From positions 736,001-800,000 of the forward strand of contig OY764159.1 of the NCBI GenBank assembly GCA_963668175.1: a DNA stretch of 64,000 nucleotides, in the 5' to 3' direction. Position numbers and translations under genes: made by a program. Positions 1 through 64,000 of the stretch are shown here, in pieces (the first letter of the stretch is position 1; each line of letters begins with the position of its first letter). This DNA comes from Syntrophales bacterium (GTDB lineage: Bacteria; Desulfobacterota; Syntrophia; Syntrophales; PHBD01). The notes under the pieces are model-generated. The model saw nothing but the letters and a program-made list of their open reading frames with translations. It did no database searches and had not been told where the DNA came from.

Positions 1-2
1 GG

Positions 3-890
3 GACATCTACCGGACTTTCTTCAGTGGCTCCCGTTCGGATTACGCCGCCATCGGGGCCGTCGATTACCTGAAGTCGATGGTCCATACGACGGCGGTCAA
101 CATTACGAAGATGTTCGGCATCACGGGACGCGTTATTTCCTCGTCGACGGCCTGCACGACGAGCAGCCAGTCGATAGGCTACGGCTACGAAGCGATCAAG
201 TACGGCATGCAGGATGCGATGATCTGCGGTGGCGCCGATGAATACGACACGACCACCGTGGCTGTGTTCGACAATCTCCTGGCCTGTTCCACCGCATTCA
301 ACGAAACGCCGCACCTGACACCGAGACCGTTCGACGTCCATCGCGACGGACTGGTCGTCGGGGAAGGGGCCGGGGCGGTCCTCCTTGAAGAGTATGAAAT
401 GGCGAAGGCACGGGGAGCCGACATCCTGGGCGAAGTCATAGGTTTTGCCTGCAACAACAATGGCGGCGATCTGATTCTTCCCAACCTGAACGGTATCATC
501 CAGACCATCCGGGTAGGACTGCAGGACGCGGCCATTGCAGCCGACGATGTGGATGTCGTGAGCGCCCACGCGACGGCCACCAAGATGGGCGACGTGATCG
601 AGGCCCAGGCCATTCACGCGGTATACGGAGACAAACCCCGCGTCGCCGCGTTGAAGAGCTATATGGGGCATACCATGGGATCTTGCGGCGCCATCGAGAC
701 GATCATCACCCTGTATATGATGGAAAAGGGTTTCATTCCCCCGACCCTGAATCTGGAGGATGTGGACGAAAGGTGTGCCATGATCCGTCATGTCAGGAAG
801 CTTCAGGAAGACGACGTCCGCGTGGCGGTTATCCAGAATTTCGCCTTCGGCGGGGTGAATACCTGTCTTGTCATCAAAAAATTCTCATAG
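3..890 (+). CDS. beta-ketoacyl-ACP synthase (FabF/ApeR-like), 5'-truncated by window edge
   Basis: Frame open from base 3 (DIYRTFFSG...); catalytic Cys in TACTTS, His in SAHATAT and KSYMGHT; PFD..RDG.V.GEGAG; NFAFGG. Confidence 0.9.
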   Translation, partial: DIYRTFFSGSRSDYAAIGAVDYLKSMVHTTAVNITKMFGITGRVISSSTACTTSSQSIGYGYEAIKYGMQDAMICGGADEYDTTTVAVFDNLLACSTAFNETPHLTPRPFDVHRDGLVVGEGAGAVLLEEYEMAKARGADILGEVIGFACNNNGGDLILPNLNGIIQTIRVGLQDAAIAADDVDVVSAHATATKMGDVIEAQAIHAVYGDKPRVAALKSYMGHTMGSCGAIETIITLYMMEKGFIPPTLNLEDVDERCAMIRHVRKLQEDDVRVAVIQNFAFGGVNTCLVIKKFS

Positions 891-897
891 ATAGGCC

Positions 898-1668
898 ATG
901 CCGTCCTTACTCAGCATCATCAAACGCCCTATCGATGCCGGAGTGACGCTCCTTCTCTGGAGCTATTACATCCTCGGTTACCTCATCCTGTTTTTCCCTT
1001 TTTATGCCGTCGCCTACTTTGCCGCCCCGGACCGGGAAGCGGCTTTTCAGCGGTTGAATCACCGATTCTACCGAAGTTTCTTCGGCCTTCTGCAATGTAT
1101 TGCCCCGGGGCTGACGATCAGGGCCGACGACCGCATCGGCAATCTCAGGTCATGCGTTGTCGTCTGCAACCATCTTTCCTACCTGGACCCGATCCTGCTC
1201 ATCTCCCTGATCGAAAGACAGAAAACCGTCGTCAAGAGTCTCTTTTTCCGCGTACCCGTCTTCGGTTGGATACTTAAGGAATCCGGGTATATCCCGTCGA
1301 TGATGGACAGGGACTCCTCGTCCCTGATGATGGAACGCGTGGGCGGGATGAGGGACTATCTGGCTGCAGGGGGGAATCTCTTCATCTTTCCGGAGGGACA
1401 CCGGAGCAGGGACGGCAACCCCGGACCTCTGAACAAAGGGGCCTTTATGATCGCCAAACGGTGCCGCGCCCCCGTCGTCATTTTGTCCGTCAAGAATACC
1501 GACCGGCTGTTCACGCCGGGCAAATTCCTCTTCAATACCTGCGTTTCCAATACCATCGAAGTCGAACTGATCGGCCGGATCGATCCGGATGACGACCAGC
1601 ATTATTCCCTGGCCGGCATGCTGGGCCGGGTCCGTTTTTTGTTTGCTAATCGGCAGCGATTAACGTAG
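898..1668 (+). CDS. lysophospholipid/1-acylglycerol-3-phosphate acyltransferase family protein
   Basis: NHLSYLD (HX4D) and FPEG motifs; N-terminal TM segment. Confidence 0.88.
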   Translation: MPSLLSIIKRPIDAGVTLLLWSYYILGYLILFFPFYAVAYFAAPDREAAFQRLNHRFYRSFFGLLQCIAPGLTIRADDRIGNLRSCVVVCNHLSYLDPILLISLIERQKTVVKSLFFRVPVFGWILKESGYIPSMMDRDSSSLMMERVGGMRDYLAAGGNLFIFPEGHRSRDGNPGPLNKGAFMIAKRCRAPVVILSVKNTDRLFTPGKFLFNTCVSNTIEVELIGRIDPDDDQHYSLAGMLGRVRFLFANRQRLT

Positions 1669-1674
1669 AACTGA

Positions 1675-3405
1675 ATGCAAAGGAGGTTTCCGACCATGCA
1701 TGCCCTCAACCGAAGGATCAGAAAGGCAGAAAGTACGGCGTACCGTTTCGGAATTTTTATAACAGCCCTGTGTTTTTGTCTCATGGCCGCCGTCGCTTCT
1801 GCGGAAGCCGTTCCTTCCCGCATCAAGGAGGTCACCCTCTTTCCCAATAAAGCATTGATTAAAAGGGAGGCCGTCGTGACGGCGGGAAAGGGACGCCAGG
1901 AGATCCTTATCGAAGTCGACGCCTACAGGATCGATCATGACTCCGTTTCCGCCAAGGTCTTTGGCGACGGCGAGATATTCAGCGTCCAGTTCCGGGAAAT
2001 GCCCCTGACTGAGGCGCCGCAGGAGAAGATCAAGGCCCTGGAACAGAAGTTAAAGGGATTGAAAAAAGCGAGACGAGCCTTAAACGATGACAAAGAAGTC
2101 CTGAAAAGTAAGGAACAATTTGTCCGTTCGGTGATTCAGTTTTCCGAGCAGCAGGTTCCCAAGGAGATCAAGACCGCTTTTCCCAAGGCGGAGGACCTGG
2201 AAAAGATACTTCGCTTCATCAATGCCAATCTGCAATCGATCAACAGCCAAAAGCAGACGATTGACGCCAGGATAGAAGATCTGGACCGCGAGATTAAAGT
2301 CGTGGAAAGGGATTTGGCGGCGTTGGGCAAGGGACGCCCCGCCGGCAAGCAGGTCATCGAGATCGTCTTCAATTCCAAAAAAGATCAGAAATTGAGAATC
2401 GAGGCGGATTACGTGACGCAAAATGCCTCCTGGTCCCCCCTGTACAAGGTGACGGTCCCCGGTATGGCCGATGCGGCCGGTCTGACGATGTTCGGGAATA
2501 TAAGGCAAAAAACCGGTGAAGATTGGGACCGGGTTGCCCTTTCGATATCGAATGCGGTTCCGCTGGAAGGCGGGGTGCTGCCGTCTTTGTCGAGCTGGAT
2601 CGTGGACATCGAAAGACCACGGCCCAAGGCGAAAAAGGCCAAAAAGGCCGGAGACTCTTTTCTCATGTATAATAAAGCCGCTCCCGCACCGGCTGCCGAA
2701 GCGATGAGAGATGCAGACCGCGATGAAGAGACGGAGAAGACGGAAGCCGCTTTCGTGTCGGCTGAAAGAACGGAATCCCTCCTGGCCTTCGAATATAAGC
2801 TGCCCCAGCCCCTGAGTATCGAATCAAGAGACAAGGAGACGGTGCTTCCGCTCTATACGAAGAGCCTGAAAGGCACTTTCGCCCATTACGCGGTACCCCG
2901 GATGAATAAGGCGACGTTTCTTGTCATGAAGGCAAGCGCCGACGGGGAACTCCTGCCGGGCCCCCTCAACGTCTATTTCGACGGCCGTTTCGTGGGCAAA
3001 ACGATGCTCGGGGACCGGAGGGCCGGGGAGGAGATGAACCTCAACCTCGGTGCCGATCGCGAGGTGAGGGTTCAGCGGGAGGTGATCAGAGACAAGCTGG
3101 AGGAAACCCTGTTCGGGGCCATCGAGAGAAGCACGGTCGTGAGGAACATGGCCTATCGCATCGTCATGGAGAACCTGAAGAAGAAGGAAGTTCACCTGCA
3201 AGTGATGGATTCCGTCCCTGTCTCCCGGAGCGACAAGGTGTCCGTTAAAGATATGAAGATAACGCCGCAACCCAAGGAAAAGAACTATCAGGGACGCGAC
3301 GGCGTCCTGATGTGGGAGGAGGTCCTTAAACCGGGGGAAAAGAAGGAAATCATGGTTGAGTTCGTTGTAACCTACCCTAAAGATATGCCTGTGGTGGGCT
3401 TGTAG
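1675..3405 (+). CDS. DUF4140/DUF4139 (MuiA-like) exported protein; start may be ATG 1696
   Basis: Signal-like N-terminus, I.EVTLF...A.I.R, coiled coil, ASWSPLY, QKTGEDW..V.L.IS and LGAD..V.V.R motifs. Confidence 0.8.
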   Translation: MQRRFPTMHALNRRIRKAESTAYRFGIFITALCFCLMAAVASAEAVPSRIKEVTLFPNKALIKREAVVTAGKGRQEILIEVDAYRIDHDSVSAKVFGDGEIFSVQFREMPLTEAPQEKIKALEQKLKGLKKARRALNDDKEVLKSKEQFVRSVIQFSEQQVPKEIKTAFPKAEDLEKILRFINANLQSINSQKQTIDARIEDLDREIKVVERDLAALGKGRPAGKQVIEIVFNSKKDQKLRIEADYVTQNASWSPLYKVTVPGMADAAGLTMFGNIRQKTGEDWDRVALSISNAVPLEGGVLPSLSSWIVDIERPRPKAKKAKKAGDSFLMYNKAAPAPAAEAMRDADRDEETEKTEAAFVSAERTESLLAFEYKLPQPLSIESRDKETVLPLYTKSLKGTFAHYAVPRMNKATFLVMKASADGELLPGPLNVYFDGRFVGKTMLGDRRAGEEMNLNLGADREVRVQREVIRDKLEETLFGAIERSTVVRNMAYRIVMENLKKKEVHLQVMDSVPVSRSDKVSVKDMKITPQPKEKNYQGRDGVLMWEEVLKPGEKKEIMVEFVVTYPKDMPVVGL

Positions 3406-3512
3406 TTACATTAATCCGGCGAAATGTCCTGATGAGACTTCAAATATCGCCGGCCTATATCAGACAGACGAAGGAAGATGGTGGGTTTATCATTCAATCA
3501 TAAGGAGAGGCT

Positions 3513-4178
3513 ATGAGATTTTCGGAGGACATCTACGTTTATGAGTGGACAGACATGTACGAAAACAACTGCAACAGCTTCTATATCGCCGGGGATGTTC
3601 ATGCCCTGGTCGATCCGGGCCTGGCGAGCCGTGTGCCCGACCTGCTGGACAGCATGAAGATAGACGGATTAAAGCAGAGCGATATCCGCTACGTCATCAA
3701 TACCCACTCCCACCCCGATCATTTCGACGGCTCTCGTCATTTCGACGGGAAAGACGTCCAGATCGCGCTCCATGAAGAAGAGATGGCATTTCTCAATGGT
3801 CCTGGCGGGGACCTCTATTCCCTGTTCGGTCTCAATCATCCGAATGTCCATGTCAATCTTCCCCTGAAAACCGGCGAAATCATGCTGGGAAGCGAGAAGT
3901 TCGACATTATCCATATCCCCGGTCATTCGCCCGGGTCCATAGGCCTGTATTATCCGAAAACCAAAGCCCTTTTCTGCGGCGATGTCATCTTCGATCAAAA
4001 CGTCGGCAGGACCGATTTCCCGGGAGGAAGCGGCAACCTGCTCAAAAAGAGCATCCTCGCCATGTCCAAACTGGACGTGGAATGCCTGTTTCCGGGACAT
4101 ATGGGCATCATCGACGGTTCCCAAAACGTCCAGAATAATTTTCGACTGGTGATTCAGAGTATTTTCCCGTATTTGTAA
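3513..4178 (+). CDS. MBL-fold metallo-hydrolase (glyoxalase II-like)
   Basis: THSHPDH, PGHSPG, GD and FPGH; RBS AAGGAG. Confidence 0.9.
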   Translation: MRFSEDIYVYEWTDMYENNCNSFYIAGDVHALVDPGLASRVPDLLDSMKIDGLKQSDIRYVINTHSHPDHFDGSRHFDGKDVQIALHEEEMAFLNGPGGDLYSLFGLNHPNVHVNLPLKTGEIMLGSEKFDIIHIPGHSPGSIGLYYPKTKALFCGDVIFDQNVGRTDFPGGSGNLLKKSILAMSKLDVECLFPGHMGIIDGSQNVQNNFRLVIQSIFPYL

Positions 4179-4447
4179 GCAAACGCCGTTTCAGTTTTTA
4201 GAACGACGGTTTATAGCCCGGACATTCTGATTTTTTCTGAATAAGGATTTTCGGAAAGATATCCGTTGCACGGGCCAATGCCCCCTTTCTTAAGGATCGG
4301 GGCTGTTTGCCTGTGGTTTTTCCGTTTTCACGATGGTGATGTCCCGTTTTCAAAAAACTTCCTTCACTTTGCCTCTGAAAAAATCCGTATCCGTCCTGTT
4401 GAATTTCCGTAAATAGTCATTATTATAGAAACAAGGAGGAAAGGATT

Positions 4448-4642
4448 ATGACGATTAAAATAAAAGGAATGTCCTGCAACCATTGTGTTATGGCCGTCAC
4501 CAAGGCTTTAAGCGGCATAGAAGGCCTCAAGGACGTCAAGGTCGATTTGGCTAAAGGCGAGGCTGATTTTAGAAACGATAACTCCGTCGATCTCAAGGTG
4601 ATTAAGAGCGCCGTTGAAAAAGCGGGGTACGAAGTTGGTTGA
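4448..4642 (+). CDS. copZ: copper chaperone / heavy-metal-associated domain protein
   Basis: GMSCNHC motif, 64 aa, directly upstream of a P1B ATPase. Confidence 0.9.
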
Positions 4643-6893
4643 GCGGGATGATTCTCGGATCACCGTTTCCGTGGGGGGAATGACCTGCGCCGCCTGCGTC
4701 AGGAGAGTGGAGTCGGCCCTTAAGGGATTGCCGGGTGTGAGGGATGTTGCCGTCAATCTGGCGACGGCCCGGGCGACGATAACCCATGACGAGGCATGGG
4801 CAGGGATCGGCGCGATTAAACAAACCGTTACGGATCAAGGTTATGATTATCTGGGCATGCCCGATGACAGCCGCGAAGATCCTATCACGGCGGCCAGGAA
4901 GAAGGAGATCCGCAACTTAACCCTTCGATTTATCGTCGGTATCGTTCTCAGTACAGTCATTTTCATGGGTTCCATGCAGCACTGGTTCCCCTTCCTCGGT
5001 TCGATCCCGAGGCAGGCGATGCTGATCGTCATGTTCGTGCTGACGACGCCTGTTGTATTCTGGGTGGGCAGCCGTTTCTTCTCCGGGGCTTTGAAAGCCG
5101 CAAGGCAGCTGACCACGGATATGAATACGCTGGTGGCCATCGGCGCCTTCTCGGCCTATCTCTATTCCGTCCTGGCGACGTTTTTTCCCCGCTTCTTCAC
5201 CGGCGCCGATATGGCACCTCAGGTCTATTATGACGGGGCGGCCATGATCGTTACGCTGATCATTCTCGGGAGGCTTCTGGAAGCGAAGGCAACGGGCAAT
5301 ACGTCCGCGGCCATCCAGAAACTGATCAACCTCAAACCGAAGACGGCACGGGTCGTGCGTAACGACGAGATGCTGGACGTCGTCATTGAAAGTGTCGTTC
5401 CGGGAGACGTGATCATGGTGAGACCGGGGGAACAAGTGCCCACGGACGGTGTCGTTGTTTCCGGGGCGTCTTCCGTCGATGAATCCATGCTGACCGGAGA
5501 GAGCCTGCCGATCGCGAAAACGACCGGCGACAATGTCTTCGCCGCAACCCTGAACAAGAGCGGCAGCTTCACCTTTCGGGCGACCCGTGTGGGTTCCGAG
5601 ACGGCCCTGGCCAGAATCATACGCCTTGTCGAAGAAGCGCAAGGTTCCAAGGCCCCGATCCAGAGAATGGCCGACCGCGTGGCGTCGATCTTCGTGCCGG
5701 TCGTTATCGCCATCGCAGTGGTGACCTTTCTGATCTGGTATTATGTGGTGCCCGATCCGCTCTTCAGTCGAGCCCTCCTGAATTTCATCTCGGTCCTCGT
5801 TATCGCCTGCCCCTGCGCATTAGGGCTGGCGACCCCTACGGCGGTCATGGTGGGAACGGGACTGGGTGCGGAAAGCGGTATCCTCATCAAAGGTGGGGAG
5901 AGTCTGGAAAATGCCTATAAACTGACGGCCGTCGTCTTCGATAAAACCGGTACCCTGACGAAGGGCGAGTCGGAAGTAACGGATGTCCTTCCTGCAAACG
6001 GCGTAACGAGGGAAGAGCTTCTTACAATCGCGATGGCCATTGAATCCGCCTCCGAACATCCCCTCGCGGCGGCCGTCGTCGCCAAGGGCCGAAACGAAGG
6101 GCTTTATGCCGCTTCCGGTGAAGGCTTTCAGGCCCTCTCCGGTCTGGGCGCGAAAGCCGTGGTGGACGGTCAATCCTGCCTGCTGGGAAATGCCGCCATG
6201 ATGCAGAAAGAAGGTATCGCCCTGAGCGGTCTTGATGTCGACGCCGAGCGGATGGCCCGTGAAGGCAAAACCTGTGTTTTCGTGGCCAGGAAAGGGACGG
6301 CAATAGGTCTGATAGCCCTTGCAGATACGGCAAAGCCGTCTGCCAAGCAAGCTGTCGCGGAAATCAAGGATATGGGTCTGAAAGTCGCGATGATAACGGG
6401 AGATAACGCAAACACCGCCAAGGCCATCGGCGATTCCTTGGGTATTGAGAAGGTCATGTCGGAGGTGCTTCCCGGCGATAAGGCCCGGGAAATAGGCCGG
6501 TTGCATGATGAAGGGGCCGTCGTGGCCATGGTGGGGGACGGGATCAACGATGCCCCGGCCCTGGCGGCCGCCGATATCGGCATTGCCATCGGGACAGGTA
6601 CCGATGTCGCCATCGAGGCCAGCGACATTACCCTGATGAGCGACGATCTGAGAGCCGTACCCAGGGCAATCCGCCTGTCCTTCGAGACGATGAAGGTTAT
6701 CCGGCAGAACCTTTTCTGGGCCTTCTTCTATAACACCCTCGGTATCCCCGTTGCGGCGGGAGTCCTGTACCCCTTTTTCGGCATCCTTTTGAATCCCGAA
6801 TTTGCAGCCGCGGCGATGGCCTTAAGCTCCGTTTCGGTCGTCACCAATTCCCTGAGGTTGAGGCGGGTCTGGAAGTCTCAAAACCGAAGATAG
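4635..6893 (+). CDS. copA: Cu(I)-translocating P1B-type ATPase (probable TTG start at 4635)
   Basis: GMTCAAC metal-binding domain, TGES, CPC, DKTGT, SEHP, GDGIND, YN and MALSS motifs. Confidence 0.95.
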
Positions 6894-6936
6894 GAAGGTA
6901 TGATGGGATGGGGCTGGCGGCCGTCTGTGACGATAC

Positions 6937-8628
6937 TTACCGGACCTTCAGGACCATGAGGGTGATGTCGTCGAACTGGGGTTGCCGGCCTGCGAAATCG
7001 ATCACGGACCCCTGGATGACTGCGAGGAGTTCGCCGGCGTTCATCTCCCGGTGGCTTTGGACAACATGGATAAGACGGTCCAGCCCGAAGGCTTCCCCCG
7101 ATTCGTTGATGGCCTCGTTGACGCCGTCCGTGTAGAGGACGACAATATCCCCCGATGCCAAATAGAGATCCTCTTCGCCGAGATCGATGTCCGGTTTGAC
7201 TCCCAACGCAATGCCTCTGGCCTTCAGGGGAACGGGGTTTTCTTCTCCTCTTTTGAAGAAAAGAGGCGGATTATGGCCGGCATTGATATACCGGAACCTC
7301 CTGTTGGCATCCAGAACGGCGTAGAAGAGTGTTACGAACATGCCGGACGTGGAATCCCGGCATATCAGCGTATTGGCCTGCCTGATGGCCAGGACGGGAT
7401 TCGGAGTGCTCGTCGTGCTGGCCCGGACGATGGTCCTCGAAAGTCCCATGAAGATGGCGGCAGACATGCCTTTGCCCGAAACATCCGCTATAACGACTCC
7501 CCAATGGTCTTCGGCAACGGGGATAAAGTCGTAAAAGTCTCCGCCGACTTCCCGGGCCGGTATATTGTTGGCCGCAATATCGATTCCCTTGATCGAGGGG
7601 GCGGCCGCGGGGAGCAGCCTCTGCTGAAGGCCGCGGGCGATCTCCATTTCCTTCACCAGGCCTTCTTTCTCCGACGTGGTCCTCTCCAATTTTGCCATCT
7701 GGTCTTCGAGATCGGATGCCATGCGGTTGAATGCGGAGGCCAAGTCCTCGAATTCATCCTCGGTGCGGAGTTGCACCCGGTAGTCTATTTCGCCGCGGCC
7801 GATGGCCCGTACGCCGTCGATTAGGGCCATGATCGGGTTGGTGATCATATTGGAAAGGAGATAGGAAATACTGAACACGACGAAGATGAGAATCATGAGA
7901 AAGACGATGAAACTGGTATAGACGTCCTCGAGCCTCTCATTGACATGCTGGTTGATCGTCTTTGTGGCTGTCTGGATCTTTTCGCGGGTTTCAGTGACCG
8001 GGATCGAAAATTCATCGATGTAGGTTGTGGCCGCGATCATATAGGGCGTTCCGGCTACGGGTACGATGGCCATGAATTTGCGGCGAATCTTGCCGTCCAA
8101 TTCCTCCCAGTCGTAGTAGCCGCTTGCCGGGGATCCGTTGAATGTCCGCTCGAAGATCGCCCAGAACCCGGGGAGCTTGTCTTTCCAATGGTGCATGTCG
8201 TAATTGACGAGTTCGGGGTTGGGATGGAATCTCATGATCCCGTTTGTTTCGTACAGGATGGTATAACCCGTCTTGCCCACCGACTGGACGGCGATGGTTT
8301 CGAATTCCTTCTTTTTTCTGAGTGCATCGATGGTGATTCTCGGATGGGCGTTGAGGTAAACCCTGCATTGCAGGGCAACATCGGCCGCCTTCTGGGCGAT
8401 GATCCTCTCGCCCAGCGCTTCCAGGGCCTGGGTGCTGTCGTTGGCCGCGCTGGTGCCGAGGGAACTGCCGCTTTCCAGGGCGTAGCTGCCGATTTTTTTG
8501 ATATCGTTCAGGGCGAAATATCCGAAGATAATCAGTGAAATGATGGGCAGACCGAGAAAGGCGACCATGATCCGCGTTCTGATCCGGATACGCGGTATTT
8601 TAATACGGAAAGGAGATTGTTTTGTCAA
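6937..8628 (-). CDS. membrane-bound PP2C/SpoIIE serine phosphatase with Cache-like sensor and HAMP domain (RsbU-like)
   Basis: Two TM segments, HAMP (DEFEDLASAFNRM), VGGDFYD, IADVSGKG, NAGH, YTDG and DDIT. Confidence 0.92.
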   Translation of the reverse strand: MTKQSPFRIKIPRIRIRTRIMVAFLGLPIISLIIFGYFALNDIKKIGSYALESGSSLGTSAANDSTQALEALGERIIAQKAADVALQCRVYLNAHPRITIDALRKKKEFETIAVQSVGKTGYTILYETNGIMRFHPNPELVNYDMHHWKDKLPGFWAIFERTFNGSPASGYYDWEELDGKIRRKFMAIVPVAGTPYMIAATTYIDEFSIPVTETREKIQTATKTINQHVNERLEDVYTSFIVFLMILIFVVFSISYLLSNMITNPIMALIDGVRAIGRGEIDYRVQLRTEDEFEDLASAFNRMASDLEDQMAKLERTTSEKEGLVKEMEIARGLQQRLLPAAAPSIKGIDIAANNIPAREVGGDFYDFIPVAEDHWGVVIADVSGKGMSAAIFMGLSRTIVRASTTSTPNPVLAIRQANTLICRDSTSGMFVTLFYAVLDANRRFRYINAGHNPPLFFKRGEENPVPLKARGIALGVKPDIDLGEEDLYLASGDIVVLYTDGVNEAINESGEAFGLDRLIHVVQSHREMNAGELLAVIQGSVIDFAGRQPQFDDITLMVLKVR

Positions 8629-8642
8629 CGCCCCACCCTGTG

Positions 8643-9593
8643 TCAGAGATTCAGCGACTGCCAGCGGTCTTCCCGCTCCAGTCTGTAGAAAGTCCGGCGC
8701 CGCTCCGGCGATTCCTTAATGGCGACATAACCATTGACGAGGTATCCCCTCGCGAGATAGTGCATGAAGAGAGAACGGCAGCTGTTCCTGAGAATCTGGG
8801 CCTTCGCGCGGTCCGCCAGCAGGATTTTATCCTGATTGTAAGGTATTTCCACAAAAATCGGCGATGCCTTGAGGTTGAAGACGGCCTTTTTCCCGGCCTT
8901 CTCCAGACCTTGTTCGTCGATGATGATTTCGTTGACCGTGTTGGCCGCCGTCATCTCCGAGGCATCGGATAGGTCAGGAGAAATCCCCCGTTCCATACGG
9001 TCTTTTACGCGTTCGGAATTGATCAACCATTCCACGACGAAACGATCCGTCGATATGGCCCTGTTGAACTCGTCGCTGGTGAAGACCGCGCTGTAATAGT
9101 TGAACCCGATCTCCTTTACGATGGCCCCCATTTTATGGATGTAGATATAGCCGTTCCGGGAGACCATAGGGTCGTATGTCCAACGGATCCGCGAAATCTG
9201 CCTTTCTTTCGCGCAGGCATACAGGGTCTGAACGAGTTCTTCTCCGATATTTTTGTCCCAATACTTGCGGTCGACGCCCATTCTGGCGCCGTACCAGAAG
9301 GGGCCCCGCTTGTCGAAATCGGCAAAGCAGACGAGGAATCCGATGGGATGGTCACCCTCATACCAGGCATCTTCCCGGGCCATGGCGGCCTTTTCTTCCA
9401 CAGAAAAGAGCCCTTCGTCGAAAGCCGTCAGGACAAGTCCGTTGGTAATGTACGCGAGCTCAAAATAGAGCATGGGCGCGTTGACTTCCCGGTAACCTTC
9501 ACGCTTCCAGACGCGCTTCTCAAGTTCCACAACATCGTTGAGAACGGATTCCTTGAGATACTTCTCCACCCTTATCTTAGACTTTGAGGACAT
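8643..9593 (-). CDS. GNAT-superfamily acyltransferase (COG3375-like)
   Basis: MGVD..Y....IG..L acyl-CoA-binding region, WTYDP...RN.....KMGA, NYY and TDRFVVEW pattern. Confidence 0.7.
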   Translation of the reverse strand: MSSKSKIRVEKYLKESVLNDVVELEKRVWKREGYREVNAPMLYFELAYITNGLVLTAFDEGLFSVEEKAAMAREDAWYEGDHPIGFLVCFADFDKRGPFWYGARMGVDRKYWDKNIGEELVQTLYACAKERQISRIRWTYDPMVSRNGYIYIHKMGAIVKEIGFNYYSAVFTSDEFNRAISTDRFVVEWLINSERVKDRMERGISPDLSDASEMTAANTVNEIIIDEQGLEKAGKKAVFNLKASPIFVEIPYNQDKILLADRAKAQILRNSCRSLFMHYLARGYLVNGYVAIKESPERRRTFYRLEREDRWQSLNL

Positions 9594-9605
9594 GCGGCCA
9601 TCCCG

Positions 9606-10052
9606 TTATTGGGTTTGAATGGACGTATAATGTGCCTGCCGAGACACGGAGTGTCGCGCGGGATACATGGTCAAGATAAGGACATTACGCTCTCCGTCCC
9701 GGTGATAGCTGAGCTGATTGGTCAATTTTCTTATGAAAAAGACACCCAGCCCGCCGGTCTTTCGGGCCATCAAATCGGTCGATATATCCGGATCGGGGAG
9801 CGTATGGATGTCAAATGAGACACCTTCGTCGGCGATGACGATTTCAATACCGCCTCCACCGATGGGGGCGCAGATCAGCTCAATGTAACCGGGACGTTGC
9901 GGATAAGCATGGCGAATGATATTCACCAGGGCTTCTTCCACAACCAGTTCTATCTCATTCAACCTCTCCCGATGAAATGCCATGCGACTGGCGCAGAGGG
10001 AGACATGCTCCAGAAATAACCTTAAATTATCCAGGGTGGCGGGTAGTTTCAT
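9606..10052 (-). CDS. anti-sigma factor Ser kinase (RsbW/SpoIIAB-like)
   Basis: EEALVNIIRHAY, DEG..FD and GGLG GHKL motifs. Confidence 0.9.
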   Translation of the reverse strand: MKLPATLDNLRLFLEHVSLCASRMAFHRERLNEIELVVEEALVNIIRHAYPQRPGYIELICAPIGGGGIEIVIADEGVSFDIHTLPDPDISTDLMARKTGGLGVFFIRKLTNQLSYHRDGERNVLILTMYPARHSVSRQAHYTSIQTQ

Positions 10053-10074
10053 TTGGAAGGTTTTATTCTTTCAA

Positions 10075-10419
10075 TCATTCACGGCCCTGCTGTCGGCTGA
10101 CGGCTTCCGTTACGGACGCATAAATCGGAAACAACGTATCAAAGCCGGAAATTTCAAAGACTTCTTTTACCGTGCCCCGTAAAGACGTCAAGGCGATTCC
10201 CCCTTGTCTGCCTTCCAGGTTTTTGGCGGCGGCTAGAATACACTGCAACCCAGCGCTGCTGATATATTCCAAGTCGCTGAAATCGAAGACGAAATAAAGT
10301 TCGTTCTCTGCGATCTTCTCGTCCAGGATCTTCTCCAGATCCGGGGCGCAAACAGCATCCATTCTCCCTTTGATGGAGATGACAATGCTGCTTCCTTCTT
10401 TTCTCAGGTCTATAACCAT
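10075..10419 (-). CDS. STAS-domain anti-sigma factor antagonist (RsbV/SpoIIAA-like)
   Basis: G.MD, D.S.LEYISSAGL (phosphorylatable Ser) and VFEISG. Confidence 0.92.
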   Translation of the reverse strand: MVIDLRKEGSSIVISIKGRMDAVCAPDLEKILDEKIAENELYFVFDFSDLEYISSAGLQCILAAAKNLEGRQGGIALTSLRGTVKEVFEISGFDTLFPIYASVTEAVSRQQGRE

Positions 10420-10446
10420 GGGATGATAGCCATCTCAGCGGGTACG

Positions 10447-10485
10447 TTAAGGACACCCTTCGGATATTCCGGAGGGTGTCCTTAA
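10447..10485 (-). terminator. hairpin between hbd and the STAS gene, possible terminator
   Basis: TTAAGGACACCCTTCGGA-tat-TCCGGAGGGTGTCCTTAA, an 18-bp inverted repeat with one mismatch; no clear U-tail. Confidence 0.5.
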
Positions 10486-10507
10486 TCAGGCTTATAAACG
10501 CGACATG

Positions 10508-11371
10508 CTATTTGCTGTAATCGTAGAAACCTCTTCCGGTCTTCCTTCCCAGATAGCCGGCATCGACATATTTCTTAAGAAGCGGGCAGGGGCGGTATTT
10601 GGAATCGCCGAAACCCTGGTGGAGAACATTCATGATGGCATAGCAAGTATCGAGACCGATCAGGTCGGCCAGGGCGAGGGGCCCCATGGGATGGTTCATG
10701 CCGAGGACCATGATGTCGTCGATGGCCTTGGGAGTGCCGACGCCTTCGAAAAGGGCGTATACCGCTTCGTTGATCATGGGCAGAAGAACGCGGTTGGAGA
10801 TGAATCCCGGAAAATCGTTGCATTCCACCGGAGTTTTACCGAATTGTTTGGTCAGTGATTCGGTCAGGGCGAAAGTTTCCTGTGAGGTGGCCAATCCGCG
10901 GATGATTTCGACCAGCCTCATTACGGGAACAGGATTCATAAAGTGCATGCCGATAACTTTATCCGGCCGTTTCGTGGCACCGGCGATTCTGGTGATCGGA
11001 ATGGACGATGTGTTGGTGGCCAGGACGACGTCGGGTTTGCAGAATTCATCCAGCTTCCTGAAGATGTTGAGTTTCAGGTCTTCTCTTTCAACGGCCGCCT
11101 CCACGACAAAATCCGCCCCTTTCATGTCTTCCAGGTTGGTGCTTTTCTTGATCCTGCCGAGAATTTCCGTCTTCTGTGCGGCAGTGAGTTTCTCCTTGGC
11201 TACCAATCTGTCCAGGTTCTTGGAGATGGTATCGTATCCTTTGTCGACAAACTGGTCCGCGATGTCATTCATGATGACATTGATTCCGCCGGGATATGCG
11301 GCAACCTGCGCGATTCCGTTTCCCATTTGTCCGGCACCGATAACACCAATTGTTTTTACTGCCATTCTCAT
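10508..11371 (-). CDS. hbd: 3-hydroxybutyryl-CoA dehydrogenase
   Basis: [37 protein letters not shown] and GRGFYDY. Confidence 0.93.
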
Positions 11372-11447
11372 TCCCTCCTTCAGATTAGAGTGATATTCGC
11401 TTTCGGGGGCAACGCGATGACAATCCGCAGCCCCTGTTTGAACGTCT

Positions 11448-12809
11448 TTATTTATCGACCCTGATCAGCATGGCGTCGCCCTGGGCATGGCCGGAACAGA
11501 TACCGCAGACGCCGTAGCCCCCTCCCCTCCGCCTGAGTTCGTAACCGAGGGTCATAGCGATCCTGGCGCCCGTAGCCCCGATGGGATGGCCGTAGGCGAC
11601 GGCGCCTCCGTTGATGTTGACTTTCTTGTACATGTCTTCCTTGGACATGCCCAGGATCGACCGGCAGCTTACGAGGGTCACGGCGGCAAAGGCTTCGTTG
11701 ATTTCGATGACGTCCATCTGATCGATGGTCATATCGTTTTGGTCGAGAACTTTCTTGATGGACAGGCCCGGAACGGTGGCAATGTCTTTCGTCGGCTGAG
11801 AGACCTCGGCATAGTCTACAATCGTGAAGATCGGTTTTAAACCAAGCTCGTTTGCCTTTTCCCGGCTCATGAGCAGGCAGACGTCGCCGCCGTCGTTGAC
11901 GCCCGGTGCATTGCCCGCGGTGACGCTTCCGGGCTGGCCGGTCACGGTGCTCTTGTGGTTGAACACCGGCGGCAGTTTGGCAAGGCCCTCGAGCGTCGTT
12001 TCCGGCCTGGGGCCTTCGTCCTTGTCCATGACGAACACTTTTTTACCCTGTTTGATTTCAACGGGGAATACTTCATCGTCCAGTTTTCCCGCCGCCATGG
12101 CCTTGACGGCGTTCAACTGGGAGTTGAGCGCCCATTCGTCCTGATCCGCACGGGTAAAGCCGAATTCGTCGGCCACTTCCGAGCCGTGAATGGCCATGTG
12201 CCTGTTATAGAAGGCGTCCCACAACCCGTCGTAGACCATGGCGTCCACAACGCGTCCGTTGGGCAAGCCCATCCGGGCGCCCCACCGCATATCGGGAAGA
12301 ACGAACGGACAGTTGCTCATGCTCTCCTGGCCGCCGGCAATGCAGATTTCCGCCCTGCCGAGCTGGATCGCCTGGAAGGCAAGGTCGATCGTCTTGATTC
12401 CGGAGGAACACACTTTGTTGACGGTAATGCAGGGAACGGATTCGGGAACACCGGCCAAAATGGTCGCCTGGCGTCCCGGGATCTGGCCGCACCCGGCAGG
12501 GACGACTTGTCCCATGTAAATGTAATCGACGTCCGCTCCTTTGACCTTGCCGTTGGTCCTGCGAAGGACTTCCTTGATGGCCAGGGCGCCAAGCTCCATG
12601 GCGGAAAAGTCCTTCAAGGCGCCGCCGGATCGGCCGTAAGGCGTTCTGCAGGCTTCAACGCACACGACTTCTCGGAGTTTTTTATGGGGATTTTTCATTA
12701 TCCGGCCCATCGTGCTAAAATCGGCCTTTCTTTCCCCAAATTTTGCGATCGGAGCGTTGGCGTAAATTTCGGATTTCTTCTTGTCCAGTTTCTGCGGGGC
12801 TTTTTCCAT
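11448..12809 (-). CDS. acetyl-CoA C-acyltransferase (thiolase) with N-terminal extension
   Basis: [23 protein letters not shown] and C-terminal CSG; strong RBS AAGGAGG before 12809. Confidence 0.93.
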
Positions 12810-13151
12810 TCTGTCCTCCTTATATTATATTGGCTGGCATAAAACCTTCAATATGCAAATGTTGAGGCGAATGATGGACATGCTGAAAATAGATTAGATG
12901 ACGCCCTATGTCTTGCATATCCGATTTTCTTTGTCAATCAATTTACGTTTCGCATATTGCAGACCGGAAAACGGCCGGGCCGGGGAAGTCCTGGACGCGA
13001 TTTCTGCCATGCCTGAAAGGCATTCGTGTTTTCAGTTGCGGAAAAAAGGGTCCTTGTGTTAACCCAGTGTCATTATCCACCGTTCAAAATGCAATTCCTG
13101 CAAGGCCGTTGCCGCCGGTATCCGATAAACCTGACGCAAGGAGCGACAAGT

Positions 13152-14357
13152 ATGCCGACCATAACGATTCGGGAATGCCCCAAAGTGTATATCTTAGAGA
13201 CGCATCGATCGAAAACGCCGGAGTCCACCCTGAAATTCGTCGAAGACATGAAAGACGCCCTGGGCATGCTGGATCTCCATGACGCCACGGACGTCGAAAG
13301 GTTGCAGATTCCCGTTTTTCTCTGCAACCGCATCCGCCCCGACCGGTCCGAAACGAGCCATACCGGGAAGGGGGTTTCCGCCATCCAGGCCCGGGTGTCC
13401 CTGACCATGGAATCCATCGAACGCTATTCATCGGAGTATCGCGACGAATATGCCGGGACGCTGGTCAAGGGAGCGTACAACCGCTTACGGGATCAATACA
13501 ACGTTCTCGATCCCCTGTCTCTTATCCTTTCGTCCCGGAGCGATTACGATCATGACAGGGAAATCTTCTGGGTGTGGGGTACGGACCTCGTTGCTTCAGA
13601 AGACATCCTGGTGCCTGCCTGCGCCGTTTATCATCCGTTTCACCTCGAAGATACGTTTCTGATGGAGACCCATACTAACGGCATCGCGGCAGGTAACACC
13701 CTGGAAGAGGCCATCATTCACGGTACGGCCGAGGTCATCGAACGGGATGCCTGGAGTATAGCCCAGTACAACAGAACTTTTGCCGATGCCCTGTCGGTTG
13801 AGGACACGCCGGGTAACGCCTTTATCATCGATATCATTAATCGGTACGAGCACGCGGAAATTGAAATTGTTGCCAAAGATATTACATCCGACATCGGCGT
13901 GCCGGTTGTAGCGGCGTTTTCCCGAGATTTGCGCCATGAAGGAATGATACCGGTCGACGGATTCGGCGCCCATCTCGATCCCCGGGTCGCCGCCGTGAGG
14001 GCGTTGCTGGAGATAGCGACCACACGGGCATTATTTCTGGCGAAATACGGTCTTGAAAGAATGCAGGATTCCCTGCCCCATTATTATCGGGAAGATGATG
14101 AAGACCCCCGCTTCTATGCCTTTCACCAGAAAGGGCTGGGAGAAATCCCTTCCGATTTCACCGGCGATATTGCCGCCGACATCCGTCTCATGATCGCCAA
14201 ACTATGCAGGCAGGGATTGGATAAAGTCGTCGCCGTCGACCTCACCCGCCCTGACATAGGGATTCCCACGGTACGGATGATCGTTCCGGGGATGGAGGCG
14301 ATGTGCTTCGATCGATCACGGAAAGGGGAAAGGCTCATGAATGCCTTGCCGGAGTGA
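13152..14357 (+). CDS. YcaO-family ATP-dependent peptide-backbone-modifying enzyme (methanogen YcaO-like)
   Basis: THR..TPE.TL, GKG, MESIERY, TNGIAAGNTLEEA..HG..EVIERD, G.GAHLDP and VDLTR.DIGIP.VR.IVPG.E; ATG at 13152 after AAGGAG. Confidence 0.88.
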   Translation: MPTITIRECPKVYILETHRSKTPESTLKFVEDMKDALGMLDLHDATDVERLQIPVFLCNRIRPDRSETSHTGKGVSAIQARVSLTMESIERYSSEYRDEYAGTLVKGAYNRLRDQYNVLDPLSLILSSRSDYDHDREIFWVWGTDLVASEDILVPACAVYHPFHLEDTFLMETHTNGIAAGNTLEEAIIHGTAEVIERDAWSIAQYNRTFADALSVEDTPGNAFIIDIINRYEHAEIEIVAKDITSDIGVPVVAAFSRDLRHEGMIPVDGFGAHLDPRVAAVRALLEIATTRALFLAKYGLERMQDSLPHYYREDDEDPRFYAFHQKGLGEIPSDFTGDIAADIRLMIAKLCRQGLDKVVAVDLTRPDIGIPTVRMIVPGMEAMCFDRSRKGERLMNALPE

Positions 14358-14363
14358 GAGACT

Positions 14364-14711
14364 ATGCTTTCCGAAGATGAAATCAGGGAACGGGCCTCAT
14401 ATTGCTGCTGTGTCTTGAAACAGCTGGGTTGGCTTTACGGCAATTCCTCCATTCCCCCTGCGCAGTATGTCGAATATCTGGGCAAGTCCTCGCTGGCGCT
14501 CGCTGAAGACGAATTCCTCATGGGCACGTTGATAGAGGCGGCAAGGAAGGAGAATATGGAGCAAGGTCTGTTTTCCCTCATCAATGTCTATGAAGGGCTT
14601 GTCCTGGCCTTCTGCGAATGCCTGGAGACGGATATGGAGACCATAACGAGTGCCATGCCTCCGGACACCTTTAAACGCCTGGCTGCGGAGATGGGTGTCG
14701 ATCTGGATTGA
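14364..14711 (+). CDS. hypothetical protein with a CCC motif, coupled to ycaO
   Basis: 115-aa ORF 6 nt after the YcaO stop, with a GGAG RBS at the YcaO 3' end; I recognise no family. Confidence 0.7.
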   Translation: MLSEDEIRERASYCCCVLKQLGWLYGNSSIPPAQYVEYLGKSSLALAEDEFLMGTLIEAARKENMEQGLFSLINVYEGLVLAFCECLETDMETITSAMPPDTFKRLAAEMGVDLD

Positions 14712-14792
14712 ACCGCCGACCACCTTCGTTGCCTCATATCATGCCGGGAAAATGACTCACGGGAGAGAAAGATTCATTCCCTGTGATTTTCC

Positions 14793-14821
14793 TTGACATG
14801 CAAAGAGGGATAACCTATAGA
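14793..14821 (+). promoter_or_regulatory. sigma70-type promoter candidate giving a ~335-nt leader before the CoA-transferase operon
   Basis: TTGACA-N17-TATAGA. Confidence 0.5.
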
Positions 14822-15162
14822 TCATTGTACCCTGGGCAGAGGTTTCGTATAAACATGCTCGGGTATTTCAGCGCTTTACAGGGATTAATCCCGCAGACTC
14901 ACCTGAAAAACACACGAAAAGTTGCTTATCGACCTCTTAAACGTATCAGATTAGGAGGTTAGTCATTTCAGATCATGGCAATACAATAACATTGTAACTG
15001 CAGTCAAAACCGGCTTGCATAAGTCGGACGTGATCAACTCAAATACGAAAAATCAGCAATTTATATGAAGGGAGGTGAATGTTCTTCGTTCAGCAGGATA
15101 ATTCATGTCGAAGCTGCATGTTTGCGGGGGTGTGTAATTGACAACGCCGAAAGGAGGGAACA

Positions 15163-16218
15163 ATGCCGAGAATTCGAGGAAAATCCAAGAAAGCTGAAAT
15201 ATTGACCTTAGAAGCAGCAGTAAAGAAATACATGCATAACGGAATAACTTGTGCCTTCAGCGGATTTACCGGTTTCAACAGGAACCCGTTTGCCTTTGCC
15301 TGGGAGACCGTGAGACAGGGCTTCAAAGACCTCCATGTGCTGGATCGTCACGGAAGCCAGTGCACCTGGCTTCTCAACACGGTCGGCGCCATGAAAATAT
15401 ATGAAACCAACTGGATGGGTTGGGGTGAAATGGCCGGGAAGATCGACATCAACCTGGAAAGGAATTATAAAGCAGGCAAAATGATTCTTGAAGACTATTC
15501 GCACGGCGCCATCGCCATGAGGTTCCTCGCCGGCGCCATCGGGGCTCCCTTTATTCCCTACTGCGCTCCATTGGGATCGGACCTCTACAATCCCAAGTAC
15601 GATTCCCTGGGCAGGGCCGGGATGCGAGACGGGAAGAACCCGAGAATCGCGAAAAAGAAATTCATCCAGATGGAAGAACCTTTCTGGGGTGAAGGCGACG
15701 TCGTCCTGCTGCCTGCAGCCAGGCCGGAACTTGCCATCATCCATGTCTCCCAGGTGGGAGACAAAGGAACCGCCCACTGGCGCGGCGTCGGGACGATCGA
15801 TAAGGAGATCTCTTTTGCCTGCGATAAGGTAGTGATTCTTGCCGAAGAAATCATTCCCGAGGCGGAAATGCGGAAACTGCCCGAAACGAATCAGATTCCC
15901 TATTTCGTTGTGGATGCCATCGTGGAATGCCCCTGGGGGGCCTTCCCGAGCTCCGTGCCCTTCTTCTATGACTATGACGCGCCGTTCATGAGGGAGATGG
16001 ACAAGGCGTCGCGCAATCCCGAAGATCTCAAGAAATGGCTCGACGAATGGGTATTCGGGCCGAAGAACTGGGAAGACTTCGTCGTAAAGCTCGGCGCGAA
16101 GAGGTTGCTGGATCTGAGGGCGGACAGCGTCACCGGATACAGCGTGAAGATGATGCGGGGTAAAAAACCGGCTCCCAGGATGAAGATGCCTTTGTCCGTG
16201 GCACGAAGCGGATACTAA
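15163..16218 (+). CDS. family I CoA transferase subunit A (glutaconate CoA-transferase GctA-like)
   Basis: GF...R.P.A, EDYSHG....RF.AGA.G.PF.P, GSDL, IHV...GD.G and AEEI; RBS AAGGAGG. Confidence 0.85.
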   Translation: MPRIRGKSKKAEILTLEAAVKKYMHNGITCAFSGFTGFNRNPFAFAWETVRQGFKDLHVLDRHGSQCTWLLNTVGAMKIYETNWMGWGEMAGKIDINLERNYKAGKMILEDYSHGAIAMRFLAGAIGAPFIPYCAPLGSDLYNPKYDSLGRAGMRDGKNPRIAKKKFIQMEEPFWGEGDVVLLPAARPELAIIHVSQVGDKGTAHWRGVGTIDKEISFACDKVVILAEEIIPEAEMRKLPETNQIPYFVVDAIVECPWGAFPSSVPFFYDYDAPFMREMDKASRNPEDLKKWLDEWVFGPKNWEDFVVKLGAKRLLDLRADSVTGYSVKMMRGKKPAPRMKMPLSVARSGY

Positions 16219-16239
16219 AAGAAAGGGGGGATACTGAAC

Positions 16240-17142
16240 ATGGCAAAATCAATGGAAGAATTGATGGAATTGATCGATAAGATACCCAACGAACCGGCCA
16301 AGGTCGGAGAGTTCATCCTGCCGGAGCTAATGGCCATCGCCATTGCCAATGAAGTCCGTAACGACGATGTCGTCTTTGCCGGAACCGGGCTTCCTATGGT
16401 GGGTATCATGACCGCCAACTTCACCAACGCGCCGAATGCCCTCCTGATTTACGAATCGGGGATATGCGACGGAAAGACCATGCACGTCCCCATGTCCGTC
16501 TGTGACCAGCGTGCCGCCAACATGAGTTCGACCCTGGGCGGATTGGTGGACACCTTCGGATATTACCTGCAGCAGGGTTACGTGACCCTGGGATTCCTCG
16601 GCGGCGCGGCCATCGATAAATACGGCGGCGTCAACGTCACTTCCATCGGCGACTACTATGCTCCCTCCCACCGCTTTACAGGTTCGGGCGGCAACTCCGA
16701 CATCGGTACCATGGCGCACAGAACAGCCTATATCATTCTGCAGGAGAAGCGGAGATTCCTGGAGCGGAACGAATATACGACCACTCCCGGGTGGTGGTGC
16801 TGGGACTTTAAAACGAACGAATGGAAGCCTAAAAAGGAAGTATGGAAAGGGACGGCCTATGCCAACTGCGGTCCCTGCGGCGTCGTGACCAATATGGGGG
16901 TCTACCGGTTTGACGACAAGGGAGAAATCTACCTGGAAACGCATCATCCCGGTGTTACGGTAGAGCAGGTCCAGGAGAACTGCGGATTTAAGCTGAACGT
17001 ATCGAAGGTGAAAGGGGAATCGCCCCATCCCACCTACCGGGATCTCTTCGTCCTTCGGGAATTCGTCGATCCCGAATTGATCTTCCTGCCGGCGAAGACG
17101 GAATATACAAAGGAGATCCAGGCGATCATAGACAAAGGGTGA
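16240..17142 (+). CDS. family I CoA transferase subunit B (GctB-like)
   Basis: FAGTGLP, catalytic Glu in YESG, GFLGGA.IDKYG..N.T, GSGG..D and HPGVTVEQV.EN.GF. Confidence 0.87.
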   Translation: MAKSMEELMELIDKIPNEPAKVGEFILPELMAIAIANEVRNDDVVFAGTGLPMVGIMTANFTNAPNALLIYESGICDGKTMHVPMSVCDQRAANMSSTLGGLVDTFGYYLQQGYVTLGFLGGAAIDKYGGVNVTSIGDYYAPSHRFTGSGGNSDIGTMAHRTAYIILQEKRRFLERNEYTTTPGWWCWDFKTNEWKPKKEVWKGTAYANCGPCGVVTNMGVYRFDDKGEIYLETHHPGVTVEQVQENCGFKLNVSKVKGESPHPTYRDLFVLREFVDPELIFLPAKTEYTKEIQAIIDKG

Positions 17143-17150
17143 TATAGAAC

Positions 17151-17188
17151 TGATGAGGGGGGCGGGATTTCCGCCCCTCGTCATTTTT
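17151..17188 (+). terminator. intrinsic terminator after CoA transferase subunit B
   Basis: TGATGAGGGG..CGG...CCGCCCCTCGTCA hairpin followed by TTTTT. Confidence 0.6.
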
Positions 17189-17230
17189 ACTCAAAAATAG
17201 TTAAAGGTCAGTTTTAAGAGGAGAGTTGAA

Positions 17231-18388
17231 ATGAATTTAGATTTATCGGAAGAACAAAAAATCATACAGGATACGGCAAGGAATTTTGCGAAATCGGAGC
17301 TGGAGCCCGTAGCGGCGAAGCTGGATGAGCACGGCGACCGGGAGACATTCCTGAAGAATCTGCGAAAGCTTGCAGAGCTGGGGCTTATGTCCATCAACGT
17401 CAAGGCCGATTACGGCGGATCGGAAGCCGGCGTCGTTGCCTTCAGTCTCGCGGTCACGGAGATAGGCAGGGCCTGCGCCTCCACCGGGGTCACCATGTCG
17501 GTCAACAATATGGTCTGTGAGGTCATCCAGGCCATCGGTTCGGAGGAACAGAAGAAGAAATACATCCCCAAGATTGCCTCCGGCGAATATTACGCGGGGG
17601 GATTCGGTCTTACCGAAACGACGGCCGGTTCCGACCCGGCGGGAATGCGCTGCTCGGCCATCCTGGACGGCAATGAGTATGTCCTCAACGGCAACAAGCT
17701 GTTCATCACGAGCGCCGAGTATGCCGGGGTTTTTGTCGTCTGGGCCGTTACGGACAAGTCGGCCCCCAAAGGCAAGGGCATCAGCACCTTCCTGATCGAG
17801 AACGGCATCAAAGGTTTCACCGTCGGCCGGGCGGAACACAAGATGGGCCAGCACGCCTCGGCGACCAACGAGTTGATTTTCGAAGACTGCCGGGTTCCCA
17901 AATCGGCCATGATGGGCAAACCGAACGACGGTTTCCGCACCGCCGTGGGCGAACTGGCGGGCGGGCGTATCGGTATCGGCTCCCTGGGGCTCGGTATCGG
18001 ACAGGCGGCGATCGAGTATGCCGCGAAGTACGCCCTGGAGAGAAAGCAATTCGATCAGTCCATCACGAACTTCCAGGCGATCCAGTGGATGCTTGCCGAG
18101 TCCTATACGGAACTCGAAGCGGCCAGACTCCTGCTCATGAATGCGGCCTTCCAGAAGGAAAACGGCCGATTCTTTGCCAGGCAGGCTTCCATGGCGAAAT
18201 ATTACGCCACGGAAGCGGCGGAGAGGGCCTGCCATAATGCCATCCAGATTCTGGGCGGCTACGGCTACACCAAGGAATTCCCCGTCGAGCGCTACGCGCG
18301 GGATGTTCGGATCACGTCCATTTATGAAGGGACAAACCAGATTCAGCGCGTCATCATCGCCAGGGACATTCTCAGCAGCCTGAAGTAG
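17231..18388 (+). CDS. acyl-CoA dehydrogenase (short-chain/butyryl-CoA type)
   Basis: FGLTE..AGSD, GNK.FIT, GRIGI, R.QF, GGYGY and IYEGTNQIQ. Confidence 0.93.
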   Translation: MNLDLSEEQKIIQDTARNFAKSELEPVAAKLDEHGDRETFLKNLRKLAELGLMSINVKADYGGSEAGVVAFSLAVTEIGRACASTGVTMSVNNMVCEVIQAIGSEEQKKKYIPKIASGEYYAGGFGLTETTAGSDPAGMRCSAILDGNEYVLNGNKLFITSAEYAGVFVVWAVTDKSAPKGKGISTFLIENGIKGFTVGRAEHKMGQHASATNELIFEDCRVPKSAMMGKPNDGFRTAVGELAGGRIGIGSLGLGIGQAAIEYAAKYALERKQFDQSITNFQAIQWMLAESYTELEAARLLLMNAAFQKENGRFFARQASMAKYYATEAAERACHNAIQILGGYGYTKEFPVERYARDVRITSIYEGTNQIQRVIIARDILSSLK

Positions 18389-18498
18389 ATAAAATCGGAC
18401 CGCCATAAAGACCGGAACGACTGGAACGGCGGTTCTTCATAAAGAAAAACGGTCGCTGTCGCAGTAACTGGGACGACGACGGGCAACGGGAGATGTTG

Positions 18499-18538
18499 GA
18501 AGCCTCTTGTCAGCGCGCTGACGAGGGGCTTCTTTTTT
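18499..18538 (+). terminator. intrinsic terminator
   Basis: GAAGCCTCTTGTCAGC-gc-GCTGACGAGGGGCTTC followed by a T run. Confidence 0.75.
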
Positions 18539-18684
18539 GGACTGAAAACGGCATGGACGCCGGGCCGGGGCCTCGTTGAATTTTCCGGCCGTTCATACCG
18601 CAGGCGCAAATCAACCTCAACGCGATTGTCCTCTTTACAGGGCACCTGTCTTATGATCCGCTTTCGGGTGAAAGCGCCGTTCGG

Positions 18685-18879
18685 CTATTCTTTGCTTTTA
18701 ACTTTGACAAGGATGCTGCGGCAGCATTCGGCATTCTTGATGGCGAAACAGTCGGGCCGCTCGATGACCTGATACTGGCCGTTGGCCTCGACTTCAAGGT
18801 CGTCGATGGTAAGCCCGCCGTCTTTGGGCACAAACAACATCCGGCCGATGGGAATGCCGCCTTCTTTCAAAAGAGCCAT
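18685..18879 (-). CDS. small hypothetical protein (64 aa) with CC motif
   Basis: Strong RBS GAGGAGGT before ATG 18879 (MALLKEGG...AECCRSILVKVKSKE); host-like codon usage. Confidence 0.7.
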   Translation of the reverse strand: MALLKEGGIPIGRMLFVPKDGGLTIDDLEVEANGQYQVIERPDCFAIKNAECCRSILVKVKSKE

Positions 18880-18936
18880 GTTCCACCTCCTCATGCTGAT
18901 TTGTCCGAATTTTGTTGCTTCATTTCCGGGCGGAAT

Positions 18937-20097
18937 TCAGGCCCGGCTTTTCAGGTGTTCCAGGCGTTGCCCGGCCTCGTGGAGCGTTTCCGTTTTTTTG
19001 GCGAAGTGGAGTCGGATGAGATGATTGACCGGTTCATGAAAGAAACTGGAACCGGGCACAGCGGCGACCCCGATTTCCCGCGCCATCCATTGGCAGAAAT
19101 CAATGTCGCTGCCCTTCCAGCCCAAGGCGGAGATATCGATCATGACGTAATAGGCCCCCTCGGGCTTCGTATATGTAAGCCCGGCGCGGTCCAGGTAGGA
19201 GAGGAAGACGTCGCGCCTTTGGGTGTAGCCGTCCCGGAGGTCTCGGTAGTACGAATCGCCGAATTCCAGGGCCGTCACGGCAGCCTCCTGCAAGGGCGCG
19301 GCCGCTCCGACGGTGAGAAAATCGTGTACTTTCCTGGCATTTTCGATGATCTCCCTTGACGCGATAACGTAACCCAGCCTCCAGCCGGTGATGGAATAGG
19401 TCTTGGACAGCGAGCTGCAGGACAGGGTCCTGGCGAACATGTTCGGCAAAGTCGCCATATAGGTGTGGCGGTGGGGCTCGTAAACGATATGTTCGTAGAC
19501 CTCGTCCGTAATGACGAAGGTGTCGTATTCCTGCGCGAGACGGGCGATCTGCTCAAGTTCGGAGCGGGTGAAGACCTTGCCCGAAGGATTGGACGGGTTG
19601 CATAGGACGATGGCCTTCGGCCGCTGCTCGAAGGCCTTCTTCAACTCTCCCGGGTCGAAGAGGAAATCCGGGGGATGAAGCGGAACGTAAATGGGCACGG
19701 CGCCTGTGAGGATTGTATCGGCGCCGTAATTCTCATAAAAAGGAGAGAAGATGATGACCCGCTCCCCGGGATTGCAAACAGTCATCATCGCCACCATCAT
19801 CGCTTCCGTGCTGCCGCACGTCACGACGATATGATCGTCGGGGTCGATTTCCATATCCATGAAACGGGATTGCTTCTTGGCCAGGGCCTGCCGGAATCGG
19901 GGAGCTCCCCACGTGATGGCGTATTGATGGGGGCCGGCGAGGGCCGTGCGCGCAGCAGCCTCCAGGAGTTCCCGAGGGGGATCGAAGTCCGGAAAACCCT
20001 GGGAGAGGTTGATGGCGCCCGTTTCGTTGGCGATCCTTGTCATCCAGCGAATAACGGACTCGGTGAAGCCGCTCAAGCGTCGGCTGATCGACGGCAT
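18937..20097 (-). CDS. PLP-dependent class I/II aminotransferase
   Basis: INLSQGFPD, NPSNPSG, DEVY and SKTYSITGWRLG. Confidence 0.92.
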   Translation of the reverse strand: MPSISRRLSGFTESVIRWMTRIANETGAINLSQGFPDFDPPRELLEAAARTALAGPHQYAITWGAPRFRQALAKKQSRFMDMEIDPDDHIVVTCGSTEAMMVAMMTVCNPGERVIIFSPFYENYGADTILTGAVPIYVPLHPPDFLFDPGELKKAFEQRPKAIVLCNPSNPSGKVFTRSELEQIARLAQEYDTFVITDEVYEHIVYEPHRHTYMATLPNMFARTLSCSSLSKTYSITGWRLGYVIASREIIENARKVHDFLTVGAAAPLQEAAVTALEFGDSYYRDLRDGYTQRRDVFLSYLDRAGLTYTKPEGAYYVMIDISALGWKGSDIDFCQWMAREIGVAAVPGSSFFHEPVNHLIRLHFAKKTETLHEAGQRLEHLKSRA

Positions 20098-20155
20098 AAT
20101 GCTATCCTTCGGGATGAAGACATTATGCGCAAGATATAAGGAACCCGACTTTTTG

Positions 20156-21829
20156 TCAATCCCGGAAGATGGCGCCCGTGCTGGCCGACGTTACCAGCTT
20201 GGCATACCTCGCCAGGTAACCGCTGGTGATCGGGGACTTGAAGGGTTTCAGGGCCTTTCTCCGCTTGGCCAGTTCCTCATTGCCGACCTGAAGGCTGATG
20301 GTCTTCTTGGGGATGTCGATACGGATCCGGTCGCCTTCCCGGATGAGGGCAATCGGACCCCCTTCGGCCGCCTCGGGCGAGATGTGGCCGATGGCGGCGC
20401 CGCGGGTCCCGCCGCTGAAGCGTCCGTCCGTGAGCAGGGCCACGGATTTGTCGAGGCCCATCCCCGCGATGGCTGACGTCGGCGAGAGCATCTCCCGCAT
20501 CCCGGGTCCGCCCTTCGGACCTTCGTACCGGATGACGACGATATCGCCGGCCTTGATCTTGCCGCCCAGGATGGCCTGGATCGCCTCATCCTCGGAGTCG
20601 AAAACGCGGGCCCGGCCTTCGTTGACGAGCATATCGGCGGCCACGGCCGACTGTTTGACGACGGCGCCGTTGGGGGCGAGGTTGCCCCGGAGAATGGCGA
20701 TGCCGCCTTCCTTGCTGTAAGGCTGGTCAAGGGGGCGGATCACGTCGGCATCGATCACCCGCGCCTTCTTGAGGTTCTCCCCGACGGTTTTTCCCGTTAC
20801 GGTCAGGGCATCCTGATCAATGACGCCCAAAGGCAGGATTGTCTTCATGACGCCGGGGATGCCGCCGGCCCCGTTCAGGTCTTCGAGATGGTGCTTGCCG
20901 GCGGGGCTGAGATGGCAGAGGTTGGGGGTCTTCTTGCTCAAGGAGTTGAAGAGATCGAGGTCGAGACGGATGCCCGCTTCATGGGCGACGGCCGGGATAT
21001 GCAGCACCGTATTGGTGGAGCAGCCGAGGGCCATATCGACGGCGATGGCATTCTTGAAGGCGGCCAGCGTGGCGATGTCCCGGGGCTTGATGTCTTTGCC
21101 GAGAAGCTCCATGACCTTCATGCCCGCCTCTTTGGCCAGCCGGCGCCGCGCCGCATCGACGGCGGGTATCGTCCCATTGCCCGGCAGTCCCAGACCCAGG
21201 GCCTCGGTCACGCAGTTCATGGAATTGGCCGTGAACATGCCGGAACAAGACCCGCAACCGGGGCAGGCGCAGTCTTCGAGGGCCTTCAGCGTGGCCTGCG
21301 TCATCCGCCGGGATTTGACCCCGCCGACGCCTTCAAAGACGCTGATGAGATCGACGGATTTACCCTGCAGGCGGCCCGACAGCATGGGGCCGCCGCTGAC
21401 GAATACGGAAGGGATGTTCAGGCGCATGGCCGCCATCAACATGCCGGGGATGATCTTGTCGCAATTGGGAATAAAGACGAGGGCATCGAAGGGATGAGCC
21501 GTGGCCATGACTTCGACGGAATCGGCGATGATCTCACGACTGGCGAGGGAGTACTTCATGCCCGTATGGCCCATGGCGATGCCGTCGCAGACGCCGATTA
21601 CGGGAAATTCCACAGGGGTTCCGCCGGCCATGCGGATTCCGGCCTTGACGTCGTCGGTGATGATGTCGAGATGGATATGGCCGGGAATGATCTCGTTGGC
21701 GGCATTAACGACGCCGATGATCGGCCGCGACAGTTCTTCATCGGTATACCCCATGGCCTTGAACAGGGATCTGTGGGGCGCCCGCTCCAAGCCCTTGGTC
21801 ATCAGGTCGCTACGACGGGTTTTTTTCAT
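20156..21829 (-). CDS. ilvD: dihydroxy-acid dehydratase
   Basis: [37 protein letters not shown] and TDGRFSG; ATG at 21829 after GGAGG. Confidence 0.96.
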
Positions 21830-21890
21830 GGTTTTACCTCCGGGCTGAACTGCCCTCATCTATGGCCGCATCACCAGAGACGGCCTTCGG

Positions 21891-22943
21891 TTATTTCTTC
21901 CTCATCTCCGGTCTCAGGGACCGCACGGCCGCACCGGCGCGCCACATCTCGGAATTTCTAATTTCCGCGAGTTCGCGGTCGAGGCGCTGCCTGTAATCGG
22001 GAGCGCTGTTGGCCTCCAGGACGACAGCCGTTTCCTTGCCGGAGACGACCCGTTCATAGAGCTCGTCGAATACCGGCGCCACGGCGTCGCGGAACTTGTT
22101 TTTCCAGTCAAGCGCCCCCCGCTGGGCCGTTGTACTGCAATTGGCATACATCCAGTCCATGCCGTTGTCGGCCACGAGACGGATCAGGCTCTGGGTCAAT
22201 TCCTCCACGGTTTCGTTGAAGGCCTCGCTGGGCGTATGGCCGTGCTTCCGCAGGAGATTGTACTGAGCCTCCATGACCCCGGCCAGGCAACCCATGAGGA
22301 CGCCGCGCTCGCCGGTCAGGTCGCTGTAGACCTCGTTCGCGAACGTCGTGGGGAAAAGATATCCCGAGCCGATGGCGATACCCAGGGCCAATGTCCTTTC
22401 CGCCGCTCGTCCCGTGAAATCCTGAAAGACGGCATAGCTGGAATTGATGCCGCTCCCTTCCAGGAAGTTGGTGCGGACGGTGCGCCCCGAACCTTTGGGG
22501 GCGACCAAGATGACGTCGACATTGGGCGGCGGGATGATCCCCGTCTGCTCTTTATAGACGATGGAGAATCCATGGGAGAAATAGAGGGCGTCTCCCGCTT
22601 TCAGGTGCGGTTTGATTGAAGGCCACAGGGCCTTCTGGCCGGCGTCGGAAAGGAGATACTGGATCACGGTGGCCCGTTCGGCCGCCTCCTCCAGGGGAAA
22701 GAGCGTTTTTCCCGGCACAAAGCCGTCTTCGACGGCCTTCTGCCAGCTTGCCGTGCCTTCTCTCTGGCCGACGATGACGCGAATGCCGTTGTCCCGCAGA
22801 TTCTTTGCCTGTCCCGGTCCCTGAACGCCGTAACCCAGGACGGCCACTGTTTCGTCTTTGAGGATATCCCGCGCTTTCTGCAGCGTGAATTCATCCGATG
22901 TCACGACGTCTTCCATGACGCCGCCAAAATCTATCTTTGCCAT
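21891..22943 (-). CDS. ilvC: ketol-acid reductoisomerase
   Basis: GYGVQGPGQ, FSHGF, VAPKGSG, SDLTGER, EAFNE and CSTTAQRG. Confidence 0.95.
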   Translation of the reverse strand: MAKIDFGGVMEDVVTSDEFTLQKARDILKDETVAVLGYGVQGPGQAKNLRDNGIRVIVGQREGTASWQKAVEDGFVPGKTLFPLEEAAERATVIQYLLSDAGQKALWPSIKPHLKAGDALYFSHGFSIVYKEQTGIIPPPNVDVILVAPKGSGRTVRTNFLEGSGINSSYAVFQDFTGRAAERTLALGIAIGSGYLFPTTFANEVYSDLTGERGVLMGCLAGVMEAQYNLLRKHGHTPSEAFNETVEELTQSLIRLVADNGMDWMYANCSTTAQRGALDWKNKFRDAVAPVFDELYERVVSGKETAVVLEANSAPDYRQRLDRELAEIRNSEMWRAGAAVRSLRPEMRKK

Positions 22944-22953
22944 TTTGTCCCCC

Positions 22954-23448
22954 TTATATCATTTTTCGCTTTTCCAGGGCCACCGTTCCGGTTCGCGAGT
23001 AATCGTCGATTCCCAGCGGTTCCAGCAGGGATAACGCCCTGTCAATATCATCTTTTGCGCCTGTAATTTCAAGTGTAAAGTAACCGTTGTCCAGTCTGAC
23101 GATGCGCCAGTTGTATGTGTTGACGATTTTCATCAGCGCTTCTTTCTGATCGTCCTTGATGTTCATGCGGATCAGGAGCATTTCCCGTTTGGCGGCCTCT
23201 TTTCCCGTCAGATCGTCCACGTGCATGATGTCGATGAGCCGGTCCAGCTGCTTCATGAGCTTTTCCACCGTCGCCTTGTTGCCGATGGTCGTGATGATAA
23301 TCCTCGTCACCTCCGGGTTGATCGTGATATTGGCCGAGATGGATTCGATGTTGAACCCCCTGCCGCTGAACGTACCCGCGATGCGTGCCAGGACATCCGG
23401 TTTATTCCGGACCAGCATGGAAATCGTGTTTTCGCGTACTTTTGTCAT
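22954..23448 (-). CDS. ilvN: acetolactate synthase small (regulatory) subunit
   Basis: ACT domain N.P.VL.RI.G.FS.RGFNIES, RE.LLI and RTG.VAL. Confidence 0.9.
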   Translation of the reverse strand: MTKVRENTISMLVRNKPDVLARIAGTFSGRGFNIESISANITINPEVTRIIITTIGNKATVEKLMKQLDRLIDIMHVDDLTGKEAAKREMLLIRMNIKDDQKEALMKIVNTYNWRIVRLDNGYFTLEITGAKDDIDRALSLLEPLGIDDYSRTGTVALEKRKMI

Positions 23449-23579
23449 ATACCCTGTCTCCCGATCTCTTGATAATTGCCGACGGTTCCCTGGAGGGACC
23501 GTCCCGTTTCCGTGGTGCTGTTTTTTATTCTTCGGCGTATCTTTTCTCCACCGGCTTCTCTCGCGGTGGTATCCTATGG

Positions 23580-25316
23580 CTAGTTAAAACTTCTGGCGCC
23601 CGGATCTTCTTTGCCGTTCAATTTCGCGGCGTCCGGACCCAATTCCATATCCGTAATCGGGGCCCCCGGCTTTACCATGGGATAGACGCACTCTTCCGGA
23701 CAGACCTGAAAATCCGCTACTACAACGCCGGGCGTTTCTATGACTTTCCTCAAGACCTGGTCAACTTCCTCGGGACGAGTGGCCCGCAGTCCCGTCGCGC
23801 CGTAGGCTTCGGCGAGCTTCACAAAATCGGGTGCCCCCGTCATGTTTGTGTGGGAGTACCGTTTTCCGTAAAAGAGCTGCTGCCACTGACGGACCATGCC
23901 GAGGAAGCGGTTGTTCAGGATGACGATTTTCACGGGGATATTATAGAATACGGCCGTGGCCAGTTCCTGAATGTTCATCTGGATACTGCCGTCACCGGCG
24001 ATGTCCACGACGAGTTGATCCGGACAGGCCACCTGGGCCCCGATAGCCGCCGGGAAACCGTACCCCATGGTTCCCAGGCCGCCTGACGAGAGGAATGTAT
24101 GAGGTTGATCAAAGCGATAGAACTGGGCCGCCCACATCTGATTCTGTCCGACTTCCGTCGTGATGATCGCCTTGCCCCTGGTCAGCTCGTAAAGCTTTTC
24201 GATAACGCACTGGGGTTTGATACCCGGTTCGTTGCAATAGGCCAGGGGAACATCCTTTTTCCATTGGTTGACCTGATCCAGCCAGGCCTTGGTCTGCCGC
24301 CTGGGAATATTCAGCCCCTTCCGTTCAATGGCCTCGTTCAGTTTGGCAAGGGCCGTTTTGGCGTCGCTCACGATAAAGAGATGGGAGCGGATGATTCTGT
24401 CGATGGACACGGGATCGATGTCGATATGGACGATTTGCGCGTTCGGCGCAAACGCATCCACTTTGGATGTGACCCGGTCGTCGAAGCGTACGCCGATAGC
24501 GACCATGAGATCGCAGTTGCTTAGCGCCATGTTGGCGTAATAGGTGCCGTGCATTCCCGGCATGCCGAGCCAGAGATCGTCCGTTCCGGGGAAGGCGCCC
24601 AGGCCCATGAGCGTCGACGTCACAGGCATGTTCACCCGTTTGGCAAATGTGCGCAGCTCTTCGGATGCCCGGCTGAGCAGGACACCGCCGCCGGTAAAGA
24701 TGATGGGACGCTCCGCCTTGCGGATCAGCTCCAGGACCTGATCGATCTGCGCGTCCGTAGGTACCGGAGGCTCCATATTGAGATCGATATCGAAGGAGAC
24801 ATCGGCCTCTTCCATGGTGGCTACCGTGACGTCTCTCGGCAGGTCTACAAGGACCGGCCCCGGACGTCCCGACCGGGCGATATGGAAGGCCTCGCTGATC
24901 GTCCTGGCAAGGTCCTCGACCTTGCGGACCAGAAAGTTATGCTTGCTGCAGGGCCTGGTGATGCCGGTGATGTCGACTTCCTGGAAGGCGTCGTTGCCGA
25001 TCAGGGTGGTAGGGACCTGCCCCGTAAACACAACGACGGGAATGGAGTCCATATAGGCATTGGCGATTCCCGTAACGGTATTGGTGGCCCCGGGGCCCGA
25101 AGTGACCAGGCAGACGCCGACTTTACCCGATGCACGGGCATAACCGTCGGCGGCGTGGATGGCCCCCTGTTCGTGCCGGACCAGAATATGGCGTATGGAC
25201 TGCCGGCACATCTCGTCGTAAATGCCGAGGACGACGCCGCCCGGATATCCAAAAATCGTGTCAACGCCTTCCCTTTTCAGGGCTTCGAAGAAAATCTGTG
25301 CTCCCGTCAACGTCAT
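23580..25316 (-). CDS. ilvB: acetolactate synthase large subunit
   Basis: FGYPGG, RHEQGA, TSGPGATN, RFDDRV and GDGS..MN.QEL. Confidence 0.96.
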   Translation of the reverse strand: MTLTGAQIFFEALKREGVDTIFGYPGGVVLGIYDEMCRQSIRHILVRHEQGAIHAADGYARASGKVGVCLVTSGPGATNTVTGIANAYMDSIPVVVFTGQVPTTLIGNDAFQEVDITGITRPCSKHNFLVRKVEDLARTISEAFHIARSGRPGPVLVDLPRDVTVATMEEADVSFDIDLNMEPPVPTDAQIDQVLELIRKAERPIIFTGGGVLLSRASEELRTFAKRVNMPVTSTLMGLGAFPGTDDLWLGMPGMHGTYYANMALSNCDLMVAIGVRFDDRVTSKVDAFAPNAQIVHIDIDPVSIDRIIRSHLFIVSDAKTALAKLNEAIERKGLNIPRRQTKAWLDQVNQWKKDVPLAYCNEPGIKPQCVIEKLYELTRGKAIITTEVGQNQMWAAQFYRFDQPHTFLSSGGLGTMGYGFPAAIGAQVACPDQLVVDIAGDGSIQMNIQELATAVFYNIPVKIVILNNRFLGMVRQWQQLFYGKRYSHTNMTGAPDFVKLAEAYGATGLRATRPEEVDQVLRKVIETPGVVVADFQVCPEECVYPMVKPGAPITDMELGPDAAKLNGKEDPGARSFN

Positions 25317-25425
25317 GTCACACCCCCTCTATCGTTGCTGCATATTCAGTCATCATGATGACCGGATCGGTAAACGCGACGAACAGGTTTCCGCCCGGTA
25401 CGAATCGTTTCATGAAAAAAACGGC

Positions 25426-25462
25426 AAAAAAAAACCGTTACCATCGGCTGGTAACGGTTTTT
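25426..25462 (-). terminator. attenuator terminator of the ilv operon
   Basis: Minus strand AAAAACCGTTACCA-gccga-TGGTAACGG followed by 9 T. Confidence 0.85.
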
Positions 25463-25489
25463 CTGTTTATGCCATTTAGGAGTAAACCA

Positions 25490-25570
25490 TCACCCAGCCC
25501 CTGAGATGTCAGGGATAATTATGCCTACGATAATTATGGCGATGTTTACTTTACGTTTGCAATAACCCAT
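25490..25570 (-). CDS. ilv operon leader peptide MGYCKRKVNIAIIIVGIIIPDISGAG
   Basis: 26-codon ORF translated by hand; dense run of Ile/Val codons directly upstream of the antiterminator and terminator. Confidence 0.82.
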   Translation of the reverse strand: MGYCKRKVNIAIIIVGIIIPDISGAG

Positions 25571-25670
25571 AAAAACGAATCCAATTGTCTGTACCGGACT
25601 CCCTTAGCAATGTCGCCGGACATTGTCAAGGAGATTTTCGTCTTTCCTCTTAATCGGAATCAATCCGGCA

Positions 25671-26597
25671 TCATGTCTCGCCGCCGGTCGGCCCGAAAGG
25701 CATTTCTTTTTCGAAATCGGGAACCAGGTTGTTGTCGTCGACATCCTGGCAGAATATCGTTTCGAAGCCAAGGTCCAGGGCAAACCGGACGACCCGGTCG
25801 TACTCGTCGGAGCTGATCCTGCGTCCCAGTTGCGGGTGATGCCGTTGGGACGCCATGGGGGTGTACTGGGACATAATGCTCAGAGGCACCGTGGTGGCAA
25901 TGTGTTTCCTGATAAGCGTGAGGACATCGAAACTGTTTGCGATCATGTCCGGCAGGATAAGATGGCGGATGATGATGCCTCGTTTGGCAATATCGTCGAC
26001 CGTTTCAAGTTTGTCCCCGACCTGTCGCACCATTTCCCCGATGGACGCCAAGGCGTAGCGGACGTAATCTTGAGCACCCGAGAGCGATTCCGCCAGACGC
26101 CCATCCGCATACTTGAAATCGGGCATGTAGATGTCCACCCTGTTTTCCAGGAGTTTCACGATTTCCGGGTCTTCGTAACCCCCGCAATTATAAACCAGCG
26201 GGACAGTAAGCCCGCGGCTCCGTGCCTCGCTCAGCGCCTCCATGACCTGAGGCATCTGGGGCGTAGGGGTGACCAGTTCGATATTGTGGCAGCCCTGTTC
26301 CTGCAGGGCGAGCATGATGCCGCTCAAGGCTTCGGGGTCGATTCGCTTTCCGACGGCATGGTGGCTGATCTGGTGATTCTGGCAATAGATGCATCTTAAG
26401 TTGCAGGACGACAGAAAGATGGTTCCGGCACCCGCTGTTCCGGAGATGGGCGGTTCTTCGCCGTGATGAAGGACTGCGCAATGAATCAGGATGTCATCGG
26501 CAAGGCCGCAAAAGCCCGTCTCTCCCTTCGTTCTGTCCACACGGCAGTGTCGGGGGCAGAGTCGGCAGCGGGAAAGGAGATCGGATAAATGACGCAT
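25671..26597 (-). CDS. radical SAM protein, PflX-like
   Basis: CRLCPRHC, H.GEEPPISG..GAGTIF, CNLRCIYC, YMPDFKY and RHLILP. Confidence 0.88.
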   Translation of the reverse strand: MRHLSDLLSRCRLCPRHCRVDRTKGETGFCGLADDILIHCAVLHHGEEPPISGTAGAGTIFLSSCNLRCIYCQNHQISHHAVGKRIDPEALSGIMLALQEQGCHNIELVTPTPQMPQVMEALSEARSRGLTVPLVYNCGGYEDPEIVKLLENRVDIYMPDFKYADGRLAESLSGAQDYVRYALASIGEMVRQVGDKLETVDDIAKRGIIIRHLILPDMIANSFDVLTLIRKHIATTVPLSIMSQYTPMASQRHHPQLGRRISSDEYDRVVRFALDLGFETIFCQDVDDNNLVPDFEKEMPFGPTGGET

Positions 26598-26635
26598 GTT
26601 ACGTATATAGGCAAGGATTGAAGCGGTCTCCGGAC

Positions 26636-27703
26636 TCAGAGCCGTTCCACAAGGTGGCGGATTTTGCCGCTTTCAACACACTCCAGAAACTCAACGCCGA
26701 AATGGGCGGAGAGTTTCACCGCCTGGGTCCAGTTCTTGATGCGCGTGGCCGGGTCATCGATGAAGGTCACGATGTCGTCCCTGTCCGGGACCTTCTCTCC
26801 CGGTAACCGGCTGATGAAGGGTTCCGAGGGGTAGATCATGAGGACGTTGTCCATACTGTCTTCCGGCGGGCGGCGTTTTTTCAGCCGTTTATCGAGCCAG
26901 CCGGGGATGATGCGCTCCTGGTGGTGGAAGAACAGAGTGATCTCGTCAAGCTTCTGCGTGTAGTTGTTGGATATGTTGTAGTCTATGAGGCCGCCGTCCC
27001 GGTAGATGCCTTTCGGCGCCCCATAGATGTCCCGAACGCCCGAGACCAAGAGGGGAATCGCCCCCGAGGCCGTAACCGCCGCTTTAAAATTGGTTTGGTT
27101 GAGGGCGATATAACGCCCCCGGAATTCCGGCTTAAAGCAGAAATAGGGGGGTTTGGCCCCGTTGTAAAAGACGATCCGTTCGGCAAAGCGATAGAGGTTG
27201 GAACGGCTTGCCGCGTTCAAGAGGAAGCAGAGACCCAGGCCCAGCCGCTGCAGCCATCCCACTTCCGATGCCAGGAGATTCTTGGCCCTGGCCGTTATGA
27301 TACCGAGACGGAAGTGGTTGTTCGTAAGGGCGAAGGGGATGGCGTCGTCTTCGATGTAAGCGTTGATGATCCCTTCCAGGGTGCGCAGGATGGTGGCCGG
27401 CTTGTCTTTTCTGCTGTAGGACGCACTGATGTACGCCTCGATCAGGGAGCGATAACTTTTCTCCGGTTCCGGCTGCATCAAGGCGGCGAGGCGCCAGGCG
27501 CCGGCGGAGGCCCCGATGAGCCAGACCAGGTTGGAACGTCCGAGGACGCCGTATTTGATCAGCGCCAGATCGAACCCGCTGCTGATCAGCCAGCGTGGAC
27601 CGACGGCCGGCGCGAAGTAGGTCCGCACGCGGTCCATGGTAAATCCGCCGTCCCGGATAATTTCGTAGGCGCGTTTTCCGGCCCGTATGTGCAGGTCGTC
27701 CAT
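26636..27703 (-). CDS. patatin-like phospholipase family protein
   Basis: GASAG nucleophile elbow, ASGAIP and DGG motifs. Confidence 0.75.
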   Translation of the reverse strand: MDDLHIRAGKRAYEIIRDGGFTMDRVRTYFAPAVGPRWLISSGFDLALIKYGVLGRSNLVWLIGASAGAWRLAALMQPEPEKSYRSLIEAYISASYSRKDKPATILRTLEGIINAYIEDDAIPFALTNNHFRLGIITARAKNLLASEVGWLQRLGLGLCFLLNAASRSNLYRFAERIVFYNGAKPPYFCFKPEFRGRYIALNQTNFKAAVTASGAIPLLVSGVRDIYGAPKGIYRDGGLIDYNISNNYTQKLDEITLFFHHQERIIPGWLDKRLKKRRPPEDSMDNVLMIYPSEPFISRLPGEKVPDRDDIVTFIDDPATRIKNWTQAVKLSAHFGVEFLECVESGKIRHLVERL

Positions 27704-28004
27704 ATGATTAAGTCGTTTGTACGGCTATCCGCTTCAAGCGAAGATGGCTTCTCCCGGAACGATAACCTTGCCACACCACAGTTTTAAAATATCCTCAAGT
27801 TTCCCGATTGACCTTGACACAAAACAGTGCATTTTGTACAGTGCCAATGTCGAGAATCTTTAATAACAATGCCGCCGACACATGTCTTGCATCGTCAAGA
27901 TGGCGGTTCATACACAAACACGGCGGGCTTTGTCAATCTCAATTGTTAAGCGGCCGTCGCGGCCCGCACATGATGGCCGGCGGAGTGAAAGAAAAGGATC
28001 GAGC

Positions 28005-29261
28005 GTGGACATCAAGAAAGAAGTCATCGAAATTGCGAAAAATGCCCGCCAGGCGGCGGGTATACTCTCCCGTCTATCTGCCGATGTGAAGAACGAGGCA
28101 TTGCGGCACATGGCGGACGCGCTCGTCCGCCACACAACTTTCCTGTTGGCCGAAAACGTCAAAGATACGGAACGCGCCGCGGCGTCGGGCCTCCCTGCGG
28201 CCATGATCGACCGGTTGACCCTGAAGCAAGAGACGATAGAGATGATCGCCAAGGGATTGGTTGAAGTTGCCGACCTGCCCGATCCCGTAGGGAAGGTGAC
28301 TTCCATGTGGCGGAGGCCCAATGGCCTCCTTGTCGGCAGGATGCAGATACCGCTTGGTGTCATCGGTATTATTTACGAATCCCGTCCGAACGTGACGGCC
28401 GATGCCGCCGCACTCTGCCTCAAATCGGGCAATGCCGTCATCCTGAGGGGCGGCTCGGAGGCGATTCATTCCAATGTGGCCATAGCCAAAATTCTTCAGG
28501 ACGTTCTCAAGAAGCTGGATATGCCGGTTGCGGCCATCCAGGTCATCCCCGTGACCGAGCGGGAGGCCGTCTACGAGATGCTGCAACTGGAGGAGTACAT
28601 CGATTTGATCATCCCCAGAGGCGGCGAAGATCTGATCAGGGCGGTCGTGAACCAGTCCAAGATACCCGTGATCAAACATTATAAAGGTGTCTGCCATATC
28701 TTCGTCGATGCCAGCGCCGATCTCGACATGGCTTACGGTATCTGCCTGAATGCGAAAGTCCAGCGTCCCGGCGTCTGCAACGCCATGGAGACGCTCCTCG
28801 TTCATAAAGATGTGGCGCCCCGTTTCCTGCCGGCGATGGCGCGGAAGTTCAAGGATGCAGGAGTCGTCCTGAAAGGCTGCCCGGCCGCACGGAAGATCCT
28901 GCCGGAGGTCGAAGAAGCCGCCGAAGAAGACTGGCCTAGGGAATATCTGGATCTGATCCTCTCCGTCCGGGTCGTTTCCGGCATCGAGGAGGCCATGGCT
29001 CATATAGAAAAATACGGATCGCTTCATACGGAAGCGATCCTGACCAGCGACTATGCTAATGCTCAGCGATTTTTGAACGAGGTTAATTCTTCGACCGTAT
29101 TGGTGAACGCCTCGACACGGTTCAGCGACGGTTTTGAATTGGGACTGGGGGCGGAAATCGGTATCAGCACGACCAAGCTTCATGCCTTTGGTCCCATGGG
29201 CCTGGAAGAATTGACTACCAGGAAATTTATCATCTACGGAAACGGACAGGTGCGCGTATGA
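28005..29261 (+). CDS. proA: glutamate-5-semialdehyde dehydrogenase (GTG start at 28005)
   Basis: [31 protein letters not shown] and [23 protein letters not shown]. Confidence 0.96.
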
Positions 29262-29905
29262 AATGGGGTTTGTTGGGTGGAACGTTTGATCCGCTGCATA
29301 TCGGACATTTGCGGTGTGCGGTGGAGGTACTGGAAATTTTTAATTTAAATCGGATCCTCTTTCTGCCGGCCGCCAGGCCGCCCCATAAACTGGATGCCGA
29401 TATCACCTCGTTTTTCCACCGGGAACAGATGATCCGGTCGGCCATTGAAGGGAATCCCTCCTTCTCCTTTTGCGATGTCGAAAACCAGCGGGCGACGACT
29501 TCCTATTCGGTAGAAACCGTGGAGCATATCCTGAAGACGTACATGGAAAACCTGGAACTATACTTCATTCTGGGTCAGGATGCCTTTCATGCCATTCAGA
29601 CGTGGAAAGACTGGGAGAGATTGCTCTTGATGTGCAATTTTGTCGTCATGACGCGACCGGGGTATGAAAACAAGGGCCTTTCCGCCATCCTCCCCGCCGA
29701 ATTTGCATCCCGGTTCCATTACGACCAGGCGAGCAACGGATTCAAAGGGCCGACCAATCATACGATTTTCTTCCGGGAAGTCACTTTTCTCGACATTTCC
29801 TCGAGCGATATCCGGAAAAGGGCCAGAGAGGGCAAATCCATCGCCTACCTGGTGCCGGACGGCGTGAGGCACTATATCGCGAAGAATATGCTCTATAAAG
29901 ACTGA
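29258..29905 (+). CDS. nadD: nicotinate-nucleotide adenylyltransferase
   Basis: [21 protein letters not shown] and ISSSDIR; proA-nadD synteny. Confidence 0.94.
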
Positions 29906-29977
29906 TTATTGATTTGCCTGCGGCGTCAAGGGTGTGCGTCGCGGAAGCTGCAAAAAATTCATTTTCCGAGGTCAACT

Positions 29978-30307
29978 ATGCCGAATGATTTTCCCGGACA
30001 ATACGACGGCGTGAGCGTGATTTGCAAAGCGAATATCTATTTTGACGGCAAGGTCGTCAGCCATTCGGTTCTCTTTCCGGACGGCAGCAAGAAAACCCTC
30101 GGCCTCATCTTTCCGGGCCACTTCCTATTCAATACCGATGCACCGGAACGGATGGACATCACCGCCGGGGCCTGCAAGGTCAAGCTGGCAGGCGAGGAGC
30201 GGTGGAATGTCTATCAGGCGGGGATGTCTTTTAAGGTCCCCGGCAAATCGTCCTTCGAGATCACCGTGAGCGACGGCGTTGCCGAATATGTATGCTCATA
30301 CGAATGA
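29978..30307 (+). CDS. ppnP: pyrimidine/purine nucleoside phosphorylase (DUF1255)
   Basis: [23 protein letters not shown] and F.VPG.S.F. Confidence 0.88.
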
Positions 30308-30343
30308 GCCGAATAGTCCTTCATTAACGGAGGCGACAGTGTC

Positions 30344-30622
30344 ATGTTGACGATCAGTCCGGAGGCCCGTCGTTACGCCCTTGAGAAAGGGGCATCGTTG
30401 TTCCTCGAATATCTCACAGTGAACAACTGCTGTATCCCATTTCAGACGGAGCCGTCCGTCCGGTACGGCAAACCTCACGATCCGGAACATTATCAGAAAG
30501 CGGAAATCGAAGGTATCGACGTCTACATTCCGCTGGACTTGCCGGATGTTCCTCTAGCAATAGAATTGAATACGTTCATTGGATTGAAAAGACTGGTCGT
30601 TACCGGCTGGCGTCATGCCTGA
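30344..30622 (+). CDS. HesB-like CC/Se-motif family small protein (Cys-Cys form)
   Basis: I...A..Y, NNCC..P.V..GKP, .GI.VY and L.V.G pattern. Confidence 0.65.
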   Translation: MLTISPEARRYALEKGASLFLEYLTVNNCCIPFQTEPSVRYGKPHDPEHYQKAEIEGIDVYIPLDLPDVPLAIELNTFIGLKRLVVTGWRHA

Positions 30623-30725
30623 GGGAGGATGACCCAAGCAAAGAATCCTGAGTCCCGCTATCATGCTCATCTGATCGGCAAATCGGGGGGGGTGCGCTGA
30701 AGCGAAGATAGAGACGGGAGGTTAT

Positions 30726-31574
30726 ATGACAGGGGAACAAGGGGATGTCTTTCATCTCATAGAAAAGATCGACAGGGTTATGGCCGGGAAGATCCGCATG
30801 GACACGCTCGGCGATGCCGTTTTTGAAACGCTCGATAATGTGAATGCCAGCCGGAAATCCATCGAGGCGATTCAGTCCATGATCAGCAACGATATTCTGG
30901 CCCGGCTTTTCTCTTTCGCCAACTCGTCCTATCTGGGAAGCTTAAGGCACGGGAAGGCCTCCAATTTTTTTGACGTGGTCAGCCGCCTCGGTCTGAGCCG
31001 TACGAAGACCCTCATCGTAACCCTGGCGAGCTATCACCAGTGCCAAAACGACCCGGACATCGAGTTAATCTTTGCTAAATCTTATGCAACGTCGATCATG
31101 GCCCAGATCCTGGCGGGCCAGGCGGGATTCCGGGACGAAGCAATCAAAAAAGCCGAATTGAGCGGTCTGTTCCTGGAAATCGGCAAGAAGACCTTGCTCC
31201 TTTATAAGAAGATATACGCCGACGAGCGTGAGCGGCTGGATGATGAATTCATCGATGCCTATCACCCTTACCTGGGGGAGATGATCGTCCGTCGTTACGG
31301 TCTGCCCGATTATCTGAAGACAGTGATCCTGGCGAGGATGGTCATCATGGAGGAGAATCAGATTTCCCTGATAGGGATTGTCCGGATGGCCCACGATATG
31401 GTGGAAACCAGTTTTAGGAAATACCAGAACCGGCTGGTGGTCAAATGCCAGACGCCGCGGCCGGCCACGGATGTAACAAGGACCCTTGAGGCCATCATGG
31501 CGGACCGGTTCAAAGCAGTCGGCCTGGAAAAATACCTGCACATCATCAGAATTCCCAGAATATACGATATTTGA
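30726..31574 (+). CDS. HDOD-domain protein
   Basis: D..L.RL...ANS, V.RLG, GLF.EIGK and H..LG......YGLP. Confidence 0.78.
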   Translation: MTGEQGDVFHLIEKIDRVMAGKIRMDTLGDAVFETLDNVNASRKSIEAIQSMISNDILARLFSFANSSYLGSLRHGKASNFFDVVSRLGLSRTKTLIVTLASYHQCQNDPDIELIFAKSYATSIMAQILAGQAGFRDEAIKKAELSGLFLEIGKKTLLLYKKIYADERERLDDEFIDAYHPYLGEMIVRRYGLPDYLKTVILARMVIMEENQISLIGIVRMAHDMVETSFRKYQNRLVVKCQTPRPATDVTRTLEAIMADRFKAVGLEKYLHIIRIPRIYDI

Positions 31575-31673
31575 TGCCATCGACAGATGATCGATGAGGG
31601 CGTGGCGACCACCATGCCTTTTCCCTTTTCAGCCGCGGCGGGAGGAAAGAATCCGCAGGAAAGCAGGGGCGTC

Positions 31674-32126
31674 CTAAGGTTTAGGCCAGAGGATCATCTG
31701 GGTACAACGGAAGAGGCAGAGCTTATGGTCCGTTTCCTCCGCCTTCACCGTGGCGTCCCAGACCTGGATATGACGGCCGGACTGGACGAGTTCGGCCTCG
31801 CAGGTGATGCCTCCTTCCCGGACGGTACCCAGAAAGTTGCACTTGAGTTCGACGGTGGTAAAGAGCGAGGCCCCGTCCGGCAAATGGGCCACGGTGCCCA
31901 TGCCGCAGCACGTATCGGCGAGGGCGACGATCGTGGCGGCATGAAGGAAGCCGTGGGGGGCCATCAGGGATTGCTGTACCTTCAATCGGCCATTAATGGC
32001 GCCTTCACTTAAAGCCACGATTTCCATACCGACAAGTTCAGGGAGATAGCCCTTCATTACTTCGCGCAGGATTTCGATCGTCACTTCCGGCCGCAGGCGG
32101 GGCGATTGTTCCGTGCGGTTTTCCAT
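31674..32126 (-). CDS. PaaI-family hot-dog thioesterase (ATG at 32126)
   Basis: P.GFLHA...ALADT, T.ELK.NFL and V.D; RBS AAGGAGG. Confidence 0.87.
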   Translation of the reverse strand: MENRTEQSPRLRPEVTIEILREVMKGYLPELVGMEIVALSEGAINGRLKVQQSLMAPHGFLHAATIVALADTCCGMGTVAHLPDGASLFTTVELKCNFLGTVREGGITCEAELVQSGRHIQVWDATVKAEETDHKLCLFRCTQMILWPKP

Positions 32127-32253
32127 GAATCCCTCCTTATTGGTGATGGGTTGATCAGTCTGCAAGAGCGACACGGGCGGAGCGCAGTAAATTCCGATAG
32201 CTTCAAGCGATCTGCACCTTGCTTGTAGCATTCAAGGTATTCCTGCTTCCCTT

Positions 32254-33132
32254 CTAATCTTTCCGGTTCTCTGCCCAACTCACGATATATTCTGTCGATT
32301 TGTCCGGCCTGGCGATGTCCGGTTCCCGGACGGCCCATGCACCCTTCAGTCCCTGTTCCAGCGCCGTCAGCGCAAAATGGCACATGGCGATGCCCATATC
32401 CACGCGCTGCAGGTCAGCAAGCTTGAGCAGTTTGAAGGTGAAGCTGCTTTTACCGTATCCCGGGGTGCGCTGGAGGAAGAAGTGCCAGTTGTCCCCTTTT
32501 CGGACGATACGCCATGGCTGCTTGTTCGAGGCCGACGGTCCGATGCGCACCATATCGAGAACTGAAGCGTATGCTCCGGCGTCTTGGCGGGTAAGAGGAA
32601 CCCCTAATTCCTCCTTGAAGAACAATTCATCCCAGGCCTTCCGATGGTCCGCATCGACCATCCGACGCATCTCGCCCTCCAATTTTCCCCTGCCGGCGAT
32701 ATAACCCAGGGATGCCACTGCAGGGATGGACTCGTCCGGCTTCACGCCAATCTTCGCGGCAAACCGGCTCTTTGTAAAAGTCCCCCCCAGCCAGCATGTC
32801 CCCAGTCCCAGGTCGGTAGCTTTCAATATAACCTGTTCCATCATGCAGCCGAAATCTTCCAGGTTTTTGTCCGCTTGTGAAACGGCGCCGATGATAAAGC
32901 CGGATGCCCCTTTGATGACCCCGTAGGTTCCCAATCCCCTCAAAGAACTGCGGTCCCGCTCCGTTGCCGCCGCAATTTGAAACCGGACCGGCGTACCCAG
33001 GGGACCTTTCGTGAGCGGCGGCAAATAAGTGGCGAGACTTTCCAGGTCGGCGGAAGCAATGGTTTTCTGCTGGTATGTCCGGCAGGAATAACGCCTGCTT
33101 ATGACTTCGGCGACGGGTCTGCTTAAAAGCAT
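32254..33132 (-). CDS. nitroreductase family protein (two-domain)
   Basis: RYSCRTY, GLGTCWLGG, PSASNKQPW and DMGIAMCHF. Confidence 0.87.
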   Translation of the reverse strand: MLLSRPVAEVISRRYSCRTYQQKTIASADLESLATYLPPLTKGPLGTPVRFQIAAATERDRSSLRGLGTYGVIKGASGFIIGAVSQADKNLEDFGCMMEQVILKATDLGLGTCWLGGTFTKSRFAAKIGVKPDESIPAVASLGYIAGRGKLEGEMRRMVDADHRKAWDELFFKEELGVPLTRQDAGAYASVLDMVRIGPSASNKQPWRIVRKGDNWHFFLQRTPGYGKSSFTFKLLKLADLQRVDMGIAMCHFALTALEQGLKGAWAVREPDIARPDKSTEYIVSWAENRKD

Positions 33133-33332
33133 ACATCATCCCCCTGATGATCGGAAGAAGCGCTTTAGGGAAGGGCCCTGTCCTTATTGGTTCCTTCACC
33201 CCGGCTTTATTTTACAGAACCATCATGGCATAGAACAGCAGGATTGTAAATTAACTCCGTATTACAAAGACGTTTATCTTTGCTTCGGCCATATGTTGGT
33301 GTTACCATGATAGAAAAGAACAGGAGGTCCTG

Positions 33333-34430
33333 ATGTCAAACGATGCGCTCTTAAATCCAGTCAAAGTCGGCCGATACGAGCTTCCGAACCGGGTGTTCAT
33401 GGCACCGATGACGAGAAGCCGGGCGGATAATCCCGAAAATATTCCGACGTCCCTGATAGCCGAATACTATACCCAGCGGGCTTCTGCCGGCCTTATGATC
33501 AGCGAGGGCTCGCAGGTCTCGAAGCAGGCCGTCGGTTATATCCATACGCCGGGCATATACAGCCGGGCCCAGGTTGAAGGTTGGAAAACCGTCACCGCGG
33601 CCGTACACGAAAAGAAAGGCCATATCTTCTGCCAGCTTTGGCATTGCGGCCGAGTGTCCCATCCGGATTTTCACGGCGGCGAGCCCCCCGTTGCCCCTTC
33701 GGCGATCAACCCGAACTCGCAGTCCTTTACCCCGGAAGGATTCAAGGATACGGTAACGCCGCGCGCCCTGACCATAGACGAAATTCATGCCATTACGGTC
33801 GACTTCAGGAAAGCGGCGGAGAATACGATCGCTGCCGGCTTCGACGGTGTGGAGATCCATTCGGCGAACGGTTATCTCTTTCATCAGTTTTTCGCCAACT
33901 GTTCCAATATACGCACCGACGAATACGGCGGCAGCCACGAAAACAAGGCCCGTTTCTTCTTCGAAACCCTGGATGCCGTAGGCAAGGCCATAGGATTTGA
34001 CCGCGTGGGCATCCGGCTGAACCCATCGGCCCACAATTTCTTCGGCATCACGATCGACCGGGGCACCATTCCGACCTTCGAGCATATCACCGAGAGACTG
34101 AACGATTACACGGATCTCGCCTATGCGCATTTTGTCGAACCCATGAACCCGGTGGACGACGTACCTTATGCCGTAAAGGATATCGCCCGGCATTTCCGTC
34201 CCCGCTACAAGGGCACCATGGTGATCAACTGCCGTTTTAAGCAGGAAAGCGGCAACAGGGTGCTGGACGAGGGACTCGCCGACGCTGTCGCATTTGGGAA
34301 GGCCTTCATAGCGAACCCGGACCTCGTCGAACGCATCCGCCGGAAGGCGGCATGGGCCAAGTGGGACGACAAGACTTTCTATACGCCGGGCCCCAAGGGT
34401 TATACCGACTATCCTTTCCTCGACGGGTGA
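33333..34430 (+). CDS. Old Yellow Enzyme alkene reductase (NemA-like)
   Basis: MAPMTRSRA, YYTQRASAG, QLWH.GR, HSANGYL, RTDEYGGS and GYTDYP. Confidence 0.92.
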   Translation: MSNDALLNPVKVGRYELPNRVFMAPMTRSRADNPENIPTSLIAEYYTQRASAGLMISEGSQVSKQAVGYIHTPGIYSRAQVEGWKTVTAAVHEKKGHIFCQLWHCGRVSHPDFHGGEPPVAPSAINPNSQSFTPEGFKDTVTPRALTIDEIHAITVDFRKAAENTIAAGFDGVEIHSANGYLFHQFFANCSNIRTDEYGGSHENKARFFFETLDAVGKAIGFDRVGIRLNPSAHNFFGITIDRGTIPTFEHITERLNDYTDLAYAHFVEPMNPVDDVPYAVKDIARHFRPRYKGTMVINCRFKQESGNRVLDEGLADAVAFGKAFIANPDLVERIRRKAAWAKWDDKTFYTPGPKGYTDYPFLDG

Positions 34431-34595
34431 ATGGCGGGATGCGACGCCAATACGGATTACAATTTCCGAAAAGGTAGCGGCGATCTGATCGTCCGATCAT
34501 CTATCTCACGCATTCCGTCGCCGCAGGTGTCGTCTCTAAAAACCGGGCGCGGAACAACGATACCGTTATTCAGGCAAGTGATATTTTGCTTGACT

Positions 34596-34630
34596 TTATT
34601 TGACATACAAAATATACGTATGCCAAATAA
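34596..34630. promoter_or_regulatory. 13-bp inverted repeat, candidate repressor operator
   Basis: TTATTTGACATAC-N9-GTATGCCAAATAA (one mismatch); contains TTGACA and ends 19 nt before ATG 34650. Confidence 0.6.
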
Positions 34631-34649
34631 TATTCCCGGAGGTTTTCCC

Positions 34650-35405
34650 ATGGATGCAGTCGTCGAGGCAATCAGGGTCTTATGCGAACAGAACGGCATT
34701 CCCGTATTCGGCATCGGGGACGCGTCTCTCCTTGAAGCGGCGCCGGAGGGTTATCGGCCGTCCGACAATCTTCCCGGGGCGAAGAGCGTGGTGTGTCTGG
34801 GGATACCCGTGCCGAAAGGGGTCTTATGGCAAAACGGCCGGTCGAACGCCGTCTATGGGAGGACGGCCAATATTTACTACAGAAAGATGGATACCGTGCT
34901 GCTGCAGGCGGCATGCCTCCTGGAAACAACGGGTTCGTCGGCGTTGCCGGTCTTCGGCTGATTCCCCTATGACGTGAAAGGTCCGGGGGACTTTTGGGGT
35001 TATCTCGCTCTGCCGCAGATGGCGGAGGCGGTGGGATTGGGAAAGATCGGCGGGAACGGTCTTCTGTTTAACGCCGTATACGGTCCCCGGCTGATCCTGG
35101 GCGGCATCCTGACGTCGGCCGAACTGCCGGCAGCGGCCTGGCCGAAGCAGGACGAACAGGGCTGCCCGCCGGGCTGTTCCGCCTGCCGGGAGGCATGCCC
35201 GATCGGGGCAATCGATCCGGCAGGCAAGGTCAATCGGGTATCTTGCCTGTTGCATTCCATGGAAAGCCCGATCCTGTCCCATCTGATCAAGTCGAGGGAA
35301 TTCGGTCCTGCCGATATCGAGGGCGTCGTCAACACGGCGGGCATCGACGATCATTCGCTGTATAAATGTACCCGCTGCGTTTCCGCCTGTCCGTATCCTG
35401 GGTGA
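34650..35405 (+). CDS. QueG/reductive-dehalogenase-like 2x[4Fe-4S] protein with in-frame TGA at codon 104 (probable selenocysteine)
   Basis: Track ORFs 34431..34961 and 34974..35405 share one frame across TGA 34959-34961 (PVFG-*-FPYDVKG). P.D.LPGAKSVV, A.A.GLG.IG.N.L.....YG.RL, CxxCxxxCP and CxxCxxxCPY motifs; GGAGG RBS. Confidence 0.75.
34962..34999 (+). promoter_or_regulatory. candidate bacterial SECIS hairpin
   Basis: AAAGGTCC-GGG-GGACTTTT upper stem with a G loop starting 23 nt after the TGA; CCCC/GGGG lower stem. Confidence 0.6.
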
Positions 35406-35425
35406 AGGAGAAAGGGAGGTTTCCT

Positions 35426-35869
35426 GTGAACAGAGCGTGGCTCGCACCCTGCGGGTTGTATTGCGGGGCCTGTGGCGTCCTGATTGCGGACCGGACGCAT
35501 GACGACATCCTGAAGGGCAAGATGGCCAAGGCCTTCGGGGTCGCCGTCGAAGATATCCGATGCAATGGCTGCATGTCCGGGACGGTGTTCGTCTACTGCC
35601 GGACCTGCGCCGTCCGGAAATGCGCCGTGGAGAAGGGATATGAGGGGTGTTATCGGTGTGACGCCTTTCCCTGCGGGCATATAGAAAATTTCCCAGTCCC
35701 CGAGGGCAAGCGGATCATTCTGCGATCCATACCCGAATGGCGTACCCTGGGAACGGAAAAATGGACGGAAGGGGAAGAGAAACGCTATAGCTGCGCGAAC
35801 TGCGGCGCACCGCTGTTCAGGGGGGCCAGAAAGTGCCGCGCCTGCGAGACTCCCTTCATGGACATATGA
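35426..35869 (+). CDS. DUF3795-like Cys-rich protein with C-terminal zinc ribbon (GTG start at 35426)
   Basis: APCGLYCGAC, C.GC, C..C.VR.C, C..C..FPC and CANCG...CRAC; RBS GGGAGG. Confidence 0.82.
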   Translation: MNRAWLAPCGLYCGACGVLIADRTHDDILKGKMAKAFGVAVEDIRCNGCMSGTVFVYCRTCAVRKCAVEKGYEGCYRCDAFPCGHIENFPVPEGKRIILRSIPEWRTLGTEKWTEGEEKRYSCANCGAPLFRGARKCRACETPFMDI

Positions 35870-35995
35870 GAGGGAGACTGCGGGGCGCTTGCCGATTCTG
35901 ATATCCGTCGTGATCTTTCATCCCGAAGAAAAGCGGCTTCGCCGAACGGCCGTATATTGCCGGCGACAGCCTGAGGGTCGCTCCGGCAGCAGGTC

Positions 35996-36583
35996 CTATT
36001 GATGGTACTTGCGAATGACGGCGGTTATGACCCCGCCCAGGCGGAGTTCCGATCTCGCTTTGATAGGCGGATATTTGGGATTGGCGGCTTCCAGAATGAC
36101 GGTCTCCCCTTTGCGGGTAAAATACTTCATCGTCCATTCCCCATCCACGTCGGCGACGACGACATCGCCGCTCTTGGGTTCCCGCTCCCTGTCCACGATG
36201 ACCAAGTCGCCTTCCCTGATGCCCTCTCCGATCATGGAGTCCCCGGTGACCTTCAGGATATAAGAGGTTCCCGGTTTGGTCATCAGATAGTCCTCAAGGA
36301 CGAGGACATCCCTCAGTTCTTCCTCGGCGGGGGAGGGAAATCCGGCGGCGACGTTACCCACGACGGGGAGGCCCCCAAAGGAACCCGAAGGGATCAGGAA
36401 CCCTTTTTTGTCCTTGGCAAGGAAGCCGTTGGCCAGGAGCTTCCTGACCCAGAACTGAACAGCGCTTTTGGAGCGTACGTCCAGAAGTTCCATCATCTCC
36501 GTATAGGTTGGCATCCGTTTGCGGTCGTGAAAGAAGGCCGCTATCGCCTTCGCGACGGTCTGAATGGTACGTTTCTCGTTCAT
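35996..36583 (-). CDS. lexA: LexA-family repressor (S24 peptidase)
   Basis: N-terminal HTH (MPTY.EM...L...SKSAV), AG cleavage site in VAAGFP, GDSM catalytic Ser and TMK catalytic Lys. Confidence 0.85.
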   Translation of the reverse strand: MNEKRTIQTVAKAIAAFFHDRKRMPTYTEMMELLDVRSKSAVQFWVRKLLANGFLAKDKKGFLIPSGSFGGLPVVGNVAAGFPSPAEEELRDVLVLEDYLMTKPGTSYILKVTGDSMIGEGIREGDLVIVDREREPKSGDVVVADVDGEWTMKYFTRKGETVILEAANPKYPPIKARSELRLGGVITAVIRKYHQ

Positions 36584-36590
36584 GGAGGGT

Positions 36591-36619
36591 ATGTTATAGG
36601 ACGAACGTTCTATTGTCAA
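36591..36619 (-). promoter_or_regulatory. lexA promoter (TTGACA-N17-TAACAT) with embedded GAAC-N4-GTCC operator candidate
   Basis: Minus strand TTGACAatAGAACgttcGTCCTaTAACAT, then 7 nt, then ATG. Confidence 0.65.
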
Positions 36620-36655
36620 GGGGTAAAATCGGGGTATTTTAGCCGCCGGCGGGAA

Positions 36656-37561
36656 TCAGCTCCGGGGAGGTTTCAGAGCACGGACCACCTCTCTTGCCAC
36701 ACCGAGCAGATTATGGAGAACGAGGGAACGATTGTCGGCCAACCAGGCCATCTTGAGGACCGTTACGGCATCCCCGGCAATCGTCCGGAAGACCACCCCT
36801 TCGATCCGGGAGCGCTGCATGGAGGCAGGCATGATGGCCAGGCCGATTCCCGCGGCCACCAGACCGACGATCGTGTGAAACTGCGATGCCTCCAAGACGA
36901 CGTTGGGGCTGAAACCCTCCTGCTGGCAGAGGGCGATGATATGATCGAAGAAGCCGGGACCCCGCTGTCGCGGAATCATGATAAAGGGCTCCCGGGCGAG
37001 CAGGCGGAGCGGTAGGGGGTTTTCTCCCCGAAGGGCATGATTTCCAGGCATCGCCACCATCAGAGGTTCCCGAAAGATGGCTTCCGCGGCAATGCCTTCA
37101 TGCTCGATGCCTTGCGGCGGCCGGAGGAAGCCCACCTGTAATCTCCCGTCCTGGATGGCCTCAAGCTGCTGGCTCGTATTCATTTCCGTCAACGTAATCT
37201 CGACATCAGGAAAACGGCGGCGGAATTCCCGGATGACCTGGGGCAGCACGCTGTAATTGGCGGAGCCGATGAAACCCATCGCCAGCTGTCCAATCTCTCC
37301 CTTGTCGGCACGAATGGTCCTGTGCACGGCGTCTTCCGACATGGCCAGTATGCGCCGGGCCTCGGCCAGGAAGACCTGCCCCGCCGGGGTGAGTTCCACG
37401 CGCCGCTTGGTCCTGTTGAAAAGCCGGACGCCGATCTCTGCTTCCAGTTGCCTGATCTGCTGGCTCAGGGGCGGCTGGGAGATATTCAGTCTCTTTGCCG
37501 CCCGGCTGAAATGCAATTCCTCGGCAACGGCAATGAAGTAGTGTAGATGTCTCAGCTCCAT
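36656..37561 (-). CDS. LysR-family transcriptional regulator (BenM/AlsR-like)
   Basis: MELRHL.YF.AVAEELHF.RAA..L.ISQPPLSQQI HTH plus substrate-binding domain. Confidence 0.95.
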   Translation of the reverse strand: MELRHLHYFIAVAEELHFSRAAKRLNISQPPLSQQIRQLEAEIGVRLFNRTKRRVELTPAGQVFLAEARRILAMSEDAVHRTIRADKGEIGQLAMGFIGSANYSVLPQVIREFRRRFPDVEITLTEMNTSQQLEAIQDGRLQVGFLRPPQGIEHEGIAAEAIFREPLMVAMPGNHALRGENPLPLRLLAREPFIMIPRQRGPGFFDHIIALCQQEGFSPNVVLEASQFHTIVGLVAAGIGLAIMPASMQRSRIEGVVFRTIAGDAVTVLKMAWLADNRSLVLHNLLGVAREVVRALKPPRS

Positions 37562-37575
37562 AAATTCTTAAAACA

Positions 37576-37590
37576 TATCAAATTTAGATA
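37576..37590. promoter_or_regulatory. candidate LysR box
   Basis: TATC-N7-GATA dyad (T-N11-A) in the AT-rich divergent promoter between lysR and the ptb-like operon. Confidence 0.55.
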
Positions 37591-37698
37591 AATAATATAT
37601 TTTTGATTTCAGAGAAAGTATATTACCGTTCCGCATAAGTCAACGGTTAAATGAGACGTCATCTTTTACAGGATAAGCCTAGGAGAGGGGGATTGGCG

Positions 37699-38619
37699 AT
37701 GATCAGGTCGTTGAGCGATTTTGCCAGACTGGCAAAGGAAAAAGGACCGAAGAGAATGGCCGTGCTTGCTCCCGAGGACGAGGAGTTCATGCTGGCGGTC
37801 AAGAAGAGTCGGGACCTGGGCTACATTGAGCCCGTCCTTATCGGCAACGACGGGAAGATCGCCGATGTGGCGGCGGCCGTCGCTTTCGATACAACCCCAT
37901 TTCAGAAAATTTCCGGAGGCGGGCACCAGTCCATTTCCGATCTCGGAATCCGGATGCTCTTTTCCGGCGAGGCGCCTATTGCCGGCAAGGGACAGATTCC
38001 CACCTCCTACATCTACCGCTCCATCATCCGTGAGGAGGCGAAGGCCGTCTCGGGCATGACGGTGAGCGTCGTTACCTTCTGGGAAATCCCCGGGATCGAT
38101 CACCTGGTCGTCTTCACCGATACGGGTGTGAACATCAAGCCCGATCTCAAAGCCAAAGGCGAAATCATCAAGAACGCGGTCTTTGTTTACCATCTCCTCG
38201 GTTATCCTAAGCCGAAGATCGCCGTTCTGTCGGGCCAGCGCGATGTCGGCGGCGAGCTTGCCTCATACGCGGATTTCAAGGCACTTAAAGATGCTGCAGC
38301 AGCAGGAGAATTTGGTTCCTGCGAGATCGTGGCGGCGACTTCGTTCACCGATATCTTCCTCGGTGGGCGGGAAAGACGGGTCGATTACGGCCGGATCAGT
38401 GGCGAAGAGATGCCCCACATCCTCCTCGTACCTTGTCTGGATACGGGCAACATCATCTGCAAGCTCGACTTCTTTCTCGATGTGAACAGGAGCTCCCTGG
38501 TCGCAACTTCCCGGGGGCCGGTCTGTATCCCCGCCCGGTCCGATTTCAGCGACAGCATTGTACAGCAGATCGCCATGTGCGTCGTCCTGGCCGATCGCAT
38601 GGAAAAGGAGGTCAAGTAA
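37699..38619 (+). CDS. phosphate acyltransferase (Ptb-like) paralogue 1
   Basis: KG.IPT, TD.GVNI.PDL..K..II.NA, P.LDTGN...K and ARSD; ATG at 37699. Confidence 0.75.
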   Translation: MIRSLSDFARLAKEKGPKRMAVLAPEDEEFMLAVKKSRDLGYIEPVLIGNDGKIADVAAAVAFDTTPFQKISGGGHQSISDLGIRMLFSGEAPIAGKGQIPTSYIYRSIIREEAKAVSGMTVSVVTFWEIPGIDHLVVFTDTGVNIKPDLKAKGEIIKNAVFVYHLLGYPKPKIAVLSGQRDVGGELASYADFKALKDAAAAGEFGSCEIVAATSFTDIFLGGRERRVDYGRISGEEMPHILLVPCLDTGNIICKLDFFLDVNRSSLVATSRGPVCIPARSDFSDSIVQQIAMCVVLADRMEKEVK

Positions 38620-38620
38620 T

Positions 38621-39538
38621 ATGCTGAATACATTCAGAGATATTATAGACGCGGCCAGGCAGGGCGGGATCAGGAAAATGGTCGTTCCCAGCCCCCTTGC
38701 GGCCGATCTCCCTCCCCTCGCCGAAGCAACAAGTGCCGGGTTGGTTGTTCCCTGCTTCATCGGAGACGGCAAAATCCTGAAGAACCTGCTCAAAGATTCA
38801 AGGCTGGCGGCGGGAAGCTATGAACTGATCGAAGAGAAAGATTCCGCAAAGGTTCTGACACGGGCGATGGCTGCCGCCCGCGACGATGCCGGCGATATCC
38901 TCATGCAGGGCGGCATTCCTGCCGGGGAATTTCTGGATGCCGTCCGCGACAAGGAAGATGGCTTGGTGCCGAAAGGCGGAATCATGAGTTATGTTTCCGT
39001 TTTTCCTCTTCTGAAGAGAGAGAAGCTCATTCTCGTAACGGACACGCTGATTAACAACAATCCAACCCTGGTGGAAAAACAGCAGATCCTCAACAATGCC
39101 CTGAAACTGGCCGATATTCTGGGCTTCGAGACGCCGAAGACGGCCGTCCTCGCCGCCATCGAGCAGGTGAATCCCGGCATTCCCTCAACGCTGGATGCCG
39201 CTGTCCTTTCCAAGATGGGGGAACGGCGCCAGTTCGGGAAGGCCGTCGTGGAAGGGCCGCTTGATATCGACTGCGCCTTGAGCCAGACGGCGGCGGAAAG
39301 AAAGGGACTGCGCAGCGCCGTGACCGGCAACGTCGATATTTATCTGGTCCCTGAAGTCGACACGGGTCTTCTGCTGGCCGAGGCTCTCGTCTTTTTCGGC
39401 GGGATGAAGACCGCCGGCGCAGTTATGGGAACGGCCAAACCCGTCATCATGAACCTCCCTATCGTAGCCGCCGAAAACCGGATCGTGGAAATCGCCCTGG
39501 CGTGCCTGCGGGGCGGGAAAGGAGACCGGCATGGGTGA
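38621..39538 (+). CDS. phosphate acyltransferase (Ptb-like) paralogue 2
   Basis: TD..IN..P.L.EK.QI..NA, AAIEQVNP.IPSTLDAA.L.KM and EGPLDIDCA. Confidence 0.8.
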   Translation: MLNTFRDIIDAARQGGIRKMVVPSPLAADLPPLAEATSAGLVVPCFIGDGKILKNLLKDSRLAAGSYELIEEKDSAKVLTRAMAAARDDAGDILMQGGIPAGEFLDAVRDKEDGLVPKGGIMSYVSVFPLLKREKLILVTDTLINNNPTLVEKQQILNNALKLADILGFETPKTAVLAAIEQVNPGIPSTLDAAVLSKMGERRQFGKAVVEGPLDIDCALSQTAAERKGLRSAVTGNVDIYLVPEVDTGLLLAEALVFFGGMKTAGAVMGTAKPVIMNLPIVAAENRIVEIALACLRGGKGDRHG

Positions 39539-40613
39539 AGAATATCGCCTGCTCGTCATCAATGTGGGATCGACCTCGACCAAAGTCGCCTATTTCCGGG
39601 GCAAGGAAGCCGCAGCCCAGGAGAATATCCGTTATCGTGCCGAGGACCTGGCGGGATTTTCTTCCCTGGAAGAACAGCTGCCGCGCCGCAAGGAAGACGT
39701 GCTGAACTTTCTTGCCGGCCATGGGGTCGGTCCCGAGGAGATGGACATCGTCGTCAGTCGCGGCGGGCTGGGTATGCCCGCGCCGGCCGGGGCCTATCGC
39801 ATCGACGACGTCATGTGCCGGGACCTGCTGGAAGGCAAGTACGGGAAACACCCTTCGGCGCTGGGGCCGGCCATGGCGAGGGAGTTCTCGAAAAAATTCG
39901 GCATGCCGGCCATTGTGATCGATCCCCCGAGCACCGACGAATTCGGGCCCCTGGCCAGATTTTCCGGTATCTCTGAAATTGAGCGTCAAAGCGCCTTTCA
40001 CGCCCTCAATCAGAAGATGGCGGCCAGAAAATGCGCCGCCGCCCAGGGGAAGAAATATGAAGAGATGAATCTGATCGTCGCCCATCTCGGCGGCGGCGTC
40101 ACTATCGGCGCCCATGAGCGGGGACGCGTCATCGACTCCACGCACGGACTTATGGAAGGGCCGTTCACACCGGAAAGGGCCGGTACGCTGCCGACGCTCG
40201 CCCTCTTAGAGCTGGCCTCTTCGGGAAAGCTGGATAAGAAAGGGCTTCAGGGCAGGCTGGTGGGACAAGGGGGGCTGGCGGCCTACCTGGGAGTGACGGA
40301 TGCCCAGAGTGTGGAAGCCATGGTCAGGAACGGCGACACGAAAGCAAAGCTCGTTTTTGAGGCGATGGCCTATCAGATTGCCAAAGACATCGGTGCTATG
40401 GCCGTCGTCCTGATGGGACGCGTGGACGGGATCGTCATCACCGGCGGATTGGCCCACTCCGGGATGCTTACGGACTGGGTCAAAGAGAGAGTGGCCTTTC
40501 TGGCCCCCGTCTTTGTGTATCCCGGAGAAGATGAGATGGTGGCGCTGGCCGAAGGCGGCATCAGGGTCCTGCAGAAACAGGAGGAGGTCAAGACATACGG
40601 ACACGAGCGATGA
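39531..40613 (+). CDS. buk: butyrate kinase
   Basis: IN.GSTSTKVA, RGG, HALNQK, AHLGGG, GPFTPERAG, YQIAKDIG, TGG.A and YPGEDEM.ALA. Confidence 0.92.
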   Translation: MGEEYRLLVINVGSTSTKVAYFRGKEAAAQENIRYRAEDLAGFSSLEEQLPRRKEDVLNFLAGHGVGPEEMDIVVSRGGLGMPAPAGAYRIDDVMCRDLLEGKYGKHPSALGPAMAREFSKKFGMPAIVIDPPSTDEFGPLARFSGISEIERQSAFHALNQKMAARKCAAAQGKKYEEMNLIVAHLGGGVTIGAHERGRVIDSTHGLMEGPFTPERAGTLPTLALLELASSGKLDKKGLQGRLVGQGGLAAYLGVTDAQSVEAMVRNGDTKAKLVFEAMAYQIAKDIGAMAVVLMGRVDGIVITGGLAHSGMLTDWVKERVAFLAPVFVYPGEDEMVALAEGGIRVLQKQEEVKTYGHER

Positions 40614-40627
40614 TTTAAAGGAGATCT

Positions 40628-41776
40628 ATGGATTTCGCATGGACGGAGGAACAGGAACTTATCCGCAGGAACATGCGGGAATTTGCGTTGCAGCATGTGG
40701 AGGGCATCGCCGCGGAGATTGACGACAATGGCCGCCATCCTGTCGAGCTTTTCCGGAAACTGGGGGCAGGCGGCTGGATGGGCATTCCGATCCCGCGGGA
40801 ATACGGCGGCGCCGGCGCCGATTTCATGACCCATGCCATCGCCGTGGAGGAGATCTCCCGTTCCTGCTCGTCCACCGGCTTCACACTGTCCTTTCATGCC
40901 GGCATTATCGGCACGTCGCTCTTACATTACGGGAACGAAGAACAGAAGAAAAGATACCTGGTGTCCCTCGCCAAAGGAGAAAGCCTGGGGGCCTTTTCTC
41001 TGACGGAACCGGGGGCCGGAACGGATGTCATGGCCGTCGCCGCGACGGCTGTCCGTGAAGGCGACGATTATTTCATCAACGGGACGAAGACTTTCGTCTC
41101 CAACGGCCCTATTGCCGATATGTATATCGTCTTCGCCTGGACCGACAGAACGGCCGGCAAGAACGGCATGAGCGCCTTCATCGTTCCGCGTGACATCGCG
41201 GGCCTGAAGCCGGGAGAGCATTTCCGTAAGATGGGGCTCCGTGCGTCGCAAACGTCGGATGTTGTCCTGAATCAGTGCCGCATCCCGGAAGAGAATAGAC
41301 TCGGCAAGGAAGGTGAAGGGCTCGCCATCGCCATGAGGGGGTTCGACCATGGGAGAATCGGGATTGCCGCCCAGGCCACGGGGCTTCTTCAGGCGGCGTT
41401 CGACGAAGCGGTCATGTATTCCCGGGAACGGGTCCAGTTCGGCAAGCCGATTGCCCGCCAGCAGGCCATTGCCTGGATGATTGCCGACATGGCGACAGAC
41501 CTCTCCGCCGCCCGGCAACTGACCTACTATGCCGCCTGGTTGAAGGACAACAATCGTCCTTTCGGCAAGGAGGCCGCCATGGCCAAGCTTTTTGCCACGG
41601 AGGCGGCCGTCAGGAACACCGTTAAGGCCGTCCAGATTCACGGCGGCTACGGTTATATCAAGGGCGCCAAGGTGGAACGCCTCATGAGGGACGCCAAGAT
41701 CGCGGAGATATACGAAGGCACCTCGGAAGCCCAAAGAATGGTCATCTCCGGCAGCGTGATCAAAGAGAGACATTAA
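40628..41776 (+). CDS. acyl-CoA dehydrogenase
   Basis: FSLTEPGAGTD, NGTK.F, GRIGIAAQ, RVQFGK, HGGYGY and IYEGTSE. Confidence 0.93.
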   Translation: MDFAWTEEQELIRRNMREFALQHVEGIAAEIDDNGRHPVELFRKLGAGGWMGIPIPREYGGAGADFMTHAIAVEEISRSCSSTGFTLSFHAGIIGTSLLHYGNEEQKKRYLVSLAKGESLGAFSLTEPGAGTDVMAVAATAVREGDDYFINGTKTFVSNGPIADMYIVFAWTDRTAGKNGMSAFIVPRDIAGLKPGEHFRKMGLRASQTSDVVLNQCRIPEENRLGKEGEGLAIAMRGFDHGRIGIAAQATGLLQAAFDEAVMYSRERVQFGKPIARQQAIAWMIADMATDLSAARQLTYYAAWLKDNNRPFGKEAAMAKLFATEAAVRNTVKAVQIHGGYGYIKGAKVERLMRDAKIAEIYEGTSEAQRMVISGSVIKERH

Positions 41777-42081
41777 ATGCCGTTTAATCCGGCCGGAGGA
41801 GGCGCTATCTCCTTTCCTTGAGAGATGCCGCCGTGGCACAGCAACCGGAACGACGGGGCATTGCGTCTTAGTGTTTTCTGAGATTGCGCGTTGTTCAGTG
41901 CATCCCGCCCGAGTGAACGAATCGTTTGCTCACAGCCTTATCGACAACACCATCTATTACCGCCGTCGCGTATATCTGTCTGACAATTAATATTTGACTT
42001 GTTCGGGCAATCGGAATACAATGTAATACACATGTGCGCCTTCGGGGGGAAGCTTAATAAGCTGCGGGGGAGGTATATCGT

Positions 42082-42735
42082 ATGGAGAGAAGGGAAAACG
42101 TCAGGCCGGGCGATTCCGTCCAGGTCATCCTTGAACAGGGCGCGGACGATCACGTGAAAAAAGGCACCGTCTATGAGGTGGACGGCAGCAGAATCCTTCT
42201 GTCCCAGACGTCGCCGCCCCTGTCGGATGTCCATCGCGGCCTGCATGCCCGGGTATCCTTTCTGGCCCGGGGCAGGAATGGATCCGAGCAGCGGGCCTTT
42301 ACGGCCACCATCGCGGATCTTCTGCCCCGGTATGAGATATCCTCGTCCCAGACAGTTCCTGCCGTCGTTCTGGAGCAGCTGACGAGTTCCCGACCCTTCA
42401 ACCGCAGGACGTTTGTCCGCGTCAAACCCGTTCGGAAGAGCGGTCTCGCCGCTATATCCGGCACGAGCAAGTTGACCGTTATCGATATCTCTCTGGTTGG
42501 GGCCAGGCTCTCCGCCGCCGAGAAGCCCGGCATGGAAACGCACGACAAGGTCTCCATAAAGTTTATCTTTGACACCCGGTGGTTCGATGTGGATGCCACT
42601 GTCGTGAAGGTTATCGCGAGGGCCGGGTTGCATTACGTTTCCGTCCAGTTTGCCCCCGGTCAGAAGGAGTTTGAGCATCAACTGGGGAAGAAGTTGCTTA
42701 TGATCCAGCGGGAGCAGCTGGCCCGGGATTGGTGA
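42082..42735 (+). CDS. PilZ-domain (YcgR-like) c-di-GMP receptor
   Basis: RRTFVR (RxxxR) and DISLVG (DxSxxG) motifs. Confidence 0.8.
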   Translation: MERRENVRPGDSVQVILEQGADDHVKKGTVYEVDGSRILLSQTSPPLSDVHRGLHARVSFLARGRNGSEQRAFTATIADLLPRYEISSSQTVPAVVLEQLTSSRPFNRRTFVRVKPVRKSGLAAISGTSKLTVIDISLVGARLSAAEKPGMETHDKVSIKFIFDTRWFDVDATVVKVIARAGLHYVSVQFAPGQKEFEHQLGKKLLMIQREQLARDW

Positions 42736-42795
42736 GAGCCGCGAAGAAAGGCCGCCGGTTGCGTTCGGCAGCGGATACTGCCGGTCCGGGGTATT

Positions 42796-44130
42796 CTATC
42801 CGTCTATGCCGAAGACCTTCCTGGCGATTCCCCGTGCGGCGAGAATGCCCGAGATACCCGCGCCAACGATGCCCCGGCTCTTGCCCGTTCCGTCGCCGGC
42901 GACGAAAATGCCATCCACGTTGGTTTCCATGTTCCCGTTTGTGGGAAAGCGCGTGTCGAAGAACTTAATCTCCGGTGCATAGAGCAATGTTGAGGGATGA
43001 AGGATACCGGGGACAACCTTGTCAAGTTTCTTCAGGGATTCCCAGAGATTGTCGATGATGCGTGCCGGCATGCCGAGGGTGATGTCACCCGGGACGGCGC
43101 CGTACGTGGCCTTGCAGAAATCGAAGTGCCGAGTTGTGCTGTCGAACGTCTCCCTTGAACTTCTCCTCCCTTCCCGGAAATCGCCCACTCGCTGTACGAT
43201 GGGCGTACCACTGCCGAGAAGGGAAAATTGCCGGGCGATCATCTGCCCGAACTCGGTCGTGTCGGAGAGGGGTTTGGTGAGGGCTACCGTGTTGATGAGG
43301 GCGAAGTTCGTATTGTTTGTCCGGCGATGATGCAGGGCATCGCCGTTGATCAGTTTGAAGCTGCCGTAGTTTTCGACGCGCACCCGTCCGCCCGGATTGG
43401 TACAGAAAGTCCGGACCCGGTCGTTGTGACAGGACGTTGTGAATATGAATTTCGGATCGTAGACGATATCGGTTACAGCGTCGAACAACTTACGGTTGAG
43501 TTCCAGACGGATGCCTACATCGATGGGGCCGAAGACATGGTTCACGCCGAGCCGGTCGGCTGCATCCCGAAACCAGTAGGAGCCGCTCCTCCCCGGTGCG
43601 ACAAGAAGGGTCCTGCCGAAGCAGGCGGACTTTCTCCCGTCGCGGCGGATGGCGATGCGGCACCGTTCCGGGCTGGATTTCGCGATGTCGAGAACTTCCG
43701 TTCCCAGCAGGAAGACTGTCTTTTTAAGGAGGCCGCGCAGGTATTCAACAGCCTGTTTGCCGTAATCCGTCCCCCAATGCCACTGTTCCGGAGCGATAAA
43801 TTCGACGCCGTACTCGCGGGCCATGGCCTGCAACACGTCGATGCCTCCGTGGTCCGTTACGGTGACCTGGCGGCAGCGGGGAAAACCTGTGAAGACGGTC
43901 TTGATTTCTTCAATCAGGTCTTGAGCGGATTCGCGATCGAGGCCAAGCTCTTTCAAGTCGATGCCTATCCGGTAATCGAAATTGAGCTTGCCGTCGTTTA
44001 GGAGACCGCCGGCAGGGTAGGGGAGCCGGTCGATGACGGCGATACGGTCAAGGCCCAGGCGCTCAAGCCAGATGGCGGCGAAGAGACCCGCCGGCCCGGA
44101 TCCTATAATGACGACATTGAAGGCATTCAT
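42796..44130 (-). CDS. FAD-dependent oxidoreductase (COG2509-like)
   Basis: GSGPAG, DGKL, APGRSG, D.G.R.E, VRTFC.NP.G, NTNFAL, LY.PEIKF and GDG.G..RG. Confidence 0.85.
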   Translation of the reverse strand: MNAFNVVIIGSGPAGLFAAIWLERLGLDRIAVIDRLPYPAGGLLNDGKLNFDYRIGIDLKELGLDRESAQDLIEEIKTVFTGFPRCRQVTVTDHGGIDVLQAMAREYGVEFIAPEQWHWGTDYGKQAVEYLRGLLKKTVFLLGTEVLDIAKSSPERCRIAIRRDGRKSACFGRTLLVAPGRSGSYWFRDAADRLGVNHVFGPIDVGIRLELNRKLFDAVTDIVYDPKFIFTTSCHNDRVRTFCTNPGGRVRVENYGSFKLINGDALHHRRTNNTNFALINTVALTKPLSDTTEFGQMIARQFSLLGSGTPIVQRVGDFREGRRSSRETFDSTTRHFDFCKATYGAVPGDITLGMPARIIDNLWESLKKLDKVVPGILHPSTLLYAPEIKFFDTRFPTNGNMETNVDGIFVAGDGTGKSRGIVGAGISGILAARGIARKVFGIDG

Positions 44131-44376
44131 TGAGAAACACTATCATATTAAAAGCATATGGTGCAACCGATCTGTGGCATAACGGTCGTTTAAAGGCTTG
44201 AGCGTATTCCGGCAGCCGCGCCGAAAAAGGCGCAATGATCCACCGATGGAAAATCGTTACGAGATTTCCGTAGAAAATCCTGACCATGCTGTGGAAAAAG
44301 TACTACGAAAGCAACATGAGCGGTTAAAAGAGAACGTTCTGCCGGCCCGTACAGGCCGCTTTTCGGTCGGACGCCT

Positions 44377-44487
44377 TTAGGCGTGTCCCAGCCAGTAGAC
44401 GATAAGCATGCTGGCGCTGGCACATACGATAAAGGCAACGAAGAAATACTTCATGAATTGCGGTACTTGATCTGTAGAATCCTTCAT
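44377..44487 (-). CDS. candidate single-TM microprotein MKDSTDQVPQFMKYFFVAFIVCASASMLIVYWLGHA (36 aa)
   Basis: Translated by hand (below the ORF-track cutoff); AAAGGA RBS 6 nt upstream; ~20-residue hydrophobic stretch. Confidence 0.5.
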   Translation of the reverse strand: MKDSTDQVPQFMKYFFVAFIVCASASMLIVYWLGHA

Positions 44488-45108
44488 GGCGAATCCTTTC
44501 GGGTGAGACGGGTTCCTTCGTGTGACAAGGGCATCAAAAAATAACCGGATGGCTCCGGAGCAGCCCTGACCGTGATGTTGCGAGTCCTAAAAAAGATTGG
44601 GTCTCGTGTCAATATGTACATCCTATATACGGGCGGAAGACTCGTGGTTTTTTCCAAGAAATAAATGCGGTTGCGGCTGGAAATATTTTTTTTACGACGA
44701 TGGAAAGGGGAAACCGTAAACAAGATTGGTTCAGTTAAAAGAGTGAATAATATAAGCTAATAACATTTAATATTATAGTATATTGCTTATTTATTAATTC
44801 TATTTGTGAGTTTCTTTGCATTTAACCTTCCAATATACAGAGCATTTTGATTATCCGGAAAGACGGGATGGGCTGCTTGCCCTGCATGCATTGGCTTTCG
44901 GCCAGTGCCATCTTCACCGGGTCCATAGATTGCCGCTTTGCCGGTGCAGCGTCTTATCTTGTACGCCCCTTATCGAACAAAAACAGTGGCCGACCGGCGG
45001 TCAGGCGGACACAGGGAAAAACGAGGCTTGTTCGTATGCCCTGCTCCTGGTCTTGATTATGCGATGATGCCTCTGTTCGTCCAAATGCATCCTGCATCCT
45101 GTCTTGCC

Positions 45109-45741
45109 TCAACCAAGCAAGACCTGGATAACGCTCTCAATGGCCCATTTGAAAAGGAAGATGACAGGCTGGAGGATGCCAAGGGCGTATAGGCCGATGA
45201 TGATAAAGAAACCGTAAGGCTCCAATCGGCCCATGGTCCGCTGCAATCCCTGTCCCGCAAAACCCATGAGGATCTTTGAGCCGTCCAGAGGCGGTATGGG
45301 GATCAGGTTAAAAGACGCCAGCATGACGTTGATCAGAAACAAGAAGTATAATGCTATATCCAGAGGTGTGTCCGAAACCGGTGCCAGGAGTTTGATAAAC
45401 AGCGCGGCCAGGAAAGCGACAATCAAATTGGCCACGATTCCCGCGGCCGAAACCAGGATGAGGCCCTTGCGCTGGTCGTGCAGATTGTAGAAATTGACGG
45501 GAACGGGCTTGGCCCAGCCGAAGCCGAAAATAAAGAGCATGACCGTGCCGATCGGATCGAGATGATTGATGGGATTCAAGGTGAGACGACCGGCCCACTT
45601 GGCGGTGGGGTCGCCCATCCGGTAGGCCACCCAGCCGTGAGCCAATTCATGGAGAATGATGGAGTAGAGCAGCGGTATAACCAGTAAAACGAATGTCAGC
45701 GGGTCGCTGAGCAACAAGCCAAGGAGTCCCCAATGTTCCAT
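45109..45741 (-). CDS. site-2 protease family (M50) intramembrane metalloprotease
   Basis: HELAH, GRLTLNP..H.D, GWAKPVP and FNLIPIPPLDG. Confidence 0.93.
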   Translation of the reverse strand: MEHWGLLGLLLSDPLTFVLLVIPLLYSIILHELAHGWVAYRMGDPTAKWAGRLTLNPINHLDPIGTVMLFIFGFGWAKPVPVNFYNLHDQRKGLILVSAAGIVANLIVAFLAALFIKLLAPVSDTPLDIALYFLFLINVMLASFNLIPIPPLDGSKILMGFAGQGLQRTMGRLEPYGFFIIIGLYALGILQPVIFLFKWAIESVIQVLLG

Positions 45742-45998
45742 ATCGACAGCCTTTCAACACCTATATTGATAAACTGTTGATAATTTTAACAGCTTTTCCG
45801 GGAAGGCACAACAGACGAATGGCGGCACGTATCTCGTAAACCGCGCAAGGGTACAGCCGCCTATACCGATCACACTTGCAAATTAGTGAAATGTATGTTT
45901 TGTAGCGATTCTTGGAAGAAAGTGCATGACAGAGTGAACTCAAACGTTTTTTGAACTGCCGTAAGAATGATGGCAGACTGCCGGAAGGAATCCGTCTC

Positions 45999-46094
45999 AT
46001 GACCCGCACCATTGTCGCCGTTCTTGCCGGTCTCATTCTGGGTATGTTTACGGCCTATCTCTTAAGTCCTTTTCTGATCAATCTCCTGAGATAA
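45999..46094 (+). CDS. candidate single-TM microprotein MTRTIVAVLAGLILGMFTAYLLSPFLINLLR (31 aa)
   Basis: Translated by hand; GGAAGGA RBS about 9 nt upstream; almost entirely hydrophobic with GxxxG. Confidence 0.55.
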   Translation: MTRTIVAVLAGLILGMFTAYLLSPFLINLLR

Positions 46095-46271
46095 CGGACT
46101 CAAGATCATCCGGAGCATTCCCTCAAGCTCATTTCGTTCAATCCGCCTTGAACATTTCTTTCAAAAAACCCTCGGGAACAGAAAAAATTCGAGAAGAACA
46201 CCTTTGATGGTTATGTCTATTTATGAGTTATATTGAGAATGTACAAGATATAAGCGGGGCGCCGGCGCCTC

Positions 46272-46287
46272 TGGCACGCCTTTTGAT
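46272..46287 (+). promoter_or_regulatory. sigma54-like -24/-12 promoter candidate
   Basis: TGGCACgccttTTGAT: correct GG-N10 spacing, but GA instead of GC at -12. Confidence 0.45.
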
Positions 46288-46333
46288 ATACCTAAAGTAA
46301 AAGGGATAATAAATCCAAAGGAGGATACAGATA

Positions 46334-46609
46334 ATGAAAAAGAGAATTCAGACCTTGTTGGTTTCGGTGTTCGTCGTCCTGACAACGGCTACTTTCGGAT
46401 ACGCGGAATTTTCCGCAACGGGCGCGGGGAGCTTCCCCTTCTTCCAGCTCGGGTGCCTCATCGTCGGCGGCATGACGATCATCTCCCTCAAACACAAATA
46501 TGAAAAAATGTACACCAACGAAGCGGTCGGCGCCTTCGCCCTGTACGCGGTCCTCGTCGCCCTCTTCACGAACCCCGTCATCGACGCCCTGAGGAGCCTG
46601 GTCGGTTAA
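46334..46609 (+). CDS. small membrane protein (signal-like leader plus two TM helices)
   Basis: AAGGAGG RBS; host-like GC3-rich codons; 91 aa. Confidence 0.8.
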   Translation: MKKRIQTLLVSVFVVLTTATFGYAEFSATGAGSFPFFQLGCLIVGGMTIISLKHKYEKMYTNEAVGAFALYAVLVALFTNPVIDALRSLVG

Positions 46610-46643
46610 GACGCTATCATAGAATACTTCAGGAAAGGAGGAC

Positions 46644-46880
46644 ATGATCATGGGAACGGCCAGCAAGAATATACAGACTATCGGAAACTTAAGAAAAGTT
46701 CTTTCGGTCAGCGCGTGGGGATTCTCGATCGTGATCGTCTCCTTTCTCTTCCTCTATATCGGCCTGAAGCTGGACGAGTGGCTGGGAACGGCCCCGAACT
46801 TCATGTTCGGTCTCTTCTTCCTGGCCCTGGTTACGACGATCGGCAGGATGTATCAGGATGTGTGGCGTAAAAAAGACTGA
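46644..46880 (+). CDS. AtpZ/AtpI-family (ATPase gene 1-like) protein, orphan
   Basis: G..I.......YIG.KLD.WLGT.P.F......L pattern; AAGGAGG RBS. Confidence 0.78.
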   Translation: MIMGTASKNIQTIGNLRKVLSVSAWGFSIVIVSFLFLYIGLKLDEWLGTAPNFMFGLFFLALVTTIGRMYQDVWRKKD

Positions 46881-46943
46881 AGGACGGTTCGCATAGAGCG
46901 ACATAGACGGTGTCCGTTCTTCCTGACTTATCAGAGCAAATTG

Positions 46944-46980
46944 GCCCCTTTCACTCGTAGTGAAAGGGGCTTTTTCTTTT
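46944..46980 (+). terminator. intrinsic terminator
   Basis: GCCCCTTTCACT-cgt-AGTGAAAGGGGC followed by TTTTTCTTTT. Confidence 0.85.
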
Positions 46981-46996
46981 ACACCGGTTACCGTTG

Positions 46997-48385
46997 TTAG
47001 ACTATGCGGGTGAGGACGGCGCCGAAGAATCCGTCCATATTGTGCCGGTGGGGATAAGTCCGGAAGAAACCGTCCGGGCCGATGAAGTCCTTAACGGCGG
47101 GATCGGGATCCCTCCCGCTCAGGGCGAATTCTTTGTGGGCAGAAAGAAAAGTCTTTATGACGTCCTCATTTTCTTGGGACATGACGGAGCAGGTGCTGTA
47201 GACGAGGCGGCCGCCGATTTTAAGGAATGCGGCACCATGCCGAAGAATTCCGCCTTGAAGATCGGCGGTTTCTTTCAAATCATCCGGCCGGATGCGCCAT
47301 TTGATTTCCGGATTTCGCCTCAGGGTTCCAAGGCCGGAACAGGGAACATCCGCCATGACCAGATCAAAGCGTTCCTGTAGGTCCTCCTCCCGCATTTGGG
47401 CGGCATCGGCAGCGAGTGTCCGGATGATGGTGGCTCCCATGCCGGCCGCCGTATCCGTCAGGACGGCGAGTTTCGCGGGACTGATATCCACGGCGAGAAT
47501 TTGTCCCCGGTTTTGCATCAGAGTGGCCAGATGGGTCGCTTTGCCGCCGGAGCCGGCGCAAAGGTCGAGGACGTCTTCGCCGGGCATCGGCGAGGCCAGC
47601 CTGGAGATGAGCTGGGAGGCCTCTTCCTGGATTCGGATCAGTCCACCTTGGACAGCTGAGAGGGATTTGAGCGTTGTTCCGGACTTGCCGAAAACGAGGC
47701 CGTCGGGAGAAAAGGGTGCAGCATCCGCCGTGGCGCCGTCGGCGTTGAGAATGGCCATTGCAGAGTCCCGGTCCGTTTTTAAGGTGTTTATACGGGCCGT
47801 CAAAGGCGGCGTCCGGTTGTTGGCGGCGCACAGGGCGCCTGTCTCGTCGATACCGAATTCGGCGATCCAGCGTTCGACAAGCCACAGCGGATGAGAATGG
47901 AGAATCGACAGATAAAGGGCCGGTTCAACGGCCGGATCGGGGTAGGGAAGGCTTTCCCTGCGGCGTAAAAAGTTGCGCAGAATCGCATTCACAAGGGAAG
48001 CAGCCGCGAGCCGATCCTTTTTCGCCAGTTTTACAGCCTCGTCGACGGCGGCGAAGGCGGGGATGCGGTCCGTATAGACGATCTGATACAGGGCCGTCCT
48101 TAAGATATTCCTGACAACGGTGTCCAGGGACGACGATCTGCCCGGGTGCTGAAATTGCCCGATGATCCAGTCGAGATGGCCTTTCATCCGGAGGGTCCCG
48201 TAAACGAGTTCCGTGACGAGGTGGCGATCCGGGGCGAGAGGGAAGGCGTCACCGGAAAGGCCGACGTCGAGAAGCGGTTCCGCAAAAGCGTCCGTATCCT
48301 CGATCCTGTTCAGGATTGTCACGGCCAGTCCCCTGGGGGTCTTGGCGGCCCGTAAAGATGCCTGTTTGCGTTTGCTGGAGTCCAT
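46997..48385 (-). CDS. rsmB: 16S rRNA m5C967 methyltransferase
   Basis: NusB-like N-terminus (ELVYGTLR, VNAILR), SHP.WL, DLCA.SGGK, D.PCSG.G..RR.PEI and YSTCS; near fmt. Confidence 0.92.
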   Translation of the reverse strand: MDSSKRKQASLRAAKTPRGLAVTILNRIEDTDAFAEPLLDVGLSGDAFPLAPDRHLVTELVYGTLRMKGHLDWIIGQFQHPGRSSSLDTVVRNILRTALYQIVYTDRIPAFAAVDEAVKLAKKDRLAAASLVNAILRNFLRRRESLPYPDPAVEPALYLSILHSHPLWLVERWIAEFGIDETGALCAANNRTPPLTARINTLKTDRDSAMAILNADGATADAAPFSPDGLVFGKSGTTLKSLSAVQGGLIRIQEEASQLISRLASPMPGEDVLDLCAGSGGKATHLATLMQNRGQILAVDISPAKLAVLTDTAAGMGATIIRTLAADAAQMREEDLQERFDLVMADVPCSGLGTLRRNPEIKWRIRPDDLKETADLQGGILRHGAAFLKIGGRLVYSTCSVMSQENEDVIKTFLSAHKEFALSGRDPDPAVKDFIGPDGFFRTYPHRHNMDGFFGAVLTRIV

Positions 48386-48433
48386 GATGTTCTGCCGGGA
48401 TGTCGGGAAGCTGCTTTGCAGATACCGTATTTG

Positions 48434-48892
48434 TCAGGGGTTTTCGAAGAAATCGGTTTTGGAGCGCTTTCTGTAGACGAGGCCGGAAAAGACGGCGACG
48501 ACTTCACCCGATTCTTCCGTAATGTGAATTTCGTATGAGGCGATCTTGGGATTGGCCGACACTTCCCTGGCTTCGGCATAGATGGTCGGCCCCGTAGCGG
48601 CCTTGATGTAGGATATCGAGGCGTTGATAGCGACGGCGGGCTGCCCGTGGGAATTGGACGCCGCAGCGAACGCCAGGTCGGCCAGGGAAAAGACGGCCGC
48701 GCCGTGGGGTATCGAAAGCCCGTTGAGATGATGGTCCTGCAGGCGAAGCGAAGCCTTTGCGTAGCCTGTATCCACTTCCAGAAGCTCGATGCCGACATGC
48801 CGGGCAAAAGCGTCTTTCTGAAAGCTGCGCTTGATGCTCTCAGGTGTAATGCGTCCCTTAATCTCTTGCCGCTTTTCCTCAGTCTTTTGCAT
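48434..48892 (-). CDS. PaaI/PaaD-like hot-dog thioesterase
   Basis: D.FA...GI, HLNG...PHG...FSLAD.AFA.ASNS. Confidence 0.87.
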   Translation of the reverse strand: MQKTEEKRQEIKGRITPESIKRSFQKDAFARHVGIELLEVDTGYAKASLRLQDHHLNGLSIPHGAAVFSLADLAFAAASNSHGQPAVAINASISYIKAATGPTIYAEAREVSANPKIASYEIHITEESGEVVAVFSGLVYRKRSKTDFFENP

Positions 48893-48893
48893 G

Positions 48894-49838
48894 TCAGCCC
48901 AACTTTTCCGATGCGATCCGGTAGCCTCTCAGGAAATCCTGGATCGGCATCCGCTTTTTGTTTTCCATCTGAATATCCTGCAGGTAAACCCGTCCGTCAC
49001 GAACGACCACCGGCAGGCCGTTGCGGTCCGGTTTGCCCAGCGATCCCGGTTCGAGATCCTGCGCCGCGCCTCCATCGAAGCAGGCGGAAAAGACCTTCAG
49101 CTGCTTGCCGTCGAGAACCGTGCAGGCGCATGGCGACGGCGCCAGGCCCCGGATGAGATTGACGATATCGGCGCCTGCATTCTCCCAGTGGATCACGGTG
49201 TCCGCCTGCTTGATCCGGGGAGCGAACGTGGCCGCCGAATGGTCCTGCCGCTTCCTTTCGCACCGGCCCTGAGCGATGTCTTCGATGGTCCTGAGAAGAA
49301 GTTCTGCGCCCTGCCGCGCCAGACGGTCGTGGAGTCCGCCGTAATTCTCGTCGGGTCCGATGTCCGTCTCCTCCTGGCGGAGGATGTCTCCGGAATCGAC
49401 GCCCTCGTCCATCCGCATGATCGTCACCCCGGTTTTCGTTTCGCCCCGGATCAGGGCCCAGTTGATGGGGGCCGCGCCCCGGTACTTCGGCAGGAGTGAC
49501 GGGTGAACGTTGATGCAGCCTGAAGGCGGTCCCTCGATGATCTCCTTGGGCAGGATCTGGCCGAAGGCGACGAGAACCACAAGATCCGGCGCTGCCGACC
49601 GGAAATAGTCGAGGAATTCTTCGTTGCGGACCCGTCGAAGTTCCGGCTGATGGACCGTCAGTCCGGATTGCTCGGCCAGAACCTTGACCGGCGGCGGCGT
49701 GAAATGCCTGCCCCGGCCTTTCGGACGATCGGGCTGTGTTACGACAGCGATCAACGGATAGTCGTTTTTGATCAGGATATCCAGGGAGGGAACGGCGAAT
49801 TCCGGCGTTCCCATGAAGAGGATTTTGGGTTTATTCAT
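48894..49838 (-). CDS. fmt: methionyl-tRNA formyltransferase
   Basis: FMGTPEFA, VVTQPDRP.GRG, NVHPSLLPKYRGAAPI and D.G.DSG. Confidence 0.96.
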   Translation of the reverse strand: MNKPKILFMGTPEFAVPSLDILIKNDYPLIAVVTQPDRPKGRGRHFTPPPVKVLAEQSGLTVHQPELRRVRNEEFLDYFRSAAPDLVVLVAFGQILPKEIIEGPPSGCINVHPSLLPKYRGAAPINWALIRGETKTGVTIMRMDEGVDSGDILRQEETDIGPDENYGGLHDRLARQGAELLLRTIEDIAQGRCERKRQDHSAATFAPRIKQADTVIHWENAGADIVNLIRGLAPSPCACTVLDGKQLKVFSACFDGGAAQDLEPGSLGKPDRNGLPVVVRDGRVYLQDIQMENKKRMPIQDFLRGYRIASEKLG

Positions 49839-49850
49839 GGGGTCTACCTT

Positions 49851-50357
49851 TCATTTGGCGAAGATCATGTCGAGGAGCCTGTCCAGGGAACGGCAAGGAT
49901 AGCAGAGGATGATGCCGTTCTTGTCGATAAGAAGAGAGGTCGGGATTCCGTAGACGCCATACTTTTCCGCGACCCGGCCGTCTTCGTCGAGGAGGGTCCG
50001 GTAGGGAAGCTCGTGCCTGTCGGCGAATGTTCGCACCCGATCCTCAGGTTCCATGATGTCGACATTGATGATTTGCAGACCTTTTGTATAGTAGATTGCA
50101 TAGATCTCTTTGAAATAGGGGATCTCCCGGCGGCACGAAGGGCACCATGTGGCGCTGAAGATCACGAGCACGGGATTTCCCTGGAGGCTGCTTAATTTGA
50201 CGCTTTTGCCCGAGAGGTCCTTGAGGGTGAAATCCGGCGCCTTGGCATTTTGGACGGCCTTGCTTGAACCCTGCGGTGTGGTACTGTCTTGCCCGCACGA
50301 AAGAAAGCAAACGAGTGCCAGCACCGACATGGCAAGTCGCAATATTTTACCCGGCAT
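49851..50357 (-). CDS. TlpA/ResA-like thiol-disulfide oxidoreductase, probable lipoprotein
   Basis: Lipobox-like FLSC, APDFTL, ATWCPSC and GIPT..LID; ATG at 50357 after AAAGGA. Confidence 0.87.
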   Translation of the reverse strand: MPGKILRLAMSVLALVCFLSCGQDSTTPQGSSKAVQNAKAPDFTLKDLSGKSVKLSSLQGNPVLVIFSATWCPSCRREIPYFKEIYAIYYTKGLQIINVDIMEPEDRVRTFADRHELPYRTLLDEDGRVAEKYGVYGIPTSLLIDKNGIILCYPCRSLDRLLDMIFAK

Positions 50358-50374
50358 GATACTGATATCCTTTC

Positions 50375-51088
50375 TTAAAGCCATAAAGAGCCGGCCACGA
50401 TGAGATAGTATTCCCCGGCTCCGATCATGATCCAGCCGAATATCCGGTTGATTTTCGTCATCCATAGCCCTGACCGGGGCATGGTGGCGAGGATTCCGGC
50501 GAATGTTCCCAGGATGATGAGCAGCGTGCCCATCCCGAAAGCGAAGACGAAAAGCAGCCCCATACCGAAAACGATATTCTGCTTTGTCGCGACATACCCT
50601 AGAAGGACGGCTAGCACCGGCGCCGTGCAGGGGCCTACAATCAGACCGGAAGCCGCACCGATGAGAAAACTGCTGATGATACCCTCCGTCTTTTTCTTGG
50701 GTTGCAGGCGCGAGACAATGCCCGGCGTCCGGATGCCCAGCGTGAAAACGCCCAGCATGGACAGCCCCATGATGATGCAGAGGTTGGCGATCCCGAAGTA
50801 GATCCAGGGGTTTGTCTGGAATTGGCCGAAGAGTTTCCCCGAAAGCGCAGCCACGGCACCGAGGACCGTATAGGTCAGGGCCATACCCGTGACGTAGATA
50901 AGGGTCAGGAGAAACGTCTTGATTTTCGATTTACTGCCCCGGGCGCCGATGAAGGCGATGGTGATGGGGATGACCGGGTAGACGCAGGGGGTTAAGCTCG
51001 TAAGGATCCCTGCCCCATAGACGACCAGGAAGGCCAGAAGCGATGAGCCTTGCAGGTATTGAGAAAAGTTTTGGGTGATAGCGTCCAT
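50375..51088 (-). CDS. ccdA: CcdA/DsbD-beta transmembrane electron transporter
   Basis: LTPCVYP and GPCTAP Cys pair; about 6 TM segments. Confidence 0.87.
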   Translation of the reverse strand: MDAITQNFSQYLQGSSLLAFLVVYGAGILTSLTPCVYPVIPITIAFIGARGSKSKIKTFLLTLIYVTGMALTYTVLGAVAALSGKLFGQFQTNPWIYFGIANLCIIMGLSMLGVFTLGIRTPGIVSRLQPKKKTEGIISSFLIGAASGLIVGPCTAPVLAVLLGYVATKQNIVFGMGLLFVFAFGMGTLLIILGTFAGILATMPRSGLWMTKINRIFGWIMIGAGEYYLIVAGSLWL

Positions 51089-51272
51089 ATATTCACATTG
51101 TCCGTTCGGGTCGCTTTTTGCTTAGTAGCATAAATCGTTTAAAAAGCAACGCGAAAGAAGAACTTAGGCCTCCCGTACTGTTATACGCAGGGCGTTTTCA
51201 ATCAGATTCGGGCGATGCAGTTGCGGCAAGCGATTGGACAAAGGCTTCCGGAGGAGGTTCTTTTCTTGTTTT

Positions 51273-53846
51273 TCAGCGGCCAAGCCCCATGATCCTGTAA
51301 ATGGCCTTGATGTCGAGACCGGCACGGACGACTTCGGCCAGCCGATCGAGGGCCGGCTCCAGGTCATAGGCGGCGACGATCTTTCCCAGGGGCGGCAGGG
51401 CGCGCCTCATCCGCAGCCGATCGACGAACCACCTTCTGAATGCGTCCGCATCGAAAAGCCCGTGCAAATAGGTTCCCCAGACGAGGCCGCTTTTCGATCT
51501 GATGCCCAGGACCCGTCCGTCGTCCGCGGTTACGGTGGCGGGAAGACAGGAACCGTCCGTCAGACCATGATGGATTTCGTAGCCCTGGAGGACGAGTCCC
51601 GATTCATGATGCACGGCGGAGATGCGTTTAAGGGTCTTATCGATCGCTAGAATTGTGGATACAGGCAGCAGGCCGAGTCCCCGCATGGTCTTGCCGCGGG
51701 ACTCGATGCCGTGCGGATCGGCGATCTCCCGGCCGAGGATTTGAAATCCCCCGCAGACGCCGACGATTTCCGCATGTCCCCCGGCAGCAAGAGATGAGAG
51801 TTGTGCCGCCAGGCCGCTTGCCGTCAGGTACTCCACATCGCCGATGACGTTCTTGCTTCCGGGCAGAATAACGGCATCGGGATGGCCCAATTCTTTCTGC
51901 GAGCGGACGATCCGGAGGAAGACGTCCGGCTCTGCGCGGAGGGCGTCGAAATCCGTGAAGTTCGAGATATGGGGCAGGTCGATCAAGGCGATCTCCACAC
52001 GGTCATTCCGTTCCGGGCGATGGTCGTTCTTGGCGTTTTTGAAGGTCACCGAATCCTCCTCCGGGAGGCCGAGATCCTTAAGATAGGGAACGACACCGAA
52101 CGTGGGCCTTTCCGTATGCCGTGTCGTATAATCTATGGCTTCGGCCAATAGGGACTGGTCGCCCCGGAAACGGTTGATGACGAATCCCGCCGTGAGCCGC
52201 CGTTCCCATTCCTCCAGAAGCTCCATGGTCCCGACAAACGAGGCGAAGACCCCACCCCGGTCGATATCGCCGACGATGATGACAGGCGAAGCGGCATAGC
52301 GCGCCATGTGCATATTCACCATGTCGTGGCCCTTCAGGTTGATTTCCGCAGGGCTTCCTGCCCCTTCCAGGACCATCACGTCATGCTCGGAAGCCAGGGC
52401 GTCGTAAGCCTCCTTCACCCTGGCGAAGGCTTCCTGCTTGTAACGGATGTACTGGGTGACATCCATGTTGGCAAGAGGCCTGCCCAGGACGATGACCTGG
52501 GAACCCGTATCGCTGCTTGGTTTTAAGAGGACAGGATTCATCCGTACGTCGGGTTCCAGCCGGCAGGCCTGGGCCTGAACAACCTGGGCGCGGCCCATTT
52601 CGCCCCCGTCACGGGTGACGAAGGAGTTCAGGGACATGTTTTGGGCCTTGAACGGGGCGACATCGTAGCCGTCCTGGAGCAATATCCGGCAGAAGGCGGC
52701 GGCAAGGACGCTTTTTCCCGCGTTGGAGCTCGTTCCCTGGAACATGATTGCCGGTTTCCGCCGCTTGACGGCGGCCCTGGGCGGCGTCCTGAAAGCGGTG
52801 CAAAGGGCGTCGCAAAGCCGTTCGTTTTCGTCCTCCGCCCGCACGGCGATGCGGAAATAGCGGTCGTCAAGCCCGGCGAAGTTCCCGCAGAGACGGATGG
52901 CGATGCCGTGCGGGAGAAGCTTCTTCGCGAGCAGCGGTCCGTCCAAATCCTTCCGCTCGATCCGGATGAGGAGGAAATTCGCTTCGCCCGGGTATACCTT
53001 AAGGCCGGGAATGGCTTGCAGCTCTCGTACAAGCAAAGCGCGGCAGCGCGCCACATAGTCCCTCGTGCGAGCGGCGTAATCGCTGTCACGCAAGGCTTGT
53101 TCCCCTACAAGCTGGGCCGGCTGGTTGACCGACCACGGCGGCATCACGGCCTTGATCCGCGAGACCAGGGAACGGTCCGCAAAAGCAAGCCCGAGTCGGA
53201 GGCCTGGAATGGCATAGAATTTGGTGAGGGAAAAGAGAACGATGACGTTGGGCGGGCGGTCGTTTCTGAGGCTTTTGAAATCGGCAACGAAATCTCCGAA
53301 GGCCTCGTCGACGACAAAGACCGATTCTTTTTTTTCCCGGGCCAAACGCCTTACGGCATCGGCATCGCAGGTCAGACCGGTGGGGTTATTGGGATGGCCG
53401 AGAAAAACGATGTCGTCTCTTGTCAGTTCCGCTTCCAGTTCCGCCATCTCCGGCAGAAAGCCGTTTTCTGCTTTGAGGAGGATATGCTTCACCGTGAGTC
53501 CCGCAAGGGAAGATGCGACGGTATAATCGGCATAGGCCGGGACGGGGACGACGGCCCTCTTCGATTTCAGCGCCCGGGGAAGCCAATAGAGGATGTCGGT
53601 CGATCCGTTGCCGACGATCGTCTCATCCGTGGGGATACCGTAACGGGCTTCGACGGCATCATAGAGCCCTGTGTAGTTTGGATCGGGATAGTGGACCAGG
53701 GACCCGAGCGAGGCGCTGATCAGGGGCCGTAACCAGCCGGGCGGGCCCAGGGGATTGATGTTGGCGGAAAAGTCGATGATGTCGGAGGCGGGAAGCCCCG
53801 CCGCCTTGGCAATCTCCCGGATGTTGCCGCCGTGAATGTTGTTCAT
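51273..53846 (-). CDS. cobQ: fused L-threonine-O-3-phosphate decarboxylase (CobD) / cobyric acid synthase (CobQ)
   Basis: N-terminal [24 protein letters not shown] and SLTKFY..PGLRLG; C-terminal [39 protein letters not shown] and GTYLHG. Confidence 0.93.
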
Positions 53847-54164
53847 GGCTGTCTCGTCCCGTTCGGATTATGGCTCATGCAAAGCAATTCGCTGCCGCTG
53901 CATTGATGGATGTCCGTGGCCTGGTCGCTGACGGCGAGCCCTGCCGCTATAGGCGTATTGCGAATAACGTCTTGCGGTTCATGACGTCGGGAGCCGGCCA
54001 TTCATAGCGATGAAAAAACGCGTGTCAATGTCACAATGCGGTTTATACCGTCTCTGTTCCGGATGGGTTCCTGAGGGGGATGGTCGACCGATAGGCGGTC
54101 AATCGGGAATTGAATGTAAAAAATGAAAATGCGGTCCCGTAGAAGGCCCTCCCTCGAGGAATGC

Positions 54165-54310
54165 GGACGGACTGGTCTTCCGGCTTCGGGCACCCTACTT
54201 GCCCGCCTTCCCGCCGCACCTCGGGTGCCGCAGTGGCTCAATCGGGCTTTCGTTCCCTTCACGGCTGCGGGGCAGCGGGGGCTTTCAACCCCTCTTCCTC
54301 ACATCCATCC
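54165..54310 (-). ncRNA. cobalamin (B12) riboswitch
   Basis: Minus strand AGGAA.AGGGG.TGAAAGCCCCCGCTGCCCCGCAGCCGTGA...GCCACTG...GGGAAGGC...AAGCCGGAAGACC, with P1 GGATGGA/TCCGTCC, upstream of cobD-cobQ. Confidence 0.88.
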
Positions 54311-54365
54311 TTATTCTTTTCCTATATCCAAGGCCATAGGAGATGTCAATGGATAATCTTCCAAG

Positions 54366-55793
54366 TTAGAATGCCAGAAGCCCGGTCATCATTCTCGCCG
54401 ATTCGGTCCTGGCGGCGGCATCGACGACGGCCCGGGTGACATTCTTCCGGACTGCCGGGTTGAAGATGCTCGGGATGATATACTCCTCCATGAGTTCTTC
54501 GGGTGCGACGCTGTCGGCAATCGCCCCGGCGGCGGCCAGGAGCATGTCCTTGTTGATATCGTGGGCGTGGCAGTCGAGAACGCCCCGAAAGAGGCCGGGA
54601 AAGCAGAGGACGTTGTTGATCTGGTTGTGGTAGTCCGATCTGCCCGTGGCCATTACCCGGACGTAGCGCTGGGCCTCCTCCGGCATGACTTCCGGTACGG
54701 GATTCGCCATGGCGAAGACGATAGGGCCTTTCGCCATGGTTTTGATCTGTTTTGCGTGGAGCACGTTACCCTGCGAGACGCCGAGAAAGACGTCGGCCCC
54801 TTGAATGGCCTTCGCCAGGGTTCCCTTGATTCCTTCCCGGTTGGTCAGGTCGGCGATCTCCTCCTTCCAGGGATTCATGTTTTCCTGCCGTCCCTTGTAG
54901 ACGATGCCGGTCCGATCGCAGCCGACGATCTGCGTGGCACCTGCCGCGATGAGCAGCTTAATGGACGCGATACCGGCCGCCCCGAGGCCGTTCACGACGA
55001 TCTTCACCTCCCGGATGTCCTTACCTGTCACTTTCAGTGCGTTAATGAGTCCGGCGAGAATGACGACGGCCGTGCCGTGCTGGTCGTCGTGGAAAACGGG
55101 GATGTCGAGTTCGTCCTTGAGGCGTCTTTCGATTTCAAAACATCGCGGTGCCGAAATATCTTCCAGATTGATTCCTCCGAATCCCGGTGATACCCATTTG
55201 ACGGCGCTGATGATCTCCTCGGGATCTTTCGTGTTGAGGCAAAGCGGGAAGGCATCGACGCCGCCGAAGGCCTTGAAAAGCATGGCTTTTCCTTCCATGA
55301 CGGGCAGGGCTGCCCGGGGGCCGATATCGCCGAGGCCGAGGACCGCCGTTCCGTCGGTCACGACGGCGACGGTGTTCTTCTTGATGGTAAGTTCGTACAC
55401 CCGGTCGGGATGCTCATGGATGGCGGATGAAACCCTGGCCACGCCGGGTGTATAAGCCATGGACAGGTCGTCTTTGTTTTTCAGAGGAAACTTGCCGTTG
55501 ATCTCGATCTTGCCGCCCAGATGGGCCGTGAAAGTCCGGTCCGTAACACTGATGATTTTCGCGTCTTTGACTTCCCTGACCGCATCGAGGATGCGCTGCA
55601 GCATGTCGCTGTCGGTCCCGTTGACCACGATCTCGCGGACGATGGAGTCGTCCTTGAATCCGGAAATATCGACTGAACCGATGTTGCCTCCCGCCTTGCC
55701 GATGGCGGAAACGACCCTGGCGAGTCTTCCCGGTTTGTTCAAGATCTCCATGCGGATCGTGATGCTGTAACTGGGGGTTGTCGTCTTGATCAT
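54366..55793 (-). CDS. NAD(P)-dependent malic enzyme with N-terminal ACT domain (ATG at 55793)
   Basis: AYTPGVA, DGTAVLGLG, VMEGK, NLEDI.AP.CF, FHDDQHGT and ATGRSD; RBS GGAGGAGG. Confidence 0.92.
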   Translation of the reverse strand: MIKTTTPSYSITIRMEILNKPGRLARVVSAIGKAGGNIGSVDISGFKDDSIVREIVVNGTDSDMLQRILDAVREVKDAKIISVTDRTFTAHLGGKIEINGKFPLKNKDDLSMAYTPGVARVSSAIHEHPDRVYELTIKKNTVAVVTDGTAVLGLGDIGPRAALPVMEGKAMLFKAFGGVDAFPLCLNTKDPEEIISAVKWVSPGFGGINLEDISAPRCFEIERRLKDELDIPVFHDDQHGTAVVILAGLINALKVTGKDIREVKIVVNGLGAAGIASIKLLIAAGATQIVGCDRTGIVYKGRQENMNPWKEEIADLTNREGIKGTLAKAIQGADVFLGVSQGNVLHAKQIKTMAKGPIVFAMANPVPEVMPEEAQRYVRVMATGRSDYHNQINNVLCFPGLFRGVLDCHAHDINKDMLLAAAGAIADSVAPEELMEEYIIPSIFNPAVRKNVTRAVVDAAARTESARMMTGLLAF

Positions 55794-56006
55794 GGTCCCT
55801 CCTCCCGGGTGGTCGTCCTGTTGCCGGACGTCAAAGGGTTGCATTGAAGGATGCGACGTATCGATGATCGGATAGAGAATAGCAGAGGGCCGTGGGTATT
55901 GCAACGGAAAGAGCGGCGGCGTGAGGCAATGATCTGTTGACGCCCCGTATTTATCTATGATAACAAACCAAATATCGTAAACACATGTACGAACCGGGGG
56001 GACAGG

Positions 56007-56780
56007 ATGATCGCATATCGAACCATAAGGGGCGTGAAGATCGCGTGCTGGCTGAGCAGCGAACCGTGGGATGCCGCGAGGAAACACATTGTCTTCATTC
56101 ACGGTTCCGGCGGCGACCATACGGTCTGGAACCGCCAGTTTGCCGCCCTGAAGGACCGGTGGAACGTCACGGCGGTGGAACTGCCGGGCCATGGCCGTTC
56201 GGAAGGCCCAGGCGAACAGGACATGCCGGCCTACGTGGAGTGGGTCCGCGAGATAATGGAGGCCTTTGCCGTCACCAAGCCTGTTCTGGCCGGCCATTCG
56301 CTGGGGGCGGCCATCGCGCTTTCTTTTGCCCTGAAATATCCGGGGCTCATTTCGGGCATTATTCCTTTAGGGGGCGGCGCCAAAATGCCCGTCAACCAGG
56401 CTATCCTGGATGGCCTCAAGACGAATCCCGCCTCCGTCGTGGACATGATCGTCAAGTTTTCCCTCATCAAGGATAACAGGGAAAAGATCGGCGGACCGCT
56501 CCGGGAAAGTCTCCTGAAAGGCGATACGGCCATCCTTTACAAGGACCTTGTCGCCTGCAACGGTCTGGACCTTGCGAAAGAACTTGGCCGCATTGCCGTT
56601 CCTGCCCTTGTCGTTTGCGGCAGCGACGACAAGATGACGCCGCCGGATTTTTCCCGCTTCCTCGCCGACCATATTCCGGGAGCGCGCCTGGCTTTAATCG
56701 AGAAGGCCGGGCATTTCGCCATGCTTGAAAATCCTGAGGCCTTCAACCAAGTAGTAGAAGAGTTCTCATCGCGTATTTAA
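56007..56780 (+). CDS. alpha/beta-fold hydrolase
   Basis: FIHGSG, LPGHG, GHSLG, G..D and AGH. Confidence 0.9.
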   Translation: MIAYRTIRGVKIACWLSSEPWDAARKHIVFIHGSGGDHTVWNRQFAALKDRWNVTAVELPGHGRSEGPGEQDMPAYVEWVREIMEAFAVTKPVLAGHSLGAAIALSFALKYPGLISGIIPLGGGAKMPVNQAILDGLKTNPASVVDMIVKFSLIKDNREKIGGPLRESLLKGDTAILYKDLVACNGLDLAKELGRIAVPALVVCGSDDKMTPPDFSRFLADHIPGARLALIEKAGHFAMLENPEAFNQVVEEFSSRI

Positions 56781-56856
56781 ATGCAGCGGCCGGCGGCTTA
56801 AGGATAACAGACCGCCGGAGGCATCGGACCTATAAAAGCCTTAGACGGGAGTCGTC

Positions 56857-57153
56857 ATGTTTGTCATGGGAAATCTGATCGAAGCAGTAGCCAAGATCAT
56901 CGATATCGGACTGAATCTCTATTTATGGATCATCGTCATCCGGGCGGTGATATCCTGGGTGAATCCCGATCCGTACAATGCCATCGTCGTCTTTCTGTAC
57001 CGGGTGACGGAACCGGTCCTGAGACCTATCCGCAGACGGCTGCCCACGGGCATGGGGATCGATTTTTCGCCGGTGGTCGTCATCCTGGTCATCGTTTTTC
57101 TCCAGGTTTTTCTGGTGAAGACCTTGCTTCAGCTGGCATACCAGTTCCGGTAG
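56857..57153 (+). CDS. yggT: YggT family membrane protein
   Basis: SWVNPDPYN, TEPVL.PIRR and IDFSP. Confidence 0.92.
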   Translation: MFVMGNLIEAVAKIIDIGLNLYLWIIVIRAVISWVNPDPYNAIVVFLYRVTEPVLRPIRRRLPTGMGIDFSPVVVILVIVFLQVFLVKTLLQLAYQFR

Positions 57154-57159
57154 ACCGAC

Positions 57160-57453
57160 ATGCTTATAACCCGGGAAACCTCAGAAGGCGTCGTTTTTCT
57201 CGTCAAGGTGCTGCCCCGGTCGTCGCGCTGCGAATTCACCGGAGTTCAGGAAGGCGCCCTGAAACTCAAAATTACGTCGCCGCCCGTCGAAGGCAGGGCC
57301 AATGAGGAATGCCTGGCCTTTCTCTGCTCCGCCCTGGGCGTGAAAAGGAACCAGGGAACGATTATCAAGGGTCACAAAGCCAGGACCAAGACCGTTCTCG
57401 TTAAAGGTTTGGCGTCAAAGGATGTCGAAGCCCTGATCCGTTCCGGGACGTGA
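57160..57453 (+). CDS. DUF167 / YggU family protein
   Basis: V.PRSSR, PPVEGRAN and G...R.K. Confidence 0.88.
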   Translation: MLITRETSEGVVFLVKVLPRSSRCEFTGVQEGALKLKITSPPVEGRANEECLAFLCSALGVKRNQGTIIKGHKARTKTVLVKGLASKDVEALIRSGT

Positions 57454-57717
57454 ACCCGGGAGGGACTTATCTTGCCAGCCTGCGTGTCAATCATAAACCG
57501 CCGTCACCGTCATATGGGATAAGGCCGGAGGATGTATGATGTCCGTCCCCGGGGTGTCGTTCGGGGAGAATGCCGGAAGCGTCGACGGCCGTCGAAAAGC
57601 GACTCGTATGCCTTTAATCAAGTGATTACGGATAGATCGGATAAAAAAATTGACTTCGTACGACTAAAGTGCTAGGGAAATTTTCCTTCCGGGGAATCCG
57701 GACAAAAGAGGTGATTC

Positions 57718-59004
57718 ATGCTGGACATTAAATTCCTGAGACAGAACATCGAGCTTGTTCGGACGAAGCTCAAGGAACGCGGCCAGGAGATCGACCTTGA
57801 CCAGTTTGTCGCCTTGGATGCCAAACGACGGGATATCCTTCAGGATGTCGAGGGGCTGCGCAATGAGCGCAACACGGTGTCCAAGGAAGTCGGGGAGCGG
57901 AAAAAGAAGAAGCTCGATGCCGCGGATCTGATCGCGCGTATGGCGGAAGTCTCAACCCGGATCAAAGAACTCGACGAAACGTTGAAAGAGACGGACGACG
58001 CCCTGCAGGGCATCGTCATGACGATTCCGAACATGCCTCACGAATCGGTGGTGTTCGGCAGGGGCTCGGAAGACAATCCCGTCATCCGCTACTGGGGCGA
58101 GAAACCGAAATTCGCGTTTGCGCCGAAACCGCATTGGGAGATCGGCGAAGACCTCAATATCCTCGATTTCGCCCGGGGGGCCAAGATCACCGGCGCCCGG
58201 TTCACCCTCTACCGGGGAGCAGGGGCGGCCATGGAGAGGGCCATCATCAATTTCATGCTCGATCTCCACACCTCCGTTCACGGATACACGGAGATTCTCC
58301 CGCCCTTTATGGCGAACAGCGCCAGTATGACGGGCACGGGGCAGCTTCCCAAATTCGCGGAAGACCTCTTTAAAGTCGACAAGACGGATTATTATCTGAT
58401 CCCGACAGCAGAAGTGCCGGTGACCAATATCCACCGGGACGAGATTCTGAACGAGCAGGACCTGCCCGTCTATTACGTCGCCTATTCGCCCTGTTTCCGC
58501 TCCGAGGCGGGTTCTTACGGGAAGGACACCCGGGGCCTGATCCGGCAGCACCAGTTCAACAAGGTGGAAATGGTTAAATTTGCAACGCCCGAGACATCCT
58601 ATGACGAACTTGAGAAGTTGACGCTTAACGCCGAAGAGGTCCTCAAGCGGCTGAATATTCCTTTCCGTACGGTCAGCCTCTGTTCCGCGGACCTGGGATT
58701 TTCGTCTGCCAAGACCTACGATGTGGAAGCGTGGCTGCCCGGGCAGGATACCTATCGGGAGATATCGTCGTGCAGCAACTTTGAGGATTTCCAGTCGCGC
58801 CGTGCCGCGATCCGGTTCCGGAGAGCCGAAAGCGGCCGGGTGGAATTCGCCCACACGCTGAACGGTTCCGGTCTGGCCGTGGGCAGGACACTGGTTGCCG
58901 TTCTGGAAAACTACCAGCAGACGGACGGGAGCGTTGTGGTTCCGGAGGCTCTGCGGCCGTACATGCGGGGATTGGAAAGAATAACGTCTTCAAAGCGGGA
59001 CTGA
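57718..59004 (+). CDS. serS: seryl-tRNA synthetase
   Basis: [38 protein letters not shown] and [10 protein letters not shown]. Confidence 0.97.
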
Positions 59005-59013
59005 CAGATTCAT

Positions 59014-59099
59014 GGAGGGATGGCCGAGTGGTCGAAGGCGGCGGTCTTGAAAACCGTTAACCGAAAGGTTCGCGGGTTCGAATCCTGCTCCCTCCGCCA
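59014..59099 (+). tRNA. tRNA-Ser (anticodon TGA)
   Basis: GGAGGGA acceptor stem, anticodon arm GCGGT-ctTGAaa-ACCGT, long variable arm, GGTTCGAATCC, G discriminator and CCA. Confidence 0.95.
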
Positions 59100-59178
59100 G
59101 GAAATGAGGGGGACAGGCTTTCGGTATAAGGCCGGCGTTCTTTCTGCAACCTGTCCCTTAACGGTATTATAGATGAAC

Positions 59179-59272
59179 GGAGAGATGGCTGAGTGGCCGA
59201 AAGCGATCGCCTGCTAAGCGATTGTACGCCCCATAAGGTGTACCGCGGGTTCGAATCCCGCTCTCTCCGCCA
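59179..59272 (+). tRNA. tRNA-Ser (anticodon GCT)
   Basis: GGAGAGA acceptor stem, ATCGC-ctGCTaa-GCGAT, long variable arm, GGTTCGAATCC and GCCA. Confidence 0.95.
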
Positions 59273-59335
59273 GTCTTTTCCTCCCCTCTTCCTTTCGTAT
59301 TTTCCCCGTCGGGTGATTTTGCCGCAGACACGCAA

Positions 59336-59809
59336 TCACTTCTCCGGCTTGCCGCAGGCCAGTTTTTCCACACTGCCCCAGAGATTTCCCGGCGGAATGT
59401 AAAACCAGGAAGGCCTGGATTCGTCGGCCGTGTGAATGGTCCCTTCGGACTTGTTCAGGTAGACGAACTTGAGAAAACGGATGCTGTCCGTGCTGCAGTT
59501 GAATTCGCACAGGATTTCGATATACTTGAACCCCCGCCCGCCCTTGCTGACGCTTTCCAGGTAATCGTTGACAATCGTGAGATACCTGCTTTTCGCCGAC
59601 GGAGCGATACGGACCCATATGGTTGTCGTTGTCTCCGAAGGATGGGAAATGCGGCCCGTGTCGGCAAAGAGGCCGTCGCGGTATTTGGTGAATCCCGTCA
59701 GGCGCCATGGCCCGGATGCCCCTTCGACAAGGGTCGGTCCCATTAGCACTAGCAGGAGGACCGGAACCGACGTTGCTATCAACCACGATCTGACTGACGT
59801 CTTCCCCAT
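59336..59809 (-). CDS. exported protein, surface-adhesin E-like
   Basis: Signal peptide; W..., D...I, IWVR, E.NC, Y....G and W..IPP.......C pattern. Confidence 0.6.
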   Translation of the reverse strand: MGKTSVRSWLIATSVPVLLLVLMGPTLVEGASGPWRLTGFTKYRDGLFADTGRISHPSETTTTIWVRIAPSAKSRYLTIVNDYLESVSKGGRGFKYIEILCEFNCSTDSIRFLKFVYLNKSEGTIHTADESRPSWFYIPPGNLWGSVEKLACGKPEK

Positions 59810-59866
59810 GATTGAAAATCCTTTCCGATGAATTCGATGCCGATCGTCTTCGGGAAGTCCGGGGAG

Positions 59867-60370
59867 TCAGGCCGGGGCGGACTGTTGCCTGAGGGCTGCC
59901 AGTTCTTCCTTGGTACGGACCAGTTCCTGGCTTGTCTCTCGCAGACGATGGGCCAGGACTTCGGCCAGAATGAGGTAAAAGACGGCGCTGAAGGCCACCT
60001 TGTCGTCGGGATTCATGGTGGCGATGAAAGAGATGTCCGTCACCAGGCAGGTCGTTTCCGTGATGGCCCGGATGGAAGCCGAGCGCGCCGTCCCGTCGAT
60101 GATGCACATCTCGCCGAAAATTTCGCCGACGCGCTGCAGTTCCTGGAGCCTTTCGCCCTGCTTCTCCACGGCGACGCTTCCCGAAATGAGGAAATAAACG
60201 CGGTCGTCGAAGCTGCCTTCCTGCATGATGATCCTGCCCGGTTCGTAATTCTCGACGTGGCTGTATTTGAGGATCTTGAAGATGTCCTTCTTCTCGAAGA
60301 ATTTGAAAACGGGCAGCTCCTTGAGCTTCCGCAACAATTCCTGATTCATGATCTCTAAGGCGGATTCCAT
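59867..60370 (-). CDS. stand-alone cyclic-nucleotide-binding domain protein
   Basis: I..EG, YFLISG.V.V and GEIFGEM.II....RSAS; no HTH. Confidence 0.87.
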   Translation of the reverse strand: MESALEIMNQELLRKLKELPVFKFFEKKDIFKILKYSHVENYEPGRIIMQEGSFDDRVYFLISGSVAVEKQGERLQELQRVGEIFGEMCIIDGTARSASIRAITETTCLVTDISFIATMNPDDKVAFSAVFYLILAEVLAHRLRETSQELVRTKEELAALRQQSAPA

Positions 60371-60712
60371 TGCTATCCTCGTGAATGGTTCGGTTAGGCT
60401 GGCGGGGCCAAGACCCGCCGATCATGTTCCCCGTCCGGATCGACAGGACAGTGCCGGCAGCGCCGAAAGCTGCAATAGGCGGCTTGGCCGCCGACTTTTG
60501 TTCCGGTATTTTACCATAACCGATGGATGTCCGCTATCGCAAACAGCGTGGTAGGTGCAATGCCGTGAGTGCATGCCTTCGGAAAATGGATTGTTCGCAG
60601 AGGTCGATTATGATAGAGCTTACGGCAGTTATTCGCGAGGCCGGCCGGGAAATGCCTGTATAGATAGATGCGATAGCACGGCCGTGGATCCTGTCACATC
60701 CTTCTGGACCGT

Positions 60713-62608
60713 ATGGGGAAAAGGAATAAGAAAGATAACAGGCTGGAGCCGACCCGTTCCGAAATCGGCGGCGCGAGGAACAACTGGACGGCTTACGCCC
60801 TGCTCTTTATCGCTCTGGCCGGGGGCCTGGCGTATGCGAATACCCTGGATGCGCCCCTTATCTTTTCCGACCGCATCAACATCGAAAGCAATCTGTCCCT
60901 GCGGAACCTGAAGACCGCCTTCAGCGTTCCGGCCGATTCCGGCCTGGCGGGAAGACCGTTCGTCAATTTCACCTTCGCCGTCAATTACGCCCTGGGCGGC
61001 GGGAAGGTCGCCGGATATCGCCTGGTCAATATTTTGATCCATATCCTGGGCGCTTTCACCCTCTTCGGCATCGTCCGGCGGACGCTCCTGACGGAGCCCC
61101 TGCGCGACGATTACGGCCGCGGGGCCGCATATCTCGCTTTTGCCGCTGCCGTGATCTGGGTACTGCATCCCATCCAGACGCAGGCGGTCACGTATCTCAG
61201 CCAGCGATGCGAATCGCTGATGGGGCTCCTGTTCCTGCTGACCTTCTATTGCGCCGTGCGCGGTTTTCAGGCGGACGCCTCTTCCCGTTGGTATCTGGCT
61301 TCCGTGGTTTTCTTCATCATGGGCATCGGTTCCAAGGAAGTGATCGCCGCCGCGCCGCCGCTGATTCTGCTTTATGAAATCCTCTTCATGAGGCGTGCTT
61401 TCCGGGATGTTGTCCGGCGATCATGGCCCCTGTATGCCGGTTTCTTCGTCGGCCTGATCGTCCTTGTCTTTCTCGTGGCGACTGCGGCCAGCGCCGTGCA
61501 CAACCAGGGTCTCAGGGAAGGTTCAGCAACGCTCTTTCAATACTGGGGGACACAGAGTATCGTCCTTCTGCATTATGTAAGGCTGATCGTCTGGCCCGCC
61601 GGCTTCTGTTTCGATTACGGCTGGCCGCCGGCTTCCGCAGGCGAGGTCATTCTCCCGGCTGCGGTCATATTGCTTGCAATCGCGGCTTCCGTGTGGGCTG
61701 CCTGGAGGCGGCGTCCCATCGGCTATTTGGGCCTGTGGTTTTTTGTCATTGCCGCCCCGTCATCCCTGGCCCCGCTACTCGATGCGGCGAACGAATACCG
61801 CATGTATCTGTCTTCGGCGGCGCCGGTCGTCCTGACCGTGCTCGCCTGTTATCGTTGGGGACGCAAGCTGGATGTCTATCCCGGCGGTCCCTTGGAAAAC
61901 CATGCCGCGCTTCTTTCAAGGATTGGGCTGACGGTTGTCCTTGTTGTCGCCTTCGTTCTCGGTGCATTGACCTACCAGCGGAACAGCGTTTATCGCACCG
62001 AGGAAGGCCTCTGGAAGGACACCGTCGGCAAAGCGCCTGCCAACAGCCGCGCCCATCTCAACCTTGCCATCGTCTACGATCACTCAGGACGGACAACGGC
62101 TGCCATAGACGAATACGAGTCGGCGTTGAAACTGAAACCGGGCGATGTGACGGCCCATGCCGACCTGGGGTATGCGCTGGCGCGCTCCGGACGGGTTCGG
62201 GACGGTATTGCCCACCTGAGAAGGGCTTTGGAACTAAGGCCCGATTATGCGGAGGCCCATGCGAACCTCGGGATTGCCCTCTTTGAACTGGGGCAAAGGC
62301 AGGAAGCTATGGAGCATTTCAAGAAGGCCGTTGCGCTCAAGCCGGATCGGGCTTCGTCCTATCTGAATCTGGGGATGGCCTGCCTGAGGTCGGAACGGCC
62401 CGGGGATGCCATTGTCTATCTGAAACAGGCGGTGGCGTTGCAGCCGGGCAATGCGGAGGCCCATGCCAACCTAGGCCTGGCCCTGGATAAGATCGGCAGG
62501 AGCGAAGAGGCCGGGAAGTCCCTGGAGGAGGCTCTCCGTTTGCAGCCGGGTAGCGCTCTGGCCCGACAGATTGAGGAATATATCCGAAACAGGAACAGCA
62601 GAAAATAG
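60713..62608 (+). CDS. multi-TM GT-C (TMTC-like) protein with C-terminal TPR repeats
   Basis: Y.N.L...IFSD..NI, RP, N..IH, HP.QT..V.Y..QR.E, SKE, DY and E.RMY; 5-6 TPRs (AHxNLG). Confidence 0.8.
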   Translation: MGKRNKKDNRLEPTRSEIGGARNNWTAYALLFIALAGGLAYANTLDAPLIFSDRINIESNLSLRNLKTAFSVPADSGLAGRPFVNFTFAVNYALGGGKVAGYRLVNILIHILGAFTLFGIVRRTLLTEPLRDDYGRGAAYLAFAAAVIWVLHPIQTQAVTYLSQRCESLMGLLFLLTFYCAVRGFQADASSRWYLASVVFFIMGIGSKEVIAAAPPLILLYEILFMRRAFRDVVRRSWPLYAGFFVGLIVLVFLVATAASAVHNQGLREGSATLFQYWGTQSIVLLHYVRLIVWPAGFCFDYGWPPASAGEVILPAAVILLAIAASVWAAWRRRPIGYLGLWFFVIAAPSSLAPLLDAANEYRMYLSSAAPVVLTVLACYRWGRKLDVYPGGPLENHAALLSRIGLTVVLVVAFVLGALTYQRNSVYRTEEGLWKDTVGKAPANSRAHLNLAIVYDHSGRTTAAIDEYESALKLKPGDVTAHADLGYALARSGRVRDGIAHLRRALELRPDYAEAHANLGIALFELGQRQEAMEHFKKAVALKPDRASSYLNLGMACLRSERPGDAIVYLKQAVALQPGNAEAHANLGLALDKIGRSEEAGKSLEEALRLQPGSALARQIEEYIRNRNSRK

Positions 62609-62717
62609 CCGACCGTTGCGTTTGCCGGCCAAACGATGCCGCCGGAAGTAATTGGCGGATGCGGAAAACGACATGCCGCAATGGGCACTTGTCTTCCGGA
62701 CAGTACCGGCGTTGCCT

Positions 62718-63998
62718 TCACTTCGTTCCCTGGAAAGCCCCCGTGACGCGGTAAACACTTCCGTCATCCTTCACGTTCCAGATACCGCCGACTGCTTGTG
62801 CACTCGCTCCGTAGAAGGCGCCCTGATTTATCCCGGTGAGGACACCTGAGCCGCCGTTAATGGACACGTTGGCGGAATTAATGGTGAAGGTGTTACCGGT
62901 AATGGTCCCTTGCCCATTCGCGATGCCGGCGCTTTTCCCGCCTCCGGCGGTGGAAATCTGGAGGTTGTTAATGGATCCCGATCCCCCCGAAAAAGTCACA
63001 TCAGTCTGGAAGGTGCCGGTCATGTTCTGGCTTTGCAGGCCGCTCGATTGCCAGACCATGGTGCCGTAGGCATTTCCGCGGTAAGTGCCGGATATTGTAG
63101 CCGGCATCGTCTGGGTTTTGTCGCCCCAGATATAGTAGCCCGTCGTGTTGAAGCTGTATTGCTGGCCGTTGACCTGGAAGGCGGTCGGCTGCGTCCAGGT
63201 TCCCCATTCCGTGTAGGCATTGTAGCCCAGTTCGGCCATTTGGAGGGCCTGGCCTGTGGGCGAGGCGGAATAGGGCGGGTCGGAGTATGCCGTCATCGTC
63301 TTGCTGGCCCCGTTGATCGTCAAGGTTTTCGAACCGCTGACCGCCGTGGCGGTGGTCGAGAAATCCTGGAGGGCGGAGCTAGTCAGTGTGGTCGAGTAGT
63401 CCCAGAGGGAGCAGGACGAGTTATACCAGGAGAGCTGGCCGGAGAAGAAGCCGAAGTGCGTCGAGGGGCGCTGGCCACCTCCGTTAGTCTGCGCTCCTAC
63501 TCCTTGGACAATTGGTGTTATATCCCGCGGCATTGTTAACTGCACTAATTGAATTTCCGGGTGCGACTGCAACGGCAGCGGTGGCTGTGGAGACGGCGTC
63601 AGCGGCATTGAAGCCTGCACACCCGGCACGCCGGTGTCCTCGAGGAACCGGTTCATGATATTCGCCGGTGCGAGAGTCGGGGTGGTCGGCTGGGCGCCTG
63701 CCGCAACAGTCGTCATCTGCCCCGGAGACAATTGGATGATCTGCGGCGGTGCCCCGGAAGAAGGTGGTGCTGTTGGGCTGGTAAATACCGTGCCGCTAAA
63801 GCTGATGACCGTCGTTTGACCGTTTATACTATAAAAGTTCGCCCCCCCCCCTTGTGTTTCCGACAGTATATACGTCGCCAGGTGGCGGAACCCGCCGTCG
63901 GGGGCATTATCGGCCACCAAAACAGGGAGCGAGGCCGCGGGTTTTCCCGCCGGTTTGCTTGCCGGGTTTCCCTCCAGCTCGGCGACCTCCACGCCCCA
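62718..63998 (-). CDS. large exported protein with Pro/Thr-rich linker and C-terminal TbpB-like beta-barrel (probably FecR-domain N-terminus), 5'-truncated
   Basis: Frame open to the window edge; WG.W, WG..T, TY.G.A.G, V.F, GAFYG..A..VGG.W and terminal GAF.G.K. Confidence 0.65.
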   Translation of the reverse strand, partial: WGVEVAELEGNPASKPAGKPAASLPVLVADNAPDGGFRHLATYILSETQGGGANFYSINGQTTVISFSGTVFTSPTAPPSSGAPPQIIQLSPGQMTTVAAGAQPTTPTLAPANIMNRFLEDTGVPGVQASMPLTPSPQPPLPLQSHPEIQLVQLTMPRDITPIVQGVGAQTNGGGQRPSTHFGFFSGQLSWYNSSCSLWDYSTTLTSSALQDFSTTATAVSGSKTLTINGASKTMTAYSDPPYSASPTGQALQMAELGYNAYTEWGTWTQPTAFQVNGQQYSFNTTGYYIWGDKTQTMPATISGTYRGNAYGTMVWQSSGLQSQNMTGTFQTDVTFSGGSGSINNLQISTAGGGKSAGIANGQGTITGNTFTINSANVSINGGSGVLTGINQGAFYGASAQAVGGIWNVKDDGSVYRVTGAFQGTK

Positions 63999-64000
63999 CT

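Follow-up and report, generated by a model that had tools for sequence, protein, structure and literature searches.

What does a stand-alone YcaO protein do in a bacterium of the order Syntrophales, and what is the part of the small cysteine-bearing protein encoded directly after it? The question is raised by a locus in the 64,000-nucleotide stretch of DNA analysed here (the window). According to a report on ribosomal protein uL16, backbone thioamides occur in two proteins only, methyl-CoM reductase and, since 2026, uL16 itself; the same text describes E. coli YcaO as the TfuA-less thioamidase of uL16 and treats its physiological sulfur donor as an open question (PMC13063428). Two further papers state that reconstitution with ATP and sulfide has been achieved for YcaO from M. 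acetivorans (with TfuA), from M. kandleri and from M. jannaschii (PMC7581889) and that tfuA is absent from the last two organisms (PMC5589413). An earlier note on this DNA had read the locus as a methanogen-type YcaO without TfuA, forming a backbone thioamidation system with a Cys-rich partner that relays sulfur in place of TfuA. We find a methanogen-type YcaO in a bacterial clade without McrA and TfuA, paired with a new small protein for which the relay role does not stand. In the openly accessible literature searched, there was no publication on this clade or on the gene pair.

Results

The locus

The features are collected in Table 1. As first described, the locus lies between thiolase and Hbd genes upstream, on the opposite strand, and CoA-transferase subunit genes downstream. 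The ATG of ycaO at 13152 lies within an open reading frame of 13026-14357 (+) and has AAGGAG 8 nt on its 5' side; since homologues are 400-410 aa long and align from residue 1, the 401-aa reading is correct. A promoter and terminator scan around the locus gave consensus matches only, and Rfam models run on 12000-16000 found no family at threshold, the sole match being a sub-threshold chance one to mir-263.

Table 1. Features at and around the ycaO locus (positions within the window)
Feature	Position	Strand	Description
Hbd (3-hydroxybutyryl-CoA dehydrogenase)	10508..11371	-	287 aa; syntenic in family f1 and two further loci
Thiolase	11448..12809	-	453 aa; divergent from ycaO; syntenic in family f1 and two further loci
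Intergenic, thiolase (-)/ycaO (+), divergent	12810..13151	.	Sigma-70-like matches on both strands (promoter part consensus matches only); ycaO Shine-Dalgarno
ycaO	13152..14357	+	401 aa; stand-alone YcaO; clade specific to Syntrophales, with methanogen McrA-thioamidating YcaOs as nearest relatives
Small gene	14364..14711	+	115 aa; acidic, all-helical (predicted); apparently new lineage-restricted family; conserved 3' companion of ycaO
Spacer, small gene to CoA-transferase operon	14712..15162	.	451 nt; imperfect hairpin at about 14729-14811
CoA-transferase subunit A-like	15163..16218	+	351 aa; syntenic; 69-89% identity across the order
CoA-transferase subunit B-like	16240..17142	+	300 aa; syntenic neighbour
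Acyl-CoA dehydrogenase	17231..18388	+	385 aa; syntenic; best NCBIfam model acryloyl-CoA reductase AcrC, below cut-off

Class of the YcaO protein

The protein belongs to the YcaO superfamily by both Pfam PF02624 (267.4 bits over residues 72-382; cut-off 25.7) and TIGR00702 (206.1 bits; cut-off 75.65), and it is the product of the single YcaO gene in the source genome, which is assembled as one contig and is 100% complete. The motifs HTGKG (70-74), MESIERY (86-92), TNGIAAGNTLEEA (175-187) and AEVIERDAWS (193-202), which we take to be those of ATP and Mg binding, are intact, as had been claimed; they align with the motifs of M. jannaschii MJ1094, and all 38 homologues aligned share the key residues of these motifs. 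Azoline-forming YcaOs are recognized by a C-terminal PxPxP motif. This motif is absent here, the protein ending in ...GERLMNALPE, which agrees with the earlier reading.

The best NCBIfam model was TIGR03266, at 294.1 bits against an equivalog cut-off of 365. Six further bacterial members of the clade scored 285-309 bits and the four methanogen relatives tested scored 465-513 bits, which places all seven bacterial proteins below the cut-off and all four methanogen ones above it. A PDB search gave MJ1094 as the best match (195 bits over residues 13-395) and the M. kandleri YcaO as the second (125 bits), followed by the cyanobactin cyclodehydratases TruD, LynD and MusD at 88-99 bits over the YcaO domain only; at E <= 0.001 the search did not retrieve E. 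coli YcaO. The nearest cluster in the ESM Atlas was archaeal. Judged by these comparisons, the protein is a stand-alone YcaO most closely related, among characterised enzymes, to the methanogen YcaOs that thioamidate McrA, and to this extent the proposed likeness to the methanogen enzyme is borne out. It is not an equivalog of that enzyme, because its score falls short of the cut-off and its genome lacks McrA: PF02249 had no match in the complete source genome, in which the controls were detected, and a search for a McrA-like thioglycine loop with 50-aa segments of three methanogen McrA genes reached a best E of 0.19 in any open reading frame of that genome, which is the level of chance. Other YcaO chemistry, such as amidine or azoline formation, may apply, since the score is below the McrA-thioamidation cut-off and the identity to archaeal relatives is 32-41%.

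Grouping with the other known classes was not seen. The E. coli-type model NF040716 gave 23.6 bits over residues 175-294 only (cut-off 700), and proteins of that type are about 586 aa long as against 401 aa here; the TOMM SagD model TIGR03604 gave 172.4 bits and did not reach its cut-off of 219.25. The TfuA, cyclodehydratase and dehydrogenase partners reported as missing from the window were not found at cut-off in the whole genome either. TfuA (PF07812) had no match in the complete source genome or in any of 121 genomes of the order, the SagC-type cyclodehydratase partner (TIGR03603) had none in the source genome, and the SagB-type dehydrogenase (TIGR03605) had none above the cut-off of 78.4 there, its three sub-threshold matches of 33-55 bits all lying outside the window and megabases away.

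Phylogeny and gene context of the clade

In a YcaO tree that sampled 35 Halobacteriota-type and 6 Nitrososphaeria rows, with no Methanococci, Methanobacteria or Methanopyri among its rows, the 82 bacterial rows were monophyletic (SH-aLRT 100) on a long stem of 1.12 and lay outside the archaeal rows; E. coli YcaO formed a very long branch. The bacterial clade consists of Syntrophales-labelled MAGs at 49-80% identity. No grouping of the protein inside a methanogen clade was found among the archaea sampled. The earlier note had thought horizontal transfer from a methanogenic partner conceivable; a recent transfer was rejected on account of this monophyly, the long stem and the position outside the sampled archaea, and an ancient transfer from a methanogen is possible.

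The basal branches of the bacterial clade are YcaOs linked to the small gene, and one derived subclade has lost that gene. Sister YcaOs adjoin cysK, MOSC, nifU, nifS, mnmA, ThiF, FdhD and Rrf2 genes and genes for ThiI-like PP-loop ATPases, and, as judged with a set of BLAST probes, sulfur genes adjoin ycaO in 22 of 82 distinct bacterial rows. In the derived subclade without the small gene the neighbours are sulfur-mobilising genes (cysK, MOSC, nifU/nifS, mnmA, ThiI-like and ThiF).

The small protein

The gene that follows ycaO after 6 nt encodes the YCCC (13-16) and CEC (84-86) motifs that had drawn attention to it. The predicted fold has six helices at a pLDDT of 96, with the Cys positions of the triplet within helix 4-26. 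Relatives are few: a word-index homology search found four close ones and an exhaustive profile search 20 representative clusters, and with the profile, 48 archaeal YcaO loci yielded no relative and the source genome yielded no paralogue. The window protein had no match in Pfam or NCBIfam, and no Pfam family recurred among all 30 members of the family at E <= 10. Foldseek against the PDB returned nothing specific (E > 1), the ESM Atlas had no match at or above 0.9, and the best hit of a wide VIA-align search had a Z of 6.3, in the range expected of generic helical bundles, with flagellar-chaperone-like and other such bundles at Z 5-6. By the Pfam, NCBIfam and PDB fold searches made here, it appears to represent a new family. 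With no invariant Cys and no known fold or family, it has no feature that hints at a sulfur-handling site.

Across the 30 members the triplet reads YCCC, YCYC, YCYL or FYYC. At least one Cys is present at positions 14-16 in 29 members, one member has no Cys at all and no Cys is invariant; a loop motif is better kept, S42 being invariant and S43-L44 nearly so. The role of sulfur relay first suggested for this protein, which would require a Cys persulfide at the CCC motif, was rejected because the triplet varies among members and they have no Cys in common.

Pairing and synteny across the order

The linkage of the small gene to ycaO, inferred at first from a single locus, is conserved among genomes of the order. 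The small gene is directly 3' of ycaO in 29 of the 36 genomes that carry it, and the gap is at most 17 nt in 31 of 41 pairs, which suggests co-translation. YcaO is present in 35 of these 36 genomes, the exception being a genome that is 89% complete. In archaea the slot downstream of ycaO is occupied by tfuA (35 of 45 loci), which is found there in none of 110 bacterial loci. The pair is not obligatory: in six genomes (five sampled from family f14, and G019) the small gene is away from ycaO and adjoins the CoA-transferase operon, and the small-protein profile detected no small gene in YcaO-bearing genomes that comprise six sampled of family f8 together with G033, G039, G086 and G113. The small protein is thus not required by every member of the YcaO clade.

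Of the 36 loci, 25 have an orthologous CoA-transferase A/B operon within 4 kb downstream of the small gene, separated from it by a spacer of 270-500 nt; every one of the six loci with a distant ycaO is among them. The transferase orthologue is present in 40 of 45 YcaO-bearing genomes and in 46 of 121 genomes overall; the remaining five with a YcaO contain nothing closer than paralogues of at most 37% identity, and two genomes, G062 and G117 (98% and 96% complete), keep the ycaO-small pair with the orthologue missing. Five genomes have the orthologue and no YcaO domain, one of them (G013) being 100% complete in 8 contigs. In family f8 the YcaO and CoA-transferase genes are about 15 kb apart on one contig, and in four f5/g7 and two f7/g9 genomes ycaO and the small gene have been relocated jointly from the transferase operon. 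As all the genomes come from one order, co-occurrence and synteny with the CoA-transferase may reflect shared descent only.

Discussion

The YcaO described here resembles those of M. jannaschii (MJ1094; PDB 6PE3/6PEU) and M. kandleri (PDB 6CI7/6CIB) in being a single-domain protein of about 400 aa with the same ATP/Mg motifs, no PxPxP tail and no TfuA in the genome, and it aligns with MJ1094 over nearly its full length. It differs from them in its identity of only about 35-40% to archaeal relatives, in its score below the TIGR03266 cut-off, in the lack of McrA, in its position in a separate bacterial clade and in its small companion, which the archaeal loci lack. With the YcaO-TfuA pairs of M. 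acetivorans and Nitrososphaeraceae it shares the YcaO lineage and a companion gene directly 3' of ycaO, but the companion is an unrelated protein, predicted to be all-helical, and TfuA is absent throughout the order. Like E. coli YcaO, it is bacterial and TfuA-less, and the E. coli enzyme acts on a folded cellular protein (PMC13063428), although the two belong to different YcaO lineages. The azoline-forming TOMM and cyanobactin YcaOs (SagD, LynD, TruD, MusD) have the ATP-binding domain in common with the protein, which lacks their PxPxP motif, an E1-like or SagC partner, a fused E1-like domain and a SagB dehydrogenase above cut-off, and does not reach the cut-off of the SagD model.

Most likely, by the sequence comparisons, the locus encodes a TfuA-independent protein-backbone thioamidase together with a lineage-specific helper or substrate. 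Thioamidation, an ATP- and sulfide-dependent exchange of oxygen for sulfur, is the likeliest chemistry because the nearest relatives form thioamides and sister YcaOs sit in sulfur-gene neighbourhoods, and we infer, as the earlier note did, a backbone thioamidation system. In the form that we prefer, and which we consider about as likely as not, an active stand-alone YcaO would modify a protein other than McrA, and the small protein would be a non-catalytic helper. By analogy with the M. jannaschii and M. kandleri enzymes, which act on McrA independently of TfuA, the substrate would undergo ATP-dependent phosphorylation at a backbone amide oxygen, and this oxygen would then be exchanged for sulfur to give the thioamide without TfuA. 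The helical protein would fill the 3' slot in which archaeal relatives have tfuA, and could serve as an adaptor, a chaperone or an aid to sulfur delivery rather than as a Cys persulfide relay.

Another possibility is that the small protein is itself the modified protein. YcaO would then make a thioamide in its backbone or a thiazoline at its Cys-bearing helix 1, and the product would act on or with the CoA-transferase pathway, stand-alone RiPP YcaOs with an adjacent precursor being the parallel. The tight adjacency is that of enzyme-precursor pairs, and the shared restricted range, the Cys at positions 14-16 in nearly all members, the conserved S42-L44 loop and the loss in family f8 of both the small gene and the type of YcaO linked to it would all fit. 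However, a fold predicted with such confidence, with the Cys positions inside a helix, is not what a disordered RiPP precursor would show; a Cys to modify is missing altogether from one member, and the f14 genomes and G019 keep the small gene without an adjacent YcaO. To our knowledge, neither McrA nor uL16, the known protein substrates of YcaOs, is encoded next to YcaO. We hold this role for the small protein to be rather unlikely.

If the small protein were instead a recruiting factor, the target could be the CoA-transferase encoded nearby, or else the acyl-CoA dehydrogenase or the thiolase, which would join MCR and uL16 as the third to be thioamidated. The proximity of the A/B operon even where ycaO is elsewhere, the presence of the orthologue in most YcaO-bearing genomes and the 15-kb linkage kept in f8 point this way. 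Such a target appears doubtful, and less probable than the small protein, given that five YcaO-bearing genomes, the pair-keeping G062 and G117 among them, have distant paralogues only, that five others have the orthologue and no YcaO, that shared descent within one order may account for the association, and that no sequence feature of the transferase is linked to YcaO. Least probable, and in our opinion very unlikely, is that ycaO and the small gene are neighbours through inherited gene order only, the small protein belonging functionally to the fatty-acid/CoA-transferase cluster, where it might be a regulator or an assembly factor. The linkage of the small gene to the transferase operon (25 of 36) is indeed close to its linkage to ycaO (29 of 36), and each gene is found without the other beside it, the small gene in f14 and YcaO in f8; against this, the short gaps that suggest co-translation contrast with the 270-500 nt spacer to the transferase, the two genes have moved jointly in six genomes, and two genomes hold the pair without a transferase orthologue.

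Returning to the thioamidase with its helper or substrate, the locus is a compact third place in which to seek a backbone thioamide, in a clade that is widespread in syntrophic Syntrophales. The sister copies amid cysteine-desulfurase, MOSC, ThiI-like and ThiF genes may in addition inform on the sulfur supply of TfuA-less YcaOs, the question raised for E. coli. A more far-reaching idea, which we rate as improbable as a CoA-transferase target, is a TfuA-free system of two parts, YcaO and the small protein, by which an enzyme central to the fatty-acid metabolism of syntrophs is thioamidated. The modified protein would belong to the adjacent CoA-transferase/acyl-CoA dehydrogenase set or would be the small protein, as a subunit of that set, and the small protein would act as a new substrate-recruiting or sulfur-delivery factor. 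If true, the backbone thioamides known in proteins would rise to three, with this one the first from bacterial central carbon metabolism.

Identity of the YcaO and its locus

PF02624 identifies the 401-aa protein as a YcaO (267 bits, residues 72-382), and the motifs that the earlier note had read from it are present: HTGKG (70-74), MESIERY (86-92), TNGIAAGNTLEEA (175-187) and AEVIERDAWS (193-202), with key residues that are the same in all 38 homologues aligned. The C-terminus, ...GERLMNALPE, indeed lacks a PxPxP motif. The proposed ATG is preceded by AAGGAG at a distance of 8 nt and is borne out by the homologues, which are 400-410 aa long and align from residue 1. The surrounding genes were also as described, with thiolase and 3-hydroxybutyryl-CoA dehydrogenase (Hbd) genes upstream on the minus strand and CoA-transferase and acyl-CoA dehydrogenase genes downstream. 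Beyond Hbd lies a partner-switching module, the STAS gene of which, together with a GNAT gene in the same interval, is syntenic with the ycaO locus across family f1. The imperfect hairpin just 3' of the small-gene stop is not followed by a T-run, and its sole Rfam match (mir-263, 20.5 bits vs 51.3) is at chance level.

Features of the ycaO locus (window coordinates)
Feature	Position	Strand	Remarks
Partner-switching module	6937-10419	-	SpoIIE-type phosphatase (HAMP/Cache), RsbW-like HATPase_c_2 kinase, STAS protein; also a GNAT-domain protein
3-hydroxybutyryl-CoA dehydrogenase	10508-11371	-	upstream of ycaO
Thiolase	11448-12809	-	upstream of ycaO
ycaO frame	13026-14357	+	from the ORF list; ATG at 13152 gives 401 aa
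Small gene	14364-14711	+	115 aa; starts 6 nt past the ycaO stop
Imperfect hairpin	14729-14811	+
CoA-transferase subunits (two)	15163-16218, 16240-17142		downstream of the small gene
Acyl-CoA dehydrogenase	17231-18388		downstream of the CoA-transferase subunits

The earlier note had called the enzyme methanogen-type, and the likeness stood while membership of the McrA-enzyme family did not. TIGR03266 ('YcaO-related McrA-glycine thioamidation protein') was the best NCBIfam model, yet its 294 bits fall below the equivalog cut-off of 365, as do the scores of six more bacterial members of the clade (285-309 bits), whereas all four methanogen relatives tested passed (465-513 bits). The TOMM SagD model gave 172 bits against a cut-off of 219, and the E. 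coli-type S12-accessory model 24 against 700. Among solved structures, M. jannaschii MJ1094 (6PE3/6PEU) was the top match (195 bits, query residues 13-395), followed by the M. kandleri YcaO (6CI7/6CIB, 125 bits) and then by the TruD, LynD and MusD YcaO domains (88-99 bits); E. coli YcaO was absent from these matches (E <= 0.001). One study reports that, given ATP and sulfide, the YcaOs of M. kandleri and M. jannaschii thioamidated peptides of McrA in vitro (PMC7581889), and another gives tfuA as missing in both species (PMC5589413).

Partners and McrA were sought in the window's genome, which is a single contig of 4.57 Mb, 100% complete, with a single YcaO. Profile search of the whole genome, with M. 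acetivorans as positive control, found no TfuA, and whole-genome searches found no SagC-type cyclodehydratase partner and no SagB-type azole dehydrogenase over cut-off, three weak nitroreductase-like matches lying megabases from the window. One ThiS/MoaD-like gene was found, at 2.54 Mb. McrA was not found, and a search for an McrA-like thioglycine loop gave nothing above chance. None of the 121 genomes sampled from the order yielded TfuA either, and tfuA lies directly 3' of ycaO in 35 of 45 loci of archaeal relatives vs 0 of 110 bacterial loci (a few loci in these counts being the same contig counted twice). The Nitrososphaeraceae loci (L160-L165) retain the ycaO-tfuA pair, and one of their YcaOs (L160) scored 284 bits, also under the TIGR03266 cut-off. 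These ammonia-oxidising archaea are not known to have MCR.

Distribution and phylogeny

More than 120 proteins share 60-80% identity with the window's YcaO, the named ones coming from Syntrophales or Syntrophaceae MAGs; some clade members carry the automatic JGI labels 'methanogenesis marker protein 1' or 'thioglycine synthase'. In the even sample of the order, 45 of 121 genomes encode a clade YcaO (E <= 1e-100, 49-68% identity), one further genome has a fragment and nine others have distant YcaOs only. Genus f21/g23 (G074, G041, G059 and others) lacks the clade and has only a distant YcaO fusion protein of 757-760 aa (30-34% identical in the YcaO domain). When prokaryotes were scanned at one genome per species, 80 loci were retained. 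The 65 bacterial loci (49-68% identity) all bear labels of the kind Syntroph-something, delta-proteobacterial or broader (Pseudomonadota, Proteobacteria), and the remaining 15 come from archaea (32-36%; Methanocella, an unclassified archaeon and Nitrososphaeraceae). Among other archaeal relatives identity goes up to 41%, and McrA is encoded in three of the nearest genomes.

A maximum-likelihood tree was inferred from 127 distinct sequences (IQ-TREE quick mode, LG+C20+F+G4, SH-aLRT support only) and rooted with E. coli YcaO and three distant YcaOs of the order, whose branches are very long. In it the 82 bacterial rows formed a single clade (support 100) on a stem of 1.12 changes per site, beside, not within, 35 Halobacteriota-type rows (94) and six Nitrososphaeria rows (99). 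The tree did not resolve the branching order among these three groups. Since the bacterial clade falls outside the archaeal rows sampled, which are without Methanococci, Methanobacteria and Methanopyri, the recent transfer from a methanogenic partner that had been envisaged is not supported; an old transfer may nevertheless have taken place.

The small protein and its linkage to ycaO

The claimed coupling of the two genes was upheld: the small gene was found by profile search in 36 of 121 genomes of the order, 35 of which have the YcaO, and in 29 of these 36 it directly follows ycaO. Of 41 distinct pairs, 31 are separated by at most 17 nt (median gap 12). In the tree the small-linked YcaOs (41 rows) comprise all basal branches of the bacterial clade. 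Nested among them, 40 rows form a clade (support 96) that has lost the gene, and the window's YcaO branches just outside it. The profile did not detect the small gene in the YcaO-bearing genomes G033, G039, G086 and G113 or in six sampled genomes of family f8.

The small protein belongs to no Pfam or NCBIfam family, and when 1.84 billion representative proteins were searched exhaustively with its profile, only 20 clusters came up. It is strongly acidic by residue count, and AlphaFold2, from a 30-sequence alignment, predicted six helices with very high confidence (pLDDT 96, pTM 0.89). The model had no specific relative in the PDB (Foldseek E > 1), and the top VIA-align Z of 6.3 is in the range of helical-bundle noise. 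Q20, Y35, S42 and L46 are invariant in the 30 sequences. No cysteine is, C84 reaching about 90%; the triplet is confined to the closest relatives, the site reading YCCC, YCYC, YCYL or FYYC across the family, and one divergent member contains no cysteine at all. Because these cysteines are not conserved, a persulfide relay through them, one form of the sulfur relay proposed by the earlier note, is not supported and was rejected. In one metagenome protein from the profile search (P0144, 266 aa), the C-terminal half of a clade YcaO continues without interruption into residues 1-46 of the small protein; as the middle of its YcaO part looks frameshifted, it is probably a sequencing-error read-through and not a natural fusion.

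Genes around the derived ycaO copies

The copies without the small gene are located among sulfur-metabolism genes. One arrangement is metX-metW-cysK-ycaO-MOSC-nifU-nifS (CysK over its equivalog cut-off; Pfam calls MOSC, NifU_N and class-V aminotransferase) and another mnmA-ycaO (MnmA over its cut-off); further neighbours are ThiI-like PP-loop ATPases, a CysE-like hexapeptide transferase, an FdhD fragment and a PAPS-reductase-like protein accompanied by an Rrf2 regulator. About 570 nt 5' of one derived-clade ycaO lies a bona fide E1-like enzyme of the ThiF family (L120:1160-1927, +, 242 bits), a possible sign that the sulfur donor in this TfuA-less lineage is a thiocarboxylate of the ThiS/MoaD type. 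In family f8 (L040/L042/L045) the slot held elsewhere by the small protein contains, 12-40 nt after ycaO, a 319-aa MBL-fold protein with a weak Lactamase_B match and no NCBIfam family. With labels assigned by BLAST from a fixed panel of probe proteins, 41 of the 82 distinct bacterial rows were small-linked, 22 had a sulfur gene within 2.6 kb, 10 had the MBL-fold protein and nine had none of these. Genomes G077 and G107, and the MAGs from which L116+L139, L126+L140, L093+L102, L092+L115 and L095+L113 come, each have two clade paralogues whose contexts differ: the small gene and CoA-transferase for one and sulfur genes for the other, or MBL and MetW/Rrf2. The clade has therefore diversified, and it may have more than one target.

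Discussion

We propose that the YcaO most likely carries out backbone thioamidation of a protein substrate, a reading that draws on its domain, motifs and relatives. The enzyme would bind ATP and Mg and phosphorylate a backbone amide oxygen, the phosphate then being displaced by sulfide or a protein-bound sulfur equivalent to give the thioamide; the sulfur genes around the derived copies support the view that the clade inserts sulfur. Position and compact fold lead us to prefer slightly a small protein that acts as a helper binding YcaO or its substrate, though it may instead be the substrate itself.

As for the target, the acyl-CoA enzyme that the earlier note suggested from the neighbourhood would be a candidate, though with genuine counter-examples. 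An orthologous CoA-transferase (at least 69% identity) follows within 4 kb of the small gene in 25 of 36 loci, at least two contigs among the remainder ending just past the small gene, and in the six genomes where the small gene is away from ycaO it lies directly 5' of the CoA-transferase A/B orthologues, as in the window. The transferase orthologue occurs in 46 of 121 genomes, 40 of them among the 45 with YcaO. However, co-occurrence is not strict: five YcaO-bearing genomes have transferase paralogues only (37% identity or less), two of which, 98% and 96% complete, keep the ycaO-small pair, and another five carry the orthologue but lack any YcaO domain, one of these being 100% complete in 8 contigs. 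The ycaO and small genes have also relocated jointly away from the transferase in f5/g7 (four genomes) and f7/g9 (two). These genomes are all related members of a single order, so synteny and co-occurrence are not independent evidence of a functional tie. A paralogous A/B pair, about 30-36% identical to the window's and often on the opposite strand, is found near ycaO and the small gene in L061, L067, L073, L076, L077 and L037.

The positions of these genes suggest that the slot 3' of ycaO tends to carry an accessory, which would be TfuA in archaea and the small protein, a MOSC protein or the MBL-fold protein in bacteria. No paper on the bacterial clade was found among open-access papers and preprints. 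The kind of enzyme is itself known; the novelty lies in a bacterial clade of YcaOs that is without TfuA and McrA and has a small protein dedicated to it.
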